From Candidatus Hadarchaeales archaeon (GTDB lineage Archaea; Hadarchaeota; Hadarchaeia; Hadarchaeales; Hadarchaeaceae), in assembly GCA_038851075.1 (NCBI GenBank), contig JAWCLG010000009.1, positions 1-43,154 of the forward strand: 43,154 nt of DNA. Reading direction: 5' to 3'. Positions 1 through 43,154 of the stretch are shown one piece after another; position 1 is the first letter of the stretch, and each line of letters opens with the position of its first letter. The notes beneath the pieces were generated by a model. That model was not told the DNA's origin. It searched no databases and worked only from the letters and a program-made list of their open reading frames with translations. The translations under genes were made by a program, and so were the position numbers.

Positions 1-1653
1 CTCCCAGTCAGTCCACGTAGCCATGTCGGTGGAAAAAGACATGTGTGATGCGTTCTGGGCGGTGATTGTAAGCTGGATCGTTGCGGACTTTGTAAAAGTT
101 GCACCTCCGGCCATCATGAAACCAGATACCTTTGGAGCTGTGAGCAGCGGGATGAATTTCCACACCGACGACCAGCCTCCCTGTCCGGCTGAGTTCGATC
201 CCCTGACTCTCCAGTAATAGGTAGTTCCGAATGACAGCGCCTCGCTCTGTGAAAGCGTGGCGATTGATTCGGCCGTGATCTTTGTCAGTATAACGTTGGT
301 GAACGCGTTGTCCGTGGCGACCTCAAGGGTGTAGGAATCCGTTCCTGAGACATCGGACCAGTCAAACGTTGGGGTGATGGTGTCTATCGTGACACCGTTC
401 TCTGGGGAGAGCAGCGATGGAGAAGATGGAGGCGCGATCACGTTTATGGAGATGTCTTTTGTTCGTGTCAGACCGCCGCCTGACGCCGTGACCCTGTAGG
501 TGAAGTTACCACCTCCCGCGCTGGCGCTCTTGGTGAAAGTAAGGGTGCTTGTGAAGGGAGGAGTGCCTGAGGTCATGCTGAACATTGCACTCACCCCGGT
601 CGGCGCGTTTCCCACCCACGTCCCGCTCAGAGTCACGCCCTCCGCCACTTGAGACACCAGAGCTACCGAAACGGTGGTTGAAATTGAATTCTGTGCGAGC
701 TCAAGGTTGTCCGGGGAAGCGCTCAGGGAGAAGTCAAAATCGGTGAGGCAGTAGATCTTCCCCTCCTGCCCGGTTCCGGCGTACAGCCTGGTCCCGTAAA
801 CCGCAAGCGAAAAGATATCGGATTCTGGCGTGTCGAAGTTCAGCTCCCATAACGTGCCGTTGTAGCTGTATATGCATCCTGTGGGCCCGGTTCCCGCGTA
901 GAGCTTGTCCGAATAAACGGCAAGGGAAAAAACATACGGCTCCAGCACATCATGGCTCAGGGCATAGGTTTCCCCGTTGGAGACGTATATGGCTCCGCCG
1001 TCGCCTGTGCCGATGTAAAGCCTGTCCTGGTAGGTGGTCATGGACAATATTGAGTTGGGCACGATGGTATCATGGACCAAAAGCCAGACGTTCCCATCAT
1101 ACATGTACACCGATCCTGGAGAAGACAAGCCGGCAAAAAGCCTGTTGTTGTAAACGGCGAGCGACGACACCCCGTAATCGAGGCTGATTGACCAGGTGTT
1201 CCCGTCATAGACGTAAACGCCGTTCTGCGTGCCGGCGTAAAGTTTTCCTCCGTACACGGCAAGGCAGTATACGCCATACTCCAGCGCCTCTTCCATTTCA
1301 CTCCATTCAACTCCGTCGTAAATGAAGATACCTCCGTTGGGATCGCCGCCGGCATACAGCTTGCCGCCATAGATCGCAAAAGATGTGATGGTCTCCTCAA
1401 ATGAATCATAGCTCAGCTCCCACGTGCTTCCATCGTAAACGTATATTTTGCCATCCGTTCCGGTGCCCGCGAAAAGCTTCCCATTGTATACCGCAAGGCA
1501 GTACACACCCCCCTCGGGCGTGTCGTATGCCACCGACCAGTTTGCGGCGCTCGTACATCCGGCCGATGCCGAAAAAGCTAATGCTATGAAAAACGACAGC
1601 GCGATGACCACGGATGCCCTGCGCGGTTCACCTTTAACTGTAAAGAGTCTCAT
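1..1653 (-). CDS. Secreted/surface protein: signal peptide, 7-bladed beta-propeller, Ig-like and FN3-like domains (3' end runs off the window)
   Basis: Absent from the ORF track because there is no stop in the window. Hand translation from ATG 1653, which overlaps the KaiC stop as ATGA, stays open to base 1: MRLFTVKGEPRRASVVIALSFFIALAFSASAGC..., seven repeats of the type V(Y/F)xLAVYxGKLYAGT..G.IYxYDG..W, then FDFSLSASP (Ig-like) and PSLLSPENG...FDWSDV...YYWRVRGSN (FN3-like). Confidence 0.85.
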   Translation of the reverse strand, partial: MRLFTVKGEPRRASVVIALSFFIALAFSASAGCTSAANWSVAYDTPEGGVYCLAVYNGKLFAGTGTDGKIYVYDGSTWELSYDSFEETITSFAIYGGKLYAGGDPNGGIFIYDGVEWSEMEEALEYGVYCLAVYGGKLYAGTQNGVYVYDGNTWSISLDYGVSSLAVYNNRLFAGLSSPGSVYMYDGNVWLLVHDTIVPNSILSMTTYQDRLYIGTGDGGAIYVSNGETYALSHDVLEPYVFSLAVYSDKLYAGTGPTGCIYSYNGTLWELNFDTPESDIFSLAVYGTRLYAGTGQEGKIYCLTDFDFSLSASPDNLELAQNSISTTVSVALVSQVAEGVTLSGTWVGNAPTGVSAMFSMTSGTPPFTSTLTFTKSASAGGGNFTYRVTASGGGLTRTKDISINVIAPPSSPSLLSPENGVTIDTITPTFDWSDVSGTDSYTLEVATDNAFTNVILTKITAESIATLSQSEALSFGTTYYWRVRGSNSAGQGGWSSVWKFIPLLTAPKVSGFMMAGGATFTKSATIQLTITAQNASHMSFSTDMATWTDWE

Positions 1654-2471
1654 CTCAATCCCTCTACCCCGTAAACCTTCTCCTTTGGGAATATCGCGAT
1701 GCCTCTGTCGGTGACATCCATCGGAACCAGCTTCCGCTCATGTTTTGCACCCCTGAACTTCAGAACCTCAATCGCCCTGACCCTTGTGTCGCCTACCTTC
1801 ATGTTGTACAGCACGATCACTCCATCAGCGAGGAACTCCTCAACGCCCGAGCGCGAAAACCTCGTTGGAGCATCTTCGGTTTCGGTTATGAGGAAGGACG
1901 TGCTCTTGGTCTCCCCCAGCACCCTGAAGAGCTGCTCGATGTATATCCTGTAGCTCTCGGGTCTCCCGACGAAGGCTGACTCTATGGCGGAGATGGAATC
2001 TATGACGACAAAGTAAGGTCGCATTCCTTTTGGAATCAGTCCTGGAACCGCATCAATATCAATCGAGAGATCCCCGGTGGCTTTTGCGAGCATGGCCTCA
2101 ACAGACCTGGCAACGCGTATCGGGTCCTGCTTCCTGAGGATGATCAACCCGGCATCATTTACTCTTAATTTCGTCTGCGCATCATCGTTCTCGATCACCT
2201 TGGTCGACCAGCCGAACTCGTCCATGTGCTCCTTCAGCCTCTCCACGGATTCTTCCATCGTTATGTAAATGCAGTCATGGCCCTCCCTGGCGGCGTTGTA
2301 GATTGCCTGAAGGCAAAATATCGTCTTCCCAGTTCCTGGCCCTCCGGCTATCAATATATTTGTTCCCTTCGGAATGCCCTTGGCGAAAAGCTCGTCGAAT
2401 CCCGGTATGCCGACCTTTATGAAATCCGGTTCGGGGGGAGCCCTTTTGATCTTTTTAGAGCTCCTTGGCAT
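1650..2471 (-). CDS. KaiC/RAD55-like single-domain RecA-superfamily ATPase
   Basis: GIPGFDEL..GIPKG, Walker A GGPGTGKT, ITMEE, VVIDSI, LADGVI, RAIEVLKFRG. Confidence 0.9.
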   Translation of the reverse strand: MPRSSKKIKRAPPEPDFIKVGIPGFDELFAKGIPKGTNILIAGGPGTGKTIFCLQAIYNAAREGHDCIYITMEESVERLKEHMDEFGWSTKVIENDDAQTKLRVNDAGLIILRKQDPIRVARSVEAMLAKATGDLSIDIDAVPGLIPKGMRPYFVVIDSISAIESAFVGRPESYRIYIEQLFRVLGETKSTSFLITETEDAPTRFSRSGVEEFLADGVIVLYNMKVGDTRVRAIEVLKFRGAKHERKLVPMDVTDRGIAIFPKEKVYGVEGLR

Positions 2472-2514
2472 CTACTTCAACCCATAAAAACTGCGTATTT
2501 GAGGATAAATATAT

Positions 2515-3108
2515 TCATCCCTCTCCGAGATCTATGATAGCGTCCGCGAACATGCATATGTTTCTCACCACTCTGGTTTCCGTATCCTCGAGAAGAACAG
2601 TGAAGAGCGAGCGTATCCCGCTGGCGCGGAAGCGCGATACAAGCGTGTGTATGAATTTGAGGACCTCCTGCTCCTGCACGTATATCAGCATGACGGATAT
2701 CGAGTCGAAGATCAAAAACTCCGGCCTATCCTTTTTTAACGTTTCCCCTATTTTGATGCCGAGCTCTGTGACCGCCGCCGGGCTTGAAACAAAGGCGACG
2801 TTGTCCGCTTTTTCCGCTCCTCCGGCGGTCTGTGAAATCGCATCCACAATAAAAAACTTTTTCGGGTCAATTCCAGCGCGTTTGAACGACTCAACGAGAG
2901 TAGAGCAAGGTTTTGTTAGAGAAACCATGCATATTTTTTTCCATTTTCCGGACGCGAATTTTGTTATGCTGTCCATGAATTCAGGGTACTTTCTGGCAGG
3001 TATCAGAGACACGAAAACCAGCTTACCCTCTGTGAAGTATCTATTCAGCTCCGTGGTTTTCTTCCCAACAACATGGGTCTTGCCGGGGTTCAAGCTGTTC
3101 CCATACAT
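2515..3108 (-). CDS. Inactive RecA/KaiC-like domain protein (DUF835/DUF7504-like)
   Basis: FLIFDSISVMLIY...VLKFIHTL...FADAIIDL with no Walker A; adjacent to kaiC-like gene. Start uncertain. Confidence 0.7.
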   Translation of the reverse strand: MYGNSLNPGKTHVVGKKTTELNRYFTEGKLVFVSLIPARKYPEFMDSITKFASGKWKKICMVSLTKPCSTLVESFKRAGIDPKKFFIVDAISQTAGGAEKADNVAFVSSPAAVTELGIKIGETLKKDRPEFLIFDSISVMLIYVQEQEVLKFIHTLVSRFRASGIRSLFTVLLEDTETRVVRNICMFADAIIDLGEG

Positions 3109-3144
3109 AGTTTTCTCGTGGCTTTAAATCGGTGTCTCACGTTT

Positions 3145-5325
3145 TCATTCGGGTTTAAGCGCCGTATTCCTTCCAGTCTGTTTCATGATGCTCCGCGCGA
3201 TCTCAGTTCCGATGTAGGGCACTTTGGCCAGTTCTTCCTCAGAGGCGCGCGCAATGTCCTTCAGGCTCCTGTAGCCCGCCCTGTAGAGGCTCCTCCCCCT
3301 CACGCGCCCTATGCCGCGCAGGCTGACAAGCTCGAGCAGCTCCTCCTTCACACCGTGCCTGACCCTCTCACGCAGGTTCCTGAGAGGGGTGATGGCGCTC
3401 CGACACCTGAACAGTCCTGCTATTTCATGGGCGGAGTACAGAAGCCACTCTGCAGTGTCAGCGGCCCTTCTTATGTCTCCGGCCCCCACCCCGAATCGCT
3501 CGTGGATCATATCCTCCCTGACCTCCTCTATCCACATCTGGAGCATCTGTGCGGTTTTCAGCTCAGCAAGAAAAATTTCAAATTTTTCCGGCTCGCGTTC
3601 CGCATCAGGTATGGGCGTGAGCAGCTGATCCGCAAGCGTGAAGTAGGCAGCCTCCGCGTCCGGGTAGTCCTTCTCCCTGAGGTAGAGAGGCGGCATGTCG
3701 GGCGTGTGACATATCAGGTGGAGCAGGCCAATGTCGCCCGGTTTTTCAGTGCCAATATTTTTCAGTCCGTCTCTCAGGATAACTCCGGACAGAGGGTCTA
3801 TGTAAAGCTTGGAAACCAGCTCTCCGAACCGCGTCGCCGTCAGGGTTCTCCCCTCCCTCCGTATCATATCCTCTCTCTCCATGAAGTCGAGGACGTTATG
3901 CACCACGTGTGCGGCGTTAGAAATTCCGAACTGAAAGGCGAAAAATGTCTGTCCCAGAAATTCCATCAGGTCCTCCTCCGTCCTGACGTAGCCCGCTGCA
4001 ACGGAAGCAAGAACGTGAGACCTCATGGCGGGCTCCGTGGCCAGCTTCGAGATTATCCGCTCGGGCTCCGCGTTTATGAACTCCTCAAATAAAGCGTTTA
4101 CCTCGGCCCTCCCGTGCGCTATCACAACCGCCTCTCCGTATCTGTCATACTGCGGTCTTCCCGCCCTTCCGCAGAGCTGATGGAATTCCAGAACCGGTAT
4201 GAATGTCATCCCGTATGGCTCCACGTAGCGCCTGCAGTCGCGGATTATCGTCCTTCTGGAGGGGAGGTTTAAACCCATGGCAAGAGTTGGCGTGGCGCAG
4301 ACAACCTTAAGCGCGTTTTTTCTGAATAGGTCCTCAACAATCTTCCTCTGGGCGTGATGCAGTCCGGCGTGATGAAAAGCCGCTCCTTTTTTCACGCAGG
4401 CCGCCAGTTCCCTGCACGTCTGCGTTGGCTCGCCCAGTGTTTTCTCGATCTCAGAAGCTGCGCCAGCCAGAATTTTGCGTTCCTCCTCAGAAAGGCCGGT
4501 CCAGATGTATTCAGATATAGAGGACGCAGCTGACTGGGCCGCCTTTCTGGTGTTCACAAATACGAGAACCTGCCCGCCATCGTTCACGGTTTCAAATGCC
4601 AGTGATGTCAGCGGATCTCCCGCTTCCACGTCGACTTTGTGTCTGCTCTCATCGCTGTAAATTATCTCTCCCTTCCAGTAGACTCCCTTCTTCAGCGGCA
4701 CAGGCCTCCAGTCGCTCGTGACCAGCTCAGCTTTGAGCCACTCCGCGATCTCATCAGCGTTTTTTATCGTTGCGGAGAGGGCCAGTATCTGTATGTCAGG
4801 ATTAACCTGGCGGAGCCTTGCGGTGAGCACTTCGAGCGTCGGCCCACGTCCGGGGTCCTCTATGAGATGAACCTCGTCAAGCACCACCACGGAAACGACA
4901 TCCGCGAGCCACTTTGCGGTGTGGCGGAGCAGCGAGTCCACTTTCTCCGATGTCGCGACCAGAATATCGTAGGAGGCGAGTCTTGGGTCAACCGCGTCGT
5001 AATCTCCGGTGCTGATCCCGACCTTAATTCCAAGTCGACTGTACTTTTCTTTAAAGTCCTCATACTTTTCGCTGGCCAGGGCCCTGAGGGGAACGATGTA
5101 TATGCATTTGCCCCCCATGAGCACGCTTTTCAGCATGCACAGTTCGGCGACAAGAGTTTTGCCAGCCGCAGTTGCCACCGCGAGGACGAGGTTCTTGCCG
5201 CTCATAGCCCCCTTTTCAATTGCTTCCTGCTGCGGCGGATAGAGCTCGATTATCCCGCGTGATTCCAGAATTTCGGCTGTCTCCTGCGGCAGAGAGTACC
5301 TCTCGCAGACCTCTCGCACTCTCAA
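3145..5325 (-). CDS. hel308: Ski2-like DNA helicase Hel308
   Basis: LYPPQ, TAAGKT, DEVH, SAT, HHAGL, GRAGRP motifs and C-terminal HhH; TTG start after a GGTG SD-like site. Confidence 0.93.
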   Translation of the reverse strand: MRVREVCERYSLPQETAEILESRGIIELYPPQQEAIEKGAMSGKNLVLAVATAAGKTLVAELCMLKSVLMGGKCIYIVPLRALASEKYEDFKEKYSRLGIKVGISTGDYDAVDPRLASYDILVATSEKVDSLLRHTAKWLADVVSVVVLDEVHLIEDPGRGPTLEVLTARLRQVNPDIQILALSATIKNADEIAEWLKAELVTSDWRPVPLKKGVYWKGEIIYSDESRHKVDVEAGDPLTSLAFETVNDGGQVLVFVNTRKAAQSAASSISEYIWTGLSEEERKILAGAASEIEKTLGEPTQTCRELAACVKKGAAFHHAGLHHAQRKIVEDLFRKNALKVVCATPTLAMGLNLPSRRTIIRDCRRYVEPYGMTFIPVLEFHQLCGRAGRPQYDRYGEAVVIAHGRAEVNALFEEFINAEPERIISKLATEPAMRSHVLASVAAGYVRTEEDLMEFLGQTFFAFQFGISNAAHVVHNVLDFMEREDMIRREGRTLTATRFGELVSKLYIDPLSGVILRDGLKNIGTEKPGDIGLLHLICHTPDMPPLYLREKDYPDAEAAYFTLADQLLTPIPDAEREPEKFEIFLAELKTAQMLQMWIEEVREDMIHERFGVGAGDIRRAADTAEWLLYSAHEIAGLFRCRSAITPLRNLRERVRHGVKEELLELVSLRGIGRVRGRSLYRAGYRSLKDIARASEEELAKVPYIGTEIARSIMKQTGRNTALKPE

Positions 5326-5390
5326 GTTAGCACCAGCTTACCATTATTGGAGAGAATATTTTAAACGGGTTTCCCAGTGCCGATTAATAG

Positions 5391-7013
5391 ATGGGTGGCG
5401 ATTTACTTTTTGGGAATATGGACAATCTTGTCATCGCATGCAGGGATATACTGGAGGCGATAAGCGAGGGGAGGATAAAGGACCGTGGAGACCTTGTCAG
5501 GGCAAAACTTGACGCCTGCAGGAGATTCGGACTTTCCCGCCCTCCGAGAAACTCTGAGATCTTGGCGGTTTCCGCCACTGAGAACAGAAAGGCTCTGGAT
5601 CTTCTCAGGCTAAAGCCGGTTCGTTCCATATCCGGAGTTTCGGTTATCACGGTGATGCCGAGGCCGCATCCTTGCCCCAGCGAAAAACCCTGCATCTACT
5701 GCCCGGGTGGGCCGTCATCTGGAACACCTCAGAGCTACACTGGCAAAGAGCCTGCAGCCATGCGTGCGCTCCAGCATGGCTTCGACCCGTACATGCAGGT
5801 GAAGTCACGCATCAGGCAGCTTCTCGCGATAGGGCATGAGGTCGACAAGGTTGAGCTGATATTGTTTGGAGGCACGATAACGTCTTATCCCGAGGAATAC
5901 CTGAGAGAGTTCATGCTTGGCTGCCTGAACGCTGTCACGGACCAGAACGCAAAAAGCATGGAGGAGGCAATGAAACACGCCGAGGAATCGCGGATACACA
6001 TAAGCGACATAGCATTCGAGACCCGACCAGACTGGTGCAAGGAGAGGCACGTTGACCTCATGCTTGAGCTTGGAGCGACAAGGGTTGAGCTTGGAGTGCA
6101 GGCCCTATCAGACAAAGTTTATTCGGTGATTGGGAGAGGCCACACGGTGGATGACGTCGAGAAGGCAATCAGGACCGCGAAGGATTCAGGATTCGCCGTC
6201 GTCGCTCACATGATGCCTAATCTCCCGGGTTCTGACCCGGACACAGATCTCCAGATGTTTAAAACGCTTTTCGACGACGAGAGGTTCAGGCCTGACGCCG
6301 TCAAGATATATCCGACCCTAGTCATCCCTGGAACCGAGCTTTACGACATGTGGAAGCGTGGCGAGTACAGGCCATACGATTTTCAGCAACTCGTTGAGCT
6401 CATTTCGAAAGTCAAGACACTAGTCCCGCGATGGGTCAGGATACAGAGAATTCAGCGAGACATCCCGGCAAATCTTGTTGCTTGGGGAGTGAAACGTGGC
6501 GACCTGAGGTCAATTGTTCAGGCAAGAATGAGGGAGAAGGGAACGCGTTGCCTCTGCATAAGGTGCAGGGAGGTCGGGCATGTGTTTTACAGGGAAGGTA
6601 AAATCCCGCGCCCGGAGAAGGTAGAGCTTGTGAGAAGAGATTACTCTGCTTCATGCGGACATGAAGTGTTCCTCTCATTTGAGGATGTGGGGCTTGACAT
6701 ACTGATAGGGTTGCTGAGGCTCAGAATGCCCTCGGACATGGCGCACAGGAGAGAGATAACAGATGAAAGGACCGCGCTGGTCAGGGAAATTCACGTTTAT
6801 GGTCCGCTGGTGAAGGTGAATGAGAAGGCTGGAAAAAACGAGTGGCAGCACCACGGCTTTGGAGAACGCCTTCTCGCTGAGGCGGAGAGGATTTCAAGGG
6901 AGGAGTTCGACATGAGGAAGATCGCTGTGCTGGCCGGCCTGGGCACGAGAAACTACTACAGAAGGTTGGGGTACTCTCTCCGCAGACCCTACATGGTCAA
7001 AAAGGTGGATTAA
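5391..7013 (+). CDS. elp3: Elp3 tRNA uridine(34) acetyltransferase (radical SAM + GNAT)
   Basis: KPVRSISGV, CP...CIYCPGG, ETRPD, RIQRDIP, QHHGFG; alternative start ATG 5418. Confidence 0.95.
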   Translation: MGGDLLFGNMDNLVIACRDILEAISEGRIKDRGDLVRAKLDACRRFGLSRPPRNSEILAVSATENRKALDLLRLKPVRSISGVSVITVMPRPHPCPSEKPCIYCPGGPSSGTPQSYTGKEPAAMRALQHGFDPYMQVKSRIRQLLAIGHEVDKVELILFGGTITSYPEEYLREFMLGCLNAVTDQNAKSMEEAMKHAEESRIHISDIAFETRPDWCKERHVDLMLELGATRVELGVQALSDKVYSVIGRGHTVDDVEKAIRTAKDSGFAVVAHMMPNLPGSDPDTDLQMFKTLFDDERFRPDAVKIYPTLVIPGTELYDMWKRGEYRPYDFQQLVELISKVKTLVPRWVRIQRIQRDIPANLVAWGVKRGDLRSIVQARMREKGTRCLCIRCREVGHVFYREGKIPRPEKVELVRRDYSASCGHEVFLSFEDVGLDILIGLLRLRMPSDMAHRREITDERTALVREIHVYGPLVKVNEKAGKNEWQHHGFGERLLAEAERISREEFDMRKIAVLAGLGTRNYYRRLGYSLRRPYMVKKVD

Positions 7014-7771
7014 TGGTCACGCTGAACCTCATAATGATCGGTACCGCAGGTGCTGGGAAGACCACTCTGGCTGGGGCACTCGGAAAGTGGATCAAGGAAA
7101 ACACGGACATAAGGGTTGCACATATCAATCTTGACCCCGGATGCGATTTCACACCTTTCGAGCCCGACTTTGATATTCGCGATTATTTCACCACGGACGG
7201 CATAATGCGGGAGGAGAACCTTGGACCGAACGGAGCGGTTGTCAGAGCGTCAGAGATGCTGGAGATGAGGGTCGAGGAGTTCTCGAGGTTGATAAGCGGG
7301 CTTGGAGCGGATGTCAGGATTGTGGACACTCCAGGGCAGATGGAGGTCTTTCTCTTTCACGGTGGCCCCAGGATTGTGGAGCTGCTGGAAGGCTCAAAGA
7401 TAACTCTGTTTGTAATCGACGCGGAGATTGCTGAGAGAGCAGCCGGTCTCGTTTTCTCCCAGATGCTGGGGCTCTCGGCTGGTCTCAGGCTTGGCGCTCC
7501 GACTCTCACAGTCCTTAACAAGATAGACCTCTTGGGGGACAGATTACCTTCAATCGAAAGCATGATGGCGGATTGGGAGCTTTTGAGAGAGAGGCTGGTG
7601 GAGGAGGGCTCCGGCGTGGCGGTGGATCTGATGCTCAGGCTTTCAGAGGCCCTTCCGCACCTTCTTCCGGCTGCCAGAATGGTAAAGACGAGCGCCAGGA
7701 CCGGTGAGGGCATACGCGAGCTTTATGATATAGTGCACGAGGTATCATGTGCGTGCGGGGACCTCACCTGA
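7013..7771 (+). CDS. GPN-loop GTPase
   Basis: GTAGAGKTT, NLDPG, LGPNGA, DTPGQME, NKID; TAATG overlap with elp3. Confidence 0.92.
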   Translation: MVTLNLIMIGTAGAGKTTLAGALGKWIKENTDIRVAHINLDPGCDFTPFEPDFDIRDYFTTDGIMREENLGPNGAVVRASEMLEMRVEEFSRLISGLGADVRIVDTPGQMEVFLFHGGPRIVELLEGSKITLFVIDAEIAERAAGLVFSQMLGLSAGLRLGAPTLTVLNKIDLLGDRLPSIESMMADWELLRERLVEEGSGVAVDLMLRLSEALPHLLPAARMVKTSARTGEGIRELYDIVHEVSCACGDLT

Positions 7772-8237
7772 ACTCCCGCATTATCGCCTCCGCCAGAGGC
7801 GCCTCGGGATCGTCTTTGATCGTGCTGTGAACTATGAATGTCTCGGTGCCCTTGACCCCCTTCAGCCTGTGTATTCTCTTCACGAGCCTCTTGAGCTCCG
7901 CATCGTTTCTGACCATGACCTCTAGGATGGAGCTGTACCTACCGAAAAGCCTGTGAAACGCGTAAACCTCGGGCCACCCCTTTATCGCCCTCTCTGTTTC
8001 CTCTCTCAGTTTTGTGTTGGGGTCCTCGTTCAGAAAGATGTACGCCATAGTTCCGAGCCCGAGCCTCTCGCGGTTCAGCTTGACCACGTATCCCTTTATC
8101 ATCCCCGATTCCTGGAGGCTGGTCATCTTTTTGGCCGCCGTCTGCCTCGTTACCCCGACTTTTTTTGCGATGTCTTTGATAGGCTGTCTGGCGTCCCTCA
8201 GCAGCTGCAGCGCTATCTTTGCCTCAACCTCGTCCAT
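7764..8237 (-). CDS. Lrp/AsnC family transcriptional regulator
   Basis: MDEVEAKIALQLLRDARQPIKDIAKKVGVT HTH plus RAM domain; start ATG 8237 (alternative 8252). Confidence 0.9.
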   Translation of the reverse strand: MDEVEAKIALQLLRDARQPIKDIAKKVGVTRQTAAKKMTSLQESGMIKGYVVKLNRERLGLGTMAYIFLNEDPNTKLREETERAIKGWPEVYAFHRLFGRYSSILEVMVRNDAELKRLVKRIHRLKGVKGTETFIVHSTIKDDPEAPLAEAIMREFR

Positions 8238-8245
8238 CTGACCAC

Positions 8246-8260
8246 TTAACATTTTGTTAA
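8246..8260. promoter_or_regulatory. Perfect palindrome TTAACA-TTT-TGTTAA, candidate Lrp/FFRP operator
   Basis: 15-bp inverted repeat with a TTT centre, between divergent lrp and pckG, 9 bp from the TATA-like box at 8270. Confidence 0.6.
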
Positions 8261-8268
8261 CAGAAACT

Positions 8269-8277
8269 CTTATAAAC
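8269..8277. promoter_or_regulatory. Bidirectional TATA-like box (TTATAAAC on + / TTTATAAG on -) for pckG and lrp
   Basis: About 27-32 nt upstream of both start codons. Confidence 0.55.
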
Positions 8278-8303
8278 TTAACTTTTTAGAAGAATGGGAG
8301 ACC

Positions 8304-10190
8304 ATGCCCGAAGCGTCGATGGAAAGGCTCCGTGTCAGGATGGAGCGGTCGGAGTATGAGAAGCTGATGGCAGTGCGGAGTCCTGAGGTTCGCAGATTCG
8401 TCGCAGATTCAGCCGAGCTGTGCAATCCGGACTCGATATTCGTCTGCACGGACTCTGAGGAGGACATTGAATACGTCAGGCGGCAGGCCCTGAAAACCGG
8501 AGAGGAGCACCCCCTGTTGATTGACGGCCACACCTATCACTTCGACGGACCGAAGGACCAGGGAAGAGACAGGGAGGCCACGAAATACCTGGTTCCGAAG
8601 GGAGATATTCTGAGCCCTGCACTCAATCAGATAGACAGGGATACCGGACTTTACGAGATAAAGGGTCTTCTCAGGAACTCCATGGCCGGGCGAACCATGA
8701 TTGTGCGCCTGCTCTCGCTTGGCCCTCTTAACTCTCCATTTACAATCCCATGTATGGAATGCACTGATTCTTGGTATGTTGCGCATTCTGTGGACCTGCT
8801 TTACCGCAGGGCTTACTGTATGTTTGCGAACATGAAAGACGGTGGGTTCTTCAAGGTTCTGCACTCCGCCGGAAAGCTGACGGAGGACTTGAAAAGCGCG
8901 GATCCGGAGAAGAAGCGAATATACATAGACTACATGTACAACACCGTTTACAGCGTCAATACTCAGTATGCGGGCAACAGCATAGGTTTTAAGAAGCTGG
9001 CCCTTCGCCTGGCAATACGTAAAGCCGCTGATGAGGGGTGGCTTGCAGAACACATGATGATCACGTCTGTTCCCGGGCCGGGAGGAAGGAGGACATACAT
9101 GGCGGGGGCTTTTCCGAGCGCATGCGGTAAGACCTCCACCGCCATGGCTCCGGGGAACATGATTATGGGAGACGACATCGCTTACCTGAGGAACATCGGC
9201 GGGGTCTGTCGCGCGGTTAACGCGGAGGCCGGAATATTTGGAATAATTCAGGACGTCAATCCTGTAGACGACCCGCTGATATGGGAGGTCCTGACCTCCC
9301 CGGGAGAGGTAATCTTCTCAAATGTGCTCGTGAAGGACGGAAAACCCTACTGGCTGGGCATGGGATGCGAGCTTCCGAGGGAGGGCTTTAACTTCTCTGG
9401 AAAATGGTGGGCTGGGAAGGTGGATGAGGATGGAAATGAAATACCTCCGGCATCCAAGAACGCGAGGTACACGGTTTCGCTCAGCGCGCTGGGGAACTGC
9501 GACCCAAATCTCGAGAGCCCGGACGGAGTTGAGGTTGGAATAATCGTGTACGGCTGCAGGGATGCCCGGGCGTATGTTCCGGTTCAGCAGAGCTTCGACT
9601 GGGACCACGGAATCGTGGCGTACGGGGCGGCCCTCGAAACGGAGACAACTTTCGCCCTGACTGAGGCGGAGGGGAAGTATGAGATAAATGTGATGAGCAT
9701 CCAGGATTTCATTTCAATCCCGCTCGGCAGATACATAGAAAACAACATAGAATTCGGTAGAAGGCTCACCAAAAAACCGATGATATTCGGCGTAAACTAC
9801 TTCCTCAGGGACCTGAAAACCGGAAAGTTCGTAAACGACAAGAGGGACAAGCGGGTTTGGATCAGATGGATGGAACTCAGGGCCAACGGGGACGTCAGTG
9901 CGGTTGTATCGCCTACCGGGTTGATGCCGACGTACGAGGACCTGCGCGGGATTTTCCGAGAGGTGCGCGGCATAGAGTACACTGAGGATGACTACGCGAG
10001 GAACTTTACGGTGAGGGTTCCGGAAAACCTGGCCAAGGTTGAGAGGGTTGAGAGATTCTTCAGAGGGCAGGTTCCGGATGCGCCGAAAAAACTTTACGAA
10101 ATTCTGGACGCTCAGAGGGACCGCCTTATAGAAGCCAGAAAAAAATTTGGGGATTATATCGATCCCCGAAGGCTTCCGGTGTCGGAATGA
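8304..10190 (+). CDS. pckG: Phosphoenolpyruvate carboxykinase (GTP)
   Basis: [48 protein letters not shown]. Confidence 0.95.
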
Positions 10191-11071
10191 GCTTGGTTCT
10201 CTCCACGAGCCTTCCCGGGCTGCGCCTCTTCAAGAGGGGCAAGGTCAGGGACATGTATGACCTGGGAGACGACCTGCTGATGGTTGCCACAGACAGGATA
10301 TCGTGCTTTGATGTCGTTCTTTCCGAAGGGATTCCGCACAAAGGTGAGGTCCTGACTAAGATCTCATGCTTCTGGTTCAGGTTCACGGAGAAAATAGTTC
10401 CAAACCACCTCGTGACCTGCAGGTTCGAGGACTTTCCGAAAGAACTGAGAGAGCATGAGGTTCTCAGAGGAAGGTCCATGATTGTGAAGAAGACGAAACC
10501 GCTGCCGGTGGAGTGCGTGGTCAGAGGATACATCTCCGGATCGGCCTGGAAGGAGTACCAAAAACACGGTTCAGTATGCGGAATAAAACTTCCCTCCGGA
10601 CTTCGCGAGTCAGATCGCCTGCCCGAGCCGATATTCACTCCCGCAACGAAGGCGGAGGAGGGGCACGATCTGAATATAACCTTTGACGAGGCGGCAAGAA
10701 TGGTCGGGGGGGAACTGGCGTCGGAGCTGATGGAGAAGAGCATCGAGATTTACCGGGTTGCATCGAAATACGCCGAGAAGAGGGGAATAATAATCGCTGA
10801 CACGAAGTTCGAGTTCGGTCTGCGCGAGGGCAGGTTCATGCTAATAGACGAGCTTCTCACGCCGGACTCATCTCGTTTCTGGCCAGCGGACCGGTACTCT
10901 CCGGGCGGACCTCAGATCAGCTATGACAAGCAGTTCGCGAGGGATTATCTGGAGAGCACCGGATGGAACAAGTGCCCGCCTCCTCCAGGACTTCCGGAGG
11001 ATGTGGTGAGGGCAACGAGCAGGAAGTATATAGAGGCTCTGGAGAAATTAACAGGGGAGAGACTGGGATGA
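10187..11071 (+). CDS. purC: SAICAR synthetase
   Basis: [43 protein letters not shown]; ATGA overlap with pckG. Confidence 0.96.
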
Positions 11072-12270
11072 GGTCCAAATCTCCGCTTTCGAAGAGGGCG
11101 CTCTCGATATCGCCTTCCATGACCCTCGGAATTTCTGCAAAGGCCAAGGAGCTGGCCGCCAGCGGAGTGAATGTCGTAAACCTGAGCGCCGGAGAGCCCG
11201 ACTTTGACACGCCCGACAACATAAAGGATGCAGCCAAGAGGGCCATTGACTCCGGATTCACGAAATACACTGCGACCGGCGGAATCGCGGAGCTCAAGAA
11301 AGCGATATGTGAAAAGCTGAGGAGGGAAAACGGACTTGAGTACGGCCCCAAAGAGGTCCTGATCTCGTGCGGCGCCAAGCACTCCATATTCAACGTCCTG
11401 CTCGCCATGTGTGACGAAGGGGATGAGGTGATAATCCCGTCTCCTTACTGGACCAGCTATCCTGAGATGGTAAAACTGGCCGGAGGTAACCCGGTGATAG
11501 TGGAGACCGGAGACACTGGCTTCAAGATCACTCCAGAGCGGCTGGAAGCATCAATCACCAGAAAGACAAAGATTGTGATAATAAACTCTCCCTGCAACCC
11601 GACGGGCGCGGTTTACTCCGGCAGGGAGCTGGAGGCGCTCGGAGAAGTTCTGGTCAGGCACGGCGTCTACTGCATATCCGATGAGATATATGAGAAGCTG
11701 ATATACGACGGACTGAAACACGTGAGCATAGCTTCATTGGGACGTGACCTGAGGGAGCTTACGGTGGTCATCAATGGGGTTTCGAAGACGTACTCCATGA
11801 CCGGATGGAGAATCGGATACGCCGCGGGGCCCGCCGAGATAATCAGGGCGATGGACGACGTTCAGGGACACTCCACATCAAACCCGACCTCCTTCTGTCA
11901 GAAGGCCGCGCTGGAGGCGCTCACCGGAGATCAGAAAAGCGTCGAAATGATGAAGGCGGAGTTCGAGCACAGAAGGGACTATATATCCGAAAGGCTGAGT
12001 GCGATGGAGGGAATAGAGTTGTTCAGGCCCCAGGGAGCTTTTTACGCCTTTGCGGACATCTCTGCGTTCATCGGAAGGTCCATCGGGGGGAAGTTGGTTG
12101 ATGGATCGTGCGCTTTCGCGGATGAGCTACTGAGCCGTGGAAAAGTTGCCGTTGTCCCGGGGGCGGCATTCGGCGACGACAGCGCGATCAGGATTTCGTT
12201 CGCGGCTTCGATGGAAGAGATAAAGAACGGCATGGACAGGCTGGAGAATTTTCTGAATACTCTGAAGTGA
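11068..12270 (+). CDS. aspC: Class I/II PLP aminotransferase, aspartate aminotransferase-like
   Basis: [32 protein letters not shown]; start reset to ATG 11068 (ATGA overlap with purC). Confidence 0.88.
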
Positions 12271-12279
12271 GGTGATGAG

Positions 12280-13536
12280 GTGCCCAAGATTTACATCATA
12301 GACGTGACGAACAGGGACGGCGTCCAGACATCGCGGATATGCCTCTCAAAGCTGCAGAAGACCATGATAAACTTCTACATGAGCAAGATGGGAGTATTCC
12401 AGTCCGAGTTCGGTTTCCCCATAACTCACCACGAGACGAACTATCTAAACGCGAACCTAGAGCTTCAGAGGATGGGAGTCTTCGGGGACATGAGGCTCGG
12501 GGGTTGGCTGAGGGCGATAGAGAAGGACGTGAAGTTGACGTTCGAGCTGGTTCCGGAAATAAAGCATCTGAACCTCTCCATATCCACATCGGATCAGATG
12601 ATCATGCACAAGTTCCAGGGCAGGCTCGATCATAAACGGATAATAAATGAAACGGTGGCCGCGGTGAAGCTCGCGAAGGAGATGGGCGCGGAAACAGTCG
12701 GGGTGAACGCCGAGGACGCGTCCAGGACCAGGATGGAATATCTGATTGAATTCACCAACGCGGTTAAGGACGCAGGAGCGGACAGGTTGAGGTACTGCGA
12801 TACTATCGGTTACGACAGCCCATTTTCCATATACGAGAGGGTGAAGAGACTGGTCGAAGAAACTAAAATGCCTGTTGAGATACACTGCCACAACGACCTG
12901 GGCCTGGCGGTCGCAAGCTCCGTCGCCGGGGCGATGGCTGCTAACGACGCCGGTTGCGACGCGTACATAAATACCTGCGTAAACGGGATGGGCGAGAGAG
13001 CAGGAAACGCAGACATGGTTGCGGTCATTCTCGCGATAAAATACGGGAGCGGCATTCAGGGAAAGTACATCCTTGACGAGAGGATCAACCTGAAGATGGC
13101 ATGGAAGACCTGCAAGTACGCGGCCTACGCCTTCGACGTTCCCATTCCGATAAATCAGCCTGGGGTCGGTGCAAACGCGTTCGCGCACGAGTCAGGAATA
13201 CACGCGGATGGTGCCCTGAAGGACAGAAGGAACTATGAGCTCTATGACTTCGAGGAGCTCGGAAGGGGCGAACCCGAGATAATAGAGACTGGACGCCAGA
13301 TAACGGTCGGAGAGTACTCCGGCATAAAGGGTTTCAGGAACGTTTACGAAAAGCTCGAGGTAGAGTTCAAGGACGAAAAGACGGCAACCGAAATTCTGGA
13401 GCTCGTAAGATACGCGAACGTGCACAATCAAAAGCCCCTCACCGCGGACGAGCTGAAGTTCATCGCCGCTTACCCGGAGATATGCAGAAAGATACTGACG
13501 ATGAGTCCGTGGAAGCCGGATTGCCCCTCAGATTGA
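12280..13536 (+). CDS. LeuA/homocitrate synthase family DRE-TIM enzyme, probably Re-citrate synthase
   Basis: DVTNRDGVQT, EIHCHND, NGMGERAGNA, AHESGIHADG; no LeuA regulatory domain. From memory it closely resembles the Dehalococcoides Re-citrate synthase. SD GAGGTGATGAG precedes the GTG. Confidence 0.75.
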   Translation: MPKIYIIDVTNRDGVQTSRICLSKLQKTMINFYMSKMGVFQSEFGFPITHHETNYLNANLELQRMGVFGDMRLGGWLRAIEKDVKLTFELVPEIKHLNLSISTSDQMIMHKFQGRLDHKRIINETVAAVKLAKEMGAETVGVNAEDASRTRMEYLIEFTNAVKDAGADRLRYCDTIGYDSPFSIYERVKRLVEETKMPVEIHCHNDLGLAVASSVAGAMAANDAGCDAYINTCVNGMGERAGNADMVAVILAIKYGSGIQGKYILDERINLKMAWKTCKYAAYAFDVPIPINQPGVGANAFAHESGIHADGALKDRRNYELYDFEELGRGEPEIIETGRQITVGEYSGIKGFRNVYEKLEVEFKDEKTATEILELVRYANVHNQKPLTADELKFIAAYPEICRKILTMSPWKPDCPSD

Positions 13537-13634
13537 CCGGGTTATGCGGGATGCGACATCTATAAATAAGCCTGCAGCATAGGAAAAAAGGGAGGTTGGG
13601 CCTTCGAGAGGGTGACGTCCTCCGAGGTGTCCCA

Positions 13635-13820
13635 ATGGCGCATATGGCGGAAGAAGGGTGGGAAAGATATGTTGCTCACCTTTTGGATCACGGTCAGTCA
13701 CTTTTCGGAGACCGAAAGGAACCAGATCTGGGCTCATCGAAGCTTGAGGGCTGGCAGAAGTACATAGCGGAGAGAATGGCTGAGGGCAAGTATTACATTG
13801 AGAAAAAGGCGAAGAAGTGA
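13635..13820 (+). CDS. Small hypothetical protein (61 aa) with an internal EGWxxY[VI]A repeat
   Basis: TATAAATA at 13561, SD GAGGTG at 13624-13629 before ATG 13635. Confidence 0.6.
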   Translation: MAHMAEEGWERYVAHLLDHGQSLFGDRKEPDLGSSKLEGWQKYIAERMAEGKYYIEKKAKK

Positions 13821-13872
13821 AGGTGGCAACGCCTGGGCTAGAATTGACGTGGCATTGCTTCAATCGGAAAAC

Positions 13873-14673
13873 TCAAATTTTCATGATAAATGGTCTCCCG
13901 TTGTTGAGATTCGGACTAAGCGCCAGCGCCTTACCATCCTCGAGTTCCATTATCTTCTTTGAATCCTCTCCAAAGAAAACCTCGGCCGCCTTCACCTCAG
14001 AGGGGCCGCCCCCCATGTGGATCAGCGTCCATATGTTGCTGAGGGTCTCGCTGTTTATGTTCCCGATCATCGCAGATGTCAGGACGATGCCCCTGCCGAA
14101 CTTTCTGAGTTCCCTAACACCGCGCTCCAGCCACAGGATCCCCGGGGACCTGAAAAGGCCGTGCTCGAGCGGTATCTCCTCGAATGGGCCCTTGAAAGAC
14201 AGCGGTGCGATCAGGTCGTAAACCCCGTCCAGGATCAGAAGAAGCTCGAGCTTCGATGTTTCGTTCTCTATGGTCCCGAAAATGCTCCTTCCGACATCTT
14301 CAAGAAATGAGTCGATCTCCCGTGGCCCGATCCCCCTGAGTTCAAAAACGGCGCACGACCCGGCTGTTTTACCAACCGCTTCACGCAGGGCAAACTCGCG
14401 AGGGGGGCTGTTGAAAATCCTGACATCTTTCCTTTGCTGAAGAGCCGCGGCCCATCCTCCGACCGCGCTTATCACGAGCACGTTCCTCCTGAGCCTCAGA
14501 GTTTCTGCCGCGATTTTTTGAGCCAGCGCCGTTCTACTCTCCTGCGTTCCTCCGCAGATGAGAGCATGAGTGGTCAGGTCGTTTATCTGAAAAAGCGCCG
14601 GCTGATTGACCCCTGGAAAAGGCTGCATTGTTCCAAGTTCAATGCAGTTCCTGTACTGGTTTTTATTTCTCAC
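13873..14673 (-). CDS. HerA/VirB4-like P-loop fold protein with degenerate Walker motifs
   Basis: LTTHALICGGTQESRT (Walker A position), LLLILDGVY (Walker B position), VRELRKFGRGIVLTS (HerA arginine-finger region). Confidence 0.65.
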   Translation of the reverse strand: MRNKNQYRNCIELGTMQPFPGVNQPALFQINDLTTHALICGGTQESRTALAQKIAAETLRLRRNVLVISAVGGWAAALQQRKDVRIFNSPPREFALREAVGKTAGSCAVFELRGIGPREIDSFLEDVGRSIFGTIENETSKLELLLILDGVYDLIAPLSFKGPFEEIPLEHGLFRSPGILWLERGVRELRKFGRGIVLTSAMIGNINSETLSNIWTLIHMGGGPSEVKAAEVFFGEDSKKIMELEDGKALALSPNLNNGRPFIMKI

Positions 14674-14736
14674 ACTACTGGTTATCTAACCAACGTCTCT
14701 TAAAATAATCCGGTGCTGGGTTCTCACAGTAAGTTC

Positions 14737-14840
14737 TGGTGCGGGGGGCAGGATTCGAACCTGCGAAGCCCCTTGGGGCACAGGATCTCCCAGCCGTGCT
14801 CTTAAGTCCTGCCCTTTAGACCAGGCTCAGGCACCCCCGC
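14737..14840 (-). tRNA. tRNA-Leu(UAA) with 14-nt intron at 37/38 (14787-14800), CCA encoded
   Basis: GCGGGGGTGCCTGAGCCTGGTCTAAAGGGCAGGACTTAAG[AGCACGGCTGGGAG]ATCCTG...GTTCGAATCCTGCCCCCCGCACCA; long variable arm; bulge-helix-bulge can form. Confidence 0.93.
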
Positions 14841-14871
14841 CCGATTATCCATCTGTGGCGCTCCAATAAAA

Positions 14872-14973
14872 CTAACGAGACCTGTGGGCCTTCCTGTAGA
14901 CGGACCGGTACTTTTTCCTTCTCAGTTTCTTCTCAAGTTTTCTTTCCAAATCATCCGGGTTGACGCACGGCAT
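14872..14973 (-). CDS. Putative small basic peptide (33 aa, MPCVNPDDLERKLEKKLRRKKYRSVYRKAHRSR)
   Basis: Fills the gap between arsC and the tRNA; TTAAATAA on the minus strand about 30 nt upstream; below the ORF-track cutoff. Confidence 0.4.
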   Translation of the reverse strand: MPCVNPDDLERKLEKKLRRKKYRSVYRKAHRSR

Positions 14974-15046
14974 TGATATTCCGACTAAAAACTCGCGCCT
15001 GACTTATTTAACGATTGAGCACAAAATCAGGTCATGAGGATGCGCC

Positions 15047-15469
15047 ATGGCGGAGAGAAAAAAAGTCCTGTTCATATGCACGCATAACTCCGCGCGATCT
15101 CAGATGGCGGAGGGATTGCTCAGATCGATGTACGGGGATTCTTATGAGGTCAGAAGCGCCGGAACAAAGCCCGCCGGAGTTCATCCGCTCGCGGTCAGAG
15201 TGATGGCGGAGATAGGCATTGACATATCAGGGCACCGGTCCAAGAGCGTGATGGAGTTCCTGAATGATAGTTTCGATTACGTTGTCACAGTCTGCGATAA
15301 AGCCAGCGAGTCGTGTCCGTTCTTTCCGGGCGCTGGAGAATACATCCACATGAGCTTTGAAGATCCTGCGGCAGCGGGCGGCGGCGAAGAGGAGGCTCTG
15401 AGGGTCTTCAGAAGGGTCAGGGATGAAATAAAGGAGTGGCTCAGGGAAACATTCGGGAACAGACGGTAA
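15047..15469 (+). CDS. arsC: Arsenate reductase, thioredoxin-coupled LMW-PTP family
   Basis: CTHNSARSQMAE P-loop, VTVCD...CPFFP cysteine pair, FEDP. Confidence 0.88.
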   Translation: MAERKKVLFICTHNSARSQMAEGLLRSMYGDSYEVRSAGTKPAGVHPLAVRVMAEIGIDISGHRSKSVMEFLNDSFDYVVTVCDKASESCPFFPGAGEYIHMSFEDPAAAGGGEEEALRVFRRVRDEIKEWLRETFGNRR

Positions 15470-15519
15470 ACGTGTTTAAACCTTTTTTATGAGCCCATGC
15501 AGAGTTGATAGTGAGGAAA

Positions 15520-15960
15520 ATGCCAAGGCTCGAGGCCGGAGAAGCCAGCATATGTGTCGGGGCGCTCATGATATCTCTGTGCGCTGTTTATGTGGCGCTC
15601 ACATATTTCAACATTCTGCCGGAGCAGCAGTGGATATTTCCGTGGCTGACTAACTATGCGATCTGCTGCATCCTGCTGGTGGCCGGTCTCCTTTTGCTGG
15701 AATACGGGATTTATCACAGATTCGTGGTGCGCAGATATGCTGCGAGTGTCAAGAAAATGGAAGAGGCGACCGTGGAAAGCGAGGAAAGGCTCAGACAGAG
15801 GGAAATGGAGCTCCATCTCATCAGAAACAGGCTGCGCTCTACCGAAAGAAAGGTGGAGAGGAAGGGGCGGCAGATTCGCAGGGTTAGCGGAAGGCTTGGT
15901 GACAGGACAAGGCGGCTGAAGGAGATCGAGAGGCTGGCGAGGATAAGGAAGAGAAGATAG
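15520..15960 (+). CDS. Hypothetical membrane protein: two TM helices and an Arg-rich coiled-coil tail
   Basis: Two hydrophobic segments then a charged helix; SD-like GTGAGG before ATG 15520 (alternative TTG 15505). Confidence 0.65.
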   Translation: MPRLEAGEASICVGALMISLCAVYVALTYFNILPEQQWIFPWLTNYAICCILLVAGLLLLEYGIYHRFVVRRYAASVKKMEEATVESEERLRQREMELHLIRNRLRSTERKVERKGRQIRRVSGRLGDRTRRLKEIERLARIRKRR

Positions 15961-15983
15961 ATACCGCTGGATTGAGGGCATGT

Positions 15984-16071
15984 TGGTGCGGGGGAGGGGA
16001 TTCGAACCCCCGAACCCCTTCGGGACCAGACCCTGAATCTGGCGCCTTTGACCTGGCTTGGCAACCCCCGC
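15984..16071 (-). tRNA. tRNA-Leu(CAG), CCA encoded
   Basis: GCGGGGGTTGCCAAGCCAGGTCAAAGGCGCCAGATTCAGGGTCTGG...GGTTCGAATCCCCTCCCCCGCACCA. Confidence 0.95.
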
Positions 16072-16149
16072 ACAAAAACATTCAGCATCGGCAATAATTT
16101 AAATCAGTGGGGAAATATAATTTAGTCCAAGTCAGGGGTGAGGAAAACA

Positions 16150-17319
16150 TTGCCTGAAACGGATATAATAATATGGGTAGTCGGGCTGATGGTCCTCAGC
16201 TTCGTATACGTACTGATAACGCCGCAGCTTCTCAGCCTTCAGGCCAGGGTGGGTCTGGGCCAGCTGAGGAAGTCGGTTAAGGAAGTCGAAGGGTGGGCCA
16301 TTGAGAGCAGAAAAATTGCACTGGACGCCATAACTAAGCACGGAAAGCCAAAGCGGGACGTTGAGAAAGAGCTGGACAATCTTTTAGAGTTCTTTGAGAT
16401 ATATCCGGTCAGCGAAGATCCTGTCGGAGTGCTCAGCAGGCTGGAGCACCTTCTTGATGTCAGAAAGAAAAGGTTCGAGGGCGCGATCTCCAGATTTGTC
16501 CCGAACGCGGACCCGGAAACCGCTGCCAATCTGGAAATGGTGGTCGAGGGAGCCATGGCAAACCGCACCCTTTACAGGATCCTCAGGCACTACATGCTGC
16601 TGGCCGAAAAGACGAAGAACATGCAGCTGGTCATGGTTGTGCAGATGAACGTTCCCTTCCTGAAGGAATACGCTAAGGCTTTCCTGGAGGCCACAAAGAC
16701 CTTTGCTGATGGAAAGCCCATAGGCGACGGCGTAGGGCCCCTCTGCGTGGTGAAGTTCTCAGACGGCGCGAAATGGAAGGAGGGAGTTGAGGACACGGTC
16801 TACGCCGAGACGAAGTTTGAGGGCAGGAATATCATTCTGATAAAAGCCAGAGGACCAGGCGGCAGGGTGGGCAAGCCCGGCGAGCTGATAAAGCAGATAC
16901 TCGGGAAGAGAAGGGTCAGCAGGATAATAATGATCGATGCGGCCGGCAAGCTCGAGGGCGAGAGAAGCGGAGATGTGATAGAGGGAGTCGGCGCAGCTAT
17001 AGGCGGACCGCCGACTGAAAAGTATAAGATAGAGGAGTGTGCTACTAAGCGGAAAATTCCTGTGGATGCGATTGTGATAAAAGAGTCGTTCGTTGAGGCC
17101 GTGAAGCTGATGCACAGGGATCTCGCGAAGGGGGCTGAGGTGGCGTCAGAGGTGGTGAAGAAGGCGATAAGGGAACGGACCAAGAAAGGGGACACGGTGA
17201 TAGTGGCCGGAATAGGGAACACCATAGGAATAGGGCAGAAGCTGGATGAGATACCTAAAGAGTTTCCGCAGGCTAAGAAGAGCAAGGAAGAAATAGAGTC
17301 CATGGTTCTTCCGATTTGA
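16150..17319 (+). CDS. DUF1512-family archaeal membrane-anchored protein
   Basis: N-terminal TM, DPVGV..RLEHLL, PIGDGVGP, GPGGRVG, IDAA.KLEGE, GIGNTIGIG; TTG 16150 after GGGGTGAGG (alternative GTG 16138). Confidence 0.8.
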   Translation: MPETDIIIWVVGLMVLSFVYVLITPQLLSLQARVGLGQLRKSVKEVEGWAIESRKIALDAITKHGKPKRDVEKELDNLLEFFEIYPVSEDPVGVLSRLEHLLDVRKKRFEGAISRFVPNADPETAANLEMVVEGAMANRTLYRILRHYMLLAEKTKNMQLVMVVQMNVPFLKEYAKAFLEATKTFADGKPIGDGVGPLCVVKFSDGAKWKEGVEDTVYAETKFEGRNIILIKARGPGGRVGKPGELIKQILGKRRVSRIIMIDAAGKLEGERSGDVIEGVGAAIGGPPTEKYKIEECATKRKIPVDAIVIKESFVEAVKLMHRDLAKGAEVASEVVKKAIRERTKKGDTVIVAGIGNTIGIGQKLDEIPKEFPQAKKSKEEIESMVLPI

Positions 17320-17336
17320 GTCTCCGGGGTGATGCT

Positions 17337-19526
17337 ATGAGAAGATACAAACACATAGGCGAAGTTCAGAAAACCATGTGGGAGCCGAATAGAATCAGGA
17401 ACATCGGAATAGTCGCCCACGTGGATCACGGCAAGACGACGCTGACCGACTCACTCGTGGCCGCCTCAGGAATAATAAGCTACGATCTTGCAGGTGAGCA
17501 GCTCTTCACAGATTTTCTGGAAATAGAGCAGCAGCGCGGCATAACGGTTCAGACATCGGCGGTCAGCCTCTCCCACCACTATGAGGGCCAGGACTATCTG
17601 ATAAATCTGATGGACACGCCAGGTCACGTTGACTTCACCGGGGACGTGACCAGAGCCCTGAGGGCCATAGATGGAGTGGTAGTGGTGATGGACGCCGTGG
17701 AAGGAATAATGCCTCAGACGGAGACGGTGGTAAGGCAGGCGCTGCAGGAGTTCGTGCGCCCCGTTCTATACATAAATAAGGTCGACCGCCTCATAAACGA
17801 GCTCAGGCTGACACCCGACGTCATGCAGGCGCGCTTCATGAAGCTCATAACGAAGTTCAACGACCTCATCAGGAGATTTGCGAGAAAGGATGTTGCCGAG
17901 AAATGGCAGGTCAAGGTCGAGGACGGGTCCGTGGCGTTCGGGTCCGCAAAGCAGAAGTGGGCGCTCTCATTCCCGCAGATGAAAAAGAAGAACATCAGCT
18001 TCAAGGACGTCATTCAGGCATGTCAGGAGGGAAAACAGGACGAACTGGCGCGGAAGAGCCCGGTCTACGAGGTGGTCCTCGACATGGTCATAAGGCACCT
18101 CCCCAACCCGAAGGACGCACAGGCGCAGAGAATACCCGTGATATGGAAGGGGGATCTGGAGAGCGAGCTCGGGAAGAACATGCTCGGCGCAGATCCGAAC
18201 GGAAAACTCTGCATGGTCATAACCGACATAATAGTTGACGAACAGGCCGGAGTGATATCAACGGGAAGGATATTCTCCGGGACATTGGAGAAGGGCAAGA
18301 CCGTGAGGCTGGTCGGGTCAGGACAGGAGGCGAGGATACAGCAGGTGAACGTGTACATGGGTCCAGACAGGGTTATGGTCGACAAGGTGCCGGCCGGGAA
18401 CATCGGAGCGGTCATCGGCCTGAAGGACGCATACGTAGGTGAGACGTTGATCGAGGCTGGCACCGAAGGGAGAGGGTTCGAGGAGCTGCGTTACATAAGC
18501 GAGCCCGTTGTCACAGTTGCAATCGAGACCAAGAACTTTCAGGACCTCCCAAAGCTCGTTAACGCGCTCAAGAACATCTCGCGCGAGGACCCCAACGTGA
18601 AGGTAAAGATAAACGAGGAGACCGGGGAGTACCTGATCTCAGGCATGGGCGAGGTCCACCTTGAAATAGTGCAGTACAAGCTCAAGGAGGCGGGACTGGA
18701 GGTCAAGACTTCCGAGCCCATAGTGGTCTACAGGGAGACCGTTACATCTCAGGCAGGTCCGGTTGAGGGAAAGTCACCCAACAGACACAACCGCTTCATG
18801 ATATCTGTGGAGCCGCTCGAGCCCGAGGTGGCAAAGGCGATCGAGGAGGGCAGGATAAGCGAGAAGATGGAAAGGAAGGAACTCGCCACGGCGCTCAGGG
18901 ATCTGGGCTGGGAGACGCACGCTGCCAGGAACGTTGTTTCGATGATAGGGCCTAACGTGCTTGTCGACATGACTAAGGGAGTTCAGTACATGCGGGAGGT
19001 AGAGGACTACATCATCGAGGCTTTCAAGGAGGTCGTGGAGGAAGGCCCGATAATGAGGGAGCCGATGAGGATGATGAAGGCGATGATAACTGACGCGACG
19101 TTGCATGAGGACTCCGTGCACAGAGGGCCCGCACAGATAATACCGGCGGTGAGGCGCCCGCTGCAGGCCGCCGTGTTGCTCGCCAATCCGACCGTTCTTG
19201 AGCCGATACTGAAGCTCGAGGTGCGAGTGCCGCAGGAGTTCATGGGAGGCGCCACCAAGGTTATTCAGAGCAGAAGGGGAAGGGTTCTGAGCATGGAGAT
19301 GGACGAGGATCTTACGATAATCAAGGCATCGCTACCGGTAGCCAACTCGTTTGGACTTGCCGCGGAGCTCAGGTCGGAGACAGAGGGCAGGGCGATATGG
19401 GCAACCGAGTTCGACAAGTTTGAGGAGCTGCCCAGAGAGCTGCAGGCTCAGGTGATAAGGGACACCAGGAACAGAAAGGGATTGAAGCCGGAGCCACCGC
19501 AGCCGGAAGAGTTCATGGAGAAGTGA
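17337..19526 (+). CDS. fusA: Translation elongation factor aEF-2
   Basis: AHVDHGKTT, RGITV, DTPGH, NKVD, diphthamide loop HEDSVHRGPAQ; SD GGGGTGAT before ATG 17337. Confidence 0.96.
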   Translation: MRRYKHIGEVQKTMWEPNRIRNIGIVAHVDHGKTTLTDSLVAASGIISYDLAGEQLFTDFLEIEQQRGITVQTSAVSLSHHYEGQDYLINLMDTPGHVDFTGDVTRALRAIDGVVVVMDAVEGIMPQTETVVRQALQEFVRPVLYINKVDRLINELRLTPDVMQARFMKLITKFNDLIRRFARKDVAEKWQVKVEDGSVAFGSAKQKWALSFPQMKKKNISFKDVIQACQEGKQDELARKSPVYEVVLDMVIRHLPNPKDAQAQRIPVIWKGDLESELGKNMLGADPNGKLCMVITDIIVDEQAGVISTGRIFSGTLEKGKTVRLVGSGQEARIQQVNVYMGPDRVMVDKVPAGNIGAVIGLKDAYVGETLIEAGTEGRGFEELRYISEPVVTVAIETKNFQDLPKLVNALKNISREDPNVKVKINEETGEYLISGMGEVHLEIVQYKLKEAGLEVKTSEPIVVYRETVTSQAGPVEGKSPNRHNRFMISVEPLEPEVAKAIEEGRISEKMERKELATALRDLGWETHAARNVVSMIGPNVLVDMTKGVQYMREVEDYIIEAFKEVVEEGPIMREPMRMMKAMITDATLHEDSVHRGPAQIIPAVRRPLQAAVLLANPTVLEPILKLEVRVPQEFMGGATKVIQSRRGRVLSMEMDEDLTIIKASLPVANSFGLAAELRSETEGRAIWATEFDKFEELPRELQAQVIRDTRNRKGLKPEPPQPEEFMEK

Positions 19527-20346
19527 TCCTGCGGGATATCTGAGCGAACTGTTCCGGTGAAAGTTCAAACACCTTCGTCTGACCCATCTCTCCGAGTATC
19601 CCGTCGACCATCTTCCTCCTCTCGAGCTTTGGCAGCTTTGACCCGGGAAAGACCTCTTCAAAAGACCTGTAAAGCGCGTTTCTGGCCGCCTGATTTCTGT
19701 GCTGAAACATCGCGCGCACAAGAGCTGAGAAGATCCTTTCGTCCGGGACTTCGAATGGCGGTTCTCTTGGCTTTATCAGGACTACCCTTGAGGAGACATT
19801 CGGAGGAGGATAAAATGCATTGGGGGGAACCTCATCAAGAAGTTTGACTTCGGCTCTCCGGTAAACGTTGACGGTGAGGCGTCCGTATTCCTCTGAGCCG
19901 GGGCCGGCCACCATCCTCCTGGCAAACTCTTCCTGGTACAGCACCACGCCTAGTTCAAACTTACAATCCAGCAGCTTGAAGGTGAGGTCCGAGGAGATGG
20001 AGTAAGGAATGTTTGAGACCACCTTGTCAAATTTCGGGAGCTTTATCCTCATCACGTCTCCGAAGATTAGATTCACGTTTTCATGTTCCCCTGCGATTTC
20101 TTCGAGTATCCCTCTGAACCTGCGGTCCCTCTCCACCGCGATGACCTTTCCCGCCAGTCCTGCCAGCATGCGGGTCAGGTTTCCGGCGCCCGCCCCGACT
20201 TCCAGAACAACCTCGTCGCCTCTGAGCGAAGCATGCCCGACGATCCTGCGTAGGACGTTTTGATCAACGAGGTGGTGCTGCCCGGCCCGCCTGCAGGGTC
20301 TTATCCTAGCTCTTCTAAGGACCTCCGGAATCTCACCGCGCATCAT
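19513..20346 (-). CDS. rsmA: 16S rRNA adenine dimethyltransferase KsgA/Dim1
   Basis: GQHHL, VLEVGAGAG.LT, SNIPYSIS, YGRL, FYPPPNVSS. Confidence 0.93.
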   Translation of the reverse strand: MMRGEIPEVLRRARIRPCRRAGQHHLVDQNVLRRIVGHASLRGDEVVLEVGAGAGNLTRMLAGLAGKVIAVERDRRFRGILEEIAGEHENVNLIFGDVMRIKLPKFDKVVSNIPYSISSDLTFKLLDCKFELGVVLYQEEFARRMVAGPGSEEYGRLTVNVYRRAEVKLLDEVPPNAFYPPPNVSSRVVLIKPREPPFEVPDERIFSALVRAMFQHRNQAARNALYRSFEEVFPGSKLPKLERRKMVDGILGEMGQTKVFELSPEQFAQISRRITSP

Positions 20347-20377
20347 TAATTATAGCCGGCGCCCTGAATAATTAGAT

Positions 20378-20719
20378 ATGGTTGGAGGGATGCAGAAAAA
20401 ACTTTTTGATGAGATAGTCCCGCTTCTCAGGGCCGGGAGCGGCATAACGCCTGAGGTGGAGAAAAAGGTCGTCGAGCTGTACGGGGACAGGGGAAAGAGA
20501 GCGCTTGAGGCCGTAAAGTCAGGGAAGGTGATCCTCAGGGGAAAACGGTGGTTCGTGCGCGGAAAGGAGGACGAGTACGAGGTTTTCAGGACCTTTTGCA
20601 CATGCAGAGACTATGTTCTGAACGTGGCTACCGGGAAGACCAAGTCGGACATGTGCTATCACGCCCTCGCGAAGAGCATATGCGAGGTGCTCGGGTCGGG
20701 TCATGTGATTGAGGAATGA
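20378..20719 (+). CDS. SWIM zinc-finger protein
   Basis: FCTCRDY...MCYHALA (CxC...CxH). Confidence 0.8.
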   Translation: MVGGMQKKLFDEIVPLLRAGSGITPEVEKKVVELYGDRGKRALEAVKSGKVILRGKRWFVRGKEDEYEVFRTFCTCRDYVLNVATGKTKSDMCYHALAKSICEVLGSGHVIEE

Positions 20720-21346
20720 TCAGGCGCTCGGACATAGGTCCCTCACCGGGCACCTTTCATGATCCGGTTTTCTGGCCCTGCAGTACGTTCTTCCGAGCTG
20801 TATGAGAAGCACGTGCGCCAGTCTTCTTTTCCCCTCAGGTGTGATCCTCTCCAGCTTTTCCTTCACCTCCTCGTAGCCATCGTTTTCTGCCGCAAATCCA
20901 AGGCGCTTCGATACTCTGAAGACGTGGGTGTCAACCGGGAGCACATCCCTGCCGGCCGCGAACGCAAGCACAACGTCAGCGGTCTTTTTTCCGACTCCGG
21001 GCAGCGATGTCAGCTCCTCCCTCGCGAGGGGGTACGGCATCCTCAGCACCTTTTTGAGGTCGCCACCGTACTTTTCAACTATCATCCGGGACATTCTCTT
21101 CAGATGTTTTGACTTTGACCGGTACATCCCTGATGGCATTATTAACCGCATGATATCGCTCAGTTTTGCGCGCGCCAGATCTTCAGGCGTCCTGAACCTG
21201 CTCATGAGTCTGACATATGCGCGCGCCGCGTTTTTAGAAGTTGTGTTTTGAGATAGAACTGTTTCGACCAGAATCTGGAAAGGGCTGCCCCCGCTCGCCT
21301 CAAAAAGGTGCAGGGCCAGATTCAGTCTTTTTAGAATGAGCACCAT
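20720..21346 (-). CDS. nth: Endonuclease III (HhH-GPD)
   Basis: PFQILVETVLSQNT, LPGVGKKTADV, PVDTHVFRV, C-terminal C-X6-H-X2-C-X5-C; start reset to ATG 21346. Confidence 0.9.
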   Translation of the reverse strand: MVLILKRLNLALHLFEASGGSPFQILVETVLSQNTTSKNAARAYVRLMSRFRTPEDLARAKLSDIMRLIMPSGMYRSKSKHLKRMSRMIVEKYGGDLKKVLRMPYPLAREELTSLPGVGKKTADVVLAFAAGRDVLPVDTHVFRVSKRLGFAAENDGYEEVKEKLERITPEGKRRLAHVLLIQLGRTYCRARKPDHERCPVRDLCPSA

Positions 21347-21404
21347 CCTGCGATCTGGGCCTATACTTAAAACGGCGGGTCCCGTATTCCTTTTGGTGGT
21401 TGCA

Positions 21405-21797
21405 TTGCTCGCCACGGACATCCTGAATATAGTGGTGCTCCTAGGCTCTTTTGCCTTTGGCGTTGAGGCGATGTTCATAGGGATGGGCGGAAGGTTGATG
21501 GTAGAGTACAGGCGCGGCAGGAGGATGGTCCTCTTCGAGTCCGCGCTGATCGGGCTGTCGATCGCAGGGTGCGCGGTCCTGACCTCGTGGTCAATGGGAC
21601 TGGACCCGCCATTTATGGCGCTTTTTCTGGCAGTATATACCGGGATTGCCGGAGCGCTGATCCGCCTGTTTTCTGGTGGATGCAAGGAGCGGAGAGTTAT
21701 CCAGCATGAGATGATAACGGATGATGAGCTTAAAGGTATGCTGGAGAGGAAGGGATTGAAGGGTCTAGTTGACAGAAAGCGTGCTGATGGGGATTGA
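21405..21797 (+). CDS. Hypothetical membrane protein (about 3 TM helices)
   Basis: Hydrophobic helices; TTG 21405 after GGTGGT avoids overlap with nth (track start 21336). Confidence 0.6.
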   Translation: MLATDILNIVVLLGSFAFGVEAMFIGMGGRLMVEYRRGRRMVLFESALIGLSIAGCAVLTSWSMGLDPPFMALFLAVYTGIAGALIRLFSGGCKERRVIQHEMITDDELKGMLERKGLKGLVDRKRADGD

Positions 21798-21801
21798 CCG
21801 T

Positions 21802-23760
21802 TCAGCTTCTGTACCCGACTCTCTGCTTCAGCGTCTCGACTGACTCCGGGTTCAGAAGAGTTGATGTATCTCCGATCGGGTCGTTCGTCACGAGGGCCTT
21901 CAGTATCCTGCGCATGATCTTGCCGCTTCTCGTCTTTGGGAGTTCATCCGCGAAAACTATCCTCTGGGGCCTCGCGATCGGGCCCATCGAAGTGTCGACG
22001 TGCTTCATCAGCTCTTTTACAAGGTCCTCGGATGGTTGGTAACCCGGCTCCAGTATGACGTAAGCGACCGGCACCTCTCCCTTTATCTCGTGCGGCATCG
22101 GTACCACCGCACTTTCCACAACCGCAGGGTGCCTGTTCAGGGCGTCCTCGAGCTCGGCTGTTGAGAGCCTGTGCCCCGCCACCTTCATGACGTCGTCCAC
22201 CCTGCCGGTTACCCTTATGCAGCCGTTGGGCAGTTTTCTCGCACCGTCGTTGGTGACGTAGTACCTGTAATTGTACTTAGCCCAGTATGTCTCTCTGTAT
22301 TTGTCATCTGCCTTGTAAAGCCCCCTCAGCATGCTGGGCGTTATCGGGGGGACCTCCACCAGATATCCCCCCTCTCCGGCCTTTATCGGATTGCCGTCCT
22401 CATCAACCACGTCCAGATTTGCCCCGGGGAATGGTCTGCCCGCAACGCTTGGGATGAAGGGGCCTATCCCAGGAAGCGACATTATGAGCGTGCCTCCGGT
22501 TTCCGTCTGCCACCAGGTGTCGGTTATCGGGCACCTTCCCCCGCCTATCACGTTAAAGTACCACATCCATGCCTCCCTGTCTATTGGCTCGCCGACCGTG
22601 CCGAGCAGCCTGAGGCTGCTGAGGTCGTGCTTTTTCGGCAGTTCTTCCCCGAGTTTTACAAACATTCTTATCGCGGTCGGGGCGGTGTACAGAATTGTAA
22701 CTTTGAATTTTTCAATGATCCCCCACCATCTGTCTGGGGCAGGATAGTCCGGTGCGCCCTCGTAGACCAGCATGGTCGCGCAGTTCAGGAAAGGACCGTA
22801 GCATGCGTACGAGTGTCCGGTTATCCATCCGATGTCCGACGTGCACCAGTAGATGTCGTCGTCATGGATGTCAAATACCCACTTTGTGGTCCAGTAGACC
22901 TGCGTCAGGTATCCTCCGGTCGTGTGTATCACTCCCTTGGGCCTTCCAGTCGTGCCGCTCGTGTACAGCAGAAACAGCATGTCCTCCGAGTCCATAACCT
23001 CGGGTTCACACTCGGGTTCGACCTTTTCCATTAGTTCATGCCACCAGAAGTCTCTCCCATGCACCATGTTTACGGGATTGCCGGCGCGTTTGACGACGAT
23101 CACTTTCTGAACGCCTGTGCCCTTCACACCATCGTCGGCGCTGGCCTTGAGGTTAACAACCTTGCCGCGCCTGTAATACCCGTCCGATGTGATCAGTATC
23201 TTTGCCTCCGCGTCCTCCAGCCTGACCCTGAGCGAGTCGCTGCTGAACGCGGAGAACACGACGCTGTGCGGGGCGCCTATCCTCGCGCATGCGAGTATCG
23301 CTATGTACGCCTCGGGTATGAGCGGCATGTATATCCCGACGCGGTCTCCCTTCTTCACGCCAAGGCTCTTCAGGACGTTTGCAAACCTGTTCACCTCCCG
23401 GTACAGATCGTCGTATGTCAGCACCCTGGGGCTCTCCTCAGGTGGCTCCGGGACCCATATCAGGGCCCTCTTCGATCCCCTGCCGGCCTTCACGTGCCTG
23501 TCAACCGCGTTGTAACAGGCGTTTATCTTGCCGCCGATGAACCACTTCACGTACGGGGGGTTCCACTCGTAGGGTCTGTCCCACTTTTTGAACCATACCA
23601 GCCCCTCAGATGCCATCTGTTCCCAGAACTTTATCGGGTCCCTTGTGGATTTCTCGTAGATCGAAGGGTCGCTTATCCACGCCCTTTTCTTCATCTCATC
23701 GGAGGGCCAGAAGACGTCCTTTTCTTTCGGGTCCTCAACCACCCATCTTTTTGCGCTCAT
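21802..23760 (-). CDS. acs: Acetyl-CoA synthetase (AMP-forming)
   Basis: YTSGTTGRPKG, DIGWITGHSY, DTWWQTETG, GRVDDV, LPKTRSGKIMRR. Confidence 0.95.
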   Translation of the reverse strand: MSAKRWVVEDPKEKDVFWPSDEMKKRAWISDPSIYEKSTRDPIKFWEQMASEGLVWFKKWDRPYEWNPPYVKWFIGGKINACYNAVDRHVKAGRGSKRALIWVPEPPEESPRVLTYDDLYREVNRFANVLKSLGVKKGDRVGIYMPLIPEAYIAILACARIGAPHSVVFSAFSSDSLRVRLEDAEAKILITSDGYYRRGKVVNLKASADDGVKGTGVQKVIVVKRAGNPVNMVHGRDFWWHELMEKVEPECEPEVMDSEDMLFLLYTSGTTGRPKGVIHTTGGYLTQVYWTTKWVFDIHDDDIYWCTSDIGWITGHSYACYGPFLNCATMLVYEGAPDYPAPDRWWGIIEKFKVTILYTAPTAIRMFVKLGEELPKKHDLSSLRLLGTVGEPIDREAWMWYFNVIGGGRCPITDTWWQTETGGTLIMSLPGIGPFIPSVAGRPFPGANLDVVDEDGNPIKAGEGGYLVEVPPITPSMLRGLYKADDKYRETYWAKYNYRYYVTNDGARKLPNGCIRVTGRVDDVMKVAGHRLSTAELEDALNRHPAVVESAVVPMPHEIKGEVPVAYVILEPGYQPSEDLVKELMKHVDTSMGPIARPQRIVFADELPKTRSGKIMRRILKALVTNDPIGDTSTLLNPESVETLKQRVGYRS

Positions 23761-23818
23761 GCGTATCACTCAGAGTTCAATTAGCGTTTTATTGATTCCA
23801 TATAAATTTTTCGTGTTC

Positions 23819-24391
23819 TCATTTCACGTGTTTGAATCTCCCGTCCAGCGCCTTGACGATCTTTGCCGAGCCCGGAAATTCCCTGAGGTACGGGCTCAGG
23901 TCCTTCAAAACCGCGCTCCAGAGCTCTTTCAGGTCATCGGAGACGTTGCCGCGTTCCCTGTACTTTAACGCCTGGACCATTATCGACAGATAGTCAGCCA
24001 TGTGGACGAGCTTGGCCTCGGCGGTCTTGCCATCCCGGTACTCCCTCCACAGCTCCATGTATCTGTCTGAGGATTTCGTGCCGGCGACGAGGTCTTTCAT
24101 CGCGCTTTCCTCGGCCCTCTCCTTTTCCACACGTTCGATGTGCTTTCTTGCAGGATATGGTATATCCCCGATGAGCGTCTCTGGCCAGTCATGTAAGATT
24201 GCCATGGAAAGCGCGCGTTTGAGGTCGATGTTTTTTATCGCCAGCTCCCCGGAAAGCAGCAGCGTCATCGCGGCAACGTCGAAGCTGTGCTGCGCGACAT
24301 CCTCAACCTCACCCAGCGGAATACCGCACAGGAGCCATCCGGTCCTCGGGATCAGCTTCAGTCTGTTCAGTTTTTCCAGAAGGTCATCCAT
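23819..24391 (-). CDS. HD-domain hydrolase (YfbR/HDDC2-like 5'-deoxynucleotidase)
   Basis: LKLIPRTGW, EDVAQHSF, LHDWPE..IGDIP, AD.L. Confidence 0.88.
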   Translation of the reverse strand: MDDLLEKLNRLKLIPRTGWLLCGIPLGEVEDVAQHSFDVAAMTLLLSGELAIKNIDLKRALSMAILHDWPETLIGDIPYPARKHIERVEKERAEESAMKDLVAGTKSSDRYMELWREYRDGKTAEAKLVHMADYLSIMVQALKYRERGNVSDDLKELWSAVLKDLSPYLREFPGSAKIVKALDGRFKHVK

Positions 24392-24795
24392 CACACCACC
24401 ATCAGCTTCGCGGTTTCGACCCCTCTGAGAGACCCAAGGCGCTCGTGCAGCTTCTTTATCGTGGCTCCCGGCCCCTGCACGATCAGCGCCTCAAGGCACC
24501 TCTCATCATCAACGTGTAAATGCTGGACCGACTTTATCACCTCGTGGCAGTCGTGCTGTATGTCGATCAGCGAGTCTGCGAGTCCCCTCACGTCGTGTCT
24601 GTACATTATCATGATCGCCCCGAGCTGTTTTCCTCTCAGCTTTCTGCGCCATCTGTAAGCCGCCAGAAATTCTCTGAGCGCATCCCTGATGGCCTCGGAT
24701 CTGCTCGCGTAGCCCTGATCCTTCAGCGAGACGTCCAGCTCCTCAAGCAGCTCCTCCGGCAGAGTCAGGCTCATCCTAGTTATCTTTTCCGGCAT
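24391..24795 (-). CDS. nikR: Nickel-responsive regulator NikR
   Basis: RHH domain RMSLTLPEELL...SRSEAIRDA; Ni site QHDCH...QHLH...CLE intact. Confidence 0.93.
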   Translation of the reverse strand: MPEKITRMSLTLPEELLEELDVSLKDQGYASRSEAIRDALREFLAAYRWRRKLRGKQLGAIMIMYRHDVRGLADSLIDIQHDCHEVIKSVQHLHVDDERCLEALIVQGPGATIKKLHERLGSLRGVETAKLMVV

Positions 24796-24813
24796 GGTAC
24801 CACTTTGAGTTAG

Positions 24814-25527
24814 TCACACGATCCTTTTCAATATTTCATTGAGTGCTCTGGAAAACCTGGTCCTCAGAATTCTTTCGGGCCGTCCGATGCATTCTTCCAG
24901 CTCAGCGTCGAACGGAATCGATCCAAGGCAGGGGGCTCCGAGATCTCCGGGTTTTCCGGCGTCATCCATGTTGCTGATGATCCCGAGCAGTGTGCTTCCA
25001 GAATCCCTGAGTACGCGGACCACCTTTTGCGCAGACTTCACAGCTAGGGGTGAGGGAGTGGTGATCACGAGGAACTCCGTTCTGTTGATTAGCCTCACGA
25101 GGTCCAGAAACTCATCGCCTATCCCCGGAGGCGCGTCGACTATGAGCAGGTCGAGCCCGCCCCATCTCGTCACGGTGAGCATCTCTGTGAACGCGTCTGA
25201 GACTTCCCTGCCCTCGAGCGGCAGCGGCATGTCTCCGGAGAAGTGGACCACCGACATCAGCCTCACACCGCTGACGGCCGGAGGGATTAGTCCCCTGTCC
25301 TCTGCGGGTTTTTCGTCACGGGCCCCCAGGATGAGGTGAAGACACGGGGACTGGAAGTCCAGGTCAAGAAGTCCAACCCTCTTTCCGGATTTTGCGAGAT
25401 GCAGCGCAGCCGTCGCAGAGATGACGCTTTTTCCGACTCCTCCCTTTCCGCTGACAACAGCGATTATCCTCCTCACATCCCTAAGGGAGTCGTCTATTGA
25501 TGGTGGTCTCGGGTCCAGCCTATTCAC
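24814..25527 (-). CDS. hypB: Mrp/MinD-family ATPase, ATPase-type HypB (Thermococcales type)
   Basis: MNRLDPR..., SGKGGVGKS, DLD, DAPPGIGDE; lacks the CxxC of Fe-S carrier Mrp after NM; GTGA overlap with hypA. Confidence 0.75.
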   Translation of the reverse strand: MNRLDPRPPSIDDSLRDVRRIIAVVSGKGGVGKSVISATAALHLAKSGKRVGLLDLDFQSPCLHLILGARDEKPAEDRGLIPPAVSGVRLMSVVHFSGDMPLPLEGREVSDAFTEMLTVTRWGGLDLLIVDAPPGIGDEFLDLVRLINRTEFLVITTPSPLAVKSAQKVVRVLRDSGSTLLGIISNMDDAGKPGDLGAPCLGSIPFDAELEECIGRPERILRTRFSRALNEILKRIV

Positions 25528-25925
25528 TCCGATACCTCTATTCTCTCCACCCATATTCCTCTCCCTCCGGTGATTTCAAAGTCCGGCCCCCCGCACGAGG
25601 GACATCTGATGAATGCGTGCGCCACTTCCGGTATGAAGTGAATCGCCTCGGCCTCGTCGGGGTCGAGCTTCTTTCGGTCCATTTTCCACTCCTCTCCGCA
25701 CCTTCTGCACCTGAATGCGGCCTCGACTTTAGCGAACTTCCACTTCGCGCCCTCAAGAATGGTTTTTCTCGAAAGCTCCCCAATGGCCAGCAGCATGGCG
25801 TTCTCGTCCAGTTCCTGCAGTTCACCGACCGCCACCTCGACGCTTTTAACGCCGGAGGCGCCGGCTTCGGCGGCCACCTTGATCACTGTCGAGACGACTG
25901 CCCTTGCAAGTGCCCACTCGTGCAT
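25524..25925 (-). CDS. hypA: Hydrogenase nickel metallochaperone HypA
   Basis: MHEWALA, CRRC...AIHFIPE...CPSC, GGRG. Confidence 0.94.
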   Translation of the reverse strand: MHEWALARAVVSTVIKVAAEAGASGVKSVEVAVGELQELDENAMLLAIGELSRKTILEGAKWKFAKVEAAFRCRRCGEEWKMDRKKLDPDEAEAIHFIPEVAHAFIRCPSCGGPDFEITGGRGIWVERIEVSE

Positions 25926-25967
25926 GACCTCACTCCAACTGATGCGTCCCTCTAAAAAGCACCGCTG

Positions 25968-26930
25968 TCAGAGCCTCTCCAGAAGGGCCCCCGTCATCAC
26001 GGGCAGCAGCAGTGTGGCATCCCCCTCGACCGTGATGTGTCTCGCGCGTTCCCTGATTTTTCCCCAGGATATGGCCTCTCGAGTCCTGGCGCCGCTCAGG
26101 CTTCCGTCCCACTCGGGCGCGGTCGTGATGTATACCGCATAGTCCAGCCCGCCCTTGAACTGGTTCCACCAGATGACGTGATGCTTGCTTATCCCGCCCC
26201 CGATTATCAGGGCCCCGGAGCGCTTCGCACCGAAAACAAGGTCTGCAAGTTCCTGCTGGTCCTCGAACTCGTTGATTCCGAATTCTCTGTGCGTCTGCCA
26301 GAACAGCCAGAGCTGCGATCCCACTGCACCGTCAAATATTCCCGGTATGTAAACCGGTACCTTCTTCCTCCACGCCCACCTGAGTATGGAATCTCTGCCG
26401 GCTCTCCTTCCCAGCTCCCATGCGAGCTCTCTGGTCGAAATACTTCTTTTTCCCATCCTCCACAGCTCGTTCAGGACCGGCTGTATCTTTTCCTCGAGCA
26501 CAATTCCGTAGTTCTTCATTGGAACGAAGACGTTGCCTATCCTGTGTATCCCGGCCCGGTGCAGCTCCACGTCGTCCACGTCGAAGTCTCCGTGATGGTA
26601 TGTCGCCCAGGATCTTGCGAGGTCATGATCGAGCGTTCCGCAGGTCGTCACTATCACATCGATAAGCCTCTCCTTCACGAGCGTTCTGATAACTCCCCTG
26701 CATCCAGTCGCGATTATGCATGCCGGAAATGATAGAAACTTCAGGCACCCTCTGTCGCGCACCATTGCCTCGAGGAGGTCAACGGCCTCACCGGTCTTTT
26801 TTGCCACGAATCCGCCAGATCCCGCCATCTCCCTGGCCAGTCCGTCCAGACGCATCCCGCGTTTGACGGATATGTCCCTCACGGGGGGACCGAGCAGCCT
26901 GCCGCCTTTCCTTGTTCTCTTTACATTCAA
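25968..26930 (-). CDS. dys: Deoxyhypusine synthase
   Basis: TTCGTLDHD, RIGNVFVP, GGGISKHH, WDGSLSGA..REAISWGK (catalytic Lys). Confidence 0.88.
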   Translation of the reverse strand: MNVKRTRKGGRLLGPPVRDISVKRGMRLDGLAREMAGSGGFVAKKTGEAVDLLEAMVRDRGCLKFLSFPACIIATGCRGVIRTLVKERLIDVIVTTCGTLDHDLARSWATYHHGDFDVDDVELHRAGIHRIGNVFVPMKNYGIVLEEKIQPVLNELWRMGKRSISTRELAWELGRRAGRDSILRWAWRKKVPVYIPGIFDGAVGSQLWLFWQTHREFGINEFEDQQELADLVFGAKRSGALIIGGGISKHHVIWWNQFKGGLDYAVYITTAPEWDGSLSGARTREAISWGKIRERARHITVEGDATLLLPVMTGALLERL

Positions 26931-26934
26931 GGGT

Positions 26935-27945
26935 TCATTCCCCGAAAAGCCATGAAAAGTCAGGAGAGCTTTTTCTTGGCTTCGCCCTCTCCTTCAGAGA
27001 GTGCGATACCAGCGGCAGCGCTATAGTGGCGTCGCAGTAGCACACAACGTTCTTTCCGGTCGCTGAGATCTTTCCCCAGCTGACCGCCTCCTGGAAGGTG
27101 CATCCGCTGAGCCCTCCCCACTGCGGCGAGTCTGCGGTGATCTGTATGGCGTATTCGTGGGGGTAGGGAACCTCTCCTCCCCTCATGAGGTCGATGGCCA
27201 CAGCAAGCAGCTGAGTGAAGTCCTTAGGGACGCCTCCGCCGATGTAGACCACTCCAGTCCTCTTGGCCCTCTCGCCGATCTTCACGAATTCCCTAAAGTC
27301 CTCCATCTGATCGATTCTGACGATCTTTCCCTCCTTCTGGGCCTCAACAGCGGCTATGCCGTAACCGCTGTCCACGATGGCGGGGCAGAAGATCGGGACC
27401 TTCTTCCGGGCCGCGGTGGATACTATGCACTTTATTCCCTTCTTCCACAGCCAGTTTCCGAAGAGGTAAAGGAACTCCCGTGATGAGTAGGGGCGGTCCT
27501 CGAGCGTCATCATGAACTCCTTTATCAGTCTTTCCATCTGGCGGTACTCCAGCTCGTCGGCGTAGACGTCGTAGAACCTGTCTATCTTGTGCTTCAGCAG
27601 ATCCGCGTCATCAACGAACGGAGATCCCTTCCAGTAGGTTCCACCCATGGCTTCCAGCAGGTCCTCAGATATGTTGGCGCCGGTTGAGACCAGAATGTCC
27701 ACGTATCTATTCTCGATGAGCCAGCAGACGATCTTCCACATGCCCGTCGTGCTCATCGATCCCGCGTAACCCATTATTATTGTGAGGTCCTTTTCTCCGA
27801 TCATCTCCTCCCATACCTTAGCCGCCTCACCGAGCTTTCTGCCCTGGAATCCGGTGTCGGCCATCTCGGAGAGAAGCTGTGATATGCTCTTGTCCTTCAC
27901 CTCTATCGTCTTCATCTTTTCCTTGAAGTAAGGCGTCTTCCTCAC
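26935..27945 (-). CDS. Second deoxyhypusine synthase-family paralog
   Basis: GFQGRKLG, STGANI, FCPAIVDS, GGGVPKDF, QWGGLSGCTFQEAVSWGK, DATIALP. Confidence 0.88.
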   Translation of the reverse strand: MRKTPYFKEKMKTIEVKDKSISQLLSEMADTGFQGRKLGEAAKVWEEMIGEKDLTIIMGYAGSMSTTGMWKIVCWLIENRYVDILVSTGANISEDLLEAMGGTYWKGSPFVDDADLLKHKIDRFYDVYADELEYRQMERLIKEFMMTLEDRPYSSREFLYLFGNWLWKKGIKCIVSTAARKKVPIFCPAIVDSGYGIAAVEAQKEGKIVRIDQMEDFREFVKIGERAKRTGVVYIGGGVPKDFTQLLAVAIDLMRGGEVPYPHEYAIQITADSPQWGGLSGCTFQEAVSWGKISATGKNVVCYCDATIALPLVSHSLKERAKPRKSSPDFSWLFGE

Positions 27946-28034
27946 GGGCGCACCTCAACTCATTCACCCGACGTCACTTAAAAATTTTGTGAAATTCCTG
28001 TCGTGGGTCCCAGCCTCCGCACCCGCAGTTTTTA

Positions 28035-28062
28035 GTAATATTTATATATCAAAAAATATTAC
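28035..28062. promoter_or_regulatory. Candidate NikR operator GTAATA-N16-TATTAC enclosing the TATA box TTTATATA (28041-28048)
   Basis: Perfect 9-bp inverted repeat GTAATATTT/AAATATTAC; 6-16-6 geometry as in the E. coli NikR site GTATGA-N16-TCATAC; nikR about 3.2 kb away. Confidence 0.7.
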
Positions 28063-28078
28063 CCTGATGGGTGATAAA

Positions 28079-28432
28079 ATAGCGTGCTTTCTTGTCCCGA
28101 TGGCGCTCGGCATAGCGACCGTCCTTCTGTACAGAAAGTTCCCGAAGAGCCTCCACGCTGGATGGCTTAACGCGCTACTCTGGGGAGGAACTCTCATGCT
28201 CATGGTAGAACACATTGCGCACGGTGAGATAGTGCTTTACCCACCGTTCCTGACGGCGGGGCTCGCCGATGTCCTGCCAGAGATGCTCAGCGTGGGAGTT
28301 CCTATGATGATGGTGAATGTCGGGATATGGTCTGCGATGGTTCTGATAAGCAGCAGGATGGCGAGGAAGTCGGAATTCGCTTCGAGGGGCATCGGTGCGA
28401 GGACGGGTGTATTTAGAAAAAAAGTGATCTGA
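28079..28432 (+). CDS. Small 3-TM membrane protein A (candidate nickel transporter subunit)
   Basis: (M)ACFLVP..., LLWGGTLMLMVEHIAHG; start probably ATA 28079 after GGTGAT, alternatively ATG 28067. Confidence 0.75.
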   Translation: MACFLVPMALGIATVLLYRKFPKSLHAGWLNALLWGGTLMLMVEHIAHGEIVLYPPFLTAGLADVLPEMLSVGVPMMMVNVGIWSAMVLISSRMARKSEFASRGIGARTGVFRKKVI

Positions 28433-28433
28433 G

Positions 28434-28739
28434 ATGTGGCTGGTCACAACACTGGTGGCGGCTGCAGCTGCCACGGTCGCATGGGGGCTATCCTCAAGTG
28501 GGTTCAGACGGAGCTGGAGGCTCAGCACGCTCGCTTTGATGCTATGGGGAGCTACGGTCATGATATTCATAGATCACATTTTGGGATATGGTGGCGGAGA
28601 ATTCCTTGAGTTCACAACCGAGGGATCAATCAACAGTGGAGCGCTGCTCGGTGCAGTCATGCTGGTGCCAGTTTTTGCGGTCTGGGGCGCTTTGGTGCTG
28701 ATAGCTAGGTTTCGCTCCAGCGGGCACAGGACACTTTGA
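28434..28739 (+). CDS. Small 3-TM membrane protein B, paralog of A
   Basis: MLWGATVMIFIDHILGY aligns with protein A; 1-nt gap after the stop of A. Confidence 0.75.
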   Translation: MWLVTTLVAAAAATVAWGLSSSGFRRSWRLSTLALMLWGATVMIFIDHILGYGGGEFLEFTTEGSINSGALLGAVMLVPVFAVWGALVLIARFRSSGHRTL

Positions 28740-28803
28740 GCCATCATAGCGAACGCGGAACGCATTTAACTATGGCAGGATACTGTTAGTTGGTGGGGTT
28801 CGG

Positions 28804-29067
28804 ATGAGCATGTCAGCTGAAAAGAGGCTAGTTGGTAGGGTAACCCACTACTTCACCAAGATCGGTGTAGCCGTGGTGGAGCTCAGCGACACGGTTTCTG
28901 TCGGGGACAGGATATCAATAGAGGGGGCGACGACCAACATACAGCAGACCGTGGAGTCCATGCAGATTGAGCACAACAACGTGAAAACCGCGAACGCCGG
29001 TGAGTCGATAGGTCTGAAGGTGAAGGACCGCGTCCGTGAAGGGGACATGGTCTACAAAATCTCCTGA
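28804..29067 (+). CDS. Small beta-barrel protein (EF-Tu domain II / U32 C-terminal-like)
   Basis: VGRVTHYFTKIGVAVVEL...VGDRI...SMQIEH...GLKV..RVREGD.VY. Confidence 0.8.
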   Translation: MSMSAEKRLVGRVTHYFTKIGVAVVELSDTVSVGDRISIEGATTNIQQTVESMQIEHNNVKTANAGESIGLKVKDRVREGDMVYKIS

Positions 29068-29174
29068 GCCGGTTTCGTTCTGGGTAAGCGCTGGTCTCGC
29101 GGCTGGGTCGTGCAGTGCAGCGAGTAATTTATATCCGGAGCCTAGTATATTGAGAGGAATTTCAGGGAGTTGCC

Positions 29175-30230
29175 ATGCTGGGAGGTAAAAAGACACGCGT
29201 GGTGGAAAAACGGGATTTCTCCGAGCTCATAGCCCGCATCATATCCTCCGGGACAGATGTGTACGCGCCCGTGAGGCAGGAGAACGGTGCCAATTTCAAG
29301 AGGATAAAATCAGTTGACGATGTCGTGTGGGGCAGGCCGCAGACCGTGATACCCCCCAAGTTCTTGATGTTTCCCCAGTCCGAAACGCTGTTAAAGTACG
29401 AGACGGACGGCGGGGTGAGCGTTTCACCCGTTGTGGAGTCCAGGCCGGCCGTGCTTCTCGGCGCCCACCCCTGCGACATCAACGCGATATTTCTGCTCGA
29501 TAAAGTGTTCTCTGAGAAGAACGTGGATGAGAACTATGTCAGGCGGAGGGAAAACGTGACGATAGTCGGGGTCGAGTGCCTGGAGCCGTGCTCGAATGAA
29601 TCGTTCTGCTCAAGGAAGGATTCGGCCATGCCCTGGGGCGGATACGACCTTTTCCTCACGGACATCGGTGACAGGTTTTACGTTGAGATAGGCACGAAGA
29701 AGGGCGAAACGTTTCTCGCCGGTTCCGGGAGAAAGCCGAGCGGAGATGAGAAGAGAAGATTGAAGATACAGAGGGAGAAAAAGGACAGGCTCTTCGACAG
29801 GAGACAGAAGAAGCTTAAGCCCGAGCTGAAGGATCTTCCGAAACTTCTGCGTGAGAGGTACGACAGTGAGGTCTGGAGGAAACGTGGCGAGAGGTGTCTC
29901 AGCTGCGGGTCCTGCAACATTGTGTGCCCGACCTGTTACTGTTTTGACGTTAGGGACTGTCTCGACCTCAACCTAAGAAACGGTGAGAGGTTCAGGAGCT
30001 GGGACGGGTGCATGCTCACCGATTTTACCAGGGTGGCCTCGGGTGAGGTATTCCGCGAGGACAGGGGGGCAAGGCTCAGGCACAGGACCAACAGAAAAGA
30101 CCTGTACCTGTTCGAGAAGTGGAAAAGAACGTTCTGCACCGGTTGCGGGAGGTGCAACACAGCCTGCCTCACCAAGATAGTAAGCCCGCTAGAGATAGAG
30201 AACGAGCTGTACGCGGAGGCCAGAAAATGA
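29175..30230 (+). CDS. hydB: Group 3b [NiFe]-hydrogenase beta subunit (Fe-S)
   Basis: HPCD, CLSCGSCNIVCPTCYCF, CTGCGRCNTAC. Confidence 0.9.
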   Translation: MLGGKKTRVVEKRDFSELIARIISSGTDVYAPVRQENGANFKRIKSVDDVVWGRPQTVIPPKFLMFPQSETLLKYETDGGVSVSPVVESRPAVLLGAHPCDINAIFLLDKVFSEKNVDENYVRRRENVTIVGVECLEPCSNESFCSRKDSAMPWGGYDLFLTDIGDRFYVEIGTKKGETFLAGSGRKPSGDEKRRLKIQREKKDRLFDRRQKKLKPELKDLPKLLRERYDSEVWRKRGERCLSCGSCNIVCPTCYCFDVRDCLDLNLRNGERFRSWDGCMLTDFTRVASGEVFREDRGARLRHRTNRKDLYLFEKWKRTFCTGCGRCNTACLTKIVSPLEIENELYAEARK

Positions 30231-31042
30231 CTTCATACGTGCCGGAAATCGCCAGAATAACTAAGGTCGAGGAGCTCACGGGAACAGAGAAGCTCTTCGG
30301 CGTAGAGCTGCAGTCTGGAAGAAAATTAGATTACAGTCCGGGACAGTTCGTTGAGGTGTCCGTCTTCGGCGTCGGTGAGGCGCCAATATCCATATCCTCC
30401 GCACCATCCGGGGGTTCTGAGTTCGAGCTCTGCGTGAGAGCCATAGGAAACGTAACCGGTGCGCTTCACAGGAAGAAGGCCGGGGACCTCATAGGCATAA
30501 GGGGTCCGTTCGGGCGCGGTTTTGACCTGAGGGACTTTAAGGGAAAGGACGTGCTTTTCATAGCGGGAGGGCTCGGGCTGGCTCCGCTTAGGTCCCTCAT
30601 CTGGTCGGTCCTGAACTCAAGGAAGAACTTCAGAGAGGTGTTCATTCTTTACGGGGCAAGGAGGCCTCAGGAGCTGCTCTTCAGGAACGAGCTGGAGATG
30701 TGGGAGAAAAGGGATGATGTGAAATACCTTGTGACAGTTGATGTTGCGGACGAGACCTGGAAGGGAAATGTGGGGGTGATAACGACGCTGATACCTCAGG
30801 TTGAGTTCAATCCAAAAAGGACCCGTGCGGTGATAGTCGGTCCGCCGATCATGTACAGGTTTGTGATAAAGTCACTCAAGGAGAGAGGAATGCCCGATGA
30901 GAACATATGGATGTCGCTAGAGAGGAAGATGAAGTGCGGCCTTGGAAAGTGTGGGCACTGTCAGATGAACCACCTTTACGTGTGCCAGGACGGTCCGGTG
31001 TTCAGGTACGACGAGGTGAATGAAATCCCGGAGGCGATATGA
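30227..31042 (+). CDS. hydG: Group 3b hydrogenase gamma subunit (FAD/NAD(P), 2Fe-2S)
   Basis: PGQFV, GEAPIS, RGPFGRGF, AGGLGLAP, ERKMKCGLGKCGHC...CQDGP; ATGA overlap. Confidence 0.92.
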   Translation: MTSYVPEIARITKVEELTGTEKLFGVELQSGRKLDYSPGQFVEVSVFGVGEAPISISSAPSGGSEFELCVRAIGNVTGALHRKKAGDLIGIRGPFGRGFDLRDFKGKDVLFIAGGLGLAPLRSLIWSVLNSRKNFREVFILYGARRPQELLFRNELEMWEKRDDVKYLVTVDVADETWKGNVGVITTLIPQVEFNPKRTRAVIVGPPIMYRFVIKSLKERGMPDENIWMSLERKMKCGLGKCGHCQMNHLYVCQDGPVFRYDEVNEIPEAI

Positions 31043-31782
31043 TGAAGCCAAAGGTCGGATTCTTTGACTTCGCCTGCTGCGAGGGTTGCCAGCTGACCGT
31101 GCTGTCTGTTGGCGAAAGGCTGTTGGATCTGGTTAACTCGGTAGATATAGTCAACTTCAGGGAAGCGTCGAGTTTCATCGGTCACGACTACGACATAGCT
31201 TTCATAGAGGGGTCGGTTGCAAAGCCCGCAGATATAGACAGGCTCAAGGAAATCAGGAGAAATGCGAAGATATGCGTTGCTCTCGGGGCATGCGCACACA
31301 CCGCCGGAGTAAACGCGATAAGGAACTTTCACAATCAGGCCGAGGTGAAGAAGAGGGTCTACGGTGATAAGGCATGGGTTTTCGATACGGTCCTCGCGCA
31401 GCCGATCGACGCGGTGATAAAGGTTGAATACTTCATACCGGGCTGTCCGATAGACAAGGACGAGCTGCTCAGGGTCATACCGGCAATAGCAAGCGGGGTC
31501 AGGCCATACATACCGGATCATCCGGTCTGTGTCGAGTGCAAGATGAAGGGCAACGTGTGTCTTTACCACAAGCCGAACAAGATCATCTGTATGGGTCCGA
31601 TCACGAGGGCTGGGTGCGGTGCCATATGCACATCAGCCGGAAACGCGTGTGAGGGCTGCAGGGGCCTTGTCTCCGATCCAAACACAAGGGCTTTCGAGGA
31701 AGTTCTTGATGAGCACGGGGTTTCTCTTGAGGACAGGATCAGATTCTACAGAATGTACAACGGGCTGATGGGGGTGAGGTGA
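31039..31782 (+). CDS. hydD: Group 3b hydrogenase delta (small) subunit
   Basis: CCEGC, EGSV, GACA, PGCP, CVEC, CMGP...C...CEGCRG. Confidence 0.92.
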   Translation: MMKPKVGFFDFACCEGCQLTVLSVGERLLDLVNSVDIVNFREASSFIGHDYDIAFIEGSVAKPADIDRLKEIRRNAKICVALGACAHTAGVNAIRNFHNQAEVKKRVYGDKAWVFDTVLAQPIDAVIKVEYFIPGCPIDKDELLRVIPAIASGVRPYIPDHPVCVECKMKGNVCLYHKPNKIICMGPITRAGCGAICTSAGNACEGCRGLVSDPNTRAFEEVLDEHGVSLEDRIRFYRMYNGLMGVR

Positions 31783-33113
31783 TGAACGGAAAGGACGTTG
31801 AAATAAATGTTCACCACGTGACGAGGGTTGAGGGGCACGGAAACATAGTGGTCGACGTGAAGAACGGTGAGCTGAAGGAGGTCAGGCTCGACATAGTCGA
31901 GTCTCCCAGGTTCTTCGAGGCGATGTTGTCGGGCAGACGCTTTCCGGAGGCGGTCCACATCACGAGCAGGATATGCGGGATATGCGCTGTCTCACACACC
32001 CACGCCTCCGTGAGGGCACTTGAGGACGCGCTCGGCATAAAACCGACACAGCAGACCGAGGCCCTCAGGAGGGTGCTGACAGCGGCGGAGATGCTGGACT
32101 CACACGCACTGCACGCCTTCATGCTGGCGGCACCGGACTTTTTCAACGTGCCCTCAGTAATACCGCTTGCGTCCACCGCCCCGGAGGTGGTGAAGATGGC
32201 GATAAGGATGAAGAAGCTCGCGCACGATGTATGCGACGCGATCGCCGGGCGCCATACGCATCCGATCTCAATAGCGATTGACGGGTTCACGAGCCTGGTC
32301 ACGGAGGAGCAGCTGAAATCAATGCTCGGCAAGGTTAAGGAGATGATAAGGGAGGATGTGCCGAGGATGATCGACTTCTTCGCTGGATTGAAGTTCCCAG
32401 ACTTTGAGAGAAAGACCGACTACACCTCCCTCACAAGCAGGAGCGAGTACGCAATGTACGATGGCATAATACGTTCTTCGGAGACAGGAGAGTACAAGCA
32501 CAGGGATTACAGGATGAAGATATCAGAGCGAGTGATGGACCACTCGACCGCCAAGCACGCCATGGGGCCACACAGGCCCTACATGGTGGGCGCGTTGTCG
32601 AGGCTCAACAACAACTTTAATCAGCTGACTCCCGGAGCCAGGGAAGCAGCTGAGAGGCTCGGGCTCAGAGTCCCTGTTCACAACCCGTTTAAGATAACTC
32701 TGGCCCAGGTGGTTGAAATTGTTCACTGCCTGGAGTGGATGTCTTCACTGATCGAGGATCTCCTGGCGACCGGGATAAAGGACGAGCGTGCTGAGAGACC
32801 GCCCATATCCGGATGGTCCGCCAAGTTGCCGAAGGTCAACAGGTGCTGGGGAGTTGGGGTGACCGAGGCTCCGAGGGGGCTACTTGTGCACGAGTATCGC
32901 ATAAACAAAGATGGACTGATCGAATCCGCTAACTGCGTGATCCCCACCGCCCAGAATCTGGCGAACATTGAGGCGGACATGAGAGAACTCGTTCCGCTGA
33001 TCGTGGACAGGCCCAAGGATGAGATAAGGTTGATGCTTGAGATGCTGGTTAGGGCATACGATCCGTGCATATCTTGTTCAACGCATATGCTGGAGGTGAA
33101 GTTGGTTGAGTAA
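31779..33113 (+). CDS. hydA: Group 3b [NiFe]-hydrogenase alpha (large) subunit
   Basis: RVEGHG, RICGICAVSH, EAPRG, DPCISCSTH plus a cleavable tail. Confidence 0.95.
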   Translation: MMNGKDVEINVHHVTRVEGHGNIVVDVKNGELKEVRLDIVESPRFFEAMLSGRRFPEAVHITSRICGICAVSHTHASVRALEDALGIKPTQQTEALRRVLTAAEMLDSHALHAFMLAAPDFFNVPSVIPLASTAPEVVKMAIRMKKLAHDVCDAIAGRHTHPISIAIDGFTSLVTEEQLKSMLGKVKEMIREDVPRMIDFFAGLKFPDFERKTDYTSLTSRSEYAMYDGIIRSSETGEYKHRDYRMKISERVMDHSTAKHAMGPHRPYMVGALSRLNNNFNQLTPGAREAAERLGLRVPVHNPFKITLAQVVEIVHCLEWMSSLIEDLLATGIKDERAERPPISGWSAKLPKVNRCWGVGVTEAPRGLLVHEYRINKDGLIESANCVIPTAQNLANIEADMRELVPLIVDRPKDEIRLMLEMLVRAYDPCISCSTHMLEVKLVE

Positions 33114-33609
33114 GGGCAAGCTGGTTGTGGGGCTCGGCAACGTTCTGATGAGGGACGATGGAACCGGGGTACAGCTGGTGAGGCAGCTGAGGTCGCTGGG
33201 CATTGACGGTGAGGTCAGGCTGTTGGAGGGAGCGACGCTTGGTTTCGACATACTGGACGAGATCGAGGGATACGAGAAAGTGGTAATAGTCGATGCGGTG
33301 GATATGGGTAAGGAACCGGGACACGTTGCGGTGTTCGATGCTGAGCGTCTGATAGAGCAGGAGAGCGGCAAAAAGTTCTCAGCCCATGAGATAGGACTCA
33401 TAGAGGTGCTCCAGGTGGCGAAGAGGATAGGGTACAGCTTTGGCAACGTCACCGTGGTTGGGATACAGCCGGCGGAGGTCTGCCCCGGATGCGGAATAAC
33501 AGAGCCGGTGAGGAGCAGCTTCCCCGAGGCTGTGGAAAGGATTTTAATCCTGCTTGGGATAAATCATCGGGTAGGAGGTAAGGATGATGGCGGAAAAAGT
33601 GACTCCTGA
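33106..33609 (+). CDS. Hydrogenase maturation protease (HycI/HybD family)
   Basis: VGLGNVLMRDDGTG, IVDAV, SAHE. Confidence 0.92.
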   Translation: MSKGKLVVGLGNVLMRDDGTGVQLVRQLRSLGIDGEVRLLEGATLGFDILDEIEGYEKVVIVDAVDMGKEPGHVAVFDAERLIEQESGKKFSAHEIGLIEVLQVAKRIGYSFGNVTVVGIQPAEVCPGCGITEPVRSSFPEAVERILILLGINHRVGGKDDGGKSDS

Positions 33610-34045
33610 TATGCTGAAAAAGATGGACATTTTTGAGTTCGTTGGAAAGGAAGAACTGAAAAAGATAGCTGAGATAGCGGAGATCGAGGAGTTCGAGCCC
33701 GGAGAATACGTGTTCAGGGACGGAGACATCGGAAAGAAAATATACGTTGTGCTCGAGGGGAGGGTCTCTGTTGAGATACCCGTTGGATCTGGTAAGACGG
33801 TTCAGGTTTACACAATGACGAAGTGGAGGTTCTTTGGATACCCGTCGCTGTTGAGGGACAAAAAGTTCACCACCAACGCGAGGTGCCTTGACAGGGTTAA
33901 GGTGGTCAGCATTCCCGCGGACGGGCTGGAAGAGATTTTCAAGGAGAACTGCACCTGCGGCTACCTGGTTATGAAAAGGGTCGCCGAACTCATCGCGCAG
34001 AAGCTCAGAGATACGAGAATGCAGCTCATCTCCTGCTCCAGCTGA
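33584..34045 (+). CDS. Stand-alone cyclic nucleotide-binding domain protein
   Basis: FEPGEYVFRDGD....YVVLEGRV...FFGYPSL...TNARC; no HTH. Confidence 0.85.
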   Translation: MMAEKVTPDMLKKMDIFEFVGKEELKKIAEIAEIEEFEPGEYVFRDGDIGKKIYVVLEGRVSVEIPVGSGKTVQVYTMTKWRFFGYPSLLRDKKFTTNARCLDRVKVVSIPADGLEEIFKENCTCGYLVMKRVAELIAQKLRDTRMQLISCSS

Positions 34046-34053
34046 TTTCGTTA

Positions 34054-34079
34054 GTGACCGGGTCACCGTGCGCTTTTTT
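34054..34079 (+). terminator. Probable terminator of the hydrogenase operon (short inverted repeat GTGACC/GGTCAC then T6)
   Basis: Lies between convergent genes; oligo-T at 34074-34079. Confidence 0.4.
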
Positions 34080-34100
34080 AAAGATCGTGAAAGGGAGGGG

Positions 34101-35069
34101 TCAGGTCTCTTCAGAGTCATTCAGTGCGAGGACCGGAGCCTTTTCGGTTCCCCAAGAGAAAACCCGGTCGATGAGGCTTTTGACTTTATTCGGGGTTACT
34201 TCTCCCATCTCGGTGATTATGGTTTCTATGTATTTTGGGGGCGTGATGTCAAATGCGGGATTTCTTATTGTAGCACCGGGGAACTTTGCTGGATCGACCA
34301 CCTCTGATGGATCCCTCTCTTCTATCGTGATTTCATCTATGCTGGCGGATCCGGGATGTAACTTGTAGGTCTCGGCCGCCACGGTGAAAGGAACTCCCGC
34401 CTCATGGGCTGCGAGAGCTATCTGTGATGTTCCGATCTTGTTCACCAGAGTACCGTTCGCCATTATGACATCGGCGCCGACAACTACCCTGTCGATGTGT
34501 TTCATGAAGAACCTCACTGCGGAGTCGACTATTAGCGTGCACGGAATTTTGTTCGAGGTGAGATATCTTATTGTTATGAAACCTTGCCTCCTCGGCCTGG
34601 ATTCCGTTGCGAAAACATGGATCGATTTTCTCTGAAGGTGCGCCGTTTTTATCACGGATAGGGCACACTCGCTGTTGCAGTGCGTGAGGATTGCGTCTCC
34701 GTTCCTTATCTTTCTGGCGCCCGTTTCGCCGATGAACTTGACGGCGTGGAGAGAGTTTCTGATGAAATCGTCTGCTCTCCGCATAACGGCTTTTCTCAAT
34801 TCTTCCACTCCGGCGGATTTCATGGTCTCAATCGGAAGCGAGACGAACCGGATGGCGTTTGGCAGCGAGACTGCGGTCGGCCTGGTTTTTAGGAGAGTTC
34901 TGGAAACGTTGTCCATCTCTCTTTTGAACTCTGAGGGTGTTTTTGCCTTGGAGCTTCTAGCCGCGATCTTCAGCGCACCGGCAGCGGACCTCGCTATTCT
35001 GCCTGCGCCCCTGACCTTCATGGTCCGGATGTCCCGTGCTATTCTGATGACCTCTGGATGAACGCTCAT
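34101..35069 (-). CDS. Ribose-1,5-bisphosphate isomerase (eIF2B family)
   Basis: VRGAGRIA, TRPTAVSL, LTHCNS, ESRP, GAD, NKIGT, NPAFD; TTTTATAA about 30 nt upstream (leaderless). Confidence 0.85.
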   Translation of the reverse strand: MSVHPEVIRIARDIRTMKVRGAGRIARSAAGALKIAARSSKAKTPSEFKREMDNVSRTLLKTRPTAVSLPNAIRFVSLPIETMKSAGVEELRKAVMRRADDFIRNSLHAVKFIGETGARKIRNGDAILTHCNSECALSVIKTAHLQRKSIHVFATESRPRRQGFITIRYLTSNKIPCTLIVDSAVRFFMKHIDRVVVGADVIMANGTLVNKIGTSQIALAAHEAGVPFTVAAETYKLHPGSASIDEITIEERDPSEVVDPAKFPGATIRNPAFDITPPKYIETIITEMGEVTPNKVKSLIDRVFSWGTEKAPVLALNDSEET

Positions 35070-35092
35070 ACAGATTTAACTGGGCGCCTCTT

Positions 35093-35305
35093 TTATAAAA
35101 CAGAGCGACGTTCATCATCGTTTTTTTGACCAGGTCCGGTGTTTCGTGTGGGCCCCCCTATTTTCATCCGTGTCCGATGCATCCATGCCCCCTGCTTTAT
35201 GCTCTCGAGCGGAGGCCTCACCATCCGCCTACACTTTCTTTTGAAGCATATCCCGCTGGCTCGCTTCCTGCACCCGTGATAGGAGCAGACGAATACTTCC
35301 TCCAC
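35093..35305 (-). CDS. Small Cys-rich ORF, possibly a degenerate zinc finger
   Basis: CSYHGC...C....C at the N-terminus; follows the HTH gene by 4 nt; 3' part runs into the R15Pi promoter. Confidence 0.3.
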   Translation of the reverse strand: MEEVFVCSYHGCRKRASGICFKRKCRRMVRPPLESIKQGAWMHRTRMKIGGPTRNTGPGQKNDDERRSVL

Positions 35306-35309
35306 CAGA

Positions 35310-35957
35310 TCATCTCTCCTGCCCCGCAGTTTCTCCGATTCTTTTGACAGCCTCCTCGATGGCAGTTGCCGGTCCGTTGCCGAGGATTCTTATTCCTTCG
35401 CCCCACTTCTCCAGCAAATCTATCAGTTCCTTTACTTCGCGCCTGACAGCTTTTCCTGCCCGCAGGTCCGCCGACCCAAGCGACTCCTCGAAACAGTAGA
35501 TCGAGCCCCAGATCGTGCGCCTGGGATATAGTCCGTTATCCATCTCTTCGATCAGATACTCGTAATAGTGCCTTAGCAGTTCTCTGAATGTCCTATTCTT
35601 TCGCAGGGCGTCGAAGACCTCCCTCATACTTTCTCTCGTTCGCTCCAGCTCTCCGCGCCTTTCTGGGTCCCCCTCATTTTTAACCGCACTTTCGAGAACC
35701 TTTGGGGCGTAGGCGTGGTTCAGAAATTCATCCGCGAACTTTTTCCAGTTTATGCTGTAGGGCTGTGTCTTTCCGATCTTCTCCTCCCTCTCGATCAGAC
35801 CTATGTCCCTGAGCCTGTTCAGGTTCTCGACCACGCTGGGCGGTTGCTGGTCCTCAAGCGCGTCCGATATCTCCTTCGGTGTCGAGCGTCCAGCGACCAG
35901 CTTGAAGAACACGTTCGAAACACCCACGCTTGCAAACGGATCCAGCGGTTCCCTCAA
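35310..35957 (-). CDS. Winged-HTH transcriptional regulator with a helical C-terminal domain
   Basis: STPKEISDAL...SVVENLNRLRDIGLIER......YSINW; SD GGAGGG before TTG. Confidence 0.8.
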   Translation of the reverse strand: MREPLDPFASVGVSNVFFKLVAGRSTPKEISDALEDQQPPSVVENLNRLRDIGLIEREEKIGKTQPYSINWKKFADEFLNHAYAPKVLESAVKNEGDPERRGELERTRESMREVFDALRKNRTFRELLRHYYEYLIEEMDNGLYPRRTIWGSIYCFEESLGSADLRAGKAVRREVKELIDLLEKWGEGIRILGNGPATAIEEAVKRIGETAGQER

Positions 35958-35974
35958 GTGACCCTCCCTTCTTC

Positions 35975-36030
35975 CTTATAATATAAGTAATATAAACCTA
36001 ACGATTAGGCTAAACCTAATATATTTAAAT
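35975..36030. promoter_or_regulatory. AT-rich divergent promoter with nested CCTAA/TTAGG inverted and direct repeats
   Basis: TAAACCTAA at 35993 and 36011; CCTAA-CGA-TTAGG at 35997-36009; TTAGG-CTAAA-CCTAA at 36005-36019; CTTATA-A-TATAAG at 35975-35987; TTTAAATA at 36024. Confidence 0.55.
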
Positions 36031-36063
36031 ACCAGAAGAGCGCAGTAGTATTGGTGTCTCATT

Positions 36064-36444
36064 ATGGAGATCGATTTGTCGGACCTACACTCTGAACCAT
36101 CGAGGCCGGACAGATATGGTGCGCCTCACATACCGCTGGGCTGCATGGCGCTCAGAATGCTGGAGTATATGGTGATGAAGGAAGGAGACAGTCCGTTCAC
36201 GGTTTATCATCTCATGAGGTTCTGCCCAGGAAGGTGGCTCAGGAGGGACAGGGTGCGTGAGATGCTCGGGATGCTGATGGAGAGGGGATGGGTTGAGGCA
36301 CTACCTGGTGTTCCGGGGAGGGGCGGGAGCGTGACCACGCGATATCGTGCCACCGAGAAAGGCAGGGGAATGGTGCAGAGGTCGCGTGACGTGGTGGAGT
36401 TCGTTCTCTCTTCAGGGGAATGGAGAAAAAGAGTTCACCCGTGA
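36064..36444 (+). CDS. Small winged-HTH protein (PadR/MarR-like)
   Basis: RVREMLGMLMERGWVE...RYRATEKG. Confidence 0.65.
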   Translation: MEIDLSDLHSEPSRPDRYGAPHIPLGCMALRMLEYMVMKEGDSPFTVYHLMRFCPGRWLRRDRVREMLGMLMERGWVEALPGVPGRGGSVTTRYRATEKGRGMVQRSRDVVEFVLSSGEWRKRVHP

Positions 36445-36499
36445 AATCTTTTGATTCCGTGGTTTTATGCGTCATGACATAATAGTTGGAGGAAATCGC

Positions 36500-38029
36500 A
36501 TGAAAAAACGCATGCGCGCGGCGCACTACCTTCGCTTCGAGAGACGCACCTACATAGAGCCAGATGAGAAGCCGTCTCCGCCTCCGGATCTCGACAAGAG
36601 GAGAATGAAATTCATCTTCGATGACATCCGGGAATTCAAACCCGCGCGGCTTGATGATCTCAAGGGGCTGCCCCACGTGGCCAGGGAATTAAAGAGGTAC
36701 ATCTCTTTTTTGAAGAACATCGATGAGTTCAGGAGCAGAGAGGTCAGAACACAACCTGGCGTGCTCTTCTACGGGGATCCAGGGACTGGAAAGACTCTCT
36801 CAGCGAGAATAATAGCAACGGAATCAAATGCCAGGCTTATAAATGTGACGGAGTTTCCGAGGGCCGGAAATGGCTGGACGGCAGAGGACATTGGGTCGCT
36901 CTTCAAGCTTGCCAGAGAGTACCGGGCCTTTAGCGACCTTCCGGTGATACTGTACTTTGATGAAATAGACTCGATATGCCCCTCTGAGGTGCCGTACAAG
37001 TTGGAGGCAACAGTCGCGCTGATGGGGGAACTTGACGGGCTGATGGGTAAACCTGAGGGCATACTGGTTATCGCTTCCACAAACGACATGGACGATGTAG
37101 ACGATGGGGTGCTCAGGGCTGGAAGGATCGGCCACCACATCTTCTTCCCCAAGCCCGATGAGGCAGGGCTTGCCGATATAATCAGACACTATGTCTCCAA
37201 GAAACCGCACGACGAGATAGACTTCGAGGGACTTGCAAGAGTGCTCGAGGGACGCACGGGCGCGGAGGTGGAGGAGCTCGTGGAGCGCGCATACTTGAAC
37301 GCCTGCCTTGACTTAACGGAGCCGCGACTTACAGAAACAGATCTTGTGCGTCTGGTGATCCGGGATATGGATTTCGGAGAGAGCGCGATGTGGAACGGGG
37401 ATGAGGAGAGATACAGGGCCTGCGTGCACGAAGCCGGACACGTCGTGATCGGGGTAACGCTCGAACTTCCGGTCGTGATGACCGCGGTTCCAGAGGAGCG
37501 CGGCAGTGGCGCCACGTTCATGCGCCCGCTGAAGCCGCCTTTAACCCGTGAGGATATTGAGAACAGGATTGTCGCGATGTTCGGGGGAGAGATTGCGGAG
37601 AGGATGATATTGGGAACCGGTTCCATCGGGAGCGAGAACGACGTGGGCAAGGCGACGACCACATCTGTGAGGCTGATCGCCGAACTCGGGGAGAAGACAA
37701 ACTATCTTGAGGAGCTCGGACTGCTGTCCGATCCATCTCCGCTTCATCCTGTAAGCGAGGAGGAGCGGGCTAGGATATACAGGGAGGCTATGGAGTTGAG
37801 GGAGAGGTGCCACGCCAGGGCCATTAAGATCCTGGAGGAGTATGGGAAGGAGGCACTTGAGAAGGTGGCCAGAGTTATAGAGGAAAGGGAGTTTCTCCTC
37901 GCTGAGGACATGGTACGGGTTGTGAGGGAGTCCGCCGATGGCAAGTTGACGATAGGCCCGGCAGAAAAAAACGGTGCGCCAGCTTGTCCGACAACCAGAC
38001 CAACAGAGGCGTCTTCGAGGAGCGGGTGA
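36500..38029 (+). CDS. Soluble FtsH-like AAA+ ATPase with M41 Zn-protease domain (no TM anchor)
   Basis: GDPGTGKT, ILYFDEID, STN...D..VLRAGR, HEAGH, GGEIAE, GSEND; SD GGAGGA before ATG 36500. Confidence 0.85.
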   Translation: MKKRMRAAHYLRFERRTYIEPDEKPSPPPDLDKRRMKFIFDDIREFKPARLDDLKGLPHVARELKRYISFLKNIDEFRSREVRTQPGVLFYGDPGTGKTLSARIIATESNARLINVTEFPRAGNGWTAEDIGSLFKLAREYRAFSDLPVILYFDEIDSICPSEVPYKLEATVALMGELDGLMGKPEGILVIASTNDMDDVDDGVLRAGRIGHHIFFPKPDEAGLADIIRHYVSKKPHDEIDFEGLARVLEGRTGAEVEELVERAYLNACLDLTEPRLTETDLVRLVIRDMDFGESAMWNGDEERYRACVHEAGHVVIGVTLELPVVMTAVPEERGSGATFMRPLKPPLTREDIENRIVAMFGGEIAERMILGTGSIGSENDVGKATTTSVRLIAELGEKTNYLEELGLLSDPSPLHPVSEEERARIYREAMELRERCHARAIKILEEYGKEALEKVARVIEEREFLLAEDMVRVVRESADGKLTIGPAEKNGAPACPTTRPTEASSRSG

Positions 38030-38087
38030 ACCGTTTATAATGTTGGAGATGATCTAAATATGGGGTTTGCTCCGGCCTGGGAATGAA

Positions 38088-39440
38088 ATGACCTCGATCA
38101 CATTTTACGGCGGCGTAAACGAGATCGGCGGCAACAAGATTTTGCTTGAGGATCGTGATACAAGGGTCTGGTTCGACTTCGGAGCGAGCTTCAACTTAGA
38201 TCAGGACTACTTCGCCGGATGGCTGCAGCCGCGCAGCTCAGCCGGGCTCAAAGACTACTTCGAGTTCGACCTTGTTCCAAAGATACCCGGACTGTACTCC
38301 GAGAAGATGTTGAAATTCACCGACCTGAAGTACAGAAAACCTGAGTTTGACGCCGTGTTCATATCACACCCTCACTTCGATCACATGCAGCACATAGAGT
38401 TCATCGACGGCTCGATTCCCGTTTACATAAGCAGGATCGGAAAGGCAGTAGTTGAAGCCTGGCAGGAAAGCAGCTCCGGCCGCGTCAATTTCGGTGATCA
38501 CGATTACCGTCCCTTCGAGCCAGGGAACAAGATCAGGGTGGGATCGCTCGAGGTGCTGCCGATGGCGGTCGACCACTCGGTGCCTGGCGCCTGCGGTTTC
38601 ATAGCGTACACCTCCGAGGGCCCGGTCGTCTACACCGGGGACTTTAGAAAACACGGACCCCGGGCTGAGCAGACGCTGAGGTTTCTGGAGAAGGTCGCCG
38701 AGGAGAAACCGGCAGCAATGATATGCGAGGGCACCAGGGTGGCGCCGAGGGAGGAGCGCCGCTACGTTGGCAGCGAAAAGGAGGTCGCATCAGAAAGCGA
38801 GAGGATACTGAAAGATGCAAGGGGGCCGGTGGTGGTGACCTTCTACGGGAGGGATGTTGATAGGATGAAAACGTTTGCGGAGGTGGCCCGGAGGTGCGGC
38901 AGAGAGTTCGTGGTCTCCACCAGAGTGGCTCGGCTGCTGACCGAGCTTTCGAAGGAAGGCCTTGAGGTGCCCAGGCGGAACAGGGACTTCACCGTTTACA
39001 TCCGCAGGCTGAGGAGCGGTGAGTTCTCGGAGAAGGATTATTACTGCTGGGAAAGAGATTTTTTGGACGACGCGGTGAACTTCGATTACGTCCACAAACA
39101 CCAGAATGAAATACTGTTGAACCTCGACTTTACGCACTTCGCGGAGCTGATCGACATACAGCCGGACAAAGGGGGGAACTTTATCCACTCGATGTCCGAG
39201 CCGCTATCCGATGAGGACATGGAAGCGGATGTGATGCAAAACTGGCTGGAGCACTTCGGGCTAAATTTCCACCAAGTGCATTCCTCCGGCCACTGCACCG
39301 GAAAGGAAATCGATCAGGTCTTAAAAAAAATAGAACCTGCATTGTTGTTTCCGGTGCACACGGAGCATCCGGAGATGTTCAGGAGAATGAGCGGGAAGGT
39401 ATGCTGGCGGATCAGGATGGGGAGGCGCTATGAACTTTAA
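38088..39440 (+). CDS. Metallo-beta-lactamase/beta-CASP ribonuclease (RNase J-like)
   Basis: GGVNEIGGN, SHPHFDH, VDHS, YTGDFR, CEGT, HSSGH, PVHTE. Confidence 0.85.
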   Translation: MTSITFYGGVNEIGGNKILLEDRDTRVWFDFGASFNLDQDYFAGWLQPRSSAGLKDYFEFDLVPKIPGLYSEKMLKFTDLKYRKPEFDAVFISHPHFDHMQHIEFIDGSIPVYISRIGKAVVEAWQESSSGRVNFGDHDYRPFEPGNKIRVGSLEVLPMAVDHSVPGACGFIAYTSEGPVVYTGDFRKHGPRAEQTLRFLEKVAEEKPAAMICEGTRVAPREERRYVGSEKEVASESERILKDARGPVVVTFYGRDVDRMKTFAEVARRCGREFVVSTRVARLLTELSKEGLEVPRRNRDFTVYIRRLRSGEFSEKDYYCWERDFLDDAVNFDYVHKHQNEILLNLDFTHFAELIDIQPDKGGNFIHSMSEPLSDEDMEADVMQNWLEHFGLNFHQVHSSGHCTGKEIDQVLKKIEPALLFPVHTEHPEMFRRMSGKVCWRIRMGRRYEL

Positions 39441-39469
39441 AAGTATGTCGCAGATGATCTGCGTCCACA

Positions 39470-39694
39470 CTAAACCAACTTTTCAATTGTGTTAATCACG
39501 ATTTTCAGGTCTGTTTTCAGAAGCCTGTCCTCAACCTCGCTGGCTTTTTCATCCAGCGTGTTTATCAGCTCCCCGACGCTTTCTGCTCTTTCTGCCATAT
39601 TTATCACAATCTCTTTGACCTCCGCCGGTCTGGCCAGATATGGGAGCGCATCTTCAAATGCCTCCCTCACCTTCCTCGCCAGTTCTTCGTTCAT
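39470..39694 (-). CDS. Small helical hypothetical protein (74 aa)
   Basis: SD AGGTG; 8 nt downstream of lrp; protein-like composition. Confidence 0.65.
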   Translation of the reverse strand: MNEELARKVREAFEDALPYLARPAEVKEIVINMAERAESVGELINTLDEKASEVEDRLLKTDLKIVINTIEKLV

Positions 39695-39702
39695 CCGCGC
39701 AC

Positions 39703-40143
39703 CTACAGGTTCACGATGCTTTCCTTCACGGTCTCCATGGCAAGAACCGTTCTCACTCCCTTCACGGATAGAGATCCTCTAATGCGGTCCTCTATGAACT
39801 TGTTCAGGTCGTCCACGTCCCTTGCCCTCACCTTGAGCATCAGCGAGTGGTCGCCGGTTGTCCTGTGTATCTCACAGACCTCGTGGCGCTTCGAGAGCTC
39901 TCTTATCAGATGGTCGATTCCTCTGGATTCGGCCTCTACCGTTACGAACGCGACGACGGTGTATCCATACTTTCTTGGATCCACCTCGATCGAGTACCTT
40001 TTTATTATGCCTCTCCTCATCAGAGATTGTATTCTCCTCCTTGCACCGGATATGCTCAGGTCCACCTCTTTGGCTATTGTCTTCAGTGATGTCCTGGAGT
40101 CATCGGCCAGCATTTTCACGATTTTCTGATCGACTGCATCCAT
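39703..40143 (-). CDS. Lrp/AsnC family transcriptional regulator
   Basis: MDAVDQKIVKMLADDSRTSLKTIAKEV...RRRIQSL...GII, TGD..L. Confidence 0.93.
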   Translation of the reverse strand: MDAVDQKIVKMLADDSRTSLKTIAKEVDLSISGARRRIQSLMRRGIIKRYSIEVDPRKYGYTVVAFVTVEAESRGIDHLIRELSKRHEVCEIHRTTGDHSLMLKVRARDVDDLNKFIEDRIRGSLSVKGVRTVLAMETVKESIVNL

Positions 40144-40176
40144 TGTCCGGCCTCCAGCGGGTTATGTGTAAATCTT

Positions 40177-41736
40177 TTACTTATTTATCTCTTTCCTGAC
40201 AAAATCTTCAGCCTCTACGAATACCACCTTTCCAGAAACTGGTTCGCATGCCCACGCGGTAACGCTGAGCGATTGAGATCGGTCGCGCACTTGGAACTTT
40301 TCCCATTTTTCATTCCGGACCAGCAGGACCCTTTCGTATCTGTCGCCGAACTTCTTCAGATATTCTCTGAGCAGGCTTGCGGCTGTGGAGAACGCTGCGT
40401 CATCGTCGCTGAGTGGCATCAGAAACTGGGACAGCGGATATATCTCCTCCAGCTCTTCGGGGACCGGACCGAAGACCGGAAGGAGCCTGATTACATGAGT
40501 TTGTTCCGGATCCGGCACTCTTGCCCTTTCAAACTCCGTGCACGGAAGAACAAGCAGGTTGTTCCTGGGCTCCGGCTCATATCTCTCCAGCAGCCTTGCC
40601 CTGTGTCTCATGACCTCTGGCCTGGACAGGGACTCTCTCCCGAGGTAAAAGAACGCGGATCTTTTCGTGACTGGGTCGAATCTCTCAATTGCTTTGGAGT
40701 ATCCGGTGAGCCGCGCGAGGCCCTCGAGCATCTTGGGATGGGCGGCGCACCGCATCTGCACGTGCTCCCACAGCCTTCCGTCGCGTATGGCCTGCCTGAT
40801 CGCCCTGAGTTCGGCGAAGGTGGCGTGAAGGTTGTGACGCGCCAGCATGAGCACCCTCTCGTCGACTTGGGCCGCGCGCAGCTCCTCGGGAGACGTTGAA
40901 GAGCAGACCTTGCAGGAGCAGGGAAACTCGCGCAGGTCCTTCAGAAGGTGAGTTCCCTCCGCGGTGATATATCTCCCATCTTTTGCGTACAGGGCGTATG
41001 CGGCGGAGTCGAACAGGTCGCAGCCCATGAGGACGGCCAGCGAGAGCATCATCGGGTGTCCCGCACCGAACAGGTGAACCGGCCTGTCCTGAGGAAGGTT
41101 GAGCTTTGCGGCCATCACCAGCTCCACAAGCTCGGCATACCTGTATCCCTCCATCAGCTCCACCGGGCTCCCGATGGCGTGAATGTGATAGTCCAACCTT
41201 CCGATCTCCCTGGCGCACTCCTCAACGAGTGACCTGAACTGTCCCCCCTGTACCGGACCGCACCACAGAACGTTCGGATTTGACCTGATTTCCGCGGCCC
41301 GGCGCGCGCGCTTTAGGGTCTCCTCCACTGTCCAGCGCGCCCTCTCAGGGCTTACGTCTACTCCGGTCGGGATGTCAAGAATAGTGGCGATGTCAGGCGC
41401 GATCCGGTCCTGATAACCGACTATTTCATCGGGCGTGACATCCACGTCTCCGTATCTCAGTATCTGGTAACCCCCGCTGTCGCACATCACCGGTCCGTCG
41501 TAGTTCAGTATTCCGTGCACCCCCCTCTTCGCAGCGTCCTCACCGAAACGCCTCATCGTGATGTAAGCGTTGGTCATGACCAGGCTGGCGCCGAACTCGC
41601 GCCTCATCTCGTCCGCGGGTATGAGGACCTCCACCGGATTTATCACGGGCATCAGGGTCGGAGTTTCAACCTTCCCGTGTTTTAGGGTGAGAACTCCGGT
41701 CCTGCCCATGCCGCATCTGTCCTTTATTTCAAATAT
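40177..41736 (-). CDS. tgtA: Archaeosine tRNA-guanine(15) transglycosylase, without PUA domain
   Basis: ETPTLMPVINP, TNAY, DSGGYQ, PVQGG, HLFGAGHP, CDLFDSAAY, CSCKVC...HN. The conserved N-terminus FEIKDR..GR.G implies an ATA start at 41736; the first ATG is at 41709. Confidence 0.92.
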   Translation of the reverse strand: MFEIKDRCGMGRTGVLTLKHGKVETPTLMPVINPVEVLIPADEMRREFGASLVMTNAYITMRRFGEDAAKRGVHGILNYDGPVMCDSGGYQILRYGDVDVTPDEIVGYQDRIAPDIATILDIPTGVDVSPERARWTVEETLKRARRAAEIRSNPNVLWCGPVQGGQFRSLVEECAREIGRLDYHIHAIGSPVELMEGYRYAELVELVMAAKLNLPQDRPVHLFGAGHPMMLSLAVLMGCDLFDSAAYALYAKDGRYITAEGTHLLKDLREFPCSCKVCSSTSPEELRAAQVDERVLMLARHNLHATFAELRAIRQAIRDGRLWEHVQMRCAAHPKMLEGLARLTGYSKAIERFDPVTKRSAFFYLGRESLSRPEVMRHRARLLERYEPEPRNNLLVLPCTEFERARVPDPEQTHVIRLLPVFGPVPEELEEIYPLSQFLMPLSDDDAAFSTAASLLREYLKKFGDRYERVLLVRNEKWEKFQVRDRSQSLSVTAWACEPVSGKVVFVEAEDFVRKEINK

Positions 41737-41782
41737 ACGACCACCAGCAGAGAATTGCGTTCGATCAAAAAAACGGTTTGGC

Positions 41783-42991
41783 TCAGCAGACCAGGTACTT
41801 TCCTCTGGCCAGATCCCTGCAGAACCTGCCCATTCCGTCGAGTTCCCTGTTGAAGGTGTCGCTTATCTTCTCCTTAATCTCGCTCAGCTGTACTCCCTCT
41901 TCAGGGATGACCCTGGCGGCCGCTATGGCCGGCTCGTCTATGGGCTTCCCGATCTCGCTGACCAGCCAGACGTATACCTCCTCCAGGTGCGGAACCTTTC
42001 TGTGTATCTCGCCCGCGATTCTGTGCGTGAGTATGTTGTATATTTTCCCGACATGGCTAACAGGGTTCTTCCCGGCCGCAGCCTCAGATCCCACGTGTCT
42101 GTTCAGCGGTATCACCCCGTTCGGGCGGTTGCCCCTTCCAACCTGTCCGGAGTCAGCCCCGTCTGCGCTGGTGCCGAGCACGGTCAGGTAAACACCGTCC
42201 ACTCCCCTCCCCCTGATGTCCAGCGTGTTGATCTTCAGGTCAACCTTTTCAAAGCTGCCGTTCTTCCTGAGAAATTCATTCAGCATGTCCGCCACCTCTC
42301 CCTTAATCCTGAAGTACTCCTCCTCGCTCTCCACGAATCTATCCACGAAGGCCGCACCGACCGTAAGAGAAAGCGATCCGTTCTTCCTGAATCCCATGAC
42401 CTTAATGTCCTCTCCGAGGGCAGGAAATTCCTTCTTGACCTTTTTTGAATTTAGGAACCTCTCAGTCTCCAGGACGACGCGCTCGGTCGGTGTCATCGGA
42501 GCGTACCCCACGGCCGCCGATGTATCGTTTGCGCTCAAAAGTTTTCCTCCTCTTCTGAATATGTCGGTGAGGGCGGCCGAGCCCGGCTTCAGCTCGACCT
42601 GGTACTTTAGGTGTTTTTCCGGGTCGACGAACCTGAGGTTCTCCTTTATCCATTTTTTCGCTGCCCTAACAGCAATTTCATTGACGTTGATCGAGTTTTT
42701 ACCAACCTGTACCGTCGCCCTGTCTCCGAAGATCAGGAGCATTGGCTGAATCACGTTCCCACCCCCGAACTTGGTTTCCACCTCTCCGGCAACAAGCAGG
42801 GACTTGTCGGCGTTGTGGTGCATGATGCTCCCGAATTTCTTCATGTACTCCGCGCTCAGCTCCACCGAGACCCTGTCGAGCACAGCATCGCATATTGAGT
42901 CGGGGTGTCCCAGTCCCTTTCTCTCCACTATTTCGAAAGGCTGCCTCTCGAGCGGCAGCTGCCTGAATTCCTCGACCATTATATTTCTCAA
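41783..42991 (-). CDS. mat: Archaeal-type S-adenosylmethionine synthetase
   Basis: EIVERKGLGHPD, HHNADK, ANDTS, GEDIKVMG, GRGNR, AGKNPVSHVGKIY. Confidence 0.95.
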   Translation of the reverse strand: MRNIMVEEFRQLPLERQPFEIVERKGLGHPDSICDAVLDRVSVELSAEYMKKFGSIMHHNADKSLLVAGEVETKFGGGNVIQPMLLIFGDRATVQVGKNSINVNEIAVRAAKKWIKENLRFVDPEKHLKYQVELKPGSAALTDIFRRGGKLLSANDTSAAVGYAPMTPTERVVLETERFLNSKKVKKEFPALGEDIKVMGFRKNGSLSLTVGAAFVDRFVESEEEYFRIKGEVADMLNEFLRKNGSFEKVDLKINTLDIRGRGVDGVYLTVLGTSADGADSGQVGRGNRPNGVIPLNRHVGSEAAAGKNPVSHVGKIYNILTHRIAGEIHRKVPHLEEVYVWLVSEIGKPIDEPAIAAARVIPEEGVQLSEIKEKISDTFNRELDGMGRFCRDLARGKYLVC

Positions 42992-43065
42992 GCGCTCGCC
43001 TCAAAGACCTGCGTTTCGGGTGGTATTTATAAGTTTTGATTCCTTTATAACTAATGGTAATAGTT

Positions 43066-43154
43066 TTGATATTCAAACCTTCCGAGATAAAGGCCATGAG
43101 AATAAGGCTCGGGCTCACCCAGGCCAGGCTCGCTAAGATGGCCGGCGTAACTCA
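43066..43154 (+). CDS. XRE-family HTH protein, N-terminus only (possibly HTH-CBS regulator)
   Basis: TTG 43066: MIFKPSEIKAMRIRLGLTQARLAKMAGVT...; truncated by the window end. Confidence 0.7.
   Translation, partial: MIFKPSEIKAMRIRLGLTQARLAKMAGVT

Follow-up and report, generated by a model that had tools for sequence, protein, structure and literature searches.

A candidate NikR-controlled nickel uptake system of two paralogous three-helix proteins in Hadarchaeales

Nickel is needed by [NiFe]-hydrogenases, CO dehydrogenase, methyl-CoM reductase and urease, and for the LarA cofactor. Among the described uptake systems, the ECF-type Ni/Co importers NikMNQO/CbiMNQO have as their substrate component NikM, a single chain of seven helices whose N-terminus binds metal. 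NiCoT (HoxN/NixA, PF03824) and HupE/UreJ (PF04955) are stand-alone Ni2+ membrane permeases, built as single chains of eight and six helices, respectively, with acidic-His motifs inside a helix. Two small paralogous three-helix proteins encoded side by side are known from SdhC/SdhD, which have a conserved His in helix 2. The published E. coli NikR signal is the inverted repeat GTATGA-N16-TCATAC, of the 27–28 bp class; the delta-proteobacterial signal is GTGTTAC-N13/14-GTAACAC, a reversed form also being known, and regulation by NikR has been predicted for NiCoT in some bacteria.

We analysed a 43,154-nt stretch of DNA (the window; contig JAWCLG010000009.1, positions 1–43,154) from a hot-spring archaeon, Candidatus Hadarchaeales archaeon (GCA_038851075.1). 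The assembly is 88% complete, and absences from this genome refer to that assembly. An earlier note on the window had proposed that two small adjacent genes, here called A and B, encode a nickel transporter repressed by NikR, and had placed their operon between nikR/hypA/hypB and [NiFe]-hydrogenase genes. The gene order is as the note described it:

24391–24795, minus strand: nikR, a ribbon-helix-helix protein with a nickel-binding NikR_C domain, the presumed repressor (NikR_C, 1.1e-25; NF002169, 152 bits, cut-off 111)
24814–25554, minus strand: Mrp/MinD-type P-loop ATPase beside hypA (ParA/NUBPL family, 2.8e-47), which we take to be the archaeal type of HypB
25524–25925, minus strand: hypA, nickel metallochaperone of hydrogenase maturation (HypA, 8.4e-26)
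28035–28062, no strand assigned: 28-bp operator, a putative NikR box by sequence and matrix score, GTAATATTT-N10-AAATATTAC
28041–28048, plus strand: TATA-box-like TTTATATA within the operator
28067–28432, plus strand: gene A, three-helix membrane protein of 121 aa, no Pfam/NCBIfam family
28434–28739, plus strand: gene B, paralog of A of 101 aa with three hydrophobic segments, no Pfam/NCBIfam family
28804–29067, plus strand: small beta-barrel-like protein of 87 aa (weak sub-threshold matches to Peptidase_U32_C and EF-Tu domain 2; 26.2 bits, cut-off 28.2)
29175–33113, plus strand: four-gene cytoplasmic [NiFe]-hydrogenase cluster (ORFs 29175–30230, 30119–31042, 31039–31782 and 31779–33113)

The ORF at 31779–33113 encodes the [NiFe] large subunit (PF00374 at 31908–32168 and 32571–33086), and the orthologous cluster in locus L025 matched Fer4_22, NAD_binding_1, Oxidored_q6 and NiFeSe_Hases.

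Gene B starts 1 nt past the stop codon of gene A. The paralogy of the two products that the earlier note had read from their letters was recovered by BLASTP with the same alignment (30% identity over 74 residues, E 3e-5). The note had also assigned three hydrophobic helices to each protein. A hydropathy scan (19-residue window, threshold 1.5) bore this out for B, which has three such segments, but marked two in A, missing the middle one; this middle helix is taken from the AlphaFold model of A (helices 5–23, 31–52 and 66–113), which at pLDDT 67 is of little use beyond helix positions. A contains the motifs WLNALLWGG, VEHIAHGE, YPPFLTAG and LPEM, and B contains MWLVTT, MLWGA, IDH and GGxF. Across 31 homologs of A, W39, G40, E48, H49, H52, E54, E72 and M80 are invariant, and M5, A6, C7, F8 and M44 are kept in at least 90%; across 30 homologs of B, M36, W38, G39, M43, D47 and H48 are invariant. 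The motif W-G-x3-M-x3-[ED]-H is thus kept in both sets of homologs, as are the residues that had been singled out as potential metal ligands, namely the shared Met, the Glu/Asp-His and the extra His and N-terminal Cys of A. For the Cys, the family start M-A-C-F is conserved, but in the window copy the Met is replaced: the motif would begin at ATA 28079 (Ile), where the homologs all have an initiator Met. The locus is listed for no RNA run, but it occurs in three DNA runs, all from a single hot-spring study that may represent the source sample; their contigs showed no differences at the locus and confirmed ATA 28079. If a free N-terminus of A is important, the window copy would therefore depend on an unusual start.

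No curated family accounts for the pair, in line with the suggestion that it belongs to none that is characterised: searches of A and B against Pfam and NCBIfam gave no match at E ≤ 0.1. Foldseek found no match at E ≤ 0.001 for a model of an A–B fusion (pLDDT 75; best E 1.6), VIA gave for the same model a best Z of 6.4 that covered only one 50-residue helical hairpin, and the ESM Atlas held only unnamed 'hypothetical protein' clusters for the family. Full-text literature searches gave no description of the A/B family. A and B have no sequence similarity to NikM/CbiM and, unlike these, no EcfT or ATPase partner, EcfT being absent from 20 of the 22 family-positive genomes. NikM and A are alike in having a strictly conserved extreme N-terminus (MHIPDG and MACF, respectively), with His as the N-terminal ligand candidate in NikM and Cys in A. 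With NiCoT and HupE/UreJ the pair would share the status of a stand-alone Ni2+ membrane permease, but it differs from them in matching no Pfam family, in consisting of two three-helix chains and in its motif, W-G-x3-M-x3-[ED]-H. Six helices is a very small number for a permease, which counts against import, as does the middling quality of the AlphaFold models.

The earlier note had seen a perfect palindrome, GTAATA-N16-TATTAC, around a TATA box. The palindrome is present, its 3' end 4 nt before the ATG of gene A at 28067, and it encloses TTTATATA; its 6-16-6 pattern stands, but the real arms are 9 bp long rather than 6 bp. Written as GTAATAT-N14-ATATTAC, the 28-bp site has the geometry published for NikR regulons (27–28 bp in all, half-sites of 6–7 bp, spacer of 13–16 bp). 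It encloses a putative promoter element, TTTATA/TTTAAATA occupying the corresponding position in 10/10 orthologous operators, and it is conserved before orthologs and before other nickel genes, with nikR in the genome. Like the NikR operator of E. coli nikABCDE and that of delta-proteobacteria, it comprises two half-sites of 6–7 bp, spaced by roughly two turns of the helix within 27–28 bp, has the form GT...AC and lies over the promoter of what would be a nickel uptake gene. It differs from them in its half-site, GTAATAT/ATATTAC, and in its position around an archaeal TATA box, not a sigma-70 promoter; binding by NikR is predicted.

The operator is the sole match in the window to the 6-16-6 pattern at ≤2 mismatches. 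However, 24 of 100 shuffled windows also gave at least one such match, so that the bare pattern is weak by itself, as would be expected if the palindrome were a chance feature of an AT-rich promoter and the ORFs two unrelated small membrane proteins. In the whole genome, the operator is the one perfect 6-16-6 copy, and ≤2 mismatches gave 13 matches, against 40 for a reversed control. We also scored the site with a matrix trained on the A/B operators of nine relatives, the window site being excluded. The operator scored 41.5 bits, and no other distinct site at the 2.02 million genome positions exceeded 19.9. A search for NikR boxes upstream of homologs gave the same picture: the operator is kept before A/B in all 10 close orthologous loci, which include other genera and families; the same matrix scored 29.3–42.5 bits upstream of nikM (the gene whose product begins MHIPDG) in 9/10 sister Hadarchaeales genomes, and 34.9–42.6 bits upstream of a single-gene form of the family in 7/10 loci. 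The retention of the whole 28-mer in these three sets of loci, together with its uniqueness in the genome, contradicts a chance origin, which we regard as scarcely credible.

Comparable sites occur in bacteria. Omnitrophota operons of the order nikR-porin-B-A carry GTRYTAC-N13-GTARYAC after TTGACA, covering the -10 region, and one Omnitrophota locus (L067) has the exact published consensus, GTGTTAC-N13-GTAACAC, upstream of the operon. A loose half-site regex matched 32 of 78 upstream regions against a background of 0.005 per 120 nt; because its half-site set was picked after the data had been seen, this count is kept as description only, and the matrix test replaces it.

We compared the distribution of the family with that of known importers. 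Of 41 Hadarchaeales genomes compared, 22 carry the family and 10 carry CbiM/NikM, with no overlap (hypergeometric P ~8e-5, kinship ignored). In another set of 41 genomes, sampled around a member from Omnitrophota, five had the family and 14 had CbiM, again with no overlap, which at P ~0.11 is no more than consistent with exclusion. These exclusion statistics are overstated, since kinship makes the genomes non-independent. Switches between family and NikM occur within genera (g8 and g15) of the Hadarchaeales. In the Hadarchaeales, nikR adjoins whichever of the two a genome has, nikM or the family gene. NikMNQO/CbiMNQO and the family are thus mutually exclusive in these genomes while sharing the 28-bp operator and the proximity to nikR. 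NikR_C was found in 35 of the 41 Hadarchaeales genomes, including 20 of the 22 that carry the family; the two family-positive genomes in which it was not found (G017 and G020), and the nine of 41 with neither family nor NikM, count against an importer. NiCoT (PF03824) was found in none of the 41. The earlier note had recognised no nickel importer gene in the window, and we likewise found no known nickel importer family there. The same held for the genome as a whole, in which CbiM (PF01891), NicO, CbiQ, HupE_UreJ and SBP_bac_5 each gave 0 matches, that is, no NikM, EcfT (CbiQ, PF02361), NiCoT, HupE/UreJ or NikA-type gene at 88% completeness. The genome carries [NiFe]-hydrogenase genes on two contigs, indicating a need for nickel.

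The conserved A–B pairing and operator, the neighbourhood of nikR, hyp, hydrogenase and LarC genes, the operator common to A/B and nikM, and the exclusion of NikM are all observed. In both regulation and genomic setting, the family therefore stands in for a known nickel importer, and we conclude that A/B is probably a nickel uptake system and represents a new family of Ni2+ importers that are independent of ECF modules and repressed by NikR, NikR binding and transport being predicted. The transporter reading of the earlier note is supported, in that conservation of the motif, presence of the box, nickel-related context of homologs and lack of a curated family each came out in its favour.

The nickel-related context extends across the family. 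In a set of 80 loci, nikR lies ≤4.5 kb from the pair in 45, being divergent and upstream in 23 (22 of these within 250 nt) and upstream on the same strand in 21, and at least one nickel-linked neighbour (NikR, HypA/B/F, HycI, [NiFe] large subunit or LarC/LarB-like) is present in 53. In nine Hadarchaeales loci, the pair is beside nikR, hypA, hypB, hypCDE or [NiFe]-hydrogenase genes. The same 80 loci also include FeoAB/DtxR, ZIP and Fur neighbours. In a bacterial subfamily with a long loop (80 metagenome loci, 37 of them with >1.5 kb upstream), the commonest regulator is of the Fur family (12 loci), NikR being found at six, and ZnuA/ABC-3 genes are also nearby. These neighbours suggest that metal specificity may differ between branches of the family. 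They would also fit an importer whose main substrate here is Co2+, Zn2+ or Fe2+, and CbiM-type systems are known to transport both Co and Ni. For the window and for Hadarchaeales, however, the control element is the one shared with nikR-linked nikM, the neighbours are hyp genes and a [NiFe]-hydrogenase, LarC (a nickel insertion protein) recurs near the family, and the loci examined have no B12 context. Another metal as the main substrate is, on this evidence, quite improbable.

All 243 relatives of A are annotated 'hypothetical'; B has 157 relatives. The family comprises 379 representatives at 50% identity (E ≤ 1e-3), and one fusion query alone retrieved at least 2380 relatives. Members occur in Hadarchaeota, Thermoplasmatota, Aenigmatarchaeota, Altiarchaeota and Omnitrophota and, judging from source names, in Chloroflexi and Actinobacteria. 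A and B are adjacent in 79 of the 80 loci, which come from a wide range of phyla in both Archaea and Bacteria, and we saw nine natural single-chain A+B proteins (P0254, P0281 and P0349 among them). This co-occurrence, adjacency and fusion is the pattern of an obligate heteromer and backs the heterodimer suggested previously, with physical contact between A and B presumed; a complex prediction (A1+A2) scored 0.07 against a mark of 0.32, which counts neither for nor against binding. The suggestion needs correction, since the single-gene form mentioned above also exists. The fusions lack B's first helix, and several of the fused B halves have lost the His of B, a loss that counts against an importer. 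These comparisons used alignments of fusions with B, in which the first helix of B is misplaced; mixed alignments of fusions, A and B, in which MAFFT placed B under the A half, were discarded.

The architecture recalls that of SdhC/SdhD, and a hydrogenase cluster adjoins the pair in the window, as would suit a membrane anchor of that kind that binds haem or quinone and serves the neighbouring hydrogenase. Against this, A and B have no sequence or Pfam match to such proteins and a different genomic context: the adjoining hydrogenase is of a four-subunit soluble type, and most loci have no oxidoreductase beside the pair but do have nikR. Furthermore, not all B halves have the His, and an anchor would explain neither the NikR operator nor the Cys motif at the N-terminus. 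We consider an anchor very unlikely.

The pair might also be NikR-controlled and nickel-related without being an importer, acting instead in nickel binding and hand-off to HypA/HypB, as a nickel sensor, or as an exporter otherwise controlled by NikR. Such a role would be consistent with the very small size of the pair and its lack of an energising module, and with several loci in which it directly adjoins hypA, hypB or hypCDE. It would also be consistent with the gene for the 87-aa protein, which is kept just 3' of A/B or of the single-gene form in Hadarchaeales (L011, L012, L014, L018, L019 and L025/L034); the small cytoplasmic beta-barrel that it encodes may be an accessory protein. However, a pair that shares its operator with nikM and never occurs with NikM is what is expected of an importer's replacement, not of an addition to it, and the genome of the window would otherwise have no nickel importer. 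In diderm Omnitrophota, moreover, the pair's operon includes an OprB-type porin at 19 loci and a different barrel of the outer membrane at seven, which fits uptake. An operator over the TATA or -10 box would lead to repression by Ni-NikR, the wrong logic for an exporter. A role other than import therefore appears unlikely, although less so than the other alternatives.

As an importer, A and B would each contribute one subunit to a small nickel permease that operates with no energising module of the ABC or ECF type. The ligands, topology, stoichiometry and direction of transport that we infer are as follows. Positive charges in loop 1 and in the C-terminal tails suggest that both subunits are inserted with the N-terminus out and the C-terminus in. 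The second helices of A and B would then cross from the inner to the outer side, with [E/D]-H at their ends; in A this is extended to E-H-x2-H-G-E, which would share the outer face with the N-terminal (M)-A-C-F of A. These helix ends and the N-terminus may together form an outward-facing site for Ni2+ capture on a pseudo-symmetric 3+3 helix bundle, with the conserved Met, Glu and Pro of the loop and helix 3 lining an inward path. Once the cytoplasm held enough nickel, a Ni-NikR tetramer would occupy the two half-sites of the 28-bp operator and shut off transcription, because a repressor bound around the TATA box would block access of TBP/TFB.

More tentatively, the family might be counted as a seventh class among the nickel importers of prokaryotes, smaller than any other known and unrelated to the rest in structure, consisting of two three-helix subunits and no ATPase. 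Ni2+ might be caught at the outer face by the free N-terminus of A, through the amine, amide and thiolate of (M)-A-C, in a NiSOD-hook/ATCUN-like chelate that converges on the N-terminal site of NikM and is completed by the E-H-x2-H-G-E and D-H ends of the second helices. The family forms could then represent a series from single-gene homo-oligomer to paralogous pair to five-helix fusion, and the family could fill a gap in many uncultured archaea and bacteria that have nickel enzymes but no nickel transporter.

If A and B import nickel, a family of hundreds to thousands of members, all annotated 'hypothetical', would supply the missing nickel importer of the organisms that carry it, and its minimal architecture would be new among transporters. 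The reading would also define the box that NikR uses in Hadarchaeales and would improve the metabolic reconstruction of hydrogen-cycling uncultured lineages.

Genes A and B, two small adjacent membrane-protein genes, lie divergently from a cluster that includes nikR, and the features around them are as follows.

24391-24795, minus strand: nikR, by Pfam/NCBIfam profiles
24814-25554, minus strand: Mrp/MinD-type ATPase, read as hypB, sharing 31 nt with the end of hypA
25524-25925, minus strand: hypA
25968-26930 and 26935-27945, minus strand: tandem deoxyhypusine synthase (DHS) paralogs (PF01916, E 4.6e-102 and 1.4e-94)
28035-28062: inverted repeat before gene A, the candidate operator
28067-28432, plus strand: gene A, ORF of 121 aa
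28434-28739, plus strand: gene B, ORF of 101 aa, starting one base past the A stop codon
28804-29067, plus strand: gene for an 87-aa protein
31779-33113: [NiFe]-hydrogenase large subunit

The pair thus stands between nikR/hypA/hypB and [NiFe]-hydrogenase genes, as the earlier note had described. The DHS paralogs separate hypA from the divergent A/B promoter, and are probably the first genes of a dhs-dhs-hypA-hypB-nikR-HD operon; both also occur in locus L025, and a DHS gene is found near the A/B family in 7/80 loci. The 87-aa protein resembles the beta-barrels of Peptidase_U32_C and EF-Tu domain 2, though below threshold. Its gene also follows the pair, or the single-gene form described below, in Hadarchaeales loci L011, L012, L014, L018, L019 and L025/L034, and the protein may act as a partner in the cytoplasm.

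The alignment of A with B spans 74 residues (30% identity, E 3e-5) and covers exactly the segments quoted in the earlier note, which had proposed two paralogs with three hydrophobic helices each. For B, a 19-residue hydropathy scan found all three segments; for A, it found only the first and third, and the middle helix comes solely from the AlphaFold model (helices 5-23, 31-52 and 66-113; mean pLDDT 67). Neither protein matched a Pfam or NCBIfam model at E<=0.1, none of 34 more distant family members scored above the Pfam cut-off, and an ESM Atlas search returned unnamed clusters only. Word-indexed searches yielded 243 relatives for A and 157 for B, all called "hypothetical protein" wherever a source names them; the organisms given are Hadarchaeales, Omnitrophota and Aenigmatarchaeota. 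A profile of 31 A homologs retrieved 379 sequences at E<=1e-3 (228 at E<=1e-10) from 1.84 billion representatives. We found no description of the family in the full-text literature searched, which includes neither the 2006 Rodionov et al. paper nor the PMC2667541 supplements.

The earlier note had also described a palindrome, GTAATA-N16-TATTAC, before gene A. The pattern fits positions 28035-28062 (GTAATATTTATATATCAAAAAATATTAC), with complementary arms that are really 9 bp long rather than 6 (GTAATATTT-N10-AAATATTAC); the element includes TTTATATA (28041-48) and ends 4 nt before ATG 28067. Taken alone, the pattern is unremarkable, since 24 of 100 window shuffles contained at least one match at <=2 mismatches. 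The organism's own genome (1.01 Mb, 88% complete) holds a single perfect copy, that in the window, and 13 matches at <=2 mismatches, fewer than the 40 for the reversed control. The same 28-mer directly precedes the first gene of the pair in 10/10 close A/B loci, all in Hadarchaeales that belong to other genera and families. A weight matrix built from nine relatives, with the window site excluded from training, scored that site at 41.5 bits; the next distinct site among 2.02 million positions of the own genome scored 19.9. Sites of 34.9-42.6 bits were found upstream of the single-gene form, a lone family gene, in 7/10 loci (of the other three, one lies where its contig ends). CbiM/NikM genes, with products starting MHIPDG, are present in ten sister genomes; nine of these genes have an upstream site of 29.3-42.5 bits, and the tenth stands behind another ORF. 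Hence, one cis-element, and not a generic promoter, is common to the A/B operon, the single-gene form and the nikM operon in Hadarchaeales.

Published NikR signals are inverted repeats of 27-28 bp: GTATGA-N16-TCATAC in E. coli (PMC7055735) and GTGTTAC-N13/14-GTAACAC in delta-proteobacteria, where reversed half-sites are also found (PMC545781). We read the Hadarchaeales element as a putative NikR box from its geometry, its linkage to nikR and the situation in other phyla. Among 80 loci on one-genome-per-species contigs (the best 80 of 112 relatives), nikR, encoding RHH and NikR_C domains, lies within 4.5 kb in 45: divergently upstream in 23 (22 within 250 nt), upstream on the same strand in 21 and downstream in one. 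Within Hadarchaeales, nikR adjoins nikM in genomes that have nikM (G008, G011, G018, G024) and the family gene in genomes that have the family (G003, G004, G007, G015, G021, G005/G014, G028, G031, G040). The Omnitrophota order is nikR-porin-B-A, with a nikR promoter consisting of TTGACA followed by GTRYTAC-N13-GTARYAC; the site in Omnitrophota locus L067 is letter-identical to the published consensus. In loci of Aenigmatarchaeota and Thermoplasmatota, GTARCAC-N13-(T)TGYTAC is found in the stretch that separates nikR from the pair. Candidate NikR boxes upstream of homologs, which the earlier note had proposed to look for, are present both as the 28-mer in close loci and as NikR-like elements in other phyla. 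Ni-NikR would repress transcription by occupying the TATA box in archaea and the -10 region in Omnitrophota, as would suit an importer.

The metal-related context of the family extends beyond NikR. At least one Ni-linked neighbour was present in 53 of the best 80 loci, including, besides NikR, HypF (9 loci), the group-4 [NiFe] large subunit (7), HypA, Mrp-type HypB, LarC and LarB-like proteins (4 each) and HycI (3). In nine wider Hadarchaeales loci the pair is beside nikR, hypA, hypB, hypE-hypD-hypC or hydrogenase genes. In the diderm Omnitrophota, nikR is separated from B-A by a gene for an OprB-family porin in 19 loci and for a different outer-membrane barrel in 7, which suggests a dedicated outer-membrane Ni channel. 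Loci with nikR, an OprB-family porin or Phenol_MetA_deg-type barrel, B and A include L041, L050, L051, L054, L055, L063 and L064, as well as L073, L074, L079, L084, L099, L102, L103, L105, L106 and others.

A bacterial branch of ~134-residue proteins, with a long charged loop past helix 1, has a context that is metal-related and less specifically nickel. Among its loci L114-L193 (the best 80 of 568 metagenome-contig relatives, many on short contigs), a Fur-family regulator is encoded upstream in 12, and the other neighbours are NikR (6), LarC (4), LarB-like proteins (3), an ABC ATPase (6), ABC-3 (4) and ZnuA (3). These genes often stand directly behind the Fur-family regulator, and FmdE-domain genes are also near. 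Some members may be under a Nur-/Zur-like regulator or carry another metal. FeoAB/DtxR, ZIP and Fur recur near the pair too and, together with ZnuA/ABC-3, indicate that metal specificity may vary across the family; Co2+ is a possible substrate.

The family and NikM do not occur together in the genomes sampled. Of 41 Hadarchaeales genomes, 22 have the family, 10 have CbiM/NikM, nine have neither and none has both (hypergeometric P ~8e-5 under independence, a significance that is inflated by kinship among the genomes); both states occur within genus g8 and within genus g15. In 41 genomes around an Omnitrophota carrier, five have the family and 14 CbiM, with no overlap (P ~0.11), which is no more than consistent with displacement. 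The own genome encodes [NiFe]-hydrogenases on two contigs, and at 88% completeness contains no CbiM, NiCoT, CbiQ/EcfT, HupE/UreJ or NikA-type binding protein, extending genome-wide the earlier note's observation that no recognisable Ni importer gene lies in the window. EcfT was not found in 20/22 family-positive genomes, suggesting that the family works independently of ECF.

A and B are adjacent in 79/80 of the best loci, in the order B-A in 66 and A-B in 13; A is alone in one. Nine natural single-chain A-B proteins of 195-236 aa were found (P0254, P0281, P0391, P0392, P0349, P0261, P0294, P0304, P0365). Most have the three helices of A followed directly by B helices 2 and 3, giving five helices without the first of B, a layout that fits equal orientation of the two subunits; from basic residues in loop 1 and the C-tails, both are predicted to be N-out, C-in. 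P0392, in which the B part still opens with an MWLLIT-like stretch, could result from read-through or could have six helices, an arrangement that would pose a topology problem. The AlphaFold model of P0254 (mean pLDDT 75.2, pTM 0.57) has five long helices and short ones; against solved structures, the best Foldseek E was 1.6 and the best VIA Z was 6.4, on a hairpin. The single-gene form (~105 aa; MVCY..., WWLNLLLYGG, VDHLWHGE), about equally similar to A and B, replaces the pair in 12/22 family-positive Hadarchaeales genomes and is presumably a homo-oligomer. In L011-L020 (G002-G004, G007, G012, G013, G020, G021, G026, G038) it has no adjacent paralog and usually adjoins nikR, with the 28-bp operator in front of it; the pair may have arisen from such a homo-oligomeric ancestor.

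Invariant residues in the 31 A homologs are W39, G40, E48, H49, H52, E54, E72, M80 and a YPPFLT loop, with the N-terminal M-A-C-F kept in at least 90%; those in B are M36, W38, G39, M43, D47 and H48. The long-loop branch keeps M1, A2, C3, F4, E, H, H, G and E. Conserved residues could be metal ligands. Of the shared residues singled out in the earlier note, the Glu/Asp-His pair is invariant (E48/H49 in A, D47/H48 in B), and the Met is invariant in B (M43) and kept in at least 90% of A homologs (M44); in fused B halves the Asp is invariant and the His is replaced in several. Helix 2 of each subunit would start in the cytoplasm with W-L-N/L-x-L-M-L-W-G and finish outside with [E/D]-H; A would bring H-G-E and its unblocked N-terminus, (M)-A-C-F, to that outer face. 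Such an N-terminal amine, with Cys as residue 2 or 3, is reminiscent of both the NiSOD Ni hook and the NikM N-terminal site.

At the position of the initiator Met of every homolog, window A has ATA (Ile) at 28079, with the same letters in DNA contigs of two runs; no RNA run was found to contain the locus. GGTGAT, which we read as a Shine-Dalgarno-like word, lies three bases upstream, and the sole standard start in this frame is the ATG at 28067, which lies four codons further upstream and is separated from the operator by 4 nt. Either ATA would be used as the start, or window A would have a 4-residue N-terminal extension. Short contigs from DNA runs X1 and X2 match only window 28178-28218 (the conserved E-H...YPP region), with four differences, beyond which the similarity ends; those hot-spring samples therefore contain a second organism that carries another family member.

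Strong comparative-genomic evidence makes A/B a probable Ni importer. By membership tests A/B are outside the NikMNQO, NiCoT and HupE/UreJ families, which they resemble in apparent function under putative NikR control, and they would represent a new protein family and architecture in a known functional role, Ni uptake.
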